Of a stretch of 64,000 nucleotides of DNA, positions 1 through 64,000 are shown one piece after another. The DNA lies in the NCBI GenBank assembly GCA_963667175.2, contig CAXXXF010000016.1, forward strand, positions 224,001-288,000, in the 5' to 3' direction. The notes under the pieces are model-generated. The model ran no database searches and was not told the DNA's origin. It worked only from the letters and a program-made list of their open reading frames with translations. The DNA comes from Candidatus Latescibacterota bacterium (GTDB lineage: Bacteria > Latescibacterota > UBA2968 > GCA-2709665). The translations under genes and the position numbers were made by a program. The number at the start of each line of letters is the position of its first letter. Within the stretch, counting starts at the first letter, position 1.

Positions 1-1098
1 TCAAACCAGCGCCACCCCATGCGCCTTCAACGATTCAGGGTTCAATTCCACCCCGAGCCCGGGGCGCCGGCCGACGCGAATACGGCCGCCGACGATTTCT
101 TCCGGCCGGAGGGTCAACTCGTTTCGCCATGGGATCTCGCCCCAGCCGTATTCCAGAATCAAGAACCCGGGGTGCGTCGCCATAACCTGCATTCCGGCGC
201 TTACGGCAACCGGTCCGAACGGCCCGTGCGGCGCCGTGGGTACGCCGAATGCCGCCGCCATCTCCGCAATCGCTTTCAGTTCTGCGATTCCCCCCACAAC
301 CGTCACGTCCGGCATGACCACGTCCATTGCCGTGTTTTCCAGGGCCTCCCTGAACCCGCCGCGCGACGTTCGCCCTTCGCCGCCGGCAGTGCGCAATCCG
401 CAACGGCTGTTCACTTCGACGACGGCACTCATGTTGTCTTCTGAAACGGGTTGCTCGTACCAGAAAAGATCCAGGTCAGAAAGTGCTTCGGCCGTCTCCA
501 GAGCGCCTTTGACCGTGAAGTGACTGTGACAGTCGACCAGCAGATCCACGTCGGGGCCGACCGCCTGGCGCACGGCGCGTACGCGGGCGATGCCCGGCCC
601 GGCCTCCGCGACGGAGTCAAGTTTTCGAGGCATCCCGTCGAACGGCGCCAACTTGACCGCATCGAAACCCTCGGCGACTGCTCCGGCGGCGAGCGATGCA
701 AACTTCCCCGGGCTTCGATCCGTCGATGCCCTGTTGATGTTGGCATACAAACGGACTTCCTCGCGGACCGGACCTCCCAGCAACGTGGAAACCGGTACGT
801 CGAGCGCCTTTCCAAGAAGGTCCCACAGCGCTTGCTCCAACGCACTGACGGCACTGACCGTATCTCTGTTGCGGGCATCTCGCGTGAATGTATCGGAAAA
901 TTTCCGGATCCGCCGTGGGTCCCGACCCCGCAACCACCCGGCCAGCTCCTTCACGGCCCGTACCCGTCCGGCGTAGTTCCTGCCGGCGCGCAATTCTCCG
1001 ATGCCCCGCAGGCCCGCGTCAGTATTGACGTATACAAACACCCAGTCGCCCAGGTGATTCACCCTGACGGCGACCAGATCGATCCCCGTAACCTTCAT
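1..1098 (-). CDS. mandelate racemase/muconate lactonizing enzyme family protein (galactonate dehydratase-like)
   Basis: 365 aa; enolase-superfamily motifs EQALWDLLGK, KLAPF, LLVDCH, WYEQP, AGGE, MPD, APH and C-terminal PGLGVE. Confidence 0.9.
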   Translation of the reverse strand: MKVTGIDLVAVRVNHLGDWVFVYVNTDAGLRGIGELRAGRNYAGRVRAVKELAGWLRGRDPRRIRKFSDTFTRDARNRDTVSAVSALEQALWDLLGKALDVPVSTLLGGPVREEVRLYANINRASTDRSPGKFASLAAGAVAEGFDAVKLAPFDGMPRKLDSVAEAGPGIARVRAVRQAVGPDVDLLVDCHSHFTVKGALETAEALSDLDLFWYEQPVSEDNMSAVVEVNSRCGLRTAGGEGRTSRGGFREALENTAMDVVMPDVTVVGGIAELKAIAEMAAAFGVPTAPHGPFGPVAVSAGMQVMATHPGFLILEYGWGEIPWRNELTLRPEEIVGGRIRVGRRPGLGVELNPESLKAHGVALV

Positions 1099-1107
1099 CC
1101 GAAAGGC

Positions 1108-2175
1108 CTATGCTCCGTAGACTTCCGCGACGCGCGATGCGATCCCGCGCCAGTCCAGTGATCTTGCGCGCGTGAACGCGGCGCGTCCCGCCTTGTCGAG
1201 GTCGCGCCCTCTGACGTCGAGCAACGCTTTTGTCAAAGCCGTGCTATCTTTCGGATCGTACAATATGCCCATCGATTCGTCGACCAGCTCCGGCAGACAT
1301 CCGATCGCCGGCACGATGACGGGTTTTCCGAACGAAAGTGCCGCGATTGCGGACCCGGACGTCAGCACCTGTGAAAACGGCAGCACGACAACGTCCGCGG
1401 CGTTCAGGTAGATCTGAAAATCTTCATTCGGAAAGAAACTGTGCGTGAAAACGAGAATGCGTTCATCCGTTTCCGCCAGAGAGACGATCCGGTCGGCGTA
1501 ACTTCCATCGAAGGCCCTTCGCGTCATGATGGCCAGCCGCGTGTCGGCCGCCGCGCATTCACGATAGACCTCGATCAGCTTTTCAATGCCCTTGTATGCC
1601 CTCGCGTTTCCGAAATAGAGATAGACAAACGCGTCCTCCGGCAGGCGCAACCGGCGCCGGGCCGCCTCGCGCGATAGTTCATTCGGAAAGACGTCGATAT
1701 AATGGCCGTGCGGGATGACGTGGAGGGGGCCTGTACGGTAGAAGCGCCTGCGCGCAAGACCGGCGCCGTAGTGGCAGTGCGCAATCATCCCGTCGGCCGT
1801 CCGCGCCACGATCAGACGCGCCAGATGATCCAGATCCGGAAACGGGCGCTCGTGTGGATACCGGTTGTGCAACGTCCACACGATCCGGTACCCCAGTTCG
1901 CTGGCATAGTGAAGATTGTCCGCGAAACGATTGAGTCGGCAGACGGATTGCGCCAGGGTGTCATCCCGGTAGAACCAGTGAAGCCAATTCAGATGCAGTA
2001 CGGAGACATCGCTTCGTGCGTCTTTCAGCCAGTCCCGCCGAAACGCGTAGTCCCCCGGTTCGAGGTGGATGTCCAGCCTGGAAAGTTCGTGAGCAAGCAG
2101 GGGCCCGTAGGGATTGCATCTGTCCTGAAGTGCCAGACCCCCGGCTGCGGCTTCCCAGAAAAAGAAAGCCCGCAT
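1108..2175 (-). CDS. glycosyltransferase family 4 protein
   Basis: WTLHNRYPHE, YFGNARAYKGIE, ADVVVLPF...TSGSAIAALSFGKPVI (GT-B fold signature). Confidence 0.88.
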   Translation of the reverse strand: MRAFFFWEAAAGGLALQDRCNPYGPLLAHELSRLDIHLEPGDYAFRRDWLKDARSDVSVLHLNWLHWFYRDDTLAQSVCRLNRFADNLHYASELGYRIVWTLHNRYPHERPFPDLDHLARLIVARTADGMIAHCHYGAGLARRRFYRTGPLHVIPHGHYIDVFPNELSREAARRRLRLPEDAFVYLYFGNARAYKGIEKLIEVYRECAAADTRLAIMTRRAFDGSYADRIVSLAETDERILVFTHSFFPNEDFQIYLNAADVVVLPFSQVLTSGSAIAALSFGKPVIVPAIGCLPELVDESMGILYDPKDSTALTKALLDVRGRDLDKAGRAAFTRARSLDWRGIASRVAEVYGA

Positions 2176-2233
2176 CGTTCAATATCCCTTGCGCTTGTCG
2201 ATCACGCTCAGCAGCGGCCGCCCGCCGGGCCGT

Positions 2234-3481
2234 TCAGAACACCTCTTCGGCGGACCTGCGAACGGCGGCCGCGAGCGCGTCGATTTTTTCTTCCGGAAAC
2301 CAGGGATTCACGGTGGTCAGGAGGAGAACCCGCTGGAGCAGATCCTCCGTGCGGGGGCACAGACCCGGGCCGTATGTAACCTCGCCGTCGTACACAGGCG
2401 ACTTCCAGGGATTCGAGTGTGGGGAAGCCGTGGCCTGGTTCCGGATGGGGGGTCCCATGTATACCGGCTTCCCACCGTATCCGAGACCGGCCGAATACCC
2501 GCGGTCCCTCATCGCCTTCGCAAACCGCGCGCATGTGTGTCGGTCTTCGAAGACGAGATCCCAGTGTACGCCGAGGTGGCCGGCTTCGTCGTTTGCCGGC
2601 CGGATATTCACCCCGGGCACGCCGGCTACCGCCTCCCGGAACCTGCGGAACTTGCCGCGCAGGGCTTCGACGACGTCATCCATTTTCTGCAGCTGCGAGA
2701 GCGCAACCGCCCCGGACATCTCGGGCATGCGGAAGTTCTCGCCCACGAACGGCTCCAGAGTCGGCTCGAATCCGGGAAATCGCGTCTTTTCCCGAAACAG
2801 CCCCTGGTCGTGGTAGCGCACGGCGCGTTCGTAGAGTTCCGCATTGTCGGACAACACCACACCGCCTTCTCCCGACGTGATAATCTTGCCGAATTGCAGG
2901 CTGAACGCGCCCAGATCGCCCCAGGTCCCTATGGCTCTTCCGTTGAACGTCGCGCCCGCGCTCTGGGAGCAATCTTCGATCACTCTCAATCCATGCCTCG
3001 CCGCGACCTCCACAATGCCATCCATCCTGCACGGCGTGCCCCACAGGTGCACCGGCAGAATCGCCTTTGTCCTCGGCGTGATTCTTTCTTCGATGGCATC
3101 CGGGTCCAGTGTCATCGACCGGTCGACTTCGGCAAAGATCGGCACGCCCCCAAGGAGGACGACGGCCCCCGGCGTGGCGACAAAGGTGACCGGCGGCATG
3201 ATGACCTCGTCACCGGGACCGACGCCCGCGGCAACCAGGGCGACCTTGATTGCGGCAGTCCCGGACGTGACCGCCAGGGCGTACGCCGAATCCATCTTCC
3301 GGGCAAAGCCCTGCTCGAAACGCGCGACCATATCCAGACGGTCGGGCCCGTAGTCCCTCGAAAGCGATCGACTCTTTATGACTGCCAGAACTTCCTGCAC
3401 CTCCTCGTCGTCGAGTACGGACGCCCCGGCGTGGAGGCTCCGGACCGGACTGTCCGGAGGTAATGCCCTTCGATTTGCCAT
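2234..3481 (-). CDS. DegT/DnrJ/EryC1/StrS family PLP-dependent aminotransferase
   Basis: TSGTAA, GPGDEVI, VHLWG, IEDCSQS, FSLQFGKIITSGEGG (PLP lysine). Confidence 0.93.
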   Translation of the reverse strand: MANRRALPPDSPVRSLHAGASVLDDEEVQEVLAVIKSRSLSRDYGPDRLDMVARFEQGFARKMDSAYALAVTSGTAAIKVALVAAGVGPGDEVIMPPVTFVATPGAVVLLGGVPIFAEVDRSMTLDPDAIEERITPRTKAILPVHLWGTPCRMDGIVEVAARHGLRVIEDCSQSAGATFNGRAIGTWGDLGAFSLQFGKIITSGEGGVVLSDNAELYERAVRYHDQGLFREKTRFPGFEPTLEPFVGENFRMPEMSGAVALSQLQKMDDVVEALRGKFRRFREAVAGVPGVNIRPANDEAGHLGVHWDLVFEDRHTCARFAKAMRDRGYSAGLGYGGKPVYMGPPIRNQATASPHSNPWKSPVYDGEVTYGPGLCPRTEDLLQRVLLLTTVNPWFPEEKIDALAAAVRRSAEEVF

Positions 3482-3569
3482 CCCGATTTCTCCCTTGCGT
3501 CAGGCCGGCCAGGCAGGCTTCAGAAAATCCCCGGTTTATCGAATCCGATCCGGAAGCGCGTGAATAAGG

Positions 3570-4235
3570 CTAGCGCGTACGGGCGGGACCCGCCGTCACG
3601 ACGGAAACCGCGAGCCACCCTCCTACCGGAATGATATTCGAAACCAGCCGCGGATGTTCCGCCACACGCCTGTTGTATTCCTGGATCCCTCGCCTGCCGT
3701 CGCCGGGTTCCAGCGCTTCGTGTGCGTGGCCGTGACCATTGGCGTTGTCGGCCACGATCAGGCCGCCGACCCTCGTATTCTCCAGCGCAAAGTCCAGATA
3801 CGCCGGATAGTTTTCCTTGTCGGCATCGATAAAAACAAGATCGAACGGTCCGTCCCCGACAAGCTCTTCCATCCGTTCCACGCCTTTTCCGGTGCGAACT
3901 TCCGTCCGGTCCGTCAATCCCGCGGCGTCGAGATTCGCGCGGGTCACGTCGGCGTGCTTCGGGTCCACCTCGACGGAGACGAAGCGCCCGTCGTCCGGCA
4001 GCGCGCGCGCCAGCCAGATCCCGGAATAGCCGGCAAGGGCGCCGAATTCCAGGATTTTCTTCGCGCCGATGGCTTTCGCCAGGAGATAGAGCGTCTTGCC
4101 CGATTCCGGACTGATTGAGATTGACGGAAGCCCCTGCCTTACCGCACGGGGCATGACGCCTCTCAACACGTCGTCTTCCCGCGCGAAGACTTCACGCCGA
4201 TAGGTCTCCAGGTCCGGATAGGTCGATTCCGCCAT
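3570..4235 (-). CDS. O-methyltransferase (caffeoyl-CoA OMT-like, Methyltransf_3)
   Basis: ILEFGALAGYSGIWLA, FDLVFIDADKENY, GGLIVADN. Confidence 0.92.
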   Translation of the reverse strand: MAESTYPDLETYRREVFAREDDVLRGVMPRAVRQGLPSISISPESGKTLYLLAKAIGAKKILEFGALAGYSGIWLARALPDDGRFVSVEVDPKHADVTRANLDAAGLTDRTEVRTGKGVERMEELVGDGPFDLVFIDADKENYPAYLDFALENTRVGGLIVADNANGHGHAHEALEPGDGRRGIQEYNRRVAEHPRLVSNIIPVGGWLAVSVVTAGPARTR

Positions 4236-4255
4236 CTGGCATTCCCCGGATTTAA

Positions 4256-4579
4256 GAGTCCGTTGAAAAAGTCGCTCTGCAGGCGAGGCATGGTGTCCCG
4301 TCCCGGAAATATGTCACCATTCATCCGCCGATTCATCCCGTCTGGCGGCGTTGCCTTCGCTCGGTGACCTTGCGCAGGTCGCCTCGCTCAAGCGCCTTGC
4401 CAGCCAGGCGACTCGACGGTCGAATTTCAGCGATCTATTTCCGGGACAGAACACTTGTCATTGTGGCCGATGACAAGGCGCGCGACCAACGCGAATCCCT
4501 GGATTCGGGGAGGGAGCGCAACGACGTAATTCGGTCACAAGAGCCGGTCGCAGCCCGGATGGACTTTACCAACGGGCTG
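4256..4579. mobile_element. MITE-like element, copy A (outer), carrying a nested element
   Basis: Ends GAGTCCGTTGAAAAA...TTTACCAACGGGCTG form imperfect terminal inverted repeats; the body aligns with the reverse complement of 28778-28984; non-coding. Confidence 0.8.
4293..4454. mobile_element. nested MITE-like element inside copy A
   Basis: Terminal inverted repeats GTGTCCCGTCCCGGAAAT / ATTTCCGGGACAGAACAC (16/18 match); the segment is absent at the equivalent position of copy B; internal hairpin. Confidence 0.75.
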
Positions 4580-4590
4580 CGAACGCGCCA

Positions 4591-5598
4591 TCACAGAGAA
4601 TTGACCTCCGCCCTTCTCATGAAAGCGCCAAAATCAACAACGCACCCTTCATCCGACGCCGCGCCGAGTCCCTCCACCAGGCCCACGGTCGGCAGATTCC
4701 GGTGTCCACCGAAATCCGGCTCGGCGCCTTCGGACACGTACTGGTGGAACCCGTCCAGCAGGACCTCTTCCGGCGGCGGGGCCTGGTCCAGAGGAATGAC
4801 TTCGTCTTCGTCCGACCCCGGGGCGCGCAGGAGCAATCCGCTGTCCGTCAGTTCGAGTGCGCCGCCGTCCAATTCCAACCTCAGGGCCGATCCTCCCTTG
4901 TGCGCCGCAAACGTACAGAGGTAACCGCATGTGGCCCCGCCCTCGAATTCGACCCACGCGTGGACGCCTGCGCCGCCCTTATATGGACTCCACGGCGGAT
5001 TGAAGCTGTGCCCCCACATACGTACGGGATCCGCGTCGAACAGGAAACGGAGGGTGTCGAGATCGTGAATGCCTCGCTCCCAGAGGTACGCGTGTTCATC
5101 TTCACCCGAATGGTGAACGCGGGGTCTCCAGCTGTACTTGGTCATCAGGCCGAACACCGGACGTCCGTATTTACCCTCCTTTACAAGACGGTTGATCGTG
5201 ACGTGTGCAGCCGCGAATCTCGCATTCTGGCAGACGGCCACCCGAACGCCCACGTCGTCGGCTTCCCGGACCACCCGGCACGCGTCAACCAGGCTTTTCG
5301 TGAACGGCTTTTCGACGAGAACGTGTTTTCCCGCCCGGACCGCCTGCAGGCACTGTTCGGCGTGCAGCTGCGGAGGGGTAATAACAACCACGGCGTCGGC
5401 TTCGACGCTTTCCATCGCTTCTTCCAGAGACCGGTAACACGCGGCATCCGGCAACCCCGATTCCTCGCGGGCCGACCTCAGATTGTCTTCGTTCACGTCG
5501 ACGAGCGCCACGCTTTCGTAATCGGTTCGTTCCATCACGCGACGAACCGGCCATCTCCCCCTGCCCCCGACACCCAGGTGAATAAGACGTATTGCCAT
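4591..5598 (-). CDS. Gfo/Idh/MocA family oxidoreductase
   Basis: Rossmann GVGGRG, ITPPQLH, GKHVLVEKP, GIHDLD. Confidence 0.92.
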   Translation of the reverse strand: MAIRLIHLGVGGRGRWPVRRVMERTDYESVALVDVNEDNLRSAREESGLPDAACYRSLEEAMESVEADAVVVITPPQLHAEQCLQAVRAGKHVLVEKPFTKSLVDACRVVREADDVGVRVAVCQNARFAAAHVTINRLVKEGKYGRPVFGLMTKYSWRPRVHHSGEDEHAYLWERGIHDLDTLRFLFDADPVRMWGHSFNPPWSPYKGGAGVHAWVEFEGGATCGYLCTFAAHKGGSALRLELDGGALELTDSGLLLRAPGSDEDEVIPLDQAPPPEEVLLDGFHQYVSEGAEPDFGGHRNLPTVGLVEGLGAASDEGCVVDFGAFMRRAEVNSL

Positions 5599-5737
5599 TC
5601 CGCCTCCCCGGAGGTTTGATTCGACGGCTTACCCCGATGAATCTTCCGTTTCAGCACAATATAAGAAAACAGCCGGCACGCCGCACAACATTCCTTCGCC
5701 CCGTCTTCGCACTGACGTCAACGGACTGTTAATCCGG

Positions 5738-5767
5738 TTGACATCGACGTCCGAATGCGCTAATAAT
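5738..5767 (+). promoter_or_regulatory. sigma70-type promoter for pap
   Basis: TTGACA (5738-5743), 17 bp, TAATAAT. Confidence 0.6.
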
Positions 5768-5782
5768 GGGCAGGGAACCTCG

Positions 5783-5848
5783 TGTCCTGTGCCCAAGACC
5801 CTCACCACTCAACCGACGATTCAGGCAACTTGATTCGGGGACAGAACA
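5783..5848. mobile_element. 66-bp miniature relative of the nested MITE in the pap leader
   Basis: TGTCCTGT...GGGACAGAACA ends match the ends of 4293-4454; flanked by a CTCG direct repeat (5779-5782 and 5849-5852). Confidence 0.55.
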
Positions 5849-5894
5849 CTCGGGCTTTTCACCTGTGCAGACTCGGACGGAGGAAGGAACACGA

Positions 5895-7382
5895 ATGCTG
5901 GAAACCGTCGATCTTACACGTAGGCTGAAAAAATCCAGGTATAAGGAACTCATTCCGGCTCTCGAACTGAAACTGGGCGATCTTCAGCGAAACGCCAGAG
6001 AGTGGAAGATCCCGATCGTGATCGTCTTCGAGGGCCTGGAGGCATCGGGCAAGGGAACCCAAACGAACAAGCTTCTGCTTGCGCTCGACCCCCGGGGCTT
6101 CAGCGTGTACCCGACCCATCCGGCCAACGAGGAAGAACGCAGAAAGCCCTTCCTCTGGCGTTTCTGGACGAAGATACCGGAGGGAGGGAGAATCGCGATT
6201 TTCGACCGGTCCTGGTACGGACGCTTTATGGTGGAGCGAATGGACAAGACCATCACCGAACGGGACTGGATGCGGGCCTACGGCGAAATCAGATCTTTCG
6301 AGAAACAGCTCGTCGACGCGGGCGCTGTCATCGTCAAAATCTTCCTGCACATTTCCCAGGCCGAACAAAGGAAACGGTTCATGAAGCTTCAGAGCAGTCC
6401 CTCGACCGCCTGGCGAATCACGGACTATGACTGGCAGAAGCACGAGAACTACCCCGAATGCCTGTCGGTGGCCTCGGAAATGCTGAAAAAAACCCATTCG
6501 GAGTTTGCGCCCTGGACCGCGGTGGCGGCTGAGGAGTGGCGATCGGCGAATATCAAGATCTTCAAAACCGTGATTAACGCCGTTGACGGCAGAATCCGTC
6601 AACTGGAAAATGGCGACCCCGCCACGCGACCAAAGCCTCAGAAACTTGAAAAAACTCCGTCGGGCTTGCTGGACAAGGTGGATCTCTCGAAATCCATGAA
6701 AAAGTCCGACTACCGAAAAGCCCTGAAAAAGTACCAGGTCCGCATCAAGAACCTGGAACACGAGGTCCATCGCCGCCGCATCCCGGTTGTGCTCGTCTAC
6801 GAAGGTTGGGACGCGGCGGGTAAAGGCGGAAACATCAAACGCCTCGTGCAGAATATGGACCCCAGAGGATATGAAGTCATTCCCGTTTCGGCGCCCAATG
6901 ACACCGAGATGGAACACCACTATCTCTGGCGATTCTGGAACCGCATGCCCAAGACCGGGCACATCACCATCTTTGACCGCTCCTGGTACGGAAGGGTCCT
7001 GGTTGAACGAATCGAGGGATTCTGTTCGGAATCGGAGTGGAAACGCGCCTACAGGGAAATCAACGAAATGGAAGAACACCTGACGAACTTTGGCGCCGTT
7101 ATCCTCAAATTCTGGATGCACGTGGACAAAGACGAACAGCTCAACCGGTTCACGGATCGAAAAAAGCATCCCCACAAGCGGTGGAAGCTGGGTGACGAGG
7201 ACTGGAGAAACCGGGAGAAGTGGGATGAATACGAGGAAGCGGTGGAGGAAATGATCCATCGCACGAGCACACCCAACGCTCCCTGGGTGATTGTCGAATC
7301 CAACTCGAAGTATTACGCCAGAATCAAGGCGTTGAAAACCGTTACCCGAAAACTGGAGTCGCGCCTCGGCATCCGGCATTGA
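5895..7382 (+). CDS. pap: polyphosphate:AMP phosphotransferase (two-domain PPK2)
   Basis: Two PPK2 domains (FEGLEASGKG...FDRSWY; YEGWDAAGKGG...FDRSWYGRVLVER); start moved to ATG 5895 after GGAGGAAGGA. Confidence 0.93.
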   Translation: MLETVDLTRRLKKSRYKELIPALELKLGDLQRNAREWKIPIVIVFEGLEASGKGTQTNKLLLALDPRGFSVYPTHPANEEERRKPFLWRFWTKIPEGGRIAIFDRSWYGRFMVERMDKTITERDWMRAYGEIRSFEKQLVDAGAVIVKIFLHISQAEQRKRFMKLQSSPSTAWRITDYDWQKHENYPECLSVASEMLKKTHSEFAPWTAVAAEEWRSANIKIFKTVINAVDGRIRQLENGDPATRPKPQKLEKTPSGLLDKVDLSKSMKKSDYRKALKKYQVRIKNLEHEVHRRRIPVVLVYEGWDAAGKGGNIKRLVQNMDPRGYEVIPVSAPNDTEMEHHYLWRFWNRMPKTGHITIFDRSWYGRVLVERIEGFCSESEWKRAYREINEMEEHLTNFGAVILKFWMHVDKDEQLNRFTDRKKHPHKRWKLGDEDWRNREKWDEYEEAVEEMIHRTSTPNAPWVIVESNSKYYARIKALKTVTRKLESRLGIRH

Positions 7383-7415
7383 ATCCTGGTTCTGTCGCGC
7401 GAGAGGAGAGTTGCG

Positions 7416-8669
7416 ATGCAAGTCAAGGACATTGACGTCACGTTCCTGGAGGTGCCCTTCACGCCGCACAGCAACGAACACCTCCAATATTGGCTGCCCC
7501 AGTGGCGCATCATCCAGATATGCAGGCTCACGATGGACAACGGTGTTTCGGGGTTCGGCGAAACCGTTCACAACTATACGTGGGCGCAGGTGCCGGAACG
7601 GATCGAGCGCCGGATTCGAAAACGGCCCGCCGCGGAGTTGATGTGGGACGACAGTCTCGGCGCCGGCGTGCAGATGGCGTTGTTCGACGCGGTTGGAAAG
7701 AGCCTTGGTGTGCCCGCCTACCGTTTGCTCGGCTCAAAGGTCCGGGACTGGTGCCCGATCTCGTGGTGGCACATGGACATGCCGCCCGAGGACTGGGCTG
7801 AAGAATGCCGCCAGGCCGTGAACGCCGGATACATGAGCGCCAAATTGAAAGCCCGTCCATGGTTCGATCTGCACGCATCCGTGAGAGCCGTACAGGAAGT
7901 AACACCGGACGGGTTCCATCTCGACTTCGACTACAACGGTACACTGGGCAATTCCGCAAACGCCGTGCCTCACTTGAAGGAACTCGAGGCCTACCCCGAA
8001 ATTGCCATGGTGGAAACCCCGATTCCACAGAACGACGTGGCCGGCAACCGCCAGATCCGCGCGCGTTTCAATCGGCCTCTCGCCATGCACTACGGTAGCC
8101 CGCCCGCGATCACCGCGCTGAAGGAGGACGTGACGGACGGCTTCGTGTTGTGCGCGGGCGCGTCGCGGCTGTTGAGGCAGGCCGCCGTATGCGACGAAGC
8201 CAACAAGCCCTTCTGGCTGCAGCTTGTCGGAACGGGCATAACCACGGCGTGGGCGGCGCACCTGGGCGCCGTTCTTCCGCAGGCGCGGTGGCCGGCCATC
8301 ACGTGCATGAACATCTGGGAACACCCGTTGATCGACGCGCCTCACACTGTGCGCGGCGGATTCTACAGAGTGCCTGAAGCGCCGGGACTGGGCGTCAACG
8401 TTGACGACGATGCATTGACTCGATACGCGGTTTCTCACGCCTGGTTAGATCCCCCGCGTCATCTCTACCGATACGCCCGTGGCAATGGCGAAATGACGTA
8501 CTATGCCTGCAACCGGCAGGATCTTCACCGGGTTTACGTGGAAGACGCGCAGCCGATATCCGAACCCGGCTCGATCCTGGAGATCGTTCCAGACAACGGA
8601 AGCGAGGCCTTTCGGCGCCGGTATGAGGCCGCCTCACGCAATCCGGTCAGAGAACGCGCCACGCCCTGA
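7416..8669 (+). CDS. enolase-superfamily (MR/MLE) protein
   Basis: GFGE, MALFDAVGK, KLKARPW, DFDYN, ETP, PGLGV; RBS GAGGAG. Confidence 0.85.
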   Translation: MQVKDIDVTFLEVPFTPHSNEHLQYWLPQWRIIQICRLTMDNGVSGFGETVHNYTWAQVPERIERRIRKRPAAELMWDDSLGAGVQMALFDAVGKSLGVPAYRLLGSKVRDWCPISWWHMDMPPEDWAEECRQAVNAGYMSAKLKARPWFDLHASVRAVQEVTPDGFHLDFDYNGTLGNSANAVPHLKELEAYPEIAMVETPIPQNDVAGNRQIRARFNRPLAMHYGSPPAITALKEDVTDGFVLCAGASRLLRQAAVCDEANKPFWLQLVGTGITTAWAAHLGAVLPQARWPAITCMNIWEHPLIDAPHTVRGGFYRVPEAPGLGVNVDDDALTRYAVSHAWLDPPRHLYRYARGNGEMTYYACNRQDLHRVYVEDAQPISEPGSILEIVPDNGSEAFRRRYEAASRNPVRERATP

Positions 8670-8696
8670 CGATTCTGCTCTCACGTCCACCTTAAT

Positions 8697-8735
8697 GATC
8701 AAGAGGGGCTTCCTTCAAGGAAGCCCCTCTTGATC
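8697..8735. terminator. perfect hairpin between convergent genes, likely bidirectional terminator
   Basis: GATCAAGAGGGGCTTCCTT-C-AAGGAAGCCCCTCTTGATC, 19-bp arms. Confidence 0.7.
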
Positions 8736-8755
8736 CCACACCGGTCCGCGCCGGA

Positions 8756-10063
8756 TCAGCTGACAAAGGCGTCGTATATGGCTCGCACGGCCCGCTTGTA
8801 GTCGCCCTCTTCCACGCCGACGATGATGTTGATTTCAGACGCGCCCTGGTCGATCACACGGACGTTGACACTTGCGTTTGCAAGCGCGCTGAACAAACGG
8901 GCAGCAATACCGATGCGGTGCGACATGCCTTCACCAACGGTTGCGATGAGCGCCAATCCCGGCAACAGTTCCACTCGGTCGGGCTGCAGGATCCGTCGAA
9001 TGTCGTCGACGAGTCTTTCGCCTTTTTCGCCCAGTTGATCATCACGCATGATGACCGACATCGTATCGATGCCGGACGGCGTGTGCTCGTAACTGATGTC
9101 GTGCGACGCCACCACCTCCAGCACCTGCCGGCCAAAGCCTTTCTGCTGGTTCATCATTGCCTTTTCGATAAACAACATCGTAAATGCCGGCTGTCCGGCG
9201 ACACCGGCGATGAGTTCGTCGGTCAGTTCCCTGCGAGCGAGTATGCGAGTCCCCGGATCCTGAGGTCTGTTCGTATTGCGAATGTGGACGGGAATCCCGG
9301 CCGAGCGTACAGGAAACATGGCCTCGTCGTGGAAGACCGACGCCCCCATATACGCCAGTTCCCTGACCTCGCGGTACGTGATTTCACGTACCGGTCGCGC
9401 ATTCGTTACCAGGCCGGGGTCGGCCATCAGCAACCCGGACACGTCGGTCCAGTTCTCGTAGACCTCGGCGTCGACGGCCCGCGCCACGATTGCGCCGGTG
9501 ATATCGGAACCACCCCGGGAGAACGTCTTTACCGCACCGCCCGGATCGATGCCGTAGAACCCGGGCACGACGAATATCCCGTCGCTGTCGACCCGCTCCG
9601 CGAGATGGCTGTAGCTGGCGGGGTCCAGTTCACCTCCTGGACGAAAACGGATGGCTTCCGCGGCGTCAATGAAGGTTGCGTCCAGATAATCGGCCATGAC
9701 CCGACCGCAAAGATACTCGCCCCTCGAAGCGACAAAATCCCGGGATGCTCCTTGCTCGATATCCGTTCCCAAACCGTCGAGCAGCCGGCCCATATCGAGC
9801 CGGACTCCCAGTTTTGCCGCCAGTTCTTCATATCGGGAGCGCACCATTGCATAGGGCTCGGAAAAATCGAGATTCCGTCTGGCCAGTTCGTGGCACAGGT
9901 AGAGCGCGTCGGTGATCTTTGTATCCGTGTCGTCACGCTTGCCCGGCGCTGACGGGACAATAAGGCGCCGGCGCGAATCGGAATTGATGATGTGCTTAAC
10001 CTGTGCGACCTGCCGGTCATCGGCCAGGGAACTCCCGCCGAATTTACACACGACTGTTCCCAT
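8756..10063 (-). CDS. lysC: aspartate kinase
   Basis: KFGGSS, PSAPGKR, SRGE, TFSRGGSDITG, YENWTDVSG, two ACT domains; start ATG 10063 after GGAGGTGG. Confidence 0.92.
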   Translation of the reverse strand: MGTVVCKFGGSSLADDRQVAQVKHIINSDSRRRLIVPSAPGKRDDTDTKITDALYLCHELARRNLDFSEPYAMVRSRYEELAAKLGVRLDMGRLLDGLGTDIEQGASRDFVASRGEYLCGRVMADYLDATFIDAAEAIRFRPGGELDPASYSHLAERVDSDGIFVVPGFYGIDPGGAVKTFSRGGSDITGAIVARAVDAEVYENWTDVSGLLMADPGLVTNARPVREITYREVRELAYMGASVFHDEAMFPVRSAGIPVHIRNTNRPQDPGTRILARRELTDELIAGVAGQPAFTMLFIEKAMMNQQKGFGRQVLEVVASHDISYEHTPSGIDTMSVIMRDDQLGEKGERLVDDIRRILQPDRVELLPGLALIATVGEGMSHRIGIAARLFSALANASVNVRVIDQGASEINIIVGVEEGDYKRAVRAIYDAFVS

Positions 10064-10174
10064 TCCGGTGATTCCACCTCCGTTACACGCCCGTTCCGAA
10101 TCCGGCATTTTGCGTTGCCGGGCCGGTGGCGGGCGTCCGCGTCTTCCGATTGATTCGTGCCGACGCCGCGTGCG

Positions 10175-11095
10175 TCAGGCAGGATTCCGCTTTTGTACCA
10201 GGCGCAGTTCCTTGAGCAACTCCCTTACGGACGTGAGTTCCGGATCGATGCGGAGCGCCTCGTTCAACGCGTCGATCGCCTTCTGCAGGGCCGACGAATC
10301 ATTGCGACGATCGGACAACCTCCAGAAACACAGGCCGATTACGTGATGCGCCCTGGCCTGGTCGTCCTTTTCAAGGTACTGATACGCCAGTGCTTTGCTG
10401 GCCAGGTCGATGCCTTCCTCGTAGCGGGCCGCCCGGAAGGTGTAATACGCCGCGAACACCCTTGCATGGGCAATCGCATCATCTCCAACGCCGTATTCCA
10501 GTCCCCTACGCACAATCCGAAGCGCTTCGGAATAACGCCTGATCCCCTCCAGCATTCGCGCGACGTCGGTGGCCTGACGACACAATCTGTCTTTCCAGGC
10601 TTTATCCTCTTCAGTCGGACGAAATTCGTAATTCGACCATAGACTGTCCTGCCGCCCCCAGGCGACAAGCACGCTTTGTATCAACTCGGGACGACCCGTC
10701 ATGGCCCCGGATCGGGAGGCCAGGTACGTATTGTTGTAATAGAACCGACCCAGTGCCCGGACAACCGGCGGGTATCCCGGCGCGACAGAATCCACGCGCG
10801 CATAGACAGGGATCCATTCGCCGGCGCCAAGAGAATCCGATCCCGCCAGCAGCGCCTGGGCCATTGCAAGCTGCTCGCGCCGTACGGCCGCTTTCTTTCC
10901 GGACGGCGTCTCTCCATATTCTTCGGCGATCCCGGCGTATTGCGCGATTGTTCGAGGCAGGTCTTCGACCCGCTCTTCCAGATCTCGGAAAACCACGTAA
11001 TACAGCCGTTCCGCCTTCCTCGCCCTTCGCGCCGCTTCGTTGTCGCATCCGACGACTAAAGCCAGACTCAGGAAAAGGAAAATTGCTCGGTGCAT
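10175..11095 (-). CDS. tetratricopeptide-repeat lipoprotein
   Basis: Lipobox-like VVGC after a hydrophobic signal; helical TPR-like repeats ending ALRIDP. Confidence 0.7.
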   Translation of the reverse strand: MHRAIFLFLSLALVVGCDNEAARRARKAERLYYVVFRDLEERVEDLPRTIAQYAGIAEEYGETPSGKKAAVRREQLAMAQALLAGSDSLGAGEWIPVYARVDSVAPGYPPVVRALGRFYYNNTYLASRSGAMTGRPELIQSVLVAWGRQDSLWSNYEFRPTEEDKAWKDRLCRQATDVARMLEGIRRYSEALRIVRRGLEYGVGDDAIAHARVFAAYYTFRAARYEEGIDLASKALAYQYLEKDDQARAHHVIGLCFWRLSDRRNDSSALQKAIDALNEALRIDPELTSVRELLKELRLVQKRNPA

Positions 11096-11213
11096 TGCAA
11101 ATCGCTCCCCGTGTGTGTTTTTTTGTGCGCAATCATTGCGGGACGCACGACCGTTTTGCCCGTACGTCGCGTCCGTGCGTCCGTGGTTTCGGACTTGAAG
11201 GGGTACGCCAACG

Positions 11214-12182
11214 CTACTCGATGTCCGCGCGAATCGGCATCTCCGACCTGCCTTTTCGGCTCATCTTGTCGATCAGCCTCCGATTGAACTCGCGCGCCGT
11301 GTGATACCCTTGAATCTTGAGTTGATAATTCAGCGCGATGGCTTCCGCGATGACCGTGATATTCTTGCCCGGATATATCGGCACGGTCACCTGTGGAATC
11401 TCCACGTCGAGAATCGACACCCAGTCCTCCTCCAGCCCCACCCGCTCGTAGGACTCGGTCTCGTCCCATTCCACGAGTTGAACGACGACCTCCACCCGTT
11501 TCTGTATCCGAAACGCGCCGATACCGAACATATGCCGGACGTTCAGAATTCCCAGACCGCGGACTTCCATATGATCCCGAAGCGTATCTCCGCATGTCCC
11601 AACCAGAATACCCTGGAGCTTTCTGGAGACCAGCACGATGTCGTCTGCTACCAGCCGGTGCCCGCGTTCGACGAGGTCCAGTGCAATTTCACTCTTCCCG
11701 ATCCCGCTTCGACCGGTAAACAGAAGACCGATTCCGTAAACATCCACGAGAGACCCGTGGATGGCAGTCCGAGGCGCGAAGACGTCGTCCAGATAGTATG
11801 AGAATAAGTGAGAAAACTTCGTGGTTGAGAACGGTGTGACCATCAGCGGAATGCCCCGCTGTCCTGCAAGTTCCAACAGGGTCCCGGGTACCTCGTTTCC
11901 GTCGGTAACCACCACACAAGGGATGTCGAACTGAAAAACGGTTTCGAGTACCGTGCGCAGTCTGCGGGCAGACAGGCCGTCGAGGTACAACATCTCGGAG
12001 TTGCCGAGTACCTGCGCACGGTCGAAGGTAAATAGTCCTACAAACCCTGCCAGAACGAGACCGGGCCGGTGCACGTCGCTGGACGTCAGTTTCTTGTCCG
12101 TGTTTTCGTGGCCGGCAATCAACTTCAGAGCCAGCTTCTCGCCGAATTGTTCAAGGACTTCCGCGATTGATATTTCCTGCAC
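11214..12182 (-). CDS. hprK: HPr kinase/phosphorylase
   Basis: HRPGL, Walker A GRSGIGKSE, GHRLVADD, EVRGLGILNV; GTG start chosen. Confidence 0.97.
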   Translation of the reverse strand: MQEISIAEVLEQFGEKLALKLIAGHENTDKKLTSSDVHRPGLVLAGFVGLFTFDRAQVLGNSEMLYLDGLSARRLRTVLETVFQFDIPCVVVTDGNEVPGTLLELAGQRGIPLMVTPFSTTKFSHLFSYYLDDVFAPRTAIHGSLVDVYGIGLLFTGRSGIGKSEIALDLVERGHRLVADDIVLVSRKLQGILVGTCGDTLRDHMEVRGLGILNVRHMFGIGAFRIQKRVEVVVQLVEWDETESYERVGLEEDWVSILDVEIPQVTVPIYPGKNITVIAEAIALNYQLKIQGYHTAREFNRRLIDKMSRKGRSEMPIRADIE

Positions 12183-12321
12183 ACGGCGCTCCGGATTCCG
12201 GCAATGGCGCAAGCCTGAAGACGAGGATCAGGCGACAGAATCCGGATGACCGGCACGCCATTCGCCACCCCGAGGACGAACGCACATAACCTTTAGATTA
12301 ATAGGTTGTTGCAGGAGTCGG

Positions 12322-12350
12322 AATATAGGTCAAAACACCAACCCTGTCAA
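12322..12350 (-). promoter_or_regulatory. sigma70 promoter for hprK
   Basis: Minus strand TTGACA-17-TATATT. Confidence 0.65.
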
Positions 12351-12383
12351 GAAGATGGATCCCTTCGATGCGGGACTTCGAGC

Positions 12384-12412
12384 TTGACTTGAACCGGCCG
12401 AGACGCTATACT
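12384..12412 (+). promoter_or_regulatory. sigma70 promoter for the membrane-protein pair
   Basis: TTGACT-17-TATACT, back-to-back with the hprK promoter. Confidence 0.65.
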
Positions 12413-12458
12413 CCGTGCGCGGTCCGATCCCCAGTCGCAGTGGCAGAACCGAGTACGG

Positions 12459-13676
12459 GTGGAACCCATGCAATTCATCGCCAGCTTCTACGTCATCTAC
12501 GCGATCTGCCTGATCTGCCGAAATCTGTTCGTACGGCGCAAACTTGCAGCGCCTCTCGACAGTCTGCGAACGAGCCACCTGCATTTCGTTCCCATCGGGT
12601 TGGCCGTTGGCTTCATCCTGTCAATGGAGAACAGCCCTGCGGCGATCGTTGGAGACATCAAGGAAGGCCTGTTGGGCGTTATACTGGTCTGGTTCGGCAT
12701 CGTCACCGGGCTACGGTTCGACTTTCGCCGCCTGGGTCGACGCGCATCGCGTGATCATGCACTCGAAGGTCTCCAGGTCCTGGGAACCGCCGCCCTTGTC
12801 TTTTTTCTGGCCCTGTTGTGGAGGCCGGTGTTGCGGTACCAAATGGGCATTGCGGCCGAACCCGCCCTTGTCGCGTTGCTGCTGGCGACGCTGGCAACCA
12901 CGCTACGTATGCCGGATCGGGTCTTTCACGTCCGATCCGATCTTTCAACGCCCGGCGTCGAAAATGCACCCGCGGGACCGCTGATTACCAATGCGGCTGG
13001 GATGACGCTGCTTACGGTTCTTTACCCCTATTGCGCGGGCGGGACCGTTCTTGAATTGGGGCCGCTCACGCTGGTCAGCATCGGCAGTTTCTGGGCGCTA
13101 ATTGCGTGCGTGGGTGTTCTTCTGGGCCTATTGCTCACCCTTATCTTCAGCACCTTCCAGGACGATGTCCTGTGCGCGATTGTCGCAACGGGCACCGTCG
13201 CTACGGTCGGCGGTCTGTGTGCAGGCAAGGCGATTCCGGGTATTGTCGTGGGATTCATCTCCGGCGTATGGTTTATCAATACGACCACGCGGCGGCGGGA
13301 CGCGCTGGAGATTCTCGAAAAGACCACCGGCATCCTGCAGCCGGTCTTTTTTCTTGTTCTGGGGGCCCTGCTCGTAACACAGAACCTCACCGTGTTACGA
13401 TTGACCGCTTTCACCCTTCTGTTTCTCGTCGCCAGAAGTCTCGCGAGGGGAATCAGCCTGGCGGTTGCCGCCCGAGTGACCCGCTGCCCCCTTTCGCTGA
13501 CCGATATTATCGGTTCCGCGCTCAGGCCCCTCGGTACGTTGTCCGTCGCGCTGGCAGCGCAGCTGCTCCTGTTGGATTCCGGGCCCAACCTTTACGCCCT
13601 GATTGGCGCCGTCATGATTGCGGCCGCGATCGGTCAGGTGATCCCGTTACCGAAACCACGAGACGCTGCCGGCTGA
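12459..13676 (+). CDS. polytopic membrane protein, cation/proton antiporter-like
   Basis: About 12 hydrophobic segments; WFGIVTGLRFD, QPVFFLVLGA and PLGTLSVALA resemble CPA2-fold motifs. Confidence 0.55.
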   Translation: MEPMQFIASFYVIYAICLICRNLFVRRKLAAPLDSLRTSHLHFVPIGLAVGFILSMENSPAAIVGDIKEGLLGVILVWFGIVTGLRFDFRRLGRRASRDHALEGLQVLGTAALVFFLALLWRPVLRYQMGIAAEPALVALLLATLATTLRMPDRVFHVRSDLSTPGVENAPAGPLITNAAGMTLLTVLYPYCAGGTVLELGPLTLVSIGSFWALIACVGVLLGLLLTLIFSTFQDDVLCAIVATGTVATVGGLCAGKAIPGIVVGFISGVWFINTTTRRRDALEILEKTTGILQPVFFLVLGALLVTQNLTVLRLTAFTLLFLVARSLARGISLAVAARVTRCPLSLTDIIGSALRPLGTLSVALAAQLLLLDSGPNLYALIGAVMIAAAIGQVIPLPKPRDAAG

Positions 13677-13700
13677 GGCGAAACGCGGGGAAAGCATCGT

Positions 13701-14891
13701 ATGAGGCGGTTCCTTATCTGCGCCATTGTATGTGCGGTTGTCTGGGGAGCCCAGTACCATTTTCCCGACGCGATTCAACCCGTAGTGTACGCCGGTCTCA
13801 TGCTGGTTGTGCCGATGACCCTGGCAAACGCATTGTCAGGGTCGGGCATTCCCGCCCACGTTATCCCCCTATTGCTGGGTTTTCTGGCCAGCGGTTCAGG
13901 ACTTCGGCACGCGGGTGCATTCATTGCAGCTGCGCCGTTTGCCGAACTCGCGCAGGCGTGGGTTGGCCTGTACCTGGGCGCCTGTTTTTCCTATCATCGG
14001 ATCCACAGCAAGAATCTCGGCGCAGCCACCCTGCTCTCCCTGGGCGCGACGTTTGCCCCGGCCGCGCTGGCGTTGTTCCTGTTCCTGGATGTCTCGGCCG
14101 TCCAGGCAATCCGTCTGGGTCTGCTTGCCGCGATGTCCGGGCCGATGTTCACGCTCATGTCTCAACCGGACCGGCGCGAGGCCCTGTCCTTCTCGCTTCT
14201 GGCTACGATGCTGGGACTCTCATGCTGGTTCGTCGTCGACCTCATCGTGAGCACGCCCGACCTGTACAGGGTCATTCCGTCATTATTAATGTGGGTGGCG
14301 GGCGTGGAACTCATCGCAAGGATAACACACACAGTCAGAACCGGACAGGGCGGTCAGGTTCTGTTCGGCGCGATTGTGGCGACACTCTTCGTCTGTGCGC
14401 AGGCGATGCATATCTCCCCGCTGTTCCTGGCGCTCGTGACCGGCGCCGGGGTTTCCGCCCGGTCCGGGAGGTCGGGGCATTCCCTGCGGGCGATGGAACC
14501 GCTGGCGGTCCCGCTCTCACACGTCGTACTCGTGTATTTTGCGGTCAGCCTTGACCTTTCCGGCCTTCTGGGGTTCTCCGCGCTCCATTGGAAGATTCTT
14601 GTCATCTATGTAGCCGCCATGCTCCTCGGCAAGACCGTCGGCGGTCTCACCGCCGTTCGTTACGCAGGTCTGTTCCTCAGGGACTGGTCGCAGACGCTTC
14701 CTCAGGGGGTTGTCGTATTCATACTTCTGCCCGAAGTGTTCCCGTCGGGATCGGATCAGGCCATTGGCGACGGGCTGACTGCCAGTGTGGTCCTTACGTG
14801 CGGCATTGTCATCCCGCTGCTGATGGCTCCCGTTCTCTACGTGTCCGATCGCATGGATCGCCGGCGCATTCCGAATAACGTGGGGCAGTAA
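13701..14891 (+). CDS. polytopic membrane protein, cation/proton antiporter-like (second subunit)
   Basis: About 12 hydrophobic segments; ISPLFLALVTG, YFAVSLDL, MLLGK, LPQGVV. Confidence 0.55.
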   Translation: MRRFLICAIVCAVVWGAQYHFPDAIQPVVYAGLMLVVPMTLANALSGSGIPAHVIPLLLGFLASGSGLRHAGAFIAAAPFAELAQAWVGLYLGACFSYHRIHSKNLGAATLLSLGATFAPAALALFLFLDVSAVQAIRLGLLAAMSGPMFTLMSQPDRREALSFSLLATMLGLSCWFVVDLIVSTPDLYRVIPSLLMWVAGVELIARITHTVRTGQGGQVLFGAIVATLFVCAQAMHISPLFLALVTGAGVSARSGRSGHSLRAMEPLAVPLSHVVLVYFAVSLDLSGLLGFSALHWKILVIYVAAMLLGKTVGGLTAVRYAGLFLRDWSQTLPQGVVVFILLPEVFPSGSDQAIGDGLTASVVLTCGIVIPLLMAPVLYVSDRMDRRRIPNNVGQ

Positions 14892-14892
14892 C

Positions 14893-14926
14893 AAAAAAGC
14901 CACCCGCAAGCGGGATGGCCATTCTT
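14893..14926 (-). terminator. intrinsic terminator
   Basis: A6 followed by a GCCACCCGC-AA-GCGGGATGGC hairpin between convergent genes. Confidence 0.6.
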
Positions 14927-14963
14927 CCATAGAACGCAGAATCGACCTGCGGAGGGCTGGACG

Positions 14964-16211
14964 CTAATTCAACCAGCCAGACACGGAGAACGTCTGCATG
15001 ACAAAACGCTCCGAAGCCCCGTGTCGGGTCACGTCACCTCGCCTGCCGAATTCAATGACGTATCGAAAATTTCCGGCGCCGCGCGTCTCAAACGGAAGCG
15101 CAATTCCCAGACTGACACCCGCCTCGCCAATCTGCGAACCTCCCGCGGTCTTGAAATAGAGCGATCTATAGTAGGCGCCTGCGGTGAGTTCGACCCGCCG
15201 ACGGGTACTATGGGGATCCGAGTCGCCGGTTCTGTACAGGACACCGCCCGCAAGGTCGGTCGTATCGTAGCGGCCCGTTTCCGTCTTTTCCCAGAATGCC
15301 CGCTCGAAATCGAGCGCGGCCAACCAGCGGGAACCCCTGCGATATGCCAGCCCCACGCCAACGCTCGCCGGCATTTTTATATCCAGTTTCGTACGCGTTT
15401 CCTCTTCGAATCCAATTTCCGAGAAGAAATTCCGCAAAATGCGAGTCTGGGTGACGGTCGATGCCGCCCGGAACGCGGTCCCGAAGAACCATCTTCCGTT
15501 CCGGGTATATACGACGCCGATCGTGGGTTGCGCGCCACTGTGCGTGCGCACGTACCGATCCTCGCTGTTCAGAAATTCCGGGATCTGCCGATTATTGGCA
15601 TCCAACAAGAAAGAACCCACCGACCCGTCCGGCCCGTGAAGACCGAAATCTTTCGTCCATGTTTCCGTGATGGTTCCAATGGATATGACACTCAGGTTCC
15701 CGCCCAGAAGAAAGCCGCCCCACCTGTGTGCGAGTCCGAACGCAAACGCCTGAATGCCACCGGTTGCACTGACACGCAACGTGTAGGGAACTGATGAGGT
15801 GCTGTCGACGCTGACAAGGTCGAAATCAAGGTCGGTCAACGGCTCCAGGCCAAGGCCGATGACTGTGCCATCCCGGATGGGTAAGACAACCTGAAATGCC
15901 CCGATATCACCCTCCGAGACGACGTGCCGACTGCGCCCGTCATTAAGGGAACGGCGCTGTACAAAGAAGCGACTCTGCAGACCGGCGCGCGAAAATGCGG
16001 CCAGAAGCGCAGGATTTGCCAAACTGAAATTCTGGCTGTCGGCAAGCGCACGGCCGGCGCCCCCCATGCCCCTCGCTCGCACGTCGACGCGACGTTCGGA
16101 ATCTCCCACGCCGTTGAAGGAGAAAATCGACTTCGCAGAGGGTGAATCCTCCAAGGCGCAGAATACAAGAAAACCGAACAATGTCGCTGAAATTCTGCTG
16201 AAACGGTTCAC
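14964..16211 (-). CDS. outer-membrane beta-barrel, FadL/OmpP1/TodX-like
   Basis: Signal peptide, ARGMGGAG...NPA N-terminal motif, alternating beta-strands, aromatic residue near the C-terminus. Confidence 0.7.
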   Translation of the reverse strand: MNRFSRISATLFGFLVFCALEDSPSAKSIFSFNGVGDSERRVDVRARGMGGAGRALADSQNFSLANPALLAAFSRAGLQSRFFVQRRSLNDGRSRHVVSEGDIGAFQVVLPIRDGTVIGLGLEPLTDLDFDLVSVDSTSSVPYTLRVSATGGIQAFAFGLAHRWGGFLLGGNLSVISIGTITETWTKDFGLHGPDGSVGSFLLDANNRQIPEFLNSEDRYVRTHSGAQPTIGVVYTRNGRWFFGTAFRAASTVTQTRILRNFFSEIGFEEETRTKLDIKMPASVGVGLAYRRGSRWLAALDFERAFWEKTETGRYDTTDLAGGVLYRTGDSDPHSTRRRVELTAGAYYRSLYFKTAGGSQIGEAGVSLGIALPFETRGAGNFRYVIEFGRRGDVTRHGASERFVMQTFSVSGWLN

Positions 16212-16234
16212 ACTCTTCCTCGCAATAGACGATG

Positions 16235-17398
16235 CTATGGATCGGGTGGCGTTGAGTAAATTACCTTCAACATGGGACTATGGAACACAACCCAGTTGAC
16301 GTTCCAGTTCCGGCGGTCGGAAATCGGGGTGCTCAACGCGAGTCCAAGATTGCGCGTCGTCCCGGAGAGCCAGCCCTGAACGAGGGTCTGGTCCATGGCG
16401 TAAGACGCCTTCTGCGCGTCGAATCGCCACGAATTGACGACGGAGAACGTTGTGTCTCCGGTGGCCGAGTCCACGTTGATCCGTTCGACTGAAAACGTAA
16501 ACGTCTCGAACATCGACTGCGAACGGTCGTAGTTCAACCGCAACTCAGAAGACGTAACGGTCGCACCCCGCGGAATGCTGTCCGGAAGATCGAAGCGGAA
16601 AACCGGACTTAGCCTTACAATCGTAGAGAGGACCAGCATCCCCGGCTCGGGTCCGTCCCTCGCCGCCCAGTATGTATCCTCCGACGCATCCGCCACATAG
16701 GTGTAGGAGTTGCCGCCTGTCGAATACGTTATACTCAATTCCGGCAGCCTGTCGGCACTTTCAGGCCGGGCGTCGTCCCGGGAGACCAGACTCGTAAAAA
16801 ACCGTGAGCCCGCGGCGGGCTGCAGCAGCAGGTCGACCGACGCGGCCTCTGGATTCTCAAGCATTCTGGACGTGACGTACTCCGGCGGTAGTTCGATCTG
16901 TATCAGACTGTCGCCCGGAGACGAGACTGCCGCTCCGTCGATCGGGGATGACGCAAACGTCACGGCGGTATGATTGACCGTATCGGCAAACGCGTCCAGC
17001 TCATCCCACGACTCTTCCGGACGGTGTACCTGCAGGTCCTCGATCCCTCTCGTGAGCTCACGCTTCCAGATTCGCAACCGGACGGAGTGAACGTCCGGAG
17101 TCGCGGCGCCGGAAGCCGCCGAAACCATGGAATCCGGATCCAGGCTGATCCGTATCAGAGACCTGAGCGCGATACCGCCCATCCGGCCGACCATCAGCGT
17201 GTCGCTCTCACCGAACGCACGACTGAACGTACCCTCGAACCTTGTCGAGCCACCCCGGGACGGCAGCAGCGGAAGTTCCACCACCCTGCCTTGCCCGCGA
17301 GCAACAAGATCCGAACCGACCGGATTCTCCTGTCTGTCGCCGCAGCCCGGCAACAGCGCCCCAATCAGCATGATCGTCAAGTGTTGCCGGCGACACAT
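16235..17398 (-). CDS. lipoprotein, DUF4270-like
   Basis: LLPGC lipobox followed by ENPVG; beta-rich domains, ends PMLKVIYS; RBS GAGGTG before ATG 17398. Confidence 0.55.
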   Translation of the reverse strand: MCRRQHLTIMLIGALLPGCGDRQENPVGSDLVARGQGRVVELPLLPSRGGSTRFEGTFSRAFGESDTLMVGRMGGIALRSLIRISLDPDSMVSAASGAATPDVHSVRLRIWKRELTRGIEDLQVHRPEESWDELDAFADTVNHTAVTFASSPIDGAAVSSPGDSLIQIELPPEYVTSRMLENPEAASVDLLLQPAAGSRFFTSLVSRDDARPESADRLPELSITYSTGGNSYTYVADASEDTYWAARDGPEPGMLVLSTIVRLSPVFRFDLPDSIPRGATVTSSELRLNYDRSQSMFETFTFSVERINVDSATGDTTFSVVNSWRFDAQKASYAMDQTLVQGWLSGTTRNLGLALSTPISDRRNWNVNWVVFHSPMLKVIYSTPPDP

Positions 17399-17492
17399 GC
17401 GCGCACACCTCGCGATTTCGCGCTTGCCGGTAATTGTTGTCTTCCTCATCCTGTAACGCTCGATGCGGCAAATCGTTCCTGCGCGCCGGGAT

Positions 17493-18020
17493 TCAATGGA
17501 CCCGATCGATCAAGATGTCGGCCTGCTGTTCACCCGCGGCAATCGGATTCTTCGCGCAGGCGCCCTCCATATCGCCGGGCTGCGGGCCTACGAAACCGTC
17601 CCGGTCGATTTTGGCCACCATGTACATTTCGGGAATCTCCGCCAGTACGATTCCGTCTCCGAACATTCGCGCCACGTCTGACTGGGTGAGGGTATACTCG
17701 TACGGAAGCGCGGGCATCGGAATCCGCTTGAGGGCATACGGCGGTCCTCCGTCGGGCCGCTCGCGCGCGATGATAAACAAATAGGCGCCGGCCGGTACGT
17801 TGCGCCGCAACTCCCGTTCGATCCGGATGGTTCCCCGTACGGTCTTTCCCCCGGGTTCTTCGGATGGCACTCGGACCGTCGCCACGGGAGGATGCCCCGC
17901 CGGCAGGGCCGGCCGCCGCGGTTTCGGCGGTGGATGCGCACCTTCCTCGTAGTGCTGATCGCAAGCGCAGATAAACAGCAACCCTGCCAGACTTACCAGG
18001 ATACGATTGCTAGACGTCAT
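17493..18020 (-). CDS. lipoprotein with a CcmI/CycH C-terminal-like Ig domain
   Basis: ICAC lipobox, LPAGHPPV, LFIIAR...GGPPYALKR...LPYEYTL, PQPGDMEG. Confidence 0.65.
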   Translation of the reverse strand: MTSSNRILVSLAGLLFICACDQHYEEGAHPPPKPRRPALPAGHPPVATVRVPSEEPGGKTVRGTIRIERELRRNVPAGAYLFIIARERPDGGPPYALKRIPMPALPYEYTLTQSDVARMFGDGIVLAEIPEMYMVAKIDRDGFVGPQPGDMEGACAKNPIAAGEQQADILIDRVH

Positions 18021-18093
18021 GCGTCCATGCCGGGCAAAAAAACGGGCCGGACTGGCAAGAGCCGGACCGAAGACACCCAATGAAAACTTCGCG

Positions 18094-18873
18094 TTAACGG
18101 GCGTGCGCGCCTGCGAAGATTTCCTCTTCCGTCATCGTCAGAAGCGCCGGTTCGTCATCGGTGACCGCCACGACGTGTTCGAAATGCGCTGAAGGCAAAT
18201 TATCTCTGGCAGACGCCGTCCATCCGTCGTCGGCGAGTACGACCTCGGGTCTTCCAAGGTTGACCATTGGTTCAACCGCGATGACGATTCCCCGCCGCAG
18301 GCGCGGGTTTTTTTCCAGTGGCACGTAGTTCGGCACCGCGGGGTCTTCGTGAAGATTGCGTCCGATCCCGTGCCCGACGAACTGGCGCACCACGGAAAAT
18401 CCGTGTGCCTCCACCCACTGCTGGATGGAACCGCAAACGTCCTCGAGGCGGCTGCCTTCCCGAGCTCCTTCGATACCCTTGAATAGAGATTCCCGCGTTA
18501 CCCGTATCAACTTCCGGATTTCGGGCGCCACGTCGCCTATGGTATAAGAGATCGCCTGATCTCCGTAGTATCCCATCAGTCTGGCGCCGATATCGATGCT
18601 GACAAGGTCGCCTTCCCGAAGTTCCCGCTCTCCGGGTATCCCATGTACGACCTGTTCATTGACCGAGATACAGGTGGCCGCGGGATATCCGTGGTACCCT
18701 TTAAAGGCCGGAGATGCGCCGTGATCGCGAATCAGTTCCTCCGCGACCCGATCCAGACTCGACGTCGGGACTCCTGGTCGAACCCATTCCCACAGAGCCC
18801 GATGCGCAAGCCCGACAATCCGGCAGGCGTCGCGGATTTTCTTCAATTCCCGTTTCGAGCGGAGCGCGATCAA
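18094..18873 (-). CDS. map: type I methionine aminopeptidase
   Basis: CISVNEQVVHGIP, DIG...GYYGD, GHGIGRNLHEDP, EPMVN, SAHFEH. Confidence 0.97.
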   Translation of the reverse strand: MIALRSKRELKKIRDACRIVGLAHRALWEWVRPGVPTSSLDRVAEELIRDHGASPAFKGYHGYPAATCISVNEQVVHGIPGERELREGDLVSIDIGARLMGYYGDQAISYTIGDVAPEIRKLIRVTRESLFKGIEGAREGSRLEDVCGSIQQWVEAHGFSVVRQFVGHGIGRNLHEDPAVPNYVPLEKNPRLRRGIVIAVEPMVNLGRPEVVLADDGWTASARDNLPSAHFEHVVAVTDDEPALLTMTEEEIFAGAHAR

Positions 18874-18995
18874 ACTCTCACCTGTAGCCGATGGGGACGC
18901 TGGTCGTGTGCCGAAGGGTCTAATTTAACAAAAAGTAATATAAAAACAAGCACTGAAGGGCTTTCCAGGCGGATGGTCGGTTCCCAGCGCGGCGA

Positions 18996-21428
18996 TCACG
19001 AAAGGCCGAAATAAATCGCAAAAATCAGGAAGTCCCGAAAGTCGACGAAACCGGTGCCATCCAGATCGTATTTCGGGCTCTCCGTGCCGAATGCTCCTGC
19101 GAAAGCAATGAAATCGGCAAAATTGACGGCGCCGTCTTTGTTGAAATCCCCTTTTAACGTCTTGCCGACAGTCCATTTGTGTTCCGCCGACTCCTGACCG
19201 GCCGAGACGACGACAGCGACCTCCTCGTCCGCTTCGGTGGCGGAAACCGAGAACAGGAGCGACGGACCCGTCTCATCCACGGGAACGCCGTCTACTGACC
19301 ATGCGTAACGCAGTACATCACCGTCCGGGTCTTCAGCCCTCACCGAAAAGCGAAGTGTTTCCCCCTGCGCGCCAAAGACCAGACTACGAGAGGGATCGGT
19401 CTCCCGAATCGCGGGCGGGCGGTCGACATTCGTCACACGGATGTTCACGTTGACGTGAACCTGATTGGGGCCGTCGCTGACCTGGAATCGGACCTCGTAA
19501 GTCCGGTCGCCCTGATCGTATCGAGGCGTCCAGGTGAAGCGGTTTTCATCCAACTTCGCCCCTGCCGGGAGATTTTCGGCCGTAAATTCCAGATCGTCGC
19601 CTTCTTCGTCTTCCGCATCGATGAGAATTGCCAGCGGCCGCCCTTCCGCGATCGTGGTATCGGCAATTCCGGCGATCACAGGGGGCAGGTTTCCCGTTAC
19701 GGTCCGGCCGAAGACCACCCAGGCGACGGAGGGCGATGCGCCCGTCTCGGTCGCGGATACCTCGACAACTGTGGCGCCTTTCCCGATGGCTGTGATTTCG
19801 ATCGAGTCCACTTCAGTGGTAAAGGATGAGAGCTTATCCTGCCCGGGCACCGCCACCGTCCTATCGCCGCTTGTGCGCCTGACAGCCCAGGTTATCCCCG
19901 CACCGCCGCCGCCGCGGGCGACCACGTTCACCCGGTCTGCGTCTGCCGGCAGGCGGGCGAACGGAACCCCGAAACCACCTGCGCTAAGCCTCAGCGGCCG
20001 TGTTCTTCCATCAGTCGATTCGACTTTTGAAATCGTGTAGTCGTAGACGAAATCCTGCCCTTCCAGTGCGTCTGAGATCGGTACAAATACGATATTGTCG
20101 TACTGTCCGGCGTCCGGGATCTCCAGCTTTGTGCCCACAGGGCGCAACAGCCCGACCCCGTCGGAATCGATCAGCATTGCCCAGAACTGCCAGCTTCCCC
20201 CGCCAGCAAGAGCGAATTCGGCCCGAATCCCGCCTTGCAGACCCTTCGTCACGACCTGAACGTATTCCGAGGCCAGATGGTCGACCGTGCCGGAACCGGA
20301 AGCCAGGTCGCTCACTGTCAGCGTGGCGGTTCTGACCGCCGCCGCAGGCTTATAGAAGTCGCCCTCTTCGTAAAATCCGTCACGGAAGCGGGTTCCGGTG
20401 AAATAGTTCCATATCACGTAACCCGCCAGCGTCTCCGAAAAGCCGCCGGCGGGCATTAGCGGATCCAGTTTCCTGATATCGTACACTGTGGAATTCCGTT
20501 CGCCCAGCCCCTCCCAGGTCTGCCTGACGGTCTTTCTCCCGAACGTCTGATCCAGGTAATGCACGTACACACAGGCGCCATACTGATGCCCGTCCGCCAG
20601 GCTGGGTTGCCAGTCGAGGGAAACGTCGGGCGCCTCAAGAACGAAGCGGATGTACTGAAAATAGTCGTTCACGTCGTCGTAGGCCACGTCTTCCATCCAG
20701 GTTGCCGTCGCTTCGTGCCACCACGTCAGGTCTCGTGCGTTATAGGCGAACTGTACGGCGTGGAAGAACTCGTGCGCCACGGTGACATGGAGTCCGTTCA
20801 GCCCGCGTGTCGCATAGATCCTGTCCGTGTAGTTGTTGTCGACGGTCAGATAGGCCGCGGTCACGGAATCGGGCAGTTTTTCGGGCCAGGTCTGCCCGTA
20901 CACACCCCGGGTTCCCAACTGCTGAATATAGACGTCGAAGCGTCCGTCGCCGTCATCGAGTGGAACGCGGTACCCGAGATCGTCGATCTGAAGCGCCCAG
21001 GTGGCATCGAACGTCGCCGCCACCTCCTGCACGTAGTCCGGAACCCCATTTCCGTCGGCGTCGTTGGGCGCCACGGCATGCTGACCCCTCACGTCGTAGT
21101 GGACGAGGAAACGGCCGCCCGGAGAGACGATGCTGTCCGCCATCGCGGGCCTTTGAAACACATGAGCGAACGCCTGTTGTGTGTTCTTGCTCAGCCTGGG
21201 CCATTGGGTGGCCAGGGCCATGATTGCGGGTGTTCCGCAAATCGCACGGTGATGAAAATAGGGGCTGTCCATCGGCAGCAGATCGGGCCTGAAAATCGCG
21301 GCCGACCGGTTGAAGAGTTCGACTTCCAGATCACGCGGCAGCGGCGTCAGATTGGGCGGCGTTTCGGCAGATGCCTCGACCCCGCCCATCAGGATGAAAA
21401 CCATGAATACGCGAGTTGACCAATTCAT
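18996..21428 (-). CDS. secreted zinc metalloprotease (MXAN_6640-like) with Ig/cadherin-like domains and a C-terminal dockerin-like EF-hand pair
   Basis: Signal peptide, CGT, AHEFFHAVQ, WWHEATATWMED, FTWTPRYDQ, GDFNKDGAVNFADF...DLDGTGFVDFRDF; start uncertain. Confidence 0.8.
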   Translation of the reverse strand: MNWSTRVFMVFILMGGVEASAETPPNLTPLPRDLEVELFNRSAAIFRPDLLPMDSPYFHHRAICGTPAIMALATQWPRLSKNTQQAFAHVFQRPAMADSIVSPGGRFLVHYDVRGQHAVAPNDADGNGVPDYVQEVAATFDATWALQIDDLGYRVPLDDGDGRFDVYIQQLGTRGVYGQTWPEKLPDSVTAAYLTVDNNYTDRIYATRGLNGLHVTVAHEFFHAVQFAYNARDLTWWHEATATWMEDVAYDDVNDYFQYIRFVLEAPDVSLDWQPSLADGHQYGACVYVHYLDQTFGRKTVRQTWEGLGERNSTVYDIRKLDPLMPAGGFSETLAGYVIWNYFTGTRFRDGFYEEGDFYKPAAAVRTATLTVSDLASGSGTVDHLASEYVQVVTKGLQGGIRAEFALAGGGSWQFWAMLIDSDGVGLLRPVGTKLEIPDAGQYDNIVFVPISDALEGQDFVYDYTISKVESTDGRTRPLRLSAGGFGVPFARLPADADRVNVVARGGGGAGITWAVRRTSGDRTVAVPGQDKLSSFTTEVDSIEITAIGKGATVVEVSATETGASPSVAWVVFGRTVTGNLPPVIAGIADTTIAEGRPLAILIDAEDEEGDDLEFTAENLPAGAKLDENRFTWTPRYDQGDRTYEVRFQVSDGPNQVHVNVNIRVTNVDRPPAIRETDPSRSLVFGAQGETLRFSVRAEDPDGDVLRYAWSVDGVPVDETGPSLLFSVSATEADEEVAVVVSAGQESAEHKWTVGKTLKGDFNKDGAVNFADFIAFAGAFGTESPKYDLDGTGFVDFRDFLIFAIYFGLS

Positions 21429-21500
21429 CAAGTGTATTCGACCTCTGCGTAGCGGCATTGGGACGCTTGACGGCGCATCGTACGCGTCACGTCGGCGGCG

Positions 21501-22178
21501 TCACGTACCCTGTTCCGTGGTGGATACGTAGATGCTGTCCGAAACGTTGACGCCCACCACGTGCTGAACGTTCCCTTCCAATGCGATGGTCATTGGACCG
21601 TTAAACGGCGCCCGTTCCCGGACAATTAGCGTCACGCCCGGCCGCAAACCCAACGCGCCCAGATACCTGAGCATTTCCGGATTCTGGTCGTTCACCTGAA
21701 CGATCACGACCGTCGCGCCGGCCTCCACCTGGGTCAGAGGCACACAGTCCGTACTCTCTATGTTTCCATCCTTTGTTGGTATCGGCGCACCGTGAGGGTC
21801 GGTGGTGGGATGCCCCAGCACCCGGTCGATCTTGTCCTCGAACTCTTCCGAAATCACGTGTTCGAGTCTGTCTGCCTCCGCGTCGACTTCGTCCCAGTCG
21901 TAGCCCAATGCGTCGGCGAGATACAGTTCCAACAGACGGTGATGTCTCAAGACTTCCAGAGCAACGGCTTCTCCCGCCGGCGTGAGTTCGACTCCCTGAT
22001 ACGGCGTGTGCTGAACCAGGTTCATCTCCGCAAGCTTTTTTATCATATTCGTCGCGGAGGCCGCCGCCACCTCCATCCGTTCCGCGACCAGCGACGTATT
22101 TACGGTGGACCGGGGCTCATGCCCGTGCTGCAGCTTGTAGATGGACTTCAGATAGTCCTGCGCGGCCTGGCTGAGCAT
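21501..22178 (-). CDS. DtxR/MntR family metal-dependent regulator with C-terminal FeoA/SH3 domain
   Basis: QDYLKSIY, RHHRLLELYL, EADRLEH, DPHGAPIP; ATG 22178. Confidence 0.93.
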   Translation of the reverse strand: MLSQAAQDYLKSIYKLQHGHEPRSTVNTSLVAERMEVAAASATNMIKKLAEMNLVQHTPYQGVELTPAGEAVALEVLRHHRLLELYLADALGYDWDEVDAEADRLEHVISEEFEDKIDRVLGHPTTDPHGAPIPTKDGNIESTDCVPLTQVEAGATVVIVQVNDQNPEMLRYLGALGLRPGVTLIVRERAPFNGPMTIALEGNVQHVVGVNVSDSIYVSTTEQGT

Positions 22179-22294
22179 ATGTTCCCTTTCCCGGGTACTC
22201 TTTTGCGCGGCGAGCGGTAATCCGGTGGCGTCAGCGGCAACACTGCCGCTGAACCACGTTCCCGATGAACGGCCGATCCAGGCCCGCCCCTGCC

Positions 22295-23731
22295 TCATCC
22301 GGACACCAGCCGCCAGACCTGCGCCACGAGAAAGCAAAGCAGGAAACCCATTCCAACCGGGAGAAGCGATGCAAAGGACGTCCACTTTGCGCTTCTCGTT
22401 TCCTTCCAGATCGTGTAGATCGTGGTTGAACATGGATTGTGCACGAGACTGAACAGCATCAGATTGACGGCCGTGAGCAGATTCCACCCGCCTGACGCGA
22501 AAATCCCGGCGATCGCAGCGTCGGAGTCCAGCTCAAACATCACGCCCGCTCCCGTGCCCAGTCCGGTCAACTTCGCGCTAAGAACCGTCAACATCAGTAT
22601 GGTGGGAATTACGATTTCGTTCGCCGGGACGGCAATGACGTAGGCCAGCAGAATGACGCCGTTCAGACCGATAAGCAGACCGAAAGGCTGGCTCCAGTTG
22701 ATAAAATGCTCCGCGAGGCTGAGCCCGCCGATGAGAATATTGGAACTCAGCCAGATGGCCGCGCCGGCGGGAATTGCAAAGATCACGGCGCGCCAGAGCA
22801 CAATCAGCGTTCTGTCGATGATGGACGTATAAACGGTCTGTAACACGCGGGGCGGCCGATACGGAGGGAGTTCCAGGCTGAACGCGGAAGCTTCTCCCCG
22901 AAGCACGGACCGGGAAAGCCCCCACGATACGACAAACGAGAGCAGGACGCCAAGCACCGCGACACCCACGACCGCTCCGGCCGACACCAATCCCGCGAAA
23001 TGAGCCGGCGCCAGTCCGCCGATAAATATCGTGGCCACCAGGATCTGGGTGGGCCAACGTCCGTTGCAGAGAGAAAAATTGTTGGTTATAATTGCAATGA
23101 GCCGTTCTCTGGGACTGTCGATCACCCGGGTGGACACGATCGCCGCGGCGTTGCAGCCGAATCCCATACTCATTGTCAATGCCTGTTTGCCGTGCGCGCC
23201 GGCTCTCTTGAACCACCCATCCAGATTGAACGCGACCCGGGGCAGATAACCGAAGTCTTCCAGAAGCGTAAACAACGGAAAGAAAATCGCCATGGGCGGC
23301 AACATCACACTCACGACCCACGCCATGGCCAGATACATGCCATCCACCAGAAGGCCGTTGAGCCACCACGGCATTCCGACAGCGGCGGCCAACGATTTCA
23401 AGGTCGGGTGAAGGGTATCGATCAGGAGGCTCGCAAGCATCGCGGAAGGCACGTTCGCGCCCTCAATTGTAAGCCAGAACACCAGCGTCAGGATGGCCAG
23501 CATGATGGGGAAGCCCAGCCAGCGGCTGGTAACCAGACGGTCGATTGTCCGGTCCAGATCGAACCGGGCGCCATCTCCGGTTCGGATGACGGCGCGATCT
23601 GCGATCTGGGCCGCGTTCGCGTAGAGCGCCTCCATTAACGAATCGTGGAAATTGGACCCCACTTCCCACCGCAACTTCGCGGCCAATCGAATCAACTTCT
23701 CGGGACGCTGATTCGGGGTTGGTACACTCAC
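22295..23731 (-). CDS. FeoB-type membrane (Gate) subunit, split FeoB
   Basis: [44 protein letters not shown]; GTG start overlaps the upstream stop. Confidence 0.88.
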
Positions 23732-24537
23732 GCCGTCACCTCTTCTTCCTGCCGCGGCATTCGGTCCAGGTCGCCCAATTCACCCGAACACACCGCTTCT
23801 ACAATCCGAGCGTCGCCTTCGAGAAGGCGCAGCGCCACCCACCGGGTGTTCGGCACGTTGGGAAATTCTTCCTGAAGCTGCGCCACGAGCTTGCCAACGG
23901 CCTTCTTCAGTGCCGGCGGTTCGTTTCGGATGCGTTGCGGCCTGCAGACCGTTCGCCCCGTCGCCACGTCGCTCAGGACCCGTGTCAGTTCGGAAATGCC
24001 TTTGCCGCGGCGGGCCGCCGCAGGTACCACGGGAACGCCCAGGTCTCGCGCCAGTCGTCGTTCGTCCACGGAAAGCCCCTGACGATTGGCCTCGTCCATC
24101 AGATTCAGGCAGACCACCGCCCGGTCGGTAATTTCCAGTACCTGCAGGACGAGATTCAGATTCCGCTCCAGCCGCGCGGCGTCCACGACGACGACCGTGA
24201 CGTCCGGCCGCCCGAAAAGGATAAAATCCCGCGCCACTTCCTCGTCCAGACTGGTGGACAACAGCGAGTACGTTCCCGGAAGATCCACGAGTTTGTACCG
24301 GTGGCCGTCGTAAGCGAAACCGCCTTCCGCACGGACGACCGTCTTGCCTGGCCAGTTTCCGGTATGCTGCCGCAGTCCGGTCAGGGCATTGAATACCGTG
24401 CTCTTCCCGGTATTCGGATTTCCCGCCAGCGCAACCACAAAATCCCAATTCGCCATATTCACGCCGAGCTTGATCAGGTTGCCCGAGTGATGGGCCGGGC
24501 AAACGTCGCAGCCTCCGGCAGGCATCTGCTTTTCCAT
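23728..24537 (-). CDS. FeoB-type GTPase subunit, split FeoB
   Basis: [29 protein letters not shown]; N-terminal CDVCPAHH. Confidence 0.9.
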
Positions 24538-24589
24538 GGATATCGCCTCCGCTCGATTCCGTTCATTCGGGAGCAGAAGATGGTGACCC

Positions 24590-25615
24590 TCATTCCCCGA
24601 GTTGAACCTGAATCTGAACCTGATTTGCCTGTTCCTCTCGAAGCGCAATGGTGGAACCGCGAATCCGATACGCGGTCGGATCCCCCGAAGGGCTGCGCAT
24701 CTCCACTTCGATCCGGGTTCCCGGAAGGATTCCCAGATCCATCAGCCGACGGCGTTCCAGACCGCGGCATGACCTGGAGAGTTGCACGACACGGCCGACT
24801 TCGCCCTGTTTAAGGCCGGACAGCAACTCATCGGACGCTTCGCCTTCGGCCCCGTCGGATACGGGGGTGACCGAAATATGGTCGGCCAGCAGAGGAGCCA
24901 GCACATGTTCCTCGCCATCGGCCCAGAACCGTACGCGTTGAGGAAGGATCTCGATCGGTTCGATGCGCATCCCCACGTGCAGACCCTCCGCCGCCAACTG
25001 GGCATAGACGGGTTCCGGTTCGTCTTCAATGTGAACAATCGTCGCGGCAACGCCGACGGGGTGTTCGGTCAGGTGCGTGCCGCGTTTGGGCGCGATATCT
25101 CCGGCCTCGGTCGGGATCGGGTCTCCGTGCGGATCATAGGTGGGATACCCCATCTGCCTGTCCAGCCGTTCCACCTCATCGGACGACATATCGTGCTCCC
25201 GGCGTTCCGCCTCGCTGTGCCACTCCGCTTCCGCCACCCCGGTCCGTTCCGCCAGATAGTGCTCCCAGAGCCGGTGAAACCGCAAGATGCGAAGCGCATA
25301 ATCCCGGCCCTGTGTCGTAAGTCGGACACTGCCGCCGTCGGTGGCGGCCAGCCCGAGCCTGGCCGCGCGTACCAGCAAGTCGGATGCGCGGCTGCGCGGA
25401 ATTCCCAACGCCCCCGACAGACTCTCCACGGTGGCGTCCTGTTGCTGATACTCGCAATTGTAGATATGTTTCAGGAGATCTTCCGTCAGTACTCGTTCGG
25501 TCAGCCGACGAGCCTGCCGCCAGCGAAGAAAAACCCCTGAATCCGGCCGGAACAGAAACCACGCAGTTGCCAGAAATGTGCCTGCGATCACCAGCGCCTG
25601 GAGGGGATCGATCAT
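24590..25615 (-). CDS. DtxR-family regulator with N-terminal membrane anchor and two FeoA domains
   Basis: Hydrophobic N-terminus, EDLLKHIY, HRLWEHYL, EAERREH, DPHGDPIP, RRLMDLGILPG...SPSGDPTAYRIRG. Confidence 0.88.
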   Translation of the reverse strand: MIDPLQALVIAGTFLATAWFLFRPDSGVFLRWRQARRLTERVLTEDLLKHIYNCEYQQQDATVESLSGALGIPRSRASDLLVRAARLGLAATDGGSVRLTTQGRDYALRILRFHRLWEHYLAERTGVAEAEWHSEAERREHDMSSDEVERLDRQMGYPTYDPHGDPIPTEAGDIAPKRGTHLTEHPVGVAATIVHIEDEPEPVYAQLAAEGLHVGMRIEPIEILPQRVRFWADGEEHVLAPLLADHISVTPVSDGAEGEASDELLSGLKQGEVGRVVQLSRSCRGLERRRLMDLGILPGTRIEVEMRSPSGDPTAYRIRGSTIALREEQANQVQIQVQLGE

Positions 25616-25659
25616 TTCACCTTTCTCGTTGTCCGGATCGATTATATTTAGATAAAAAA

Positions 25660-25705
25660 ATGTTTAGTCCTGCCTAAACATAAACAGGGAAGTCGATATT
25701 GTCAA
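25660..25705 (-). promoter_or_regulatory. sigma70 promoter overlapped by a DtxR/MntR-type operator
   Basis: Palindrome ATGTTTAG-N6-CTAAACAT (25660-25681); minus strand TTGACA-17-TATGTT. Confidence 0.7.
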
Positions 25706-25895
25706 ATAAACAATGTAACTGTGCGGCGGCGGCGGCGGAACGTCAGGGCGTTGGATGACGTTGTGCTCGGCGACCGCGGAACGATGTCTGCCTGCGTCAC
25801 CGCTTCATCTCCATGCCGACAAACAGACTGCGCCCGGCAGAACGGCTCCGGGCGACCTCCTCCGTCCACGTGCCACGGTCCGACGACAACGCCTT

Positions 25896-26379
25896 CTATC
25901 CCTCCCTATCGACGGAGTCCTTTTCGAACTCCCGTTCTCCAAAGAACCTCAATACTTCCATGAAGCGGTCGGGCGGATGAAATCCGGGCATCTTGTAGAG
26001 CAGCGTCCCGTCCGGTTCCAGGAACAACACCGTGGGAAACCCGCTCACGTTGTAGACCTGCGCCAGTTCGGCGAAACTCAGGTCGTGACCCGCAATCGTC
26101 AATCGCGACCCGGTGTCTTCCGCGTTCAGCTTGACGGGAATGAACTTCAATGCCAGGTACCTGCGGATATCTTCCCTGGAAAACACCTGACGGTCCTGTC
26201 TTTCGCACCAACCGCACCACGTCGTATAGACGCCAACCATCATCAGCTTCTCCTCCACCCGCCGCCTTCCGGAAGCCGTCATTGGCGTTGTACCACCTGA
26301 ATGAATCTTCCTCCTTCGCGACGGCGAGTCCGGCGAACAGGAACCCAAACCAACTACCGATCCGGAGAATGCGTTTCAT
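25896..26379 (-). pseudogene. thioredoxin-fold (DUF255/SoxW-like) periplasmic protein, frameshifted
   Basis: Signal peptide in one frame, YTTWCGWC...FIPVKLNAE...VSGFPT in another; one extra G at about 26258-26260 separates them. Confidence 0.8.
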
Positions 26380-26745
26380 AAAGTGAACTCCCGTTGGCGA
26401 TCCATGCCGTGCAGGTTAGCGTTCGATCAAGCGAAATGGGGGTTCGAGACGTTACATTGTCATCAAGTTACGGGACCCGTATGCGCCGGGCAACCGCGAA
26501 AATTCCCGATAGCGCCTGCGGACGTGACCAAAAAGACGTTGCGGTGACCGGACAATGGGCAGATATTTCCATAACACCGCGGGCCCGCGCGACCTCTGAA
26601 CGGGCGAAGTGAAGTCTGCCGCTTCGGCGGACGCCGCGGAGCAATTCCACCAGGTCCCGGGCGAAGGGCAGGTACAGGAAGGTTCGCGGCGCCGGTCCCA
26701 ACGCCCGCCCCGGTCTTAAGCGCCGAAAACTCCGAGGGTATCCAA

Positions 26746-27852
26746 ATGAAACGGATCAGGTCCGGTATCTTCATCATGCCGTTCCACCCACCGGGCAAGA
26801 CGCTCGGCCAGTGCCATGACGAAGACATGGAACTTCTGATTCGCGCCGACGAACTGGGCATCGATGAATTCTGGATTGGCGAGCATCATACCATGGTCTA
26901 CGAAAACATCGCAATGCCCGAAATATTCATAGGCGCGGCACTGCGCGAAACCAGGAACATCCGGCTGGGTCCGGCGCCCGTGTGTCTGCAGCAACACCAC
27001 CCGGCGCTTGTCGCAAGCCGGTTGTCGTTTCTCGATCATCTTTCCAAAGGGCGGCTGAATCTCTGCTTCGGACCCGGAAGCGTCCCGACGGACCTTGAGA
27101 TCCTGGGTGTCGACCCGCAGGACAGCGCTGCGATGGTCGCCGAATCGATCGGGATCATCCTCAGGCTCTGGCTTACGGATCCGCCCTATGACGTCGATGG
27201 GCGGTTCTGGCGGATCAGGATGGATCGTACCATAGACCCGGAGGTCGGCCTCGGGGTCATCCACAAACCCTTTCAGCGACCTCATCCCCCCATCTCAATG
27301 CCGATCTCCTCGATGAACTCCGAAACGGCCAGGGAGGCGGGCAGGGCGCGGCTTCCAGCCCTTCGGCCACAGCCTGATTCCATCGAACGTCCTGGCGAAC
27401 GTCTGGACCACCTACGAGCAGGCAGCCCTGGCGGCGGGGCATGGTCCGGACCGTTCGGAATACAAGATCGCACGGGCGATCTATCTGGCCGATACGACGG
27501 AGGAGGCGGTCAGACGTGCGAGGTCGAACACCGTGGCGGCCAATTTCGAATACATCGGCACGCTGCTCAAACGCGGCGGCCGGGGGCTCGGCATGTTCAA
27601 GCGCGACCCCGATATGCCCGACGCGGACTGCAATCTGGACTACCTGATGGGCGAGCAGATCATCGCCGGAGACGTGGATACGGTGCTCGAACGTCTGGAC
27701 ACCCTGAGAGCGGAAGTCGGAGACTTCGGCACCCTTGTTATGATGTCGTACGATTGGACGATAAGGACAGCTGGCTGCACAGCCTCGATCTCTTCGCGAA
27801 GGAACTGATGCCGGCCATGAACGGGCTGCCTTCCGCCGAACAGGTGGTGTGA
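26746..27852 (-). other. antisense shadow ORFs opposite the LLM monooxygenase (not coding)
   Basis: ORFs 26716-27285 and 27257-27883 lie opposite a recognisable gene and have no motifs. Confidence 0.3.
26746..27852 (+). CDS. LLM-class flavin-dependent monooxygenase with two compensating frameshifts
   Basis: FIMPFHPP, ADELGIDEFWIGEHH, LDHLSKGR; the middle part (RGFQPF...IIAGDVDTV...GDFGTLV) is in a shifted frame between about 27345 and 27757. Confidence 0.85.
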   Translation: MKRIRSGIFIMPFHPPGKTLGQCHDEDMELLIRADELGIDEFWIGEHHTMVYENIAMPEIFIGAALRETRNIRLGPAPVCLQQHHPALVASRLSFLDHLSKGRLNLCFGPGSVPTDLEILGVDPQDSAAMVAESIGIILRLWLTDPPYDVDGRFWRIRMDRTIDPEVGLGVIHKPFQRPHPPISMPISSMNSETAREAGRARLPALRPQPDSIERPGERLDHLRAGSPGGGAWSGPFGIQDRTGDLSGRYDGGGGQTCEVEHRGGQFRIHRHAAQTRRPGARHVQARPRYARRGLQSGLPDGRADHRRRRGYGARTSGHPESGSRRLRHPCYDVVRLDDKDSWLHSLDLFAKELMPAMNGLPSAEQVV

Positions 27853-27911
27853 ATTCCAGCCGCGACCGGCATTCGAACGGCAACCTGTTTCCCGGACAGG
27901 AGGCCGGAATA

Positions 27912-27949
27912 CGGAAGAGGCGACGCCGTTCACGGCGTCGCCTCTTCCG
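27912..27949. terminator. perfect hairpin between convergent genes
   Basis: CGGAAGAGGCGACGCCGT-TC-ACGGCGTCGCCTCTTCCG, 18-bp arms, no U-tract. Confidence 0.55.
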
Positions 27950-27977
27950 GTCGGATACCAGGCGTTCAGCGGACTGC

Positions 27978-28544
27978 CTACTCCAATTTTTCCGCCGCCT
28001 TGATGGGGAACTCCTCTTCGAATCTCTTCCTGTGGTTCTCTTCCCACCCGTCGATTGATTCCCGAAGCGCCGCGACCATCTGGGGCTCGACCTGCAGCAG
28101 GTCCTTCATCTTAATGGGAAACCTCTGGCCGTCGGGATAAAAACTCCCGTCTACCACCAACTCCTGGAGAAAGGGATAGGCGGACACCAATTCACCGGGC
28201 GAAGGAAGCAGCGGAGTGACGCGCGTATGAACCTTCAACCCGATATAGGTGAGGTGGCTGAATCCCATCCGGAATCGGACGTGAGCGCCAACCTTGTTCA
28301 CGCGCACCTTGTGGCCCGCGTACAGTTCGTTCAATCGCGCCGCCAGCCGCTCCCAATCCTGCTTGAATTCGTTCAGCGGCATCGCTTTGTCGCCGGCAAA
28401 CGCCGCTTCCCGGTCTTTTGCGAGTCTCTTGGCCATCGATAGGGACTGGTCGTCCAGCTTTTTGGTTTTGGCATCCGCCGAAGGCGCAAGGCATACCGAC
28501 AGACAGATGAAGCAACCCACCGAAATCGTGAGAACGAAACGCAC
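27978..28544 (-). CDS. hypothetical secreted protein
   Basis: Signal peptide ending ADA, RBS GGAGG, natural-looking composition. Confidence 0.65.
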   Translation of the reverse strand: MRFVLTISVGCFICLSVCLAPSADAKTKKLDDQSLSMAKRLAKDREAAFAGDKAMPLNEFKQDWERLAARLNELYAGHKVRVNKVGAHVRFRMGFSHLTYIGLKVHTRVTPLLPSPGELVSAYPFLQELVVDGSFYPDGQRFPIKMKDLLQVEPQMVAALRESIDGWEENHRKRFEEEFPIKAAEKLE

Positions 28545-28700
28545 TATGGCCTCCCCATTTTAGCGTACGATCGCGCGACACCCCTACCTGATAAAGGCGT
28601 CCCAAGACACCCGACGTCACATCCGGTGCGACACGTCGGGTTTTCGACAGACAAGAGGGTAAGGAATTCTGAACCATCGCGCAAGCGATTTCTCCGGCGC

Positions 28701-28738
28701 AGAAGAAAACCCGCGCACCGTGATTCCGGGTGCGCGGG
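28701..28738 (-). terminator. intrinsic terminator of the feo operon
   Basis: Minus strand CCCGCGCACC...GGTGCGCGGG-TTTTCTTCT. Confidence 0.7.
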
Positions 28739-28807
28739 CGCCGATGGTTCCGGAACCGGGCTCTGTTCAGGCCATAGCAGCCCGTTGATAAAGTCCATCC
28801 GGGCTGC

Positions 28808-28833
28808 CTGCCTGTGCGTTCGCACGCAGACAG
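28808..28833. repeat. 26-bp palindromic micro-insertion with GC duplication
   Basis: GC[CTGCCTGTGCGTTCGCACGCAGACAG]GC; copy A has a single GC here. Confidence 0.8.
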
Positions 28834-28867
28834 GCGTCCGGCCCTTGTGACCGAAAAACGGCGTTGC

Positions 28868-28884
28868 CTGCCTGCAGCAGGCAG
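28868..28884. repeat. 17-bp palindromic micro-insertion with GC duplication
   Basis: GC[CTGCCTGCAGCAGGCAG]GC; copy A has a single GC here. Confidence 0.8.
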
Positions 28885-28973
28885 GCGCTCCCTCCCCGAA
28901 TCCAGGGATTCGCGTCGGTCGCGCGCCTTGTCTTCGGCCACAATGACTCGGCCTCGCCTGCGGAGCGATTTTT

Positions 28974-29150
28974 TCAACGGGCTGGCGGCGGCTGCTCGAC
29001 GTCGAGCAGGGATCCGTTTGAAGCGCCGCGTTGCCCGCCGCAGGAGGAACAGCCGCCTGATCCTGCCAGGAAAGGACTTACAAATTTCCACGTCGCCCAG
29101 AAAGCGCAGGCGATCGCAACACCCGCCGCCACCAACGACTGCCAGTCCAT
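28974..29150 (-). CDS. FeoB-associated Cys-rich small membrane protein
   Basis: 58 aa MDWQSLVAAGVAIACAFW...GGCSSCGG starting 5 bp after the feoB stop. Confidence 0.8.
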   Translation of the reverse strand: MDWQSLVAAGVAIACAFWATWKFVSPFLAGSGGCSSCGGQRGASNGSLLDVEQPPPAR

Positions 29151-29155
29151 ATTAT

Positions 29156-31387
29156 CTACCCCCATCCCAGGGCCATTGTGCCCTGATAGGCCGCAAACGC
29201 GCCGATATAGGCCAATATCGTCATATAGGCGAACGTCATCGTCGTCCATCCCCAGGACTGCGTCTCCCGGCGGATGACGGCCAGCGTCGACGCGCACTGC
29301 GCACAAAGCGCGAAAAACACCATCACAGACAGCGCGACTGGGATATTGAACACGCGGCGTCCATCCTCCCACGTCGCATTGCGAAGCGCGCTGCGCAGGT
29401 CTTCGGAGGATTCGTCCGCGTCGCCGCTCAAACTGTAGATGGTACCAAGCGTGGCGACAATGACCTCCCGCGCAGGGAAGGAAGCGAGCGTGGCCATCCC
29501 GATGCGCCAATCCCAGCCCAGGGGCCTGACCGCAGGTTCTATCCAGTGGCCGGCCCGGCCCAGATAACTCTCATTCAGGAGGTCAGCGGCCATGCGTGCG
29601 TCCAGGTCCGAGAGTGTTTGCTGCAGCCGCTCACCCGATAGCGTTGCCGTTGCCGTCTGCCGGCGGCGTTCGTACTCTGCAACCGTATCCGCCGATCTGG
29701 GGAAATATGCCAGCGCCCACATCACAATGGTCGCAGCCAGAATGATACTGCCCGCCCGCACCAGGAACGCTCTCGAACTGTGATAGACCCGGAGGCCTAC
29801 CGTCCGTTTGTCCGGCACTTTGTAAGAAGGGAATTCCAAAATAAAAGGCGGCGTCTCGCCTCTCAACAACGTCTTCTTCAGAATCCAGGCGACGGGTACT
29901 GCCGCTACCACACCCACGCAATACATCGCAAAGAGGGTCAACCCCTGCAGACCGACCCATTCTCCCATGATCGCCTTCGCCGGGATAAATGCGCCGATGA
30001 GGATGGTGTAAACCGGTAGCCGGGCCGAACAACTCATCAGCGGCGCCACCAGGATGGTTAGCAGACGGTTCCGACGATCTTCGATGGACCGGGTTGCCAT
30101 AATGCCAGGTACAGCACACGCAAAACTGGACAACATCGGAATGAAGGACTGACCCGAGAGCCCGCACTTTGTCAGGAGTCTGTCCATTAACAGGGCCGCG
30201 CGGGCCATATAGCCGCAATCTTCCAGAATGGCAATGAAGAAAAACAGAATGGCGATCTGCGGCAGAAAAATGACGACACCGCCCACGCCCGCGATGACGC
30301 CGTCCTGAATAAGGCTCTTCAGCGCCCCTTCCGGAAACCACGCGCCGACCCATCCGGACAACCAGGCAAACAGACCGTCAACCGAGTCCATCAACGGACC
30401 GGACCAGGCGTAGATGGCCTGAAATACGACGCCCATGACGGCGACGAACAGGAGCGTCCCCAACAGCCTGTGAGTCAGCACGCGGTCGATGCGGTCCGAG
30501 GGCGTCCTTTGAAGGTACCGGGGTTTCGATTCGCTTTGAGCAAGCACGCGCTTGATCCAGTTATAGCGAACCTCCGACTCCAGGGCGGATAACCCTGAAT
30601 CGGTCGAAAACCGGCCCCGGGCTTCAGCGAGCTTTCCCCGGACCCCGTCACCGTGCGCTTCGATCAGCCGGCGCTCCGCGTAACCGCCTTCGTCGACGAT
30701 CGCCCGGAACGCCTCCGCGCGACAGGAGGACACACTCTGTCCATTGTATGATTGCAGGACCTCCGCGAGACTGTCGACCGCCGCGGGGAATCCCTCCGGA
30801 AACCCCGCGAGAAGCGGTGAAGCCCCGGTACGTCCGTTGTACAGCGCCTGTACCAGTTCGCGGCGCAGGTCGCCCAGCCCCCGGCTGCGGTTTGCGCAAA
30901 CCCCGACCACTGGTACTCCCAGGCGCCGCGAGAGTCCGTCGACGTCTATTCGTATGCCCCGGGCATCCGCCACGTCCATCATATTCAGCGCGACAAGCGT
31001 GGGCAGGCCGAGTTCGAGCACCTGTGAGACCAGGTAAAGATTCCGATAGAGATTGGATGCGTCTACAATGGCCAGAACCGCGTCTACCTTACGTTCGCCG
31101 GGCAGGCGTCCGAGCAGTACGTCGGCGACGATCATCTCATCGGGGGCGTGAGCGGCCAGGCTGTAGGTCCCCGGCAGGTCGACGAGATCCACGGTTCTGT
31201 CATCGGACAGCCTGAGCCGCCCGACCTTACGCTCGACCGTTACGCCGGGATAGTTTCCCACATGTTGAAAAAGTCCGGTAAGACCGTTGAAAAGCGTGGT
31301 CTTACCGGTATTGGGATTGCCCACGAGCGCGATGGTATGGCGTTGATCGGTCCCGGTGTGCAGTCCGCCGGACAACTCCGTAGGCAT
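29156..31387 (-). CDS. feoB: ferrous iron transport protein B
   Basis: [55 protein letters not shown]. Confidence 0.97.
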   Translation of the reverse strand: MPTELSGGLHTGTDQRHTIALVGNPNTGKTTLFNGLTGLFQHVGNYPGVTVERKVGRLRLSDDRTVDLVDLPGTYSLAAHAPDEMIVADVLLGRLPGERKVDAVLAIVDASNLYRNLYLVSQVLELGLPTLVALNMMDVADARGIRIDVDGLSRRLGVPVVGVCANRSRGLGDLRRELVQALYNGRTGASPLLAGFPEGFPAAVDSLAEVLQSYNGQSVSSCRAEAFRAIVDEGGYAERRLIEAHGDGVRGKLAEARGRFSTDSGLSALESEVRYNWIKRVLAQSESKPRYLQRTPSDRIDRVLTHRLLGTLLFVAVMGVVFQAIYAWSGPLMDSVDGLFAWLSGWVGAWFPEGALKSLIQDGVIAGVGGVVIFLPQIAILFFFIAILEDCGYMARAALLMDRLLTKCGLSGQSFIPMLSSFACAVPGIMATRSIEDRRNRLLTILVAPLMSCSARLPVYTILIGAFIPAKAIMGEWVGLQGLTLFAMYCVGVVAAVPVAWILKKTLLRGETPPFILEFPSYKVPDKRTVGLRVYHSSRAFLVRAGSIILAATIVMWALAYFPRSADTVAEYERRRQTATATLSGERLQQTLSDLDARMAADLLNESYLGRAGHWIEPAVRPLGWDWRIGMATLASFPAREVIVATLGTIYSLSGDADESSEDLRSALRNATWEDGRRVFNIPVALSVMVFFALCAQCASTLAVIRRETQSWGWTTMTFAYMTILAYIGAFAAYQGTMALGWG

Positions 31388-31397
31388 GCGTTAAACC

Positions 31398-31700
31398 TCA
31401 TGAGATCGGACTGAGCCTCACGGCGGCCGCATCGTGCATTCGCAAACAGAACCTGGCGTCTTCCACTTGCACCACTAAGCGGCCGCCGGCACGAAGCTTG
31501 CGAACGCGTACTCCCGGGCAAACACCCAGTTCGCGCAACCGGGAAGCCAGGGGTGAATCCCCGACAACCGATTCGACCGTGCCTTCGTCGCCCACGTCCA
31601 GTCCGGCAAGCGAACCCCGGAACATCCGATTCGACCCGTTCTTCCGATCGGGCCGGGGCCGGGCGCGGCGAGCAACCAGTTGCATCAGGCGCGCCATCAT
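31398..31700 (-). CDS. feoA: FeoA family protein
   Basis: RLRELGVCPGVRV, directly upstream of feoB; start at 31700 or 31625. Confidence 0.85.
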   Translation of the reverse strand: MMARLMQLVARRARPRPDRKNGSNRMFRGSLAGLDVGDEGTVESVVGDSPLASRLRELGVCPGVRVRKLRAGGRLVVQVEDARFCLRMHDAAAVRLSPIS

Positions 31701-31731
31701 TGCGCCATCCTTTTCTTGTCGGGTCGTTGGA

Positions 31732-32262
31732 TCAACTCTCGGAACCGATTCTGAGCAGACACTCGTCCTCGCAGATCGGGCAATCGTCCTGGTCGTGGCA
31801 AAAATCGCCTGTCTGCCAGAACGCGTTCAGAAACTCCCGCGCTTCAGGCGTTTCCGCGAGCAGGAATCTCACGAAATTCAGCAATTTTTCGCTGGTTTCC
31901 TCGCTCAACAGGTGTTCCACCTTGCACGCGTCCACTTCCGACTGATGGCTTTCGACCTGCAGCACGTCCTTCAGAAACTTGCGAACGATGGCGCGCTTGG
32001 CAAGTACCAGGTCGACCAGGCGCTCCCCCCGTTCGGAAAGCCGCAGGAATTTGTTCTCGTCTTCCTGTACGAACCCCTTCTGTCGGAGCGCTTTCAACGT
32101 AAGCGAAGCGCTGCCCCTCGTAATATCCAGATATCTTGCAACGTCCGACACACGCGCGTACCCATACCGGTCTTTCAGCTCTCTGATGGCGGCAAGGTGA
32201 TGAGCGACACTGTGCGTGATCTCATTCTCCTCGAACGCTTTCCATACATCGGAAGATGCCAT
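31732..32262 (-). CDS. DtxR/MntR family regulator with C-terminal Cys cluster
   Basis: ITHSVAHHL, GYARVSDVA, DACKVEHLLS; C-terminal CHDQDDCPICEDEC. Confidence 0.88.
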   Translation of the reverse strand: MASSDVWKAFEENEITHSVAHHLAAIRELKDRYGYARVSDVARYLDITRGSASLTLKALRQKGFVQEDENKFLRLSERGERLVDLVLAKRAIVRKFLKDVLQVESHQSEVDACKVEHLLSEETSEKLLNFVRFLLAETPEAREFLNAFWQTGDFCHDQDDCPICEDECLLRIGSES

Positions 32263-32302
32263 CCGGCCCCCTCTCCGCCGCCAGGCGCCTGAACCAGCCA
32301 GT

Positions 32303-32359
32303 TGTTTTGCAGATAAAACACTCGTTATAAATTTATACAACAGGAAGATCGAAAGTCAA
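32303..32359 (-). promoter_or_regulatory. promoter/operator region of the regulator-feoAB operon
   Basis: Minus strand TTGACT-16-TATAAA; palindromes TATAAATTTATA (32326-32337) and TGTTTT-N6-AAAACA (32303-32320). Confidence 0.55.
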
Positions 32360-32398
32360 GAGAAATTTAGCGGGATTCCAGGGTTGGTGGCGACACGC

Positions 32399-32427
32399 TT
32401 GACTTTTCCATCCCGTTTTCGTATACC
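32399..32427 (+). promoter_or_regulatory. sigma70 promoter for the UxaA-family gene
   Basis: TTGACT-17-TATACC. Confidence 0.5.
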
Positions 32428-32482
32428 TCACGGACCGGGCGGGCGGCCTTCGCCCCCAGAATTTTCCTCGTGGAGCCCGTAT

Positions 32483-35185
32483 ATGACGGAAATTATTGAT
32501 TTCAAAGATGTTGCGAGACTACCACAGCCTGGCGACAACGTCGCCATCGCGACGCGGTTTCTGCACGCGGGCACCGGTATCCGCACCCGAGGTCCGATAC
32601 TTCGGCTGGATTCCGATATGCTGGAGGGCCACCGCTTCGCCGTCGCCCCCATTTCCGAGGGAGAATTCCTTCTTTCCTGGAATCTTCCCTTTGGCGTCGC
32701 GCTGCGGGACATTTCGCCGGGCGCCTGTGTCTGTAACGCCGGGATGCTGGAATCACTCCGGCTCCGCAACCTTGAACGTCATCTGCCGGCCGTACCCAAT
32801 TTCGAAGACCGCATCGAACCCTACCTTCTTGAGGAGGATGCATTCCACGCCGGCGACCAGGTTCCGCCGGCCGGCGACCTCCGCGCCTTCGAGGGGTACG
32901 CCAGAGGCGCCTCGCGCGGCGTGGGCACCCGAAACTACATCCTGATCATGGGTACGACCTCGCGCACCGGGGCTTTCGTAAAACGGCTCGAAGAACGACT
33001 TGGCGGGCTGGCCGATGCCTTTCCCAACGTCGACGGGATTGTCGCCGTTTCGCACACCGAAGGAGGCGGACGGACCACCCCGAACAATCTGGAGCTTCTG
33101 TTGAGAACGCTTGCGGGTTTTTTGGTTCACCCGAACATCGGCGCCGCCCTGGCCGTGGACTACGGAACGGAGCCGCTCACCAATGCCATGCTCCGCGCCT
33201 ACATGGACAGGAACCATGTTCCTCTGTCCGACGTCCCCCACGGCTTTCTTACCCTGCGCGGCGGCTTTGAAGAGAATCTGGATCGGGCCCGGGACGTCGT
33301 CACGGGATGGCTGGAAGGAGTGAACCGGACGATCCGGAGGCCGACGCGCCTGGCGGGCCTGAAAATCGCGCTTCAATGCGGCGGCTCCGACGCCTTCTCC
33401 GGAGTTTCGGGAAATCCGCTGGCATCGTGGGTGGCCCGTGAGATCATCCGGCACGGCGGCGCCGCAAACCTGGCGGAAACGGATGAACTGATCGGCGCTG
33501 AGCACTATATGCTGCAGAACGTCAGGGACCTGGACACCGCCCGCCGGTTCCTCGGCCGGGTCGAAGCCTATAAGGAGTTCGCGGCCTGTCACGGCACGAG
33601 CGCCGAAGGCAACCCCTCCGGCGGCAACAAGCTCCGCGGTATCCACAACATCGTGCTGAAGTCTATCGGCGCCGCCATGAAGCGCCACCCGGAGGTTCGC
33701 CTCGACGGCGTTCTGGACTACGGCGCGCCCATGCGCGAGCCCGGGTTTTACTTCATGGACAGCCCGGGAAACGACCTCGAAAGCATCGCCGGGCAGGTCG
33801 CATCGGGATGCAACCTCATCTTTTTCATTACCGGAAACGGCTCGATCACCAATTTTCCGTTCGTCCCCACCCTGAAAATCATTACAACCACAGGCCGCTA
33901 CGAGCTCCTCGCAAATGAAATGGACGTCAACGCGGGCGCCTATCTGGACGGGACCCCCATGAACGCACTGGGGGCGCAGATGACGGAACTTACGCTTGAC
34001 GTCGCCTCGGGCGAGCGGAGCAAAGGGGAACGGGCCGGCCACGCCCAGGTATCCATCTGGCGTAACTGGCGACAGACCGACGCCGCAGGCCTCGAGCTTC
34101 TGCGGTCGGCCCCGCGGCCGTCCGGGAAACCCGTTACGATCGACGGAGAACACGCCGCGCTGTCCGGCTCATTTTGCGGCATCGCCACGGCCGCGGGGAC
34201 CGCCACGGATCAGATCGGACTGATCCTGCCGACCAGCCTTTGCGCGGGACAGGTCGCCAGGATGGCCGCAGCGCGGCTCGACCGGAAGCGGACGGGGAAA
34301 GACCGCGGCATCAGCAGGCACGTCGCGCTCGTTCACACGGAAGGCTGCGGCGTCGCGGGCGACGCGACCGAGAGGATGGTTTCGCGCACAATGCTCGGCT
34401 ACCTCACCCACCCGCTGGTAAGACACGCGCTCCTGCTGGAGCACGGCTGCGAGAAAACCCATAACGACTATCTTCGACGCGAGCTTGAACGCGCCGGCAT
34501 CGATCCCAACCGTTTTGGCTGGTCCAGCATCCAGCTCGACGGCGGACTCGAGCGTGCGTTGCGCAACGTGGAATCCTGGTTCGCGCAACAGGCGGCCGGC
34601 GGCTGCCCGCCGGTCTATGAACGATCCGGCCCGGAGGCACTGTCGGTCGGCGTCCTGAGCGACGGCGAGGTCAACGAAGAAGCCGCGGCGTCGATGGCAA
34701 TCCTGGTGTGTCGTCTGGCGCGGGCCGGCGCAACCGTCGTGACGCCGGACAACTCGGCGCTGCTCGACGCCGCCCCCTTTGCCGATATGATTCCGGGCAA
34801 CGCAACACGGCGCCCGTCGCTCGGATACGGACAAACCGCCGTCGGACCGGGTTTTTTCATCATGGAGACCCAAACGGACCACTGGGTCGAGACGCTTACG
34901 GGGATGGGCGGAACGGGCGTGGAAATCCTGATCGCGCACGTCTCCGAACACCCGGTGCAGGGGCACCCGATGATGCCGTTGCTTCAAACGAGCGCGGCGC
35001 CGACGATGCAGGCGCTTTACGCTGGTGATCTGGACCTGCTGCTGTCCGCCGCCCCCGCGCAGAACGTCGAACGGATCGCCGGTCTGTTGATGGAAACCGC
35101 TTCTCGGAGCTACACTCCGGTGGCGATGCGACAGAGGAATACGGACTTTCAGTTTACAAGAGGGCTGCTCGGCGTTTCGATGTGA
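32483..35185 (+). CDS. UxaA/GarD family dehydratase with duplicated catalytic module
   Basis: SAF domain (DNVAIA, GHRFA), [35 protein letters not shown]; second module HTEGCG...LEHGCEK. Confidence 0.88.
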
Positions 35186-35191
35186 CAAAAG

Positions 35192-35230
35192 AAAAAACGG
35201 GCGTCGTGATGTACAGCGGAACGCCCGTTT
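35192..35230. terminator. probable terminator between convergent genes
   Basis: AAAAAACGGGCGT...ACGCCCGTTT. Confidence 0.55.
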
Positions 35231-35259
35231 CGCCGGTGATCGTGCTGCAATGCGGTGCT

Positions 35260-35550
35260 CTATTCGCCCGATGCAATCCAGTCCTGAATCGCCGACGCGA
35301 TCTTTTTGCCCTGCCTCAGGCTCGAAATATTGAACTTGCTGCGAGGCAGATACACCCCGTCTCTCTTCTGGTACCGTCGAATCGTCACTTTCGCGGGCCC
35401 GTATTCACCGGATTGCCGGTTCAGATTCCGGTAAAGGAACATCACCGTCGCCCAGGCGCCCCGCGAAAGCACGTGTTTGTCCAATTCCTTACAGAGCAGC
35501 ACACCGCCTTCTTCGTAGTTGACGCTCAATTCGTCCACCGATTCCGCCAT
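35260..35550 (-). CDS. conserved small hypothetical protein (possible PC4/PUR-like fold)
   Basis: 96 aa, RBS AAAGGAGG; KELDKHVLSRGAWATVMFLY...IRRYQKR...SKFNISS. Confidence 0.75.
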   Translation of the reverse strand: MAESVDELSVNYEEGGVLLCKELDKHVLSRGAWATVMFLYRNLNRQSGEYGPAKVTIRRYQKRDGVYLPRSKFNISSLRQGKKIASAIQDWIASGE

Positions 35551-35675
35551 CGACTCGCCTCCTTTCGGACCGACCCGAATCAGCGATCGGCCTGTTGCCC
35601 TTTCCACCGTCATTTCACGCCGATGCAGGGGTTGTGCGGGCTGTTAGCGTCTGTTTCATTCGGAGGACCGCACCG

Positions 35676-36539
35676 ATGAGACTCGGCATCGTAGGCATGT
35701 TGCCGGGCGACCCCCGGTGTTTTACTGAGAAACACTTCGAGAAGATCAGGGAACTGGGTTTTACGGGCGCCGGATTTCACCTGCCGGGTGAGCTGGTGGA
35801 CGCAATCTCCGCCAAAGACTGCGCCAGCTGCAGGCAACTGTTCGCTGACCAGGATATCGATCTCGCGCAATTCGCCGTCACCTATCGCGACTGTCTGTTC
35901 GACCCGGATCCGGTCGTCCGGGGGGAAGCCGTCTTGAAGGTGGTCCGCGGGGCCGCGCTCGCCGGGCGACTCGGCGCTTTGTGCTACCTGATCAGGCCGG
36001 GCAGCCGCAACCCCGCCGGCCCGTGGACGCCTCATCGCGAAAACCACACGCCTGAAGCGTACGGGTTGCTTGTCGGCGCCCTGAGGGAGATTGCCCGGCG
36101 CACGGCAACGCTGAACGTCGTGACGGTTGTGGAAACCCACGTCATATCGATACTCAACACCCCGGCCGTCTGCCGCCGGCTAGTGGAATCGGTGGGCAGC
36201 GCGAACGTCAGGCTGGTCATGGACTATGTCAATCACTTCGAATCCATCCACCAGGTCCATAACGATACGGAACGCCTGAACCACATTTTCGAGGCCATCG
36301 GCCCGCTGGCGCCGGTCTTCCATGTCAAGGATATTTCCGTGGCCAACCGTCTCGTTGTACACCTGGACGAAGCCGTACCAGGCCTTGGCGAACTGAACCT
36401 TGCGCTCGCGCTGGGGCTGTTTCATGCCCACCATCCGGACGGTTACGCGCTCATCGAACACCTCGGTCCCGACCAGATACCACTCGCCGCCGCGAACGTC
36501 CGGAATATCGCGAAGCGCGCGGGCATTCCCATTTTCTGA
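35676..36539 (+). CDS. sugar phosphate isomerase/epimerase (xylose isomerase-like TIM barrel)
   Basis: VETH, MDYVN, FHVKD, LIEH metal ligands; RBS GGAGG. Confidence 0.85.
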   Translation: MRLGIVGMLPGDPRCFTEKHFEKIRELGFTGAGFHLPGELVDAISAKDCASCRQLFADQDIDLAQFAVTYRDCLFDPDPVVRGEAVLKVVRGAALAGRLGALCYLIRPGSRNPAGPWTPHRENHTPEAYGLLVGALREIARRTATLNVVTVVETHVISILNTPAVCRRLVESVGSANVRLVMDYVNHFESIHQVHNDTERLNHIFEAIGPLAPVFHVKDISVANRLVVHLDEAVPGLGELNLALALGLFHAHHPDGYALIEHLGPDQIPLAAANVRNIAKRAGIPIF

Positions 36540-36578
36540 TACAGGGCAACGGCACAATTCGATGCCGCCGAACCGGCA

Positions 36579-36791
36579 TTAATCCTTCCCCCGGAACTTC
36601 AGCCGCCGTATGCAGGCGCCGACGGCGAGTCCGAGACTCGCGCCGATCGATACGCCGGCGCTCAGCCACAGACCGAAGTCTCCGCTGCCCACGCCGAACA
36701 TGGAACCGGCGCCAGCGCCGACGCCGGACCCGATCGCCATCCATTTTCCAATCTCGCGTTGTCCGTTTCCGCCTTCCTGCCGTCCGGACAT
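36579..36791 (-). CDS. small glycine-rich membrane protein
   Basis: 70 aa with two GxxxG-rich hydrophobic helices; GAAGGA upstream. Confidence 0.5.
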   Translation of the reverse strand: MSGRQEGGNGQREIGKWMAIGSGVGAGAGSMFGVGSGDFGLWLSAGVSIGASLGLAVGACIRRLKFRGKD

Positions 36792-37048
36792 GGCGAATCC
36801 TTCCGTGTAAATGGGTCACGCTTCGACCCGCCCAATATACCGGCCCATGCCGATATGGACAAGCTGAAACCTCGACCTGGAACGGATCGACAATAGCCTT
36901 GACAATGCGACAGTTCAGGCAGTAGATATGGAAGCGGAGACTGGATTCCGCGGCCGGCGGAACGTCGTTTTCCGGCCGTCCACCGGCGGAAGCACACGCC
37001 GCGCGTCAGTATTCTCTCACGGAAAAAGCCGGATGAAAGGAGATCCGA

Positions 37049-37906
37049 ATGCAACCGGAGTTGATCGCGGACTACCGTTGCGAGACGGGAGAAGGACCGC
37101 TGTGGCATCCCGCGGAAAAAAGGGTCTATTGGACCGACATTCCCGCGGGTCGCGTCTTTCGTTACGACCCGGCCACCGGAACGCACGAAATCTGTTACAC
37201 GGGCGACGTCGTGGGTGGCTTTACGGTCCAGGCCGACGGGTCCCTGCTCTTCTTCATGGAAAAAGGCGCGGTGAGTGTCTGGCGTGACGGCGAACTCTCC
37301 ACGGTCATCGACGAAATTCCCGAGGAGCGTGAGACCCGGTTCAATGACGTGATCGCGGATCCCGAGGGCCGGGTTTTCTGCGGGACGATGCCCACGCCGG
37401 AGCGGCCGGGAAGGCTTTACCGGCTGGACGTGGACGGTACGCTTCACCGGGTGCTCAATGAGGTCGGAATTTCCAACGGAATGGGCTTCACGGCGGACCG
37501 CAGGACCATGTATTTCACGGACACGCCCACACTGAACATCTACCGGTTCGACTACGATCGACTCACCGGCGAGATTTCGAACCGGGAGGTGTTTGCAACG
37601 GCGACGGCAGACGACGGGATGCCGGACGGCATGACCGTGGACGCTCAGGGCTGCGTCTGGTCCGCCCGGTGGGACGGCGGCTGCCTGGTTCGCTACACGC
37701 CTGATGGCGTGGAAGACCGGCGCATCGCGTTCCCCGTCAGGAAAGTGTCGAGCCTCACCTTTGGCGGAGAGGACTGCACCGACGTCTACGTGACCACGGC
37801 GGGCGGAAACGTCAGACACGTAGACGGCGAACACGCCGGCGCCCTCTTCCGCCTGAACCTGGGCATCCGCGGCGTCCCGGAGTTCTATTCCAGGATTGGA
37901 CTGTAG
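37049..37906 (+). CDS. SMP-30/gluconolactonase/LRE family protein
   Basis: GEGPLW, RFND, SNGMGF, GMPDGMTVD, TFGG. Confidence 0.95.
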   Translation: MQPELIADYRCETGEGPLWHPAEKRVYWTDIPAGRVFRYDPATGTHEICYTGDVVGGFTVQADGSLLFFMEKGAVSVWRDGELSTVIDEIPEERETRFNDVIADPEGRVFCGTMPTPERPGRLYRLDVDGTLHRVLNEVGISNGMGFTADRRTMYFTDTPTLNIYRFDYDRLTGEISNREVFATATADDGMPDGMTVDAQGCVWSARWDGGCLVRYTPDGVEDRRIAFPVRKVSSLTFGGEDCTDVYVTTAGGNVRHVDGEHAGALFRLNLGIRGVPEFYSRIGL

Positions 37907-37957
37907 CATTTATCGATACTGCAAACAACAAACCGGCGACGCAGGAAGAATAACACA

Positions 37958-38662
37958 ATGGATAGACATACACGAACGCTTAGCCGCCCGAGGATGGAGA
38001 CGACTTTGCCTCGATTCCTCGAATCGGCCGAGAGATGGCCAAGCGTTGCGGCGAGAGAATGGGTCGAGCAGTTTGTCCGAATGGCTAATGATCGAGCCGA
38101 TATCCTGGCAATCGTCGCCTTCGGGTCAATTGTGCGCGATGTCATCCAGAGCGCCGACGTCGACTTATTGTTCATGTACGAATCGGAGAAACCCCTATTC
38201 GCAGCGCCGCCTCTCGATGTCGATATAAGGGCATACCGCAGAGCCGACGTGGAATCCCTCGTCGCTGATGGTCACGACCTTCTATGTTGGTCTATCCGAT
38301 TCGGTATGGTACTTCACGAGAAAGATCGATTCTGGTCAAACCTGGAGCTGGCATGGTCGAGACGATTACGCTTGCCGTCCGCCGTCATCGCTGAAAAACG
38401 CGCAGCGCGAGCGAGACGGCTTCTCGATGATCTCAGGGTAATCGGCGATGATGATGCTGTTCAAGAACAGTCAATTGCCATGTTGACACACCGTGCGCGC
38501 GCACTCCTGATCAGAGCCGACCTTTATCCCGCGTCCCGTCCGGAACTTCCGAAACAACTGAGGTCAATCGGAGAATTCACATTGGCAGCCGGGTTGTCGG
38601 ATGCTCTCCAGAAACGCCGAGATTTAATAGAAACTCAGGAGTCATTCTCTCCGCAACCGTGA
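37958..38662 (+). CDS. nucleotidyltransferase domain protein (MNT-like with helical C-terminus)
   Basis: AFGSIVR...SADVDLL (pol-beta GS/DxD motif); start may be 37994. Confidence 0.7.
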   Translation: MDRHTRTLSRPRMETTLPRFLESAERWPSVAAREWVEQFVRMANDRADILAIVAFGSIVRDVIQSADVDLLFMYESEKPLFAAPPLDVDIRAYRRADVESLVADGHDLLCWSIRFGMVLHEKDRFWSNLELAWSRRLRLPSAVIAEKRAARARRLLDDLRVIGDDDAVQEQSIAMLTHRARALLIRADLYPASRPELPKQLRSIGEFTLAAGLSDALQKRRDLIETQESFSPQP

Positions 38663-38691
38663 TGCAGCGCAGGCATACATTCGGAGATCAC

Positions 38692-38719
38692 GTAGGGGCG
38701 ACGCATGCGTCGCCCCTAC
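38692..38719. repeat. GTAG-family REP palindrome
   Basis: Perfect 28-bp palindrome GTAGGGGCGACGCATGCGTCGCCCCTAC. Confidence 0.85.
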
Positions 38720-38960
38720 TCGTTTTCTATTCCTGTCCGCTGTGAAAGAATCTCCAGGCGATCTCTAAACGAACCCGACGCTTCGTGCGTTTAACAATAA
38801 AGACTCGGTATAAGCCGATTTTTTCGCTGTGCTGGCGTTTGTAGAGTTACTTCTGAGGATCTGACATCGTACAATATGCACGGAGACCCGAGTGGATTCT
38901 GTATTGGACATAGAATTCTCAACCTCACGGGAATTTGTCCCAAGGATACGACCATTGTAT

Positions 38961-39476
38961 ATGGACGAATCAGATCTGGTGGTCAGGGCACAGAACGGCG
39001 ACATCGAAGCATTTGAAAAGCTTGTAGACATATACAAAGGCATGGTCTTGTCGATTGGCTACCAGATTGCGGGAAACGGTGATGACGCTCAGGATATCTG
39101 TCAGGAAAGCTTTATTAAGCTAAACAAAAACATCCGCAAGTACACGCAAACACACAGATTCTCGACGTGGCTATATAGATTGGTTGCAAATACAGCAATC
39201 GACTACCTTCGAAAAGAGCGAAAGCGCCGAGGCGTGCGCCTGGAGCCCGACATGCCGGAGCCGAATCGGACGTTCGACCACGATCTTAGACTCTCGCTTG
39301 AACAGATTCTCGTCAAGCTCTCACCTAAGCAGCGAATCGCCTTTGTGCTGCGGGACCTTCAAGGGTTTCCGCTGGACGAAGTTGCGACAATACTCCGGTG
39401 CACCGGCGTGACTGTCCGGGTTCACCTTCACAATGCCCGGACACGAATCAGAAAAAACTTGGAGAACGAGATATGA
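38961..39476 (+). CDS. ECF RNA polymerase sigma factor
   Basis: GDIEAFEKLV, DAQDICQE, FSTWLYRLVANTAIDYLR, region 4 HTH. Confidence 0.93.
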   Translation: MDESDLVVRAQNGDIEAFEKLVDIYKGMVLSIGYQIAGNGDDAQDICQESFIKLNKNIRKYTQTHRFSTWLYRLVANTAIDYLRKERKRRGVRLEPDMPEPNRTFDHDLRLSLEQILVKLSPKQRIAFVLRDLQGFPLDEVATILRCTGVTVRVHLHNARTRIRKNLENEI

Positions 39477-40114
39477 TCTGCCGTATCGTACGGTTCTTTT
39501 TGCCGCTTTACATTGAAAACGACCTCCCTGACTGGATCGCGTCCAGGCTCTCCCGTCATCTCGGACATTGCGATTCATGTGTTGCTGACCACCAGTCATT
39601 CATGGGTTCTCAAAGCGCCGTGAGAGAGATTGCGACGCGCGAGATTCCACCGATGCAACCAGAGTTGTTTTCGACGCAAACCGGATCTGGCCTTCAAGTC
39701 GCCAGGACCGATCACGAGCCGATACATACAAGAACGAACCGTCAATTTGAATGGAGACCATTATTATCGTTTTCGGTTGCTGCCGTTGTGCTGATTGCAG
39801 CCATCGGATATCTGATGGAGCATTCAGGCGAGAACACCAAAGGGCAGACTGCCTATTCGGATGATACTGAAGCGCGGACCGTTTTGACCGAAAGAAAGCC
39901 TCCCGAATTCCGGCAGCAGACCCGTGCCGAAATCTCCGCCTTGATGAAACGCTTAAATCCCAGGGCACACCTGACAGATGAAGAACTGGACGCCGAATAT
40001 CCGGTACTCGTTTCGGTCAACCAACCGGATGGCGTGCCCGTTATCTATCGTACTAACGACCTTACCACAACAATTGTGTGGGTTCTGCCGCAGAAAGGGG
40101 TGAATCATCAATGA
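39473..40114 (+). CDS. zinc-finger (zf-HC2) anti-sigma factor, single transmembrane helix
   Basis: HLGHCDSC, TM segment LLSFSVAAVVLIAAIGYL; ATGA overlap with the sigma gene. Confidence 0.8.
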   Translation: MICRIVRFFLPLYIENDLPDWIASRLSRHLGHCDSCVADHQSFMGSQSAVREIATREIPPMQPELFSTQTGSGLQVARTDHEPIHTRTNRQFEWRPLLSFSVAAVVLIAAIGYLMEHSGENTKGQTAYSDDTEARTVLTERKPPEFRQQTRAEISALMKRLNPRAHLTDEELDAEYPVLVSVNQPDGVPVIYRTNDLTTTIVWVLPQKGVNHQ

Positions 40115-40926
40115 TTAAGCATATATGTCGAGCTATCGCAATCGCCAGGTTTTTGACAATTTTGGCCGTCGTTCTTTCTATAGCTCCATTCTCGTCGTCC
40201 TGTAACGCTAAAGGGACAGCGGATTCGACAAGAGCCGCTGACCTGGAGGAGCTCCTGCCTCCAGGTGTCAAGATGTTCCATATAAAATACCTTTCAGTCC
40301 CCAAGGTCGTGGAACTCTTACGCGCCTTTGAAATCGAATACGAGAGCATCAAGAACTACGGACGGACAAAGCTCTTCATCAAGTTCAAGAATCCGTTGTC
40401 CGCGGTGCGCGCGAGAAAACTGCTTGCCAAATTCGATACACCTCCCCGTCGGATCGAAATCCATTTGCGACAGATATTGGCTTCAAACCTGGCACTTTAC
40501 GAACTTGTGGATGGTGTGAATCGCATGCTTGATCGCCCAATACCCGATGAGACCCTGCGGAATCAATTGAAACAGGCATTCAAATTCCGGCACTACAATC
40601 TCCTGGGAAGCGGCAGAACGACTTCGAACGCGGGCAGCAGGACCATGCCCGCCCTGAAGGGTACCTCTACGCCGAAGCTCGTGGATGCGTCGGGAGACAA
40701 ACGTCTGGACGTCGCACGGATCAGGGCGAACTTTTGGCTTGAGTACATAGATGAAGGCAAGGGTGTGATTCAGCTACGGGATTTTATCGTTAATTCGGCC
40801 GGAGGCCATGTACTTAACACTTCACTGAATATCAAGAATGGCGAGACGGTCATTGTCGGCAGTTCAGTTCACGACGGAGACGACATTGCGATTATAACCG
40901 TTGTCAGCGCAAGGACGGTGGATTGA
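40111..40926 (+). CDS. secreted protein with a secretin N-domain and truncated secretin-like C-terminus
   Basis: FHIKYL...LLAKFDTPPRRIEI; LNTSLNIKNGETVIVG; ATGA overlap. Confidence 0.6.
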   Translation: MIKHICRAIAIARFLTILAVVLSIAPFSSSCNAKGTADSTRAADLEELLPPGVKMFHIKYLSVPKVVELLRAFEIEYESIKNYGRTKLFIKFKNPLSAVRARKLLAKFDTPPRRIEIHLRQILASNLALYELVDGVNRMLDRPIPDETLRNQLKQAFKFRHYNLLGSGRTTSNAGSRTMPALKGTSTPKLVDASGDKRLDVARIRANFWLEYIDEGKGVIQLRDFIVNSAGGHVLNTSLNIKNGETVIVGSSVHDGDDIAIITVVSARTVD

Positions 40927-40955
40927 GCAGAACGTCCGTTGATGGTGCAATAACG

Positions 40956-40993
40956 AAAAAGCCTGATATGCAATGACATATCAGGCTTTGTTT
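40956..40993. terminator. intrinsic terminator of the ECF operon
   Basis: AAAAAGCCTGATATG-CAATGA-CATATCAGGCTTTGTTT. Confidence 0.8.
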
Positions 40994-41042
40994 ACGTGAT
41001 TATTAAAGATGGCCGGGGCCAGCCACATGGCGCAGAAGACAG

Positions 41043-41327
41043 GTCGAGTCGTGATCGGCAAGCTGCTGAGATCCCCCGTCCTCAACCGAAGGCGGGTACC
41101 CACAAGGGACACCCCTACACGAAAGGTAGCCGTAATTATAGAAGTGCGTCCGTGACTCGAATCCCCTCCGGATAACAAAGCGGACGGTTCACGAACCGCC
41201 CCAACACATATAGGGCCGGAGCGAACGAATCGCGAAGGCGCAATGCGAGCGGCCGAAGGACGTAAGGGAGGATAATCGAGTCTCACGAACGGCGTGTAGG
41301 AGCGACCGGCCGGGGCGCCCCTACAAT
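41043..41327 (+). repeat. REP-containing direct repeat, copy 1 (BIME-like)
   Basis: Strong match to 42757-42919 over 41043-41206, weaker match to the end; three REP hairpins ending CCCCTAC or a close variant. Confidence 0.8.
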
Positions 41328-41447
41328 AGATTTCGCATTGGTGGATATTTCACGGGTTCGTTTTCCGGCAGACCCCTGATAGCCTATAGCTCCCGCTCAG
41401 GCAGGCGTTCCTCGGAACGGCGATGACGGATTTCTGGCGGCTTAAGT

Positions 41448-41750
41448 TCAGTCCTGTTCCTGATCCAACACGTGGCCGAACGCTTCGACGCTGGATACCT
41501 GGACCGCAGAACGAAGCAACTCTTTAAGGCGATGGACGTTGTCAATCGTTTCAATACGAGCGGCCAGGGGATGCGACGCAGGGAGATTGAATCGAACCTC
41601 CAGGACCGCGAGGATGCTGTCCCGAAGACCCTGCTCGATCCCTTGTTCTATCCCTTGCTCAATGCCTCGCTCGATCCCCTGCTCGATGCCTTGCTCTTTG
41701 GCTTCACGCGTGAGGTATTGGGCAAAGGATGATTCGCGGATGAGATCCAT
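41448..41750 (-). CDS. candidate in-frame internal small protein (RpnS-like antitoxin), 100 aa
   Basis: AAGGAGG-GCATC-ATG inside the Rpn gene, just upstream of the C-terminal repeat domain. Confidence 0.55.
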   Translation of the reverse strand: MDLIRESSFAQYLTREAKEQGIEQGIERGIEQGIEQGIEQGLRDSILAVLEVRFNLPASHPLAARIETIDNVHRLKELLRSAVQVSSVEAFGHVLDQEQD

Positions 41751-42389
41751 GATGCCCTCCTTCAAGATAACGTCAGATATGGCTTCCGGCGCGAACACCA
41801 GCCCGCTCAGCACGGACATGCCGGCCACGTAATCTGCCCTGTCGGAATGAGCCATCGGCCGCGCGTTGGCCGTGTGGATGCATCGGCGTAGCCACGCGCC
41901 TGAAGCCATGCCTTCAGGCGGCTTCATCAACGGCGCAAACGCGATCAATCCGGCGTGTCCCGCATTGAGGACGCCCTGACCATCCAGATCACCCAACCGG
42001 ATAACTCTGTACTGAACGTGGACCCGGTGGCCGGGATACGATTGCAGATACGCTCCCGGATCCCGTTTCCCCGCGTCGGGACGCAAGTAGATGACACTGG
42101 AAAAAACCGGCACGCCGTGCCGCTCAATGGCGCGCCCTACGTAGCCGGCCATGCGCCGAGGCATGGGCGGATCGGTGCTGTCCGTCGTCTGAAATTCGTT
42201 GTGGACCAATGCCTCCCGGCCGTCGATACGGACGCGAATGACACTGTCCGCGTGACGCGTAGAGACCGTAGGCTGCTCCGTGTCAATGACTTCAAGAATC
42301 TCTACGTCATCTCGCCCGAGGGCAAAGCCGGCAAAGTCACCAGGATACGTTTGAATCAGGTGCTTGGAAATTGCGTCGAATTCTGCCAT
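41448..42389 (-). CDS. Rpn family recombination-promoting nuclease / PD-(D/E)XK putative transposase
   Basis: FDAISKHL, HADSV...HNEFQT...MPRRMAGY, VIYL, IRESS, C-terminal (IEQG)n and LEVRF domain. Confidence 0.88.
   Translation of the reverse strand: MAEFDAISKHLIQTYPGDFAGFALGRDDVEILEVIDTEQPTVSTRHADSVIRVRIDGREALVHNEFQTTDSTDPPMPRRMAGYVGRAIERHGVPVFSSVIYLRPDAGKRDPGAYLQSYPGHRVHVQYRVIRLGDLDGQGVLNAGHAGLIAFAPLMKPPEGMASGAWLRRCIHTANARPMAHSDRADYVAGMSVLSGLVFAPEAISDVILKEGIMDLIRESSFAQYLTREAKEQGIEQGIERGIEQGIEQGIEQGLRDSILAVLEVRFNLPASHPLAARIETIDNVHRLKELLRSAVQVSSVEAFGHVLDQEQD
41628..41696 (-). repeat. 12-bp coding tandem repeat (IEQG, about 6 units)
   Basis: EQG IEQG IERG IEQG IEQG IEQG. Confidence 0.9.
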
Positions 42390-42756
42390 GCAGGATGCCC
42401 GGGGGACTTTGGGTGAGTAGGACGGCGCCGTGTAAACAAGATACGGGATCAGGGCCGAAAGTCAATTGCATCCTCGGAGATTTCCGTGAAATACAAGACA
42501 GGGAGCAAGTTCTCATTTCAATTGAATTGGCGCAAGCGTCAGATCGCGATTGGATCAATCAACTTCGGATTTTGTGCCGGTCTCTAAAATGAAGCGGGGC
42601 AACGCACCGCAAGGGTGTGTCGTCCCGTTGTGTCTTTACGGTGGATCGGCATACGAGAGGCGGAATCCAGCGATGATCCGTGACCGAGCTAAGGAACGCT
42701 GCGCACCTGACAGTTTGCGCTACGCCTCTGTGGATCTTCGCGGGTGCAGTACGCAA

Positions 42757-43043
42757 GTCGAGTCGTGATCGACAGGCGGCTGGTACCCCCGTCCGCGACA
42801 GAAGGCGGGCGCCCACAAGGGATGACCCTACACGAAAGGTAGCCGGAATTGTAGAAGTGCGTCCGTGACTCGAATCCCCTCCCGAAAACAAAGCCGGCGG
42901 TTCACGAACCGCCCCTACAAAGCAGGGGGGAGTGACAGAAGCGCGAAGGTACTACGTCCTCGTGACTCTCCGGGGGCGGCGGACAGATCGGGTTCTGGAC
43001 AGCGGCGACGTGTAGGGGCCTGCTGCAGGCAGGCCCCTACAAT
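42757..43043 (+). repeat. REP-containing direct repeat, copy 2
   Basis: Same order of blocks as copy 1; ends GTAGGGGCCTGCTGCAGGCAGGCCCCTACAAT. Confidence 0.8.
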
Positions 43044-43135
43044 GGCAGTCACATCAATGTTTGGTTTTCGTTTTCTTGCTTCAAGCTGACCGCTGATTGC
43101 TGACGGCTGCTTTTTCTTATTGCTGTTTTTTCCCC

Positions 43136-43921
43136 TCATCCCCGCGCGAGGTCGCGATACGCCCGGAAGAGATCCGCGTAATACGCCGTGAACATCCACC
43201 GATCGCCCACCCCCCGATCGGCGCTCCGCTCGGCTTCGGCCGACATATATCCGGCGTATCCTTTCTCGTGAAGCAACCGGAACAGCTCCCGGTACGGATA
43301 TCCCTGTCCGGCCAGGTCATGCATATGCACGTGATCCAGCCAGGGCCAGACCGTATCCAGAGCCTGCGCAACCGAACCGTCGACCACGTCCTCGGACACC
43401 GAGTTCCAGATCAGTCCGAAATTCTCGTGGTCCACCCGGTCGGCCACGGCCCGGCAGGCTTGCCAGTCGAATTCGCCGTGCAGTTCCAGACAGGGTTTGA
43501 CGCCTCTCGTTGCCCCGTACGCGCAGAGCTCCTGGAGTGCTTCGGCCACCTGGGCGATCGTCTTGTCTCTCGCCACTTCTTTGGGGAAGTTGTTCCCGAA
43601 GACCCTCACCCTGGGCGCCCCCAGGTCCGCCGCCAGGTCCATCCGCACCTTGGTCTGTTCGACCTGGTCCCGGAGGTCGGACGCGTCGACGTCGTGATAC
43701 CGGTTTCCCGTGGCGACGCTGATGATTTCGATGCCGGCCGCCCGGCAGTCGGCCACCGCCTGCCTGCGTTCGACGTCGTCAATTGACGCCTCCACCCCGT
43801 GTCCGTGACTCAGGTCCGTCCGGAATTCGACGCCCGCGACACCGTGATCGCTCAGCGTCTGCAGCAGGTCCTGTCGCGAAAGGTCCTTCAGAACGCCATA
43901 GGTCATCCAGGATAGTTTCAT
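43136..43921 (-). CDS. sugar phosphate isomerase/epimerase family protein
   Basis: VEFR, RVRVFG, LELHG, HVHMHD, SAE. Confidence 0.87.
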   Translation of the reverse strand: MKLSWMTYGVLKDLSRQDLLQTLSDHGVAGVEFRTDLSHGHGVEASIDDVERRQAVADCRAAGIEIISVATGNRYHDVDASDLRDQVEQTKVRMDLAADLGAPRVRVFGNNFPKEVARDKTIAQVAEALQELCAYGATRGVKPCLELHGEFDWQACRAVADRVDHENFGLIWNSVSEDVVDGSVAQALDTVWPWLDHVHMHDLAGQGYPYRELFRLLHEKGYAGYMSAEAERSADRGVGDRWMFTAYYADLFRAYRDLARG

Positions 43922-43969
43922 TTACGACTCTCCTCTAAGGTGATAGAGCGACCGTAACCGCGGCTCACG

Positions 43970-44695
43970 TCAGACCACCGGCTCCTTGCCGATCCTTGCA
44001 AAACCCTCCGCGTACCGGCAGTCGTTCATCCCGGCCATATGCTGCGCCTCTATGGCGCGGTACCGGTTCAGAACGGTATAGACTTCCGGCAAGGGCGGCT
44101 GCGCGGCGAGTTTCTTCAAGGCTTCGATCTTTTGTTCGAATACCGATGAAATATCCACGTACAGATCGGGGACGAATCCGGAGACCGGCGACGTCCCCAT
44201 CGTGGTTTCGTAGCAGACGACGAGCGGGCGCTCGCAGGGAGCGTCGGCGGTCTTGATTCCCCCCGCGTTGCAATAGGAACACGCCCACAGCACGGCCTGC
44301 GTGGTCTCCACGTGGTCCGGATGCATCACGTCGTTGATCCAGTGACTCAGCACGAGGTCCGGCCCGAACCGTCGCACCGCCTCGAGTAGCTGCAGCCGGC
44401 GGTCGGGGCCGACCACCAGCGGACTGTCGCCGAAGTCGAAACAGTCGATGCCGGCGCCCAGGATCTCCGCGGCGGCCTCAAACTCCTCCCTGCGCCTCGC
44501 CTTGACGTCCTCCAGCGTCCGGTTCGGGTCCTCCGCCCACAGCGCCGGCGATTCGCAGCGTTCTCCAAAGGTCAGATTATGCACGTGTACCGTACCGCCG
44601 GCATTGACGAAACGGATGATGGCGCCCCCCGCTCGCGAGCAGAAGTCCGCCGCGTGAGCGCTGAAGACCAGAACCCGCATTCCCTCCCGGATCAT
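43970..44695 (-). CDS. PIG-L family protein, GalB (4-oxalomesaconate hydratase)-like
   Basis: SAHAADFCSRAGGAI, TFGERCESPALW, RREE, HPDH; the AHxAD variant is typical of the GalB subgroup. Confidence 0.75.
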   Translation of the reverse strand: MIREGMRVLVFSAHAADFCSRAGGAIIRFVNAGGTVHVHNLTFGERCESPALWAEDPNRTLEDVKARRREEFEAAAEILGAGIDCFDFGDSPLVVGPDRRLQLLEAVRRFGPDLVLSHWINDVMHPDHVETTQAVLWACSYCNAGGIKTADAPCERPLVVCYETTMGTSPVSGFVPDLYVDISSVFEQKIEALKKLAAQPPLPEVYTVLNRYRAIEAQHMAGMNDCRYAEGFARIGKEPVV

Positions 44696-44744
44696 TGCGT
44701 TTTCCCCCGTCATTCCCAACGTTCCGCTTCGGTCTGCGCGTCTG

Positions 44745-45497
44745 CTACGTCTCCTGACCGTATTCGGGCAGCGTTCCATCGTCTTCCGGTGTATATCCGA
44801 GCATTTCCCGTGCGTTGGACAGGTCCCATTTCTTCTCACAGCCGCCCGACGCCCCGTAGAAGATCCCGAACGACACATGATCCGACTCGATGGACCTCCG
44901 GACCAGTTGCGCCAGATCCCTCGGACTCAGCCAGCGGGAACACCCGGGCTCATACCGCTGTCCCGGAACGTCCTCGCCATTGAAATTTGCCACCCGAAGG
45001 CAGATCACACGGATTCCGTGCCGGTCCGCGTAAACCCTGCCGAGGGCTTCGCCAAGGGCCTTTCCCGCGCCGTAAACGCCATCCGGCCGTACCGGGCTTT
45101 CCGGGGTCGAAACAAGCCCTTCTTTCTCGTACAACCCGGTCACGTGGTTGGTGCTTGCGAAAACGACCGCGGGCACCTCATTCATTCGCGCAGCCTCGAG
45201 AATGTTGTACACGCCCGGGATATCGACGTCCAGGGTGGCCTTCGCCACGTCTTCCGGCGTCATCCCACCCCATCTCCGGATGGCCAGATGCACGATCGCG
45301 TCGACGCCGGTGGCGGCCTGGACCATGGCGGCGCCGTCGGCCACGCTGCCTACGACCACCTGGTCGTCCGGATGCGCGTCATCGGGCGCCGTTGTGTGCA
45401 GCAGGAGCCGGAATCGGTATCGCTCTCTCAGACGGGACCGGATAGACGTCCCGAGCGAACCGGCCGCGCCGGTCAGGAATATCCGCTTCTTCCGCAT
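44745..45497 (-). CDS. NAD-dependent epimerase/dehydrogenase, uronate dehydrogenase-like
   Basis: TGAAGSLG, FASTNH, RPDGVYGAGK, WLSPRD, LGYTPEDD. Confidence 0.85.
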   Translation of the reverse strand: MRKKRIFLTGAAGSLGTSIRSRLRERYRFRLLLHTTAPDDAHPDDQVVVGSVADGAAMVQAATGVDAIVHLAIRRWGGMTPEDVAKATLDVDIPGVYNILEAARMNEVPAVVFASTNHVTGLYEKEGLVSTPESPVRPDGVYGAGKALGEALGRVYADRHGIRVICLRVANFNGEDVPGQRYEPGCSRWLSPRDLAQLVRRSIESDHVSFGIFYGASGGCEKKWDLSNAREMLGYTPEDDGTLPEYGQET

Positions 45498-45772
45498 AGC
45501 GCGTGCGGACCCCCCCGCTGTGGTTGATCGAAGAACACTGAATCCAACTTTCGTGCGGCCTCAATGAAGGGAAGATGACAGCCAGGTACGGAAATCAGTC
45601 GATCGCGTGGGACCGGAAGCGTCGTGAAAAAGACCGACACGATACGGATCCTGAAGATAGCGCGCCCGTCCCGAAAACGCAAACCCGATTCATCCGGGAG
45701 GGTCTTGAATTCGGATTCGTTTCTGTATATCTTAACAGTCCGACAGACTCCGTCCCTCTCCCCGGAGGCAAC

Positions 45773-46543
45773 GTGACGCCGATCGACATCCCGTGGCTTC
45801 TCAGCATCGTCGGGAAGGCCGGAGAAATCGCCCTTTCCCACTTCGGCAGGACGAAGGGGACCCTCAAGTCGGACAATTCCTGGGTAACCCAGGCGGACCT
45901 GGACGTGGAGGCCTATCTCAGGAAGGAGCTCGCTTCGACGTTTCCGGACGATGCCGTACTCGGCGAAGAGGGCGACGACCCGCGGCCGACGTCATCGAAC
46001 GTGTGGGCGATCGATCCGATCGACGGTACGCGGGCATTCAACCACGGCCTGCCCGTCTGGGGCGTCTCGATCGGCCTGCTTGTAAACGGCCGGCCGGCGG
46101 CGGGCGCCTTCACTCTTCCCGTGCTGGGCGACGTGTATCATACCGACGGCGAAACCGCCTTCTACAACGGCGCTCGGCTCGCGCCGCCGGCGTCCGCCTG
46201 GGATGCCAACGCCCTGCTGCTGGTCAGCGAGCGCGCATTCAAACGTCTCAGGATCGACTACCCGGGCAAGACCCTCAGCCTCGGGTCGGCCGCCGCGCAC
46301 CTCTGTTACGTCGCGCGCGGCTCGGCTGTGGGCGCGTTCGACCATGCCTCCGTCTGGGACTACGCCGCCGGCGCGGCCATCCTGCAAGTACTGGGTGTCC
46401 GCCTTCGGTATCTTTCAGGAAGGACCGTGGACTTCGAGGAGTTATTCAGCTTGAAGGATGCGCCTGAACCCACGCTCGCAGCGCCCGACGTCCACTTCAA
46501 CCCCCTCCAGGATGCATTCCAGTCCGCGGAAGGATCGCCGTAG
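45773..46543 (+). CDS. inositol monophosphatase family protein
   Basis: VTQAD, LGEE, WAIDPIDGT, WDYAAG; GTG start after GGAGG. Confidence 0.92.
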   Translation: MTPIDIPWLLSIVGKAGEIALSHFGRTKGTLKSDNSWVTQADLDVEAYLRKELASTFPDDAVLGEEGDDPRPTSSNVWAIDPIDGTRAFNHGLPVWGVSIGLLVNGRPAAGAFTLPVLGDVYHTDGETAFYNGARLAPPASAWDANALLLVSERAFKRLRIDYPGKTLSLGSAAAHLCYVARGSAVGAFDHASVWDYAAGAAILQVLGVRLRYLSGRTVDFEELFSLKDAPEPTLAAPDVHFNPLQDAFQSAEGSP

Positions 46544-46600
46544 TTTCCCTTTCGATTCAGAAGCAGGAACCAACGTGGATGTACAGGATCGACCGGAAAA

Positions 46601-47359
46601 CTAATCCGATATTCCGTAGATTCTCGCCAGGTTCTCGCCGAAAATCAGCCGTTCGGCGTCCGTCCCCAACTCCAGCCTCCGGATGGCCCGCTTCACCTGG
46701 ATGGGCCGGTATTCCGGAAGGTTGGAACCGAAGACCACCCGCTCCGGCCCCAGCTCCCTCACCGCCGTTCCGACTTCCACCGGTACGGCCTCTTCCGGGT
46801 TGTCCGCCCACCGCTTGTGAAAGCGCAGAACGGTCGTGCCCATGTATACGTTTTCGCATTGCCGGCACACCGCCATAGCGGCGTCGAAATGGTCCGGGAA
46901 ACCCATGTGGTCCAGGATAACGGCGGTGTCGGGAACGCGCTCCGCAATCGCTGCCGCCCGGTCCGCGCTGCAGTTTTCCACACCCGTATGGATCGAAACG
47001 ACAATGCCAAGCTCCTGTGCGGCATCCGCGAACGGATAGACCATCGGATCGTCCACCTCGAACCGGTGGATCGCGCCCATCAGCTTCATACCCTTCGCGC
47101 CCCGGGACACGTAACTCCTGAGTTGCGCAACGCCCTCCGCCCCCAGGTGGGGATCCATCATGACACACGGCAGCAGATTCGGGTGTCCCGCGGTCCGTTT
47201 CAGCAAGCCATCGTTGTCCGGATCCTCCCTTGCGTCCGGCATCACCACCGCCAGGTCGATCCCCGCCTCCGCTTCGCACTCCAACAACGCGGCTACCGTC
47301 ATGGGGCGCCCGTACCAGTCCTCCGCCAGGTAGGCTTCGAAATCTGCGGTTATTGCCAT
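46601..47359 (-). CDS. amidohydrolase_2 family protein
   Basis: KGMKL, IHTG, LDHMG, VVFGSN; N-terminal metal motif degenerate (DFEAY). Confidence 0.82.
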   Translation of the reverse strand: MAITADFEAYLAEDWYGRPMTVAALLECEAEAGIDLAVVMPDAREDPDNDGLLKRTAGHPNLLPCVMMDPHLGAEGVAQLRSYVSRGAKGMKLMGAIHRFEVDDPMVYPFADAAQELGIVVSIHTGVENCSADRAAAIAERVPDTAVILDHMGFPDHFDAAMAVCRQCENVYMGTTVLRFHKRWADNPEEAVPVEVGTAVRELGPERVVFGSNLPEYRPIQVKRAIRRLELGTDAERLIFGENLARIYGISD

Positions 47360-47398
47360 GGAATGACCTCCTTAACCCGCTAAGCCGGGACCCGGCGC

Positions 47399-48223
47399 TC
47401 AGCCCAGTTGCAACGCCCGCCACCGGTCGTACGCCGGGCGCATCCGTTCCGGAAGAAATCCCCGGACGTTGTCCGCAAGCATCCACTTCACGCGCCCGTC
47501 CGTCTCCTGGGGCTCCTCTTCTGGATAGTGTTTCTGCCAGCTCCCTGCCAATGTCAATCTTTCGGGCGCAGTATTGTAAATCCCCCGATGGACCGTATTG
47601 CCGTTCCAGAAAATCGTCTGACCCGCCTTGAGCTCCATCACTTCTTGCGTTGAAATGTCAGCGTGCCGATTCTTCAGCAGTCGGTCCCGTTCCTCATCGG
47701 TCCGGTACCGTCTGTGGCTGCCCGGCACCAGCTGCAGGCAGGAATCGTCGACCAGCGCCAGGTGCCACTTCAAGGACGCCAACGGACGGTTGAGAATTTC
47801 CATCTCCACCTCGTAGGCGCCGTCCCGTTCGTTCTTTCCGAAATCCCGGTGCCAGCCACCGCTCCAATCCTCCTCGTCGGGCGACGTAAAGATGAGCACC
47901 CCGCCCAACCGCAATTCGCTGCCCAGCAGGGGCTCCACGTATTGCATCACGTGTTGCGACGACAGATAATCCGCAAAAATCGGTTCGTCGAATTCCGGGG
48001 CGAACAGGCCCCTGATCGCCCACGGCTCACCGCTCGGGGTCCGGTGTGTGAAGATCTCCACCTCACCGGAACGCGCCTTTGCCTTCACGCGCCGCGTCGC
48101 ATCCAGAAGCGGCGCCATCTTATCCGGATCGACCGCATCGTCTACGATAAAGTAACCCTGTGTCTCGTACTGATCCTTTACTTCCTCCAAATCCACCATA
48201 CGCATCCTCCAATCCTGGTCCAA
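47399..48223 (-). CDS. phytanoyl-CoA dioxygenase family protein
   Basis: QGYFIV, WHRD, LVPGSH, HRG; start may be 48199. Confidence 0.87.
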   Translation of the reverse strand: MDQDWRMRMVDLEEVKDQYETQGYFIVDDAVDPDKMAPLLDATRRVKAKARSGEVEIFTHRTPSGEPWAIRGLFAPEFDEPIFADYLSSQHVMQYVEPLLGSELRLGGVLIFTSPDEEDWSGGWHRDFGKNERDGAYEVEMEILNRPLASLKWHLALVDDSCLQLVPGSHRRYRTDEERDRLLKNRHADISTQEVMELKAGQTIFWNGNTVHRGIYNTAPERLTLAGSWQKHYPEEEPQETDGRVKWMLADNVRGFLPERMRPAYDRWRALQLG

Positions 48224-48320
48224 TGAGGTTCATCTCGGGAACTTGCGCCGAAACGCGTGAGCGTGAGTCCGACATTCGTCCAACACGGCGGCGAAGATCG
48301 CTGGAAATTACTACCTGTGC

Positions 48321-51300
48321 TCACCACTCCTTCTTCCAGAAAATCCCGAGTGACTTCCGATCGCGTTCCCGTTCGTTGCCCTCTCTCTGCTGCGCCTCCA
48401 GCGTCACCTGGGGCAACAGTTCGTATTCCACGACGACCTCCCGCCCCCTCGCCTCGGAAACGTCCTGCGCGTAGCTGACGAAGAACCGGGAGCCGAAATA
48501 CTTGCCAGCCCGCACCCGCGTTGCAGCGTCGCCCGTACCCAGGTCGATCTCGACGACGTCCAGATTCAGGCGCCGGCCGATCGTACGTTTCAACCGGTTC
48601 GCCGCGACGCCCAGCACAAGCCCCGCGGCACGACCCTCCAGGCGGCGACCGTCTTCGCCTTCCCCGCGCATCAAGACGGAAACGTCCTCGGCCGGCCTTC
48701 CGATCAACAGATACGAAAGGATGTCCGCTTCGTCCAGAGGCGGCGTCACGTCGCTTTCAAGGGAAATACTCGGTTCAACGATCGTGCCTCCCACAACGAC
48801 GCTGATCACCGCGTTTTCGCCGGATACCAACCTGATCCTGCGCGTTGCGATGACGTAGAGTTCCGGATTGATATCCGGACTGCCCCGGAAGTTGATTTCC
48901 CCGCGGTCGATCGCGAAACTGGTATTCTGAAACTCGTACCGGCCCTGCCGGCTGTCGAGGGCCCCGAAGAGCCTGATTCCCTCCTTGTCCTTCAAGAGAT
49001 CCACGTCTCCCGAAATCTCGACGTTCAGCTCCCTGTCGCGAATCCAGACGTTTCGAGCGGCCGAAACCCGGACGTCGCAGTTCAGATTCCGTACGAACGG
49101 CGACGTGATCCAGCCCACGTCGGTGGGGTATTCCATGAAGTCGGACAGCCTGAGTACGGCGCGGGTCAGCGCCACACTGCCCTCCATCCGCCCGGCGTTC
49201 GCGTCGCCCTTCAATTGAAGATCGGCGCGAAGGGCGGCCTTGAGTCCGGGAAGGTCGATCGCCTCGAACCCGTTCGCCTTCAAGGTCACGTCATAGCTTT
49301 CCAATGCCAGTCTATCCAACGTGATCTCGCCGCTCAGCGCGAATCCGGTCTTCTCCCGGCCGGATTCAAAGCGTTCGACGACGACCCGGTTCCCGTCGAA
49401 ACTCAGATCGGCCTCCACGTCTTCGATGGTCGTATTGAGAGGCGCGATCCGGGCTGCTCCATCGCGTAGCCTCAGCCATCCGCGCTGAATCAGACGCCGC
49501 GGCGTCCCTTCCACGGTCACGTCGACAGCCAGAACCCCCGCCGCGCCCCGGACCTCCTCCAGCGCGTCGGGAAGCATGCTCAGATCGACGCCGTCGGATT
49601 TCACCGAGACGCGAACGTCTCCATCGGGGAGGCGGAATTCGCGTTCCTCCGGCGTTACGTACAACGGGAACCGTCCCTTTAGCGACACGCTGCGGCCGGG
49701 GGACTGCACCAGGCTGAATTCCATCTCGGCGCGACGGTCTCCGTACACCAGAGACCCCGAGAACGCCTGAAACCGAACGCCGACGATTTCCCCCATCCTG
49801 ACGTCCAACACGGATTTTATTTTCGGATCATCCGGCGTGCCGGCCAGAGTGACGTGCCCACCAAGCGTCCCGAGCATCCCGCGGCCCAACCCCGTCAGTA
49901 ACGACCAGGTCTTCAAATCCACGTCGTCCAGCCGAACCGTCACGCCGGCAGATTCTCCGGTATGCCCGCTGGCTCGGATCCTGCCGGCGTCGCCGACCAG
50001 GGTGAACCGATCCACCGAGACGCCGTCGCCGGGGAGATATCTGATCCGACTGGGGCCGCCGCTCAGCACAGACGCGTCGTCCGTGCGAACGACAAGCGAA
50101 TCCAGGCCGAGCCAATACGCCCCGCCGGACGAACCGGCGCGCCCACGCAGATGAAGGACGTCGACGTCGTCCGTGCTACCGCCCAGCGTGAACGACGCTC
50201 CGGCTTCATCGAGGACCAGGTCCAGCGATGCGTTCCGAAAGACCCGCCCGCGCCACAAGACCGAATCCGCCCGGACGCGGGCGTCGCGCCCCGTCAGTCC
50301 ATGCAGGCGCGTTCCCAGTGCCGCGCCATGAGCCCGGACGTCGTCCCGATAGTTCAGCACGCCGGCCGCCAGGTTCGCGCGGACAACCGGCTTGTCCCAG
50401 GCGCCGACAATCCGGGCGGCCAACGACGCGGGACTGCCTGAGATTCCCCATCCCGACAGACGGCTCAACGCTTCGAAATCATATACCTGCCCCGTCGCGC
50501 GAATTTCGACGCTGTCGCCCGGGACGGCCCAACCGCTACCTTCGACCGTCACGGTTGTGCCGGCCAGGAAAAACCGCTCCAGGATCGTCCGCCGTCCCCG
50601 CTGCGCCACCCTCACCCTCGCGCTGTCCAGGCTGCCTCCGAGAAAGCGCGACGCCTCCACGGCGACGTCCGCGCTGGCTGCAATTGAATCCGGATGAAAG
50701 CCCTCGCCGTTCAATCGAAATTGCAGCGAAGCGCCTTCCAGGAGGTCCGTGCGGCCTAACAGCCGATCCACGGCCAAGCCGTCCAACCGCAGTTTCGCCC
50801 GGTAGGTGGGGGGGTTCCCTTCCGGTTTCCCGAACCGTCCCAGATCGACGCGCCCTTCACCCGTGATCACGCCCAGTCCTACCGGCAGTCGCACGGACAT
50901 GCTATCGAGCCTCACGACCCCTTCCCGGAACGACCCCCGAAACGCGAGACCCGTTGCGGCAGGCAGTCCTTCGATATTCAGGACATCGATCCTGGCGTCG
51001 CCTCGCCAGACCCGATCGGCCGCCCGCTTCAGCCAGAACGCCCCCGTGAGGTCGGCGCCGTCCGGAAAATGCCGCGACAACCTGGCAGGTTCCAGGCGTA
51101 CGAAGCGCGTCCTCAAGTCATAGCCCGGATCCCTCGAGATCCGGTTGACGTCGAGCCTGGCGTCCAGCTCGCCGGCCTCACCCTCCGCCTCTATGCTGAT
51201 CAGGAGCTTGTCGTTGTTCAACGACGCGGCCAGGTCCGCCGTATCGACGACCGTGCCATATAGTTGCGCGCGGGCGATGCCCCCGAGGACGGTCACGTCT

Positions 51301-52355
51301 GCAGTCGAGGGATCCAGGCCCTTACCCATCAGGCGGACGCCCCCATCGAAGCGGGCGTCCGGCGCCCACCGGGGGAGGACACGCGCCAGGTCGACGTCCG
51401 ACGCGCTCGCCTCGATATCGTAAGAAACGCGCTTCCCTGAATAATCGACAAAACCGGAAATCGCGCATACTCCCGAACCATAGCGGAGTCCCAGGTCCAG
51501 ATGCACGCGAGAGGCGTTTCCCCACACCCTTCCCGATGCGGACAGACTTCCCCGCGGGTACGCGCCGGGTAAGATGCGACCGATCTCATCAAACGCGAGA
51601 GAATCCGCACGAAAGGCGAAATCGTACTCGGGACGGGACAAACCGGTCAACGACCCGTCGACGCGGACGAGAGAACCCGCCGTCTGCATCCGGATCCCCT
51701 CGAACGTCAACCTACCGTCCGCGTACAGCGCCAGCCCCGACAAATTTCTGATCACGAGGGGCGGGTCGAAGACAATTGACCGGAAACGACGCAACGCCAG
51801 TTCACAACCGTCCGGGCCGGCCCGAAGTCCCGCAGCCATGTCCAGGCTGTCCGCCCTGCCCGCGGCAGCCGTCGTGACCCGGCCACCGACGACTTCCACG
51901 TGGCCGACCCGGATCTCCCGTTTCGGGCCGGCTTTCCACCACGCGGATTCGGCGGCTGGCAACAGACTGACGGCGGCGTCCGCGGCGGCCGACCCTTCCG
52001 GGAGCCGGAGCGCCGGTGCGGCCAGAACGAGTGTGTCCACGATCACGGATCCCGTGAGCAGTGCCGTCAACCTGTACCGTGCTTCCACCGCGTCGACCAT
52101 CAGCAGGGGCGCCCGTTCCGGACCAAGCCGCACACGTTCCGCCCGAAACCCCTTCAGGAGATTTCCGCGAAGGCCGCCAATCTTCACCGTCATCTTCAGG
52201 TCGCGGGCGAGCCATCGTTGCGCGTAGTCTCTCAGATAGGGGTTCAATCGTCCGGATCCCAACTCCAGCAGGCCGAATCCGACGACAACGAACACGGCAG
52301 CCGAGAGAAGAACGGCTATTTTTGCGACGCGCCTGACGAGCGTTTGATATCGCAT
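48321..52355 (-). CDS. tamB: translocation and assembly module TamB
   Basis: N-terminal TM, long beta-rich body, C-terminal DUF490-like region (F..SPDINP, DILSYLLIGRP, GKYF, VEYEL). Confidence 0.85.
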   Translation of the reverse strand: MRYQTLVRRVAKIAVLLSAAVFVVVGFGLLELGSGRLNPYLRDYAQRWLARDLKMTVKIGGLRGNLLKGFRAERVRLGPERAPLLMVDAVEARYRLTALLTGSVIVDTLVLAAPALRLPEGSAAADAAVSLLPAAESAWWKAGPKREIRVGHVEVVGGRVTTAAAGRADSLDMAAGLRAGPDGCELALRRFRSIVFDPPLVIRNLSGLALYADGRLTFEGIRMQTAGSLVRVDGSLTGLSRPEYDFAFRADSLAFDEIGRILPGAYPRGSLSASGRVWGNASRVHLDLGLRYGSGVCAISGFVDYSGKRVSYDIEASASDVDLARVLPRWAPDARFDGGVRLMGKGLDPSTADVTVLGGIARAQLYGTVVDTADLAASLNNDKLLISIEAEGEAGELDARLDVNRISRDPGYDLRTRFVRLEPARLSRHFPDGADLTGAFWLKRAADRVWRGDARIDVLNIEGLPAATGLAFRGSFREGVVRLDSMSVRLPVGLGVITGEGRVDLGRFGKPEGNPPTYRAKLRLDGLAVDRLLGRTDLLEGASLQFRLNGEGFHPDSIAASADVAVEASRFLGGSLDSARVRVAQRGRRTILERFFLAGTTVTVEGSGWAVPGDSVEIRATGQVYDFEALSRLSGWGISGSPASLAARIVGAWDKPVVRANLAAGVLNYRDDVRAHGAALGTRLHGLTGRDARVRADSVLWRGRVFRNASLDLVLDEAGASFTLGGSTDDVDVLHLRGRAGSSGGAYWLGLDSLVVRTDDASVLSGGPSRIRYLPGDGVSVDRFTLVGDAGRIRASGHTGESAGVTVRLDDVDLKTWSLLTGLGRGMLGTLGGHVTLAGTPDDPKIKSVLDVRMGEIVGVRFQAFSGSLVYGDRRAEMEFSLVQSPGRSVSLKGRFPLYVTPEEREFRLPDGDVRVSVKSDGVDLSMLPDALEEVRGAAGVLAVDVTVEGTPRRLIQRGWLRLRDGAARIAPLNTTIEDVEADLSFDGNRVVVERFESGREKTGFALSGEITLDRLALESYDVTLKANGFEAIDLPGLKAALRADLQLKGDANAGRMEGSVALTRAVLRLSDFMEYPTDVGWITSPFVRNLNCDVRVSAARNVWIRDRELNVEISGDVDLLKDKEGIRLFGALDSRQGRYEFQNTSFAIDRGEINFRGSPDINPELYVIATRRIRLVSGENAVISVVVGGTIVEPSISLESDVTPPLDEADILSYLLIGRPAEDVSVLMRGEGEDGRRLEGRAAGLVLGVAANRLKRTIGRRLNLDVVEIDLGTGDAATRVRAGKYFGSRFFVSYAQDVSEARGREVVVEYELLPQVTLEAQQREGNERERDRKSLGIFWKKEW

Positions 52356-52423
52356 GGAGCACCTGCAAATCGTGCGGGATGAGTAAATGCTGCGGTCGCT
52401 ATCGCCCCGCGTGCGCGGCGTTG

Positions 52424-54205
52424 TCAGAACGCCTGTCCCAGGCTGAAATGGATGCGCCGGCGAGGTTCGCCCGGATCCTCCGACAACCGGTACGCGAAAT
52501 CGAGCCTCACGGGGCTGATGGGGTTCAGATAGCGAAATCCTCCGCCCGCGGCCAGTCGCAACCGGCCCGGATCGAAGGCGCCGAAACGATCCGATCCCAC
52601 GTTTCCCGCGTCCAGAAACGCGGCCACGCCAAATCCGGGCAGCAGCCGGGCGCGGACTTCGATGCTTCCTTCGAGCGCGCTCCTGCCGCCCGACGGTTCC
52701 TCGTTTGCGTCCCTCGCGCCAAGCCGGTTCAGGCGCCATCCCCGGACGCTGTTGGCCCCGCCGGCGAAGAATCGTTCAAAGTTGGGGATCGAACCGAAGG
52801 TTCTTTCATTCAGGATCATCCCGCCCGAAACCCGCAGAGCCAGGACGCACTTCCAGAACAACCGTCGATACCACCTGCCCTCCCCCGACGCTTTGAGAAA
52901 CTCCCCGTTACCCGCAGCCTTTACCGCGAGTTCGGCCAGCAGACCGCGCTGGGGGTCGAAATAGTCGTCTCTTCTGTCTTCCAGATATTCCACCGTAAGC
53001 GTGGCGCGCGTGCTGTCCAGCTCGAAATCGACGACTTCGGTCCTCGCCTCGATCAGGACTCTCCCGGTCGCGCGAAACGTCCGTTCAATCGCCGCGGTGG
53101 CGCCCCCGCGCTTCACCCGCACCTCTTTCGGTCGCTCCTGCTCCACGAAGCCGGTCAGATGCAGCCACGTCCTGCTTCCCAGAATGTACGGCTGTCTGAC
53201 GCCGACCATTGCCCGTGCTTCCAGCGCGGACGCGGAGGACTCAATGGTCAATTGGCGCGCGTCCCCACCCAGAAAACTCCGGTGCCGCCATGCCAGCAAC
53301 CCCCTTATCCGCTCCTCGGTATCGTAACCGGCCCCCAATTTCAGGCTGCGTGCCGGGCGCTCGCGAACGACAACGCGCACGTCCACGGGGCTCTTCGCCG
53401 CGGCCGTATCGGGCAGGCCGACTGAAACCGACCGAAACGCCTCAGACCGATGGAGTTGGAGCCGGCTATTCAAGAGGTCCTTCTTCCTGTAGGGGTCTCC
53501 TTCCCGAAACGTCAGACCTCGAAGGATGAGGCCGTCTGAAACCCTGCGATTGCCCTCGATTCGCACCTGCCCGAACCGGCACCGGGGTCCGGGCGCCGCC
53601 CGAAACGTCACGATGGCCCGGTCGGCCCGCCGCGACACTGCCGCCTCGACCTTCGCAAAGGCATAGCCGCCGTCCTGGAGCCAGTCGGAAATCAGTTTGA
53701 GGTCGGCCTCGCGGCCCATGCGCGTCAACGGACGGTCAGGTGTGGTGGTCAGTCCATTCATCAGGCGCAGGCTGTCCCGCGGGCTAACTGCCGGAAGACC
53801 CTCGAGACGAACGCCGGATATCACAACGGGATTTCCTTCGCGTATTCGGATCCGGACGCGAACAAAGCCCTCGCGGTACCGTTCGACGACGGTGTCCACG
53901 ACGGCGTCAAAATGGCCGAGGTCCCGGTAACGCGCCGCGATCCTGTTGACGTCCGACCGAAACACGCGCGCGTCGTATCGTCGCATTTTCGCGCCGGAAA
54001 AGGTCCCGTACCATGGGTTCGCGCGGGTATTCATCAACCTCCTAACGTCGCCGTTCGAGAGCACGCGATTTCCCTGGATCTCAACCGCCGTCACGATATC
54101 GGACGCTTTCTCACGGGCCGAAAGGATACCGGACAGTCCGGAAACGACAACGACGGCGACCGTTCTGAGGATGATCAAATCTCTCAATCCTATCCGGGCA
54201 GGCAT
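52424..54205 (-). CDS. tamA: Omp85-family outer membrane protein TamA
   Basis: Three POTRA-like repeats, RFFAGGANSVRGW, FLDAGNV, C-terminal FSLGQAF; upstream of tamB. Confidence 0.85.
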   Translation of the reverse strand: MPARIGLRDLIILRTVAVVVVSGLSGILSAREKASDIVTAVEIQGNRVLSNGDVRRLMNTRANPWYGTFSGAKMRRYDARVFRSDVNRIAARYRDLGHFDAVVDTVVERYREGFVRVRIRIREGNPVVISGVRLEGLPAVSPRDSLRLMNGLTTTPDRPLTRMGREADLKLISDWLQDGGYAFAKVEAAVSRRADRAIVTFRAAPGPRCRFGQVRIEGNRRVSDGLILRGLTFREGDPYRKKDLLNSRLQLHRSEAFRSVSVGLPDTAAAKSPVDVRVVVRERPARSLKLGAGYDTEERIRGLLAWRHRSFLGGDARQLTIESSASALEARAMVGVRQPYILGSRTWLHLTGFVEQERPKEVRVKRGGATAAIERTFRATGRVLIEARTEVVDFELDSTRATLTVEYLEDRRDDYFDPQRGLLAELAVKAAGNGEFLKASGEGRWYRRLFWKCVLALRVSGGMILNERTFGSIPNFERFFAGGANSVRGWRLNRLGARDANEEPSGGRSALEGSIEVRARLLPGFGVAAFLDAGNVGSDRFGAFDPGRLRLAAGGGFRYLNPISPVRLDFAYRLSEDPGEPRRRIHFSLGQAF

Positions 54206-54411
54206 TGGCGCGCGGCGATGGCAACAAAGCGGTCGGACTGAGTCAATACTCGGGCCGGCCGCGGCGCTTCTTTTGACGCCCGCCGCCGCCGGTTTCAGGG
54301 CGGGCGCCCGCATCGGAAGATATGTCTCACGAACCGCGGCACAAGAGATTTCTATCCTGCCGTCCATTTGCGTCGCCGCTAAAGGCTGCGTTTCGGCAAC
54401 CGATGCGCCCG

Positions 54412-54453
54412 AAAATGGAAAGGCCCCGATTCCCCTTTCGGGGAAAGGGACCC
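54412..54453 (-). terminator. intrinsic terminator after clpB
   Basis: Minus-strand hairpin with TTCCCC-GAAA-GGGGAA core followed by TTTCCATTTT. Confidence 0.6.
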
Positions 54454-54474
54454 GACGCGGCCGCCGTACCCTTG

Positions 54475-57105
54475 TCATCCACTCGCGGCGGCGACCTCCG
54501 AAGGCTGGTTTTCGTGGCGGACGGCAATCCTGCCGTGCTCCAGGTCCACGCGGATCCGCGCGCCGTCGCGGATTTCGCCGGCAATCAGCCCCCTGCCGAT
54601 TCTCGTCTCCAACTCACGCTGCAGATACCGTCTGAGCGGGCGAGCGCCGTAGACGGGATCGAACCCTTCGCGGGCGACGAATTCGCGCGCGCTGTCGGCG
54701 ATCTCAAGGTCGATCCGCCTGTCCACCAGTCGTCTTCGGACGTCTGCGGTCAACAGATCGACGATCTTTGCGATTTCGTCCCGGGTCAAGGCCTTGAAGA
54801 GGACGACGTCATCTACCCGATTGAGAAACTCGGGCCTGAAGTGGCGGCGCATCTCATCCATCACCGCCCTGCGGGCTTCGTCGTTGATTTCCCCGCCATC
54901 CGTCACGCGATCCAGCATGCGGGACCCACCAATGTTCGAGGTCATGATAATCACCGTGTTTTTGAAGTCCACGGTCCGGCCCCGGGCGTCGGTCAGGCGC
55001 CCGTCCTCGAGGATCTGCAGCAGCGCGTTGAACACGTCGTTGTGGGCCTTCTCGATTTCGTCGAACAGGACCACCGAGTAGGGCTTTCTGCGGACCGCTT
55101 CGGTCAACTGTCCCCCATCGTCGTAACCCACGTATCCGGGAGGCGCGCCGACAAGCCGTGAGACCGAATGCCTCTCCATGTATTCGCTCATATCGATCCG
55201 GACCATATTGTCCTCGGCGTCGAACAGCGCTTCCGCCAGCGCCTTCGCCAGTTCGGTCTTGCCGACACCCGTGGGGCCCAGAAAGATAAACGAGCCGATG
55301 GGCCGGCGCGGGTCCTTGACCCCCGCACGGGCGCGGATAACCGCGTCGGCCACCAGCGACACCGCTTCCTCCTGACCCACGACGCGCCGGTGCAGAATCT
55401 CGTCGAGCCGGAGGAGCTTCTCGCGTTCGCCTTCCACCAGCCTGGCCACGGGGATCCCGGTCCAGCGCGAGACGATCTCCGCGATCTCCTCCCCGGTCAC
55501 TTCTTCACGAAGCAGGCGGCCGTTTCCCTGCGACCGCGCCTCCGCGGCCGCGAGCTTCTGCTCCAGTTCCGGAAGCCGCCCGTGATTCAACTCCGCCAGC
55601 CGGCTCAGATCGTACTTTCGTTCGGCGTCTTCGATCTCGCGCCTCACCGATTCGATCTGTTCGCGAAGTGTGCGCACCGCGTCGATGACTTCCTTCTCGG
55701 ATTCCCACTGAGCCCGCATCGCGCCGGCCTGCGCCTTCAGATCGGCCAGTTCCTTACGAAGGTCGTCAAGTCGCTGTGCGCTTCCCTTGTCCGACTCATT
55801 CTTCAGCGCCGCCTCTTCGATTTCTAGCCGCATCACCCTCCGGGTGACCTCGTCCAGGCCGGCGGGCATGGAATCGATTTCGGTTCGGATCATCGCGCAG
55901 GCCTCGTCCACGAGGTCGATCGCCTTATCGGGCAGAAACCGGTCCGATACGTACCGGTCGGAGAGCACGGCCGCACTCACGAGGGCGTTGTCCTGGATGC
56001 GCGCCCCATGGTGCAACTCGTACCTTTCGCGAAGTCCCCTGAGAATCGAAATCGTGTCCTCCACCGAGGGCGCATCCACCGTTACGGGCTGGAACCGCCG
56101 CTCCAGGGCGGCGTCTTTCTCGATGTACCTCCGGTATTCGTCCAGCGTGGTCGCACCGATACAGTGCAACTCGCCGCGCGCCAGCATCGGCTTGAGCATA
56201 TTTCCCGCGTCCGCGGACCCTTCGGTTCGTCCGGCGCCGACGATGTTGTGGACCTCGTCGATAAACAACAGAATGCGGCCCTCGCTCTGCGCGATCTCGT
56301 TCAGGACCGCCTTGAGCCGCTCTTCGAACTCACCACGGAATTTGGCGCCAGCCAGCAGTGCCCCCATATCGAGGGAGAACACGGTACGCTCTTTCATCCA
56401 CTCCGGTACGTCACCCCTTACGATCCGCTGCGCGAGACCTTCGACCACGGCGGTCTTCCCGACGCCGGGCTCCCCGATCAGGACCGGGTTGTTCTTGGTT
56501 TTTCGGGAAAGAATGCGCACGAGCCTCCTGATTTCCGCGTCCCGGCCGATCACCGGATCCAGCTTGCCCACTCGGGCTTGTGCGACCAGGTCCACGCCGT
56601 ACTTCTCGAGCGCCTCGTACGTGCCTTCAGGTTCCGGGCCGGTCACCCGCTGATTCCCGCGCACGCGGGTCAACGCATCGAGAAACGCCTCCCTCGTGGC
56701 TCCGGCCTTCCCCAGAACCCGTCCCGCCTGCGTATCCGGACCTTCGCCCAGCAACGCCAGGGCCAGGTGTTCCACCGAAACGTACTCGTCCTTCAGCCGC
56801 CCGGCCTCGTCCCCCGCCCGTTGGATCAATTGTTGGAAACGCTGCGTCACGTACACCCTTCCGGGTTCCGAAGGGCCGACGGTCTGCCGGGGCCTTCCGC
56901 CGAGTTCGCGCTCCAGATCCGCGTTCAGGCCTTCCACGTCGATCTCCATCCTCGCCAGGATTCGCGGAATCAAGCCATCCGGCTGCCCCAGGAGCGCCAG
57001 AAGCAGATGTTCGCCGTCCACCTCGACGTGCCCGTACCGGGTCGAAGCCGTTTGCGCGTCCCGAAGCGCCTCCTGCGATTTTTGTGTGAATCTGTTCAGT
57101 TCCAT
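54475..57105 (-). CDS. clpB: ATP-dependent chaperone ClpB
   Basis: Two AAA+ domains ([16 protein letters not shown]), coiled-coil M domain, GARPLRR; RBS AAGGAGGT. Confidence 0.98.
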
Positions 57106-57223
57106 CCGAGACCTCCTTCTATTCAAACGTGGATCCCGGCGTCACGCCGTCACGTCGCCGCTGCGATCCCGGTCCAATGGCTCATTGAAGATGACCGTCC
57201 GAACGACGGCTGCTCGATATGCA

Positions 57224-57239
57224 TGCAATGACTGTGCCA
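57224..57239 (-). promoter_or_regulatory. sigma54-type -24/-12 promoter upstream of clpB
   Basis: Minus strand TGGCACAGTCATTGCA. Confidence 0.6.
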
Positions 57240-57345
57240 GTATTCCAATCGGGCGGATGTGAAATGCGGTTGAACTCGACCCGTTCATCGCGTAACTTTG
57301 CGGATCGCAGCCCACCTTCTGCCGTGCCGTCTCGAGGAACGCCGG

Positions 57346-58179
57346 ATGAAACCCGATTCAGAAGCCCTTGCTGTATTCGCTCCCGATCTCTTCGCCGGCC
57401 GGACCGCGCTCGTAACCGGCGGCGGCCGGGGAATCGGCCGAAGAATCGCCCTCGCGTTCGCGCGGTTGGGCGCGCACGTTGTGATTGCCGGCCGGAATTC
57501 CGAAACGCTCACGTCCGCCGCCGGCGAGATCACCGGCGCCGGGGCGCAATGCCTGGCCCTGCCCGTCAATATCCGTGAAACAGGACAGGTCGAAGAGTTC
57601 GTCTCCAGGGCGGTGGACGAATTCGGCGCGATCGACTTCCTGGTCAACAACGCGGGAGGTCAGTTCCCCGCGCGTCCGTCTGAGATCACCGACAGGGGCT
57701 GGCGCGCGGTGGTCGATCTGAACCTCAATGGCACCTGGAACATGTGCAGCCGTATCGGGCCTCACATGGTCGGCAATCGCTTCGGATCGATCGTGAATAT
57801 CGTCCACGTGTACGCACTCGATCGGGGCGCGCCGCCTTTTGCCCACTCCGGCGCCGCGCGGGCGGGCGTGGTCAACCTGACCAGAACCCTGGGCCACGAC
57901 TATGCAGGCCGCAACGTGCGGGTGAACGCCGTCGCGCCTGGATTTGTGGACACCGCCGGCCTTCGAGAGCATGAATTCGAGCCCCTCCAGCACAATGACT
58001 TCGAATCCACGGCCCTGCGGGACGTCCCCGCGGGCCGGTTCGCGGACCCTGACGAAGTGGCGGCGATCACGCTCTTCCTGTGTTCTCCGGCCGCGGCATA
58101 CATCACCGGCACGACGATCGTCGCCGACGGCGCACTGTCTCTGGGCAACTGGACCCCATGGATGGCGCAGGAACCGTAG
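57346..58179 (+). CDS. SDR oxidoreductase (trans-2-enoyl/2,4-dienoyl-CoA reductase-like)
   Basis: TGGGRGIG, NNAGGQF, HSGAARAGV. Confidence 0.9.
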   Translation: MKPDSEALAVFAPDLFAGRTALVTGGGRGIGRRIALAFARLGAHVVIAGRNSETLTSAAGEITGAGAQCLALPVNIRETGQVEEFVSRAVDEFGAIDFLVNNAGGQFPARPSEITDRGWRAVVDLNLNGTWNMCSRIGPHMVGNRFGSIVNIVHVYALDRGAPPFAHSGAARAGVVNLTRTLGHDYAGRNVRVNAVAPGFVDTAGLREHEFEPLQHNDFESTALRDVPAGRFADPDEVAAITLFLCSPAAAYITGTTIVADGALSLGNWTPWMAQEP

Positions 58180-58194
58180 CGGTTTAGAGGAAAA

Positions 58195-58229
58195 ACAAAA
58201 GCGACCGGGAGTTTCCCGACCGCTTTTGT
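58195..58229. terminator. probable bidirectional terminator
   Basis: ACAAAAGCG..CGGGA-GTT-TCCCG..CGCTTTTGT. Confidence 0.6.
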
Positions 58230-58248
58230 CTTCGACCCTCGTTGTCTT

Positions 58249-58285
58249 ATATGCCATTTCGGCACATAATGCCGAAATGGCATAT
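58249..58285. repeat. perfect 16-bp inverted repeat
   Basis: ATATGCCATTTCGGCA-CATAA-TGCCGAAATGGCATAT. Confidence 0.85.
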
Positions 58286-58335
58286 CATTGCGATAATCGC
58301 TGCCGATCCCGTCTCTCAATACGCTAAAGCCGAAC

Positions 58336-59142
58336 TCAATATCCGATTCGACGCAGAAATCTGTATGTCTTCCGGCTCCGCCTGGCTTCGCTGATGGGGT
58401 CATCGGCGCCCGGTACGGGATTTCCCGGACAACTGGTTACCCAGCGGGAGAAGCCGATTTCCTCCAGCACCTTTCGAATCACCGTGAAATCCAGATCCGA
58501 CCCGTCGCCCACGTCGCACCAGACCGGATCGTACCGTCCGCTCTGGTCCCGTGAGGTGGACGTATAATCCTGAAAGTGCATGTAATTCAACCGGCTGCTG
58601 AAATCCCGTATCGAGGCGGCCGGATCGTATCCCCACAGCAGGGCGTGGGACACGTCGATACACAGCTTTGCCTTCCGAAGCCGTCCGGTATAGAATTGCC
58701 AGTCCGCCACGGAGTCGACCAGGGTATTGGTGTGAATGTGGTAGCTGATTTCCAGTCCCAGCGCCTCCGCGTATTCGGCCCAGGCTTCCGCGCCCTCTGC
58801 CGCCGCCGTCAGGTCGTCCTCGTTCACGGGCCGGCCGGCCGGTTTGCCGCCGCTCATGAACATGAAGCAGTCGGCCCCCACTTCCGCGGCGTATTCCATC
58901 CGCCGCCGGTTGCGCTCCACGTGCGCCCAGTCCCTCACGTCCGGCGACCCGCTTGCGGTATATACCGCAAGCGGCAATCCCGCGTTTTCGCACACGCGCC
59001 GCAACCGCGACGGCGGCCCCAGCCAGTCCGGGGACAACCGGCCCTCCCAGCCGTCCCAACCGGCAGCTTTCAATGCGTCCAGCGCCGGCTCCAGGTCGGG
59101 TTCCTGCCATCTCAGCGTACTGTATCCCAGTTTGAAGGCCAT
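58336..59142 (-). CDS. sugar phosphate isomerase/epimerase (IolE-like TIM barrel)
   Basis: YHIH, CIDVSH, YMHFQD, VGDG. Confidence 0.82.
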   Translation of the reverse strand: MAFKLGYSTLRWQEPDLEPALDALKAAGWDGWEGRLSPDWLGPPSRLRRVCENAGLPLAVYTASGSPDVRDWAHVERNRRRMEYAAEVGADCFMFMSGGKPAGRPVNEDDLTAAAEGAEAWAEYAEALGLEISYHIHTNTLVDSVADWQFYTGRLRKAKLCIDVSHALLWGYDPAASIRDFSSRLNYMHFQDYTSTSRDQSGRYDPVWCDVGDGSDLDFTVIRKVLEEIGFSRWVTSCPGNPVPGADDPISEARRSRKTYRFLRRIGY

Positions 59143-59195
59143 GGATTCCTCCGTCTGCGCTTCGAAGCTGTCCTAAAGGGGAAGGCGCTTCGCGC

Positions 59196-61688
59196 CTACC
59201 GCGCCCGCCGCGTCAATTCCTCCCGGGCCTGCTGAAACAACGCGATCAGGCGAGCGCGCGTTTTTTCGTCGCGGAAGACGCCGATTTTCTCCGCCCAGGC
59301 GATCCCGCCCTCCAGATGGGTCAACAGATATTCGCCTTCGGCGGGTTCGAACGCGCACCGGTTGCCCGCGTCGACGTAGACCGGTGACGAATGGGCCATC
59401 ACGGGGCCGGCGTCCGTCGCGTACTCGCCCCAACACCGGGCCGCCACCCAGCATGACCTCTCGACTTTCAATTCGTGACTCAAGGTGACGGTCCGGCGGT
59501 CGCCGGATGCATCCTGCCGGGCGGCGCGTTTCCCGTTGACGATCAGCTCCACCGCGGTCAACGGCCACACGCTCTCCGCGGCGGCAACGACCTCCACGGT
59601 TCCTCCGTTGCCCGGCAATGCGATCTCGCCGCCCATCGGCGTTCCCTCCACCTCGAGATCGATCATCGCGCCGGTACTGGCGAACGTCGTCCCGCGTTTG
59701 ACCGCCCTGCACCAGTTCTCGAACGTAAATCCCTCGTCGGGACCCAGCTTCGCGTACGTTCGGGAGCCGCCCAGGATGCGATCGTTCGACATCTTGTCCG
59801 TGCCACCGACGATCGGAAGCTTCTGACCCGTGTTCAGCCAGCGGTAATACCCGCGCTCTCCGGCGCCGATCCGTTCGCCCTGCCAGATCCAGCACAATTC
59901 AGCCGCGTCGGCCTGGCCCAGCACGATATTGGCGGCATTCTCGAAATCCGGCGTGGGCATATGCGGCATGATGACCAGTCCGCCCTGCCGGCGGCAGGCT
60001 TCCGCCCAGTCTGCCATCAGGGCCTGGATCTCCCCGCCGATCCAGTCTTCCTGAGGGCCTCCGGTACACATCGGCGCCACCATTTCCTTCAGTCCCAGCA
60101 GGCTGATGTGTCCGAGCACGTGCTGGCGGTTTTCCTGGCTCACCCATATCTTGTGGTACTCGCTGCTCGTCGGCGCCAGGCCGCCCGTAAACTCCTCCCA
60201 ACTGGTAAACAGCCGGCCCCACTGGCTTGCCAGCAGGTTCACCACGTTCAGGTCCTCGCCGGCCGCCTCCAGATGTGAGGATTGAGACGAAAGAAAGTGC
60301 ACGTGCGTATCGCCCGAATAGAATCCCCGGTCCTTCATATCGAAAGCGCGTTCAATGTCCAGCGAAAGATCCCGCTGGCCGGGTTTCACGTCCGCCAGCG
60401 CCCGCAGGGGAACGTACTCGAATCCGCGAGCCACCTCCACGTAAACAGGGCCCACGGGCAGTTCGACCTGGCAGGTTCCGTCGATGTAGGCGTACGGCGT
60501 GCCACGCACTTTGCAGTCGCCGCCCATATCCTCGAACCAGGCGGTATTCACGTCTGCCCGGTGGCCGTGCGGCGCGAAATAGGCGCCGTGGGAAGACCGG
60601 AAGTGTATCCGGCATCCCACCGGCAGGCCGGATTCCGCGTCGTTCACCCGAACGTGCAGCCACTGCTTGCCGGCCGGGGCAACCAGGGCGACCCGGGTGT
60701 TGCCGTGCTGCACGGTCTTGTTCTCCAGCACGTCGCCCCATCTGAACGATTCGCCGGACTCTCCGCTCCTGATATTCATATCGGATTCCGGCGACCCATG
60801 GATTTCAAGGTATCTTCCCTCCCTTATCTCCCCTCCGCCAGCGCCCCATCCGGTCTCATCCGTTTCCAGATAGTCATCGCCGGGTACGTAAAGCCGGTCC
60901 TGCCGCGCGATCACGCCCCGGTCGAGTTCTACCGTGACCTCGTCGTCGTTCCCGGTCGAAACAGCGATCTCGCTGCGCGGATGCCACGCGAACGGGTCGC
61001 TCTCCTCCTGGCAGAGCGTGATTCCGCCCAGCGCTATCGCGGCATCTCGGGATCCCGAAACCTCAATGCTCTGAATGGTCTGCTCCGGATACGGATTGAC
61101 CCAGTCATAGAGCCACCAGCCCGCCAAGTCGCTGCTCTCAGACCTGACGCCCACCTGCGCCGCGCCGTACGGCAGGTTCCGGTCGTCCAGGGCGACCGGA
61201 AGAAACTCGCGGCAACCCCGACAGAGAAACGGATGATGGCCCCACGGCACGAACAGGTCGTGAATTTCGAACCGCCGCCTCAACACCTGCGCGACACCGA
61301 TTCCGGACTCGTAACCGATCCGGTACCTGCCCACGACCTCGCCGGTCCCTTCGAGACTCGCTTCAACACCAATGACAGGTGTACAGACGTGCGCGAACAG
61401 CACCCTGCGCGCCTTTCGGCCGACGGGAATGGAGGCGGATCCGGCGACCGGTTTGCCGCGCCGGCCCGAAACCACGACAAACGCGGCGCCTCCGGAATGC
61501 TCGCCGCGGTCCGCGAGCGCGAACGGAACGCCCCAGAATCGGCAATTTCCCTCGGGAAGCCGGCAAAGTCCGCTCAATCCGGGTCTCTCGGACGCGGCGG
61601 GCCAGAGCCACCCCGCACCCGTATCCACGTTTTCCGTTCCGGCATTCAGACGGGCGGTCAGGTCCAGCGGCTGAAATACGTCCGACAT
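59196..61688 (-). CDS. CehA/McbA family metallohydrolase domain protein
   Basis: YSGDTHVH, QENRQHVLGH, MPH, GGTDKM, TFASTG, AHSSPVYV; ATG 61688. Confidence 0.82.
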   Translation of the reverse strand: MSDVFQPLDLTARLNAGTENVDTGAGWLWPAASERPGLSGLCRLPEGNCRFWGVPFALADRGEHSGGAAFVVVSGRRGKPVAGSASIPVGRKARRVLFAHVCTPVIGVEASLEGTGEVVGRYRIGYESGIGVAQVLRRRFEIHDLFVPWGHHPFLCRGCREFLPVALDDRNLPYGAAQVGVRSESSDLAGWWLYDWVNPYPEQTIQSIEVSGSRDAAIALGGITLCQEESDPFAWHPRSEIAVSTGNDDEVTVELDRGVIARQDRLYVPGDDYLETDETGWGAGGGEIREGRYLEIHGSPESDMNIRSGESGESFRWGDVLENKTVQHGNTRVALVAPAGKQWLHVRVNDAESGLPVGCRIHFRSSHGAYFAPHGHRADVNTAWFEDMGGDCKVRGTPYAYIDGTCQVELPVGPVYVEVARGFEYVPLRALADVKPGQRDLSLDIERAFDMKDRGFYSGDTHVHFLSSQSSHLEAAGEDLNVVNLLASQWGRLFTSWEEFTGGLAPTSSEYHKIWVSQENRQHVLGHISLLGLKEMVAPMCTGGPQEDWIGGEIQALMADWAEACRRQGGLVIMPHMPTPDFENAANIVLGQADAAELCWIWQGERIGAGERGYYRWLNTGQKLPIVGGTDKMSNDRILGGSRTYAKLGPDEGFTFENWCRAVKRGTTFASTGAMIDLEVEGTPMGGEIALPGNGGTVEVVAAAESVWPLTAVELIVNGKRAARQDASGDRRTVTLSHELKVERSCWVAARCWGEYATDAGPVMAHSSPVYVDAGNRCAFEPAEGEYLLTHLEGGIAWAEKIGVFRDEKTRARLIALFQQAREELTRRAR

Positions 61689-61812
61689 AAGCGATCCGCT
61701 CCATTCCTGTGTTCTGCAGACGCGAAAACCGATTGACGGGCGGCCGCGTTGTCCGTACTCTCGGAGAACCGCCGGAGCGCGATTCCGGCCCATTCCATAG
61801 GGAGCGACGTCA

Positions 61813-62553
61813 ATGATCATCGACAGCCATGTGCATCTCAGACACGGCAACGCCGAGCGTACGGAATACACAGCGCATCAGATTGTCGAATCCATGGACG
61901 GCGCAGGCGTGGACAAATCGGTCGTCTTCGCCATTTGCACCACCGCATTCGACGCCATAGCGCGGGCTCGAACGGCGCACGAACTGTATCCCGACCGCCT
62001 CATCCCGTACGCGTACGCCCTGCCCGATCCCGAACGTCCGATCATCGGAAGCATTGAAGAGGCCGTTACGCGCCTTGGGTTCAAGGGCATCAAGATGCAC
62101 GCCGGCGAATGCACCCTCGCGGAATACGTGTCGGACCCCATCCTGAAACTGGCCGGCGAACACGGTGTGCCATGTCTCATCGATTTCATCGGCCGCGACG
62201 CCGACCTCGAGCGCATGTCCAGGTCCTTTCCCGACACCCCGATCATTGTCGCCCACATGGGTCGTTACCTGTGCACCGACCGGGGACTCATCGACCGGTT
62301 CGTCCGCATCGCCGAAGCAAACGAGAACGTGTATCTGGACGTCAGCGGCGTCGTTTTGATCTGGAAAATCCGCGAGGCCGTGGAACGTCTGGGGCCGGAA
62401 CGCATTATCTGGGGAACCGACGGACCCTACCCCACGCCCGACCTGGCAAGCTATATCCGCACCGACCTCGCAAAGGTCAAGGCTTCCTGTATTAGCGGAC
62501 CGGAACTCTCCGCCATTCTCGCCGGAAACATCTCCCGGCTGCTTGATCTCTGA
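61813..62553 (+). CDS. amidohydrolase_2 family protein
   Basis: IDSHVH, KGIKMH, AHMG, LDVS, WGTDGP. Confidence 0.9.
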   Translation: MIIDSHVHLRHGNAERTEYTAHQIVESMDGAGVDKSVVFAICTTAFDAIARARTAHELYPDRLIPYAYALPDPERPIIGSIEEAVTRLGFKGIKMHAGECTLAEYVSDPILKLAGEHGVPCLIDFIGRDADLERMSRSFPDTPIIVAHMGRYLCTDRGLIDRFVRIAEANENVYLDVSGVVLIWKIREAVERLGPERIIWGTDGPYPTPDLASYIRTDLAKVKASCISGPELSAILAGNISRLLDL

Positions 62554-62731
62554 CTTTGCATGCTAGCTTTGGATATAATATAAATTTCACGACAAGAATA
62601 AGTTATGTAATTTTTCTGTAATCAGACTCGAGCCTCTGACGAGAAAAAGACAGGGCGCCGATACGATCCCCTGCAGGATGCAACTCGCGGTTGCCCGAAC
62701 CCTGCGATCGGTGACTTCGCGACACTTTTTC

Positions 62732-62759
62732 TTGACAAAAATCCGCGTTTGTATATTTT
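62732..62759 (+). promoter_or_regulatory. sigma70 promoter of the asd leader
   Basis: TTGACA-16-TATTTT about 10 bp before the riboswitch. Confidence 0.55.
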
Positions 62760-62768
62760 TCCTCCGCT

Positions 62769-62952
62769 GCAAGGGTAGAGGCGCGGGTTTGCATCAGTAA
62801 CCGGCGGTGGACGGCGGACCCACAGCTGCCGGACGAAAGGGTGAACCTGCCGAAGCCCGGAACTCCCTCCGCCGGGATTGACGGGCTGGGCCGCTGGATA
62901 AAATCCAGCTGGACTGTCACGGGAAACAAGGCCCCGTGGAGCGCTCTCTTGC
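62769..62952 (+). ncRNA. lysine riboswitch (L-box)
   Basis: Ordered signature blocks GGTAGAGGCGC, AGTA, GAAAGG, GCCGAA, TGGG, GACTGTC, GGAGCGCT; P1 GCAAGGG/CTCTTGC; upstream of asd. Confidence 0.92.
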
Positions 62953-62973
62953 GATGTCGCGCATTCCGGTCGT

Positions 62974-63014
62974 AGCCGGCGATGTCTCTACCCTTGGACA
63001 TGCCGGCTGTTTTT
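62974..63014 (+). terminator. riboswitch expression-platform terminator
   Basis: AGCCGGC-G-ATGTC...GACAT-GCCGGCT-GTTTTT. Confidence 0.8.
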
Positions 63015-63120
63015 GTGCCACCGATCCACGCAACCCGGTCAGCCGGGAACCACGGACCCTGACAGTTGTCGAGTGATCCGCAAGCCGCAGTCAACCCTTA
63101 CTTTACAGAAGGAACGGAAA

Positions 63121-64000
63121 ATGAACAGGATCAAAGCAGGTGTTCTTGGCGCGACCGGCATGGTCGGTCAGCGCTTCGTCTCACTCCTGGAAGACCATCC
63201 CTGGTTCGAGATCTCGGTGGTGGCGGCCAGCCCGCGGTCGGCGGGCAAGACGTATCGCGAGGCCGTCGCGGGCCGATGGACGCTCTCTTCCGACGTTCCC
63301 TCGAAGATTGCCGATCTGACGGTCAGGAACGTGAACGAGGTCGAAGCCATCGCCGATCAGGTCGCCTTTGTCTTCTCGGCGCTGGATATGGAAAAAGAGG
63401 ACATCCGCGACCTCGAGGACGCCTATGCCCGGCAGGAGACGCCTGTGGCGTCCAACAATTCCGCCCATCGGTGGACGCCGGACGTCCCCATGCTCATGCC
63501 CGAAATCAACGCGGGACACGTCGCCGTCATCGAGGCGCAACGCAAGCGTCTTGGCACCCGCTCAGGCTTTGTCGCCGTCAAGCCGAACTGCTCGATACAA
63601 CCCTATGTCCCGGCCTTCGAGGCATTGGCGGACTTCGGACCCCGAAGCGCTTCCGTGTGCACCTACCAAGCCATTTCCGGCGCCGGGAAGACCTTTGCGT
63701 CGTGGCCCGAAATGGAGGACAACATCATCCCCTTCATTGGAGGGGAAGAGGAAAAGAGCGCCATGGAACCGCTGAAAATCTGGGGCGAGATTCACAACGG
63801 CGAAATCCGAAACGCAAGCGCCCCGGTCATTTCCGCACAGTGCATTCGGGTGCCCGTCAGCGACGGACACATGGCCGCCACGTCGGTGTCGTTCGAAGAG
63901 AAGCCTTCCCGGGAACAGGTGATCGAGTCCTGGCGAACTTTCCAGGGGGATCCGAAGGCTGCCAACCTGCCTTCTTCGCCCAGACCGTTCCTGACGTATT
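63121..64000 (+). CDS. asd: aspartate-semialdehyde dehydrogenase (runs off the window)
   Basis: MNRIKAGVLGATGMVGQRF...HPWF, SNNSAHR, PEIN, KPNCS, YQAISGAG, CIRVPVSDGH; RBS GAAGGA. Confidence 0.95.
   Translation, partial: MNRIKAGVLGATGMVGQRFVSLLEDHPWFEISVVAASPRSAGKTYREAVAGRWTLSSDVPSKIADLTVRNVNEVEAIADQVAFVFSALDMEKEDIRDLEDAYARQETPVASNNSAHRWTPDVPMLMPEINAGHVAVIEAQRKRLGTRSGFVAVKPNCSIQPYVPAFEALADFGPRSASVCTYQAISGAGKTFASWPEMEDNIIPFIGGEEEKSAMEPLKIWGEIHNGEIRNASAPVISAQCIRVPVSDGHMAATSVSFEEKPSREQVIESWRTFQGDPKAANLPSSPRPFLTY

Follow-up and report, generated by a model that had tools for sequence, protein, structure and literature searches.

A dispersed family of 19-37-nt GC-rich hairpin units found precisely inserted in MITEs and other hosts of Latescibacterota genomes

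The window analysed here—the whole stretch of DNA, 64 kb in length—contains two copies of a short repeat, MITE-1; copy B has the stop of feoB (29156-31387, minus strand) on one side and the start of an ORF of 188 residues (27978-28544, minus strand) on the other, and copy A adjoins a copy of another element, MITE-2 (Table 1). Copy B carries two palindromes missing from copy A, as the original prediction had it, which was confirmed by alignment, by a repeat finder and by hairpin folding. Aligning the reverse complement of 4380-4680 with 28680-29030 leaves two blocks present in copy B only, one of 28 nt at 28806-28833, reading GCCTGCCTGTGCGTTCGCACGCAGACAG (one GC included), and one of 19 nt at 28866-28884, reading GCCTGCCTGCAGCAGGCAG; their placement is ambiguous by GC. 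The repeat finder, working independently, resolves the match between the two copies into three arms (I2 97%, I3 85% and I1 97%), the gaps being exactly the two inserts, and DNA folding gives hairpins of -9.4 kcal/mol (z -2.49) and -10.2 kcal/mol (z -2.59). The pattern CTGCCTG-N(0-30)-CAGRCAG has four overlapping matches in the window, all of them at these two inserts; the mean in 100 shuffles of the window is 0.05, with none reaching four. Both inserts have GC on either side, and a single GC is seen at the empty site 1 (between 4551 and 4550) and the empty site 2 (between 4519 and 4518) of copy A. The latter is thus the empty-site paralogue that it had been taken for, although not a clean full copy, being truncated at nt 124 and abutted by MITE-2. 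The claim that the inserts adjoin hairpin arms holds for site 1, located directly 3' of an 8-bp stem (GCAGCCCG/CGGGCTGC), but only loosely for site 2.

Table 1 Coordinates of the palindromic units and of their host elements in the window
Feature	Position	Strand	Description
MITE-1 copy B	28777..28984	+	161-nt element, enlarged by palindromes totalling 47 nt; terminal inverted repeats of 18 nt (CAGCCCGTTGAWAAAGTC)
Palindromic unit 1	28807..28834	+	28 nt, a-type CCTGCCTG-TGCGTTCGCACG-CAGACAGG; MITE-1 site 1, between G28806 and C28835
Palindromic unit 2	28867..28885	.	19 nt, CCTGCCTG-CAG-CAGGCAGG; MITE-1 site 2, between G28866 and C28886
MITE-1 copy A	4457..4580	-	truncated after nt 124; sites 1, 2 and 3 all empty
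MITE-2 copy abutting copy A	4293..4456	-	terminal repeats GTGTYCTGTCCC...

The only Rfam match in the window (RF00168, 79.2 bits) is a plus-strand lysine riboswitch at 62768-62954; the MITE gave none, and no tRNAs were found. A separate palindrome at 43010-43041, with a 13-bp stem (TGTAGGGGCCTGC-TGCAG-GCAGGCCCCTACA) and starting with GTAG, has a REP-like form and is not a member of the family described below; it is positioned within a stretch of lower GC content (38-44 kb, 52-54% GC) that also harbours 134-nt direct repeats at 41073 and 42786.

Scanning species-representative genomes with the 21-base core of the MITE-1 repeat yielded 30 loci of 20 kb each (cited below as L001 and so on). Among them, 25 come from one complete chromosome, OZ241917.1, of a Candidatus Latescibacterota MAG (5.87 Mb; the reference genome), one each from two further Latescibacterota assemblies, OZ244744.1 and JAGWBX010000029.1, and the remaining three are chance matches in unrelated phyla. 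It should be pointed out here that all the unit counts given below are taken from the window and these MITE-1-selected loci, which inflates the proportion of units located in MITE-1. Over ~20 kb the window shows synteny with L001 of OZ241917.1 (88-94% identity), and so belongs to a related species; in L001 the whole of copy B (28777-28984) is missing from the orthologous site (L001 about 6531-6534); a pair of MITE-1 and MITE-2 present in L001 (9920-10258) is, in turn, missing from the window at 32370/32381. These two absences imply that the MITEs moved after the two lineages split, and both MITE-1 and MITE-2 appear to have done so recently.

Concerning MITE-2, its terminal inverted repeats resemble those of an IS630-type element in L023 (8745-9905), which is flanked by TA and encodes a transposase of 362 residues with DDE_3 and HTH domains (ORF 8759-9847, minus strand); since the terminal repeats are closely alike, this element is probably the autonomous parent of MITE-2. 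It immediately follows a MITE-1 copy, the position that MITE-2 takes in copy A of the window and in L001, so that the right end of MITE-1 seems to be favoured as a target. The loci of the reference genome also include two type II restriction-modification pairs, one consisting of a BamHI-like endonuclease and an N6/N4 methylase (L017:4688-6309), the other of an MjaI-like endonuclease and a methylase (L022:11251-13151). A plasmid collection gave no match either to MITE copy B or to a nested cluster of palindromes from L017, and for feoB it contained distant matches only.

In an alignment of 31 copies and fragments of MITE-1—29 of them from the loci, where overlaps entered the count a single time, and two from the window—19 have no palindrome, the other 12 being filled at three different sites with units that have the ends CCTGYCTG...CAGRCAGG in common. 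Site 1 (CCGGGCT G/C GTCC, the slash marking the junction) is filled in 4 of the 30 copies covering it (window B, L013, L026b and L005), site 2 (GCGTT G/C GCTCC) in 8 of 29, and site 3 (GTCGGTC G/C GCGCC), which is empty in the window, in 2 of 30 (L019 and L020). Site 2 is occupied by the 19-nt unit in window B and by a different unit of 33 nt in seven copies of the reference genome (L002, L004, L005, L006, L011/L024, L012 and L018). The MITE-1 copy of L012 carries a further unit with a mutated end, missed by the pattern search. The filled/empty pairs that had been looked for in support of insertion are thus many, and they are orthologous as well as paralogous: a 27-nt site-1 unit of L013 is missing in L026 from the same MITE-1 copy with the same flanks, these loci being syntenic (95% identity over 1.9 kb around the element, 80-84% further out) and the MITE bodies differing at three positions.

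It could be argued that the palindromes are ancestral to the MITE and that the empty copies lost them by hairpin-promoted deletion between GC repeats, without any mobility. Internal hairpin deletions do seem to occur, the site-1 unit of L005 having only 21 nt and the 19-nt unit corresponding to a 33-nt type minus its hairpin; any single filled/empty pair is, moreover, formally reversible, and precise loss is conceivable for each of them taken singly. On this account most MITE copies should carry both palindromes, which is false, given the prevalence of copies empty at all sites and the fact that only L005 among the 29 other copies is, besides window B, filled at both sites 1 and 2. The common ends recur, furthermore, at three MITE-1 sites, in MITE-2, in a group II intron, in a gene and within one another, and their presence at unrelated sites requires copying to new sites. 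Deletion is therefore refuted as the origin of the family, and we regard this alternative as very improbable.

How often the units entered MITE-1 independently is uncertain, because having the site-2 unit in common does not go with a closer relationship: the MITE bodies of the copies concerned diverge by 6.5% among themselves versus 6.35% from empty copies (a third figure being 6.2%). The 33-nt units at site 2 differ from one another by 1-2 bases, and these copies may descend from a single filled master that the MITE multiplied, or the site may be a hot spot that was hit repeatedly; more generally, several filled MITE-1 copies probably spread together with the MITE. L019 and L020 have identical 30-nt units in MITE bodies that are 8% divergent, which is suggestive only (chance about 0.08, by hand arithmetic).

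The units are not confined to MITE-1. A strict pattern search of the window and the loci, followed by inspection, gave 27 units, of which 15 are located in MITE-1, four in MITE-2, two in an intron, one in a gene and five elsewhere; the presence of the motif elsewhere in the genome, on which the original prediction had set weight, is thus borne out by 12 of the 27. From these 12 units outside MITE-1 in ~0.56 Mb, a copy number of roughly 100 or more may be extrapolated for each genome. A relaxed pattern allowing one mismatch per end gave 50 matches versus 8-20 in 20 block shuffles and, being noisy, was set aside in favour of the strict one. In MITE-2 the units occupy the site AATCG/GC/GGAAG, twice in L017, and the MITE-2 copy of the window is empty there, reading ...GGGATGAATCG/GC/GGATGAATGG.... 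The intron is an ORF-less group II intron of ~790 nt, found in at least two copies at 87% identity (L025:5791-6584 and L003:1192-1979), the repeat matching RF02003 at 97.8 bits and RF00029 at 45.8 bits in Rfam. Its units lie at two different sites, so that each copy serves as the empty site of the other: L003 is filled where L025 reads ...GGTCCC GC CGGGG..., and L025 is filled where L003 reads ...GCAAC AC GGGAAG.... A short repeat following the group II intron is common to L002, L004, L017 and L020. Further units were found between convergent genes at L012:3584, and at L003:17608, L018:15720 and L020:16240. Identical 33-mers occur at unrelated sites, namely in the gene, in MITE-2 and nested in an a-type unit.

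The unit in the gene (L011:14861-14893, 33 nt) lies in frame and adds 11 residues to an ORF of 662 residues (L011:14697-16685), which has a weak match to Glyco_hydro_20b (E 9.5e-5, below the curated cut-off). The protein belongs to a conserved, glycosidase-like family of 650-660 residues, with 61 relatives at E<=1e-10. The first 140 residues were aligned for 17 sequences—the top 13 and four from further down the list—and the insert is missing from all 15 other sequences that cover the site, P0010 starting after it. An artefact was rejected for this insert, as the protein bearing it represents a cluster of 21 member sequences, and a sequencing or assembly artefact was likewise rejected for the units in general, which are found at matching positions in four independent assemblies.

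Nested units were resolved by removing the innermost CCTG...CAGG unit and repeating the step, and this peeling restored a canonical family member every time. Two units lie inside the 33-nt site-2 unit of L004, the peeled outer unit being identical to that of L002; an a-type unit lies inside a 33-nt unit in L018; and in L017 the nesting is three deep, with a 33-nt unit in a reverse-oriented a-type unit that is itself in another 33-nt unit. Every nested junction is again G/C. Such nests are hard to explain without repeated precise insertion. Counting conservatively from the alignments—a reading of them rather than a computed statistic—at least 15 distinct insertion events may be distinguished: at least one at site 1, two at site 2 (two different units), one at site 3, two in the nests of L004, one in MITE-2 with two more nested in it, two in the intron, one in the gene, two in L018 (outer and nested) and one at L012:3584.

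An unbiased scan, in which all-against-all BLAST hits were chained in search of indels of 10-150 nt between paralogous repeats, gave 31 places (some seen twice in overlapping loci). Palindromic units or nests account for 18 of these, one 35-nt deletion in the L012 copy for six, a different MITE-2 insert of 43-71 nt for five, and alignment offsets for two; the units are thus the main source of small indels in the repeats of this genome. A second short dispersed motif, ...CCCTTCGACAAGCTCAGGGA..., was observed at L017:12704-12749, L016:7097-7142 and ~8 other loci (e.g. L002:17968, L022:10529, L023:12602 and L025:9832), and may represent another small insertion family; in two places it lies in an insert of 43-44 nt that distinguishes the MITE-2 copies there from others.

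Independently selected functional motifs, such as terminators or a protein-binding site, that arose in place would offer another account of the palindromes. Roles of this kind are known for REP elements (PMC3733652), and some units do lie between convergent genes as terminators would, for instance that at L012:3584. The boundaries of the units are, however, clean indels against paralogues and orthologues otherwise identical at 90-98%, and neither the nests nor the in-frame coding insertion fit an origin in place, which we find scarcely credible.

With regard to their anatomy, the two inserts of the window are members of a dispersed family of GC-rich hairpins of 19-37 nt, present in at least four related Latescibacterota genomes. 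In ~0.66 Mb the 27 units measure 19-37 nt, with one chimera of 53 nt, the commonest length being 33 nt (13 of 27). Their ends, CCTGYCTG...CAGRCAGG, are conserved; the interior is variable, usually a bulged stem-loop, and falls into the a-type, two or three 33-nt types and the 19-nt minimal unit of the window. The a-type has the form TGCG-loop-CGCACG with the right end always CAGACAGG, and every member of it has a C.A mismatch and a 2-nt bulge; in the fold of lowest energy, four bases at the 5' end stay unpaired (CCTG or GCCT). The 33-nt types keep bulges of 2-3 nt, and folding energies across the units, computed for DNA hairpins, range from -4.6 to -16 kcal/mol. Unit 1 of the window is of the a-type, which recurs at that MITE-1 site in L013 and L026b; L019/L020 have it at another site, and L018 has it in a nest. 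Unit 2, the shortest family member seen, equals the 33-nt type CCTGCCTG-CAG-CGCAGGGCACTGCG-CAGGCAGG minus its inner 14-nt hairpin. No strand bias is detectable from the orientation of a-type units relative to the local GC skew (6 versus 5); along the chromosome the skew of the 25 loci of OZ241917.1 changes sign irregularly, giving no clean replichore map.

The units are inserted precisely, almost always between G (sometimes A) and C. Taking the unit as CCTGYCTG...CAGRCAGG (n=27), the preceding base is G in 22 cases, A in three, T in one and C in one, and the following base is C in 26 and T in one; the flanks beyond -1/+1 are not conserved. The three units preceded by A (L025:6114, L026:15385 and L020:16240) all read AC...GC, never AC...AC, and AC is established as the empty state for two of these, by the L003 intron copy and by the A variant of site 1, which occurs in six of the 19 MITE-1 copies without palindromes. 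Since AC...AC is what a staggered 2-bp cut would leave, the right-hand G belongs to the unit. The simplest rule would be that a unit starting with C and ending with G is placed into R/C, leaving R/C on the left and G/C on the right; an equivalent register may be a unit CTG...CAGGC inserted 3' of RC. The GC duplication suggested originally is thus seen as GC on both flanks of the two window inserts, but does not demonstrate a duplication by staggered cut: a unit starting with C and ending with G recreates G/C at both junctions whenever it enters G/C. A target-site duplication of fixed length, copying any target, is contradicted by the AC...GC cases, which, with the R/C rule, agree instead with insertion of the IS200/IS605 kind, by a short specific sequence and with no target duplication.

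The same junctions bear on a classical miniature transposon of the double-strand DDE type, whose terminal inverted repeats would be the 7-8-bp ends and whose staggered cut would duplicate a 2-bp GC. Such an element would account for GC on both sides in 22 of the 27 units with one GC at the empty sites, and MITEs mobilised by DDE enzymes do run in this genome, which has the DDE_3 transposase of the IS630-type element in L023. It is at odds with the three AC...GC units, two of them with AC as the known empty form, and 19 nt is too short to accommodate two ends for transposase binding; the terminal inverted repeats of the one DDE element found are, furthermore, unrelated, and its flanks are TA. 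We know of no DDE family that makes GC duplications, and consider this explanation improbable.

Based on the above results, the palindromic family is, or recently has been, mobile, since the deletion account fails and the units are precisely inserted in many hosts. The proposal that very small palindromes form a mobile family using a defined dinucleotide as its site is in this way supported by the empty copies, the other hosts and the filled/empty pairs. As for the mechanism, we tentatively favour, at somewhat less than even confidence in the explanation as a whole, a mobile hairpin family cut and joined as a single strand at R/C by an HUH/Y1 enzyme. The unit would move as a folded single strand; a nuclease-ligase of the HUH/Y1 type, encoded elsewhere in the genome, would cut at R/C on both sides of the hairpin, and the excised unit would be joined into R/C of single-stranded target DNA, after which transposition of the MITEs would spread the units passively. 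The model is drawn by analogy from the cutting by TnpA(REP)/RAYT and from IS200/IS605 insertion without duplication. TnpA(REP) cleaves single-stranded REP at C/T, 5' or 3' of the hairpin, a bulge in the stem of the E. coli REP is needed for its activity (PMC8266576), and IS200/IS605 transposition produces no target duplication (PMC8266576, PMC3116915). The conserved asymmetries of the units—the C.A mismatch and 2-nt bulge of the a-type and the bulges of the 33-nt types—may likewise tell the enzyme which strand to act on.

A search for such an enzyme by Pfam gave no Y1/HUH transposase (PF01797) among ~377 ORFs, a weak negative, since these cover ~0.56 Mb of the 5.87-Mb reference chromosome (~10%). 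The cut-offs were E<=1e-5 for 57 ORFs of the window, 1e-3 for 24, 1e-6 for 150 and 1e-8 for 145, with one more ORF scanned; from the loci other than L001 and the three unrelated ones, ORFs of 95-420 residues were taken. None of the 57 window ORFs matched a transposase family, as had been stated for the window from the beginning, and a regular expression for the HUH...Y motif, which is a weak test, gave no candidates in 2950 stop-to-stop ORFs. The only transposase among the ORFs scanned is the IS630-type DDE enzyme of L023 (8759-9847), with terminal inverted repeats that match MITE-2 and are unrelated to the palindromes, and with TA flanks.

This outcome would also be expected if the units spread by a route without a dedicated transposase, be it RNA/reverse-transcriptase copying of the kind proposed for the GC clusters of yeast mitochondria, template switching at hairpins or ligation of hairpin oligonucleotides at replication or repair nicks, or else by a wholly new enzyme class. 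The genome has group II introns, so that a reverse transcriptase is likely to be encoded somewhere, and the 42-nt clusters of yeast mitochondria are alike in size, in hairpin shape and in having flanking repeats of 2-3 nt (PMC4478555). The intron copies seen are, however, without ORFs, no reverse transcriptase gene is present among the ORFs scanned, and the ends and the R/C junction are very exact, even three deep, which fits cleavage at a specific sequence better than accidents of repair. This alternative is in our opinion rather unlikely, though by no means negligible. A bolder version may be put forward as a speculation that we ourselves doubt: that nothing smaller has yet been defined as a self-contained mobile DNA unit in a bacterial chromosome, a hairpin of 19 nt being the whole element, and that the mover of these units is not a GTAG-reading RAYT but a new G/C-specific branch of HUH enzymes or another hairpin-specific nuclease-ligase. 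If so, the enzyme might be re-targetable simply by the hairpin carried, and, with junctions so exact and nestable, this would be the first system of the REP, SDR or GC-cluster kind with a mover identifiable by co-occurrence of gene and element.

Hairpin units of 19-37 bases are among the smallest mobile DNA known, and it is still unsettled how very short palindromic repeats of this sort—REPs, the SDRs of cyanobacteria and mitochondrial GC clusters—spread; for SDRs and mitochondrial GC clusters no moving enzyme is known to us. The single hairpins described here come with unusually clean evidence of insertion, comprising empty sites in paralogues and orthologues, nests that are three units deep and a conserved gene with a unit in frame, and together with the simple R/C junction rule this makes the question testable. 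For annotation it matters that the units alter the lengths of MITEs, can add 11 residues to proteins and make strong intergenic hairpins.

Among the known systems, SDR4-6 of Nostoc and Anabaena, reportedly described by Elhai et al. in 2008, are said to be palindrome-ended repeats of 21-27 nt inserted into conserved sequences, including MITEs and each other, and are likewise said to have no known enzyme. They differ from the present units in phylum and in sequence. Yeast mitochondrial GC clusters (e.g. GC42) and related organellar hairpins are hairpins of ~40 nt with sporadic presence and absence, direct repeats of 2-3 nt at their flanks (AG, ACT), merged units and an unresolved mechanism (PMC4478555); they occur in organelles at AT-rich targets, whereas the palindromic units occupy G/C junctions in bacterial chromosomes. 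IS200/IS605 elements and PATEs share with the units the lack of target duplication, the use of a short specific sequence and the recognition of a hairpin folded from one strand (PMC8266576, and PMC3116915 on IS608). They have, however, two different subterminal hairpins and targets of 4-5 nt read by guides, while here one hairpin is the whole element.

The closest comparison is with the REP/RAYT systems of Proteobacteria, including REPINs and BIMEs, which consist of GC-rich imperfect palindromes of 20-40 nt in many copies, sometimes in genes (PMC8266576, PMC3733652, PMC3184786). In E. coli the enzyme cuts a dinucleotide (C/T) that flanks a folded single strand, and an irregularity in the stem is needed (PMC8266576). 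The palindromic units have the size and the dispersal of REPs, taken as GC-rich imperfect palindromes of ~20-65 nt in many dispersed copies, and the in-frame unit of L011 recalls both intragenic REPs and the protein-coding palindromes of Rickettsia. The differences are several. REP superfamilies are defined by an unpaired GTAG or CGTC tag (PMC3733652), which the units lack; REPs stand in inverted pairs, as REPINs or BIMEs, whereas the units occur singly or in nests, and inverted pairs at regular spacing were not seen; and the REP cut is at C/T, against the G/C junction here. REP systems have a Y1 RAYT gene (PF01797) in the genome, as a rule with REPs of its own on its flanks, and none was found here among the ~377 ORFs scanned, equal to ~10% of the reference genome. 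Filled and empty sites of single units are, moreover, abundant here, whereas the mobile unit of REPs is thought to be the two-REP REPIN (PMC3116915). The units are therefore not filed as REPs, because they have no GTAG or CGTC tag and are not paired. The searched portions of the literature gave no description of this unit family or of repeats in Latescibacterota. The kind itself is already known from REPs, cyanobacterial SDRs and organellar GC clusters; what is notable in the present family is the size of its units, the lack of a REP tag, the G/C rule and the clean nested and coding insertions.
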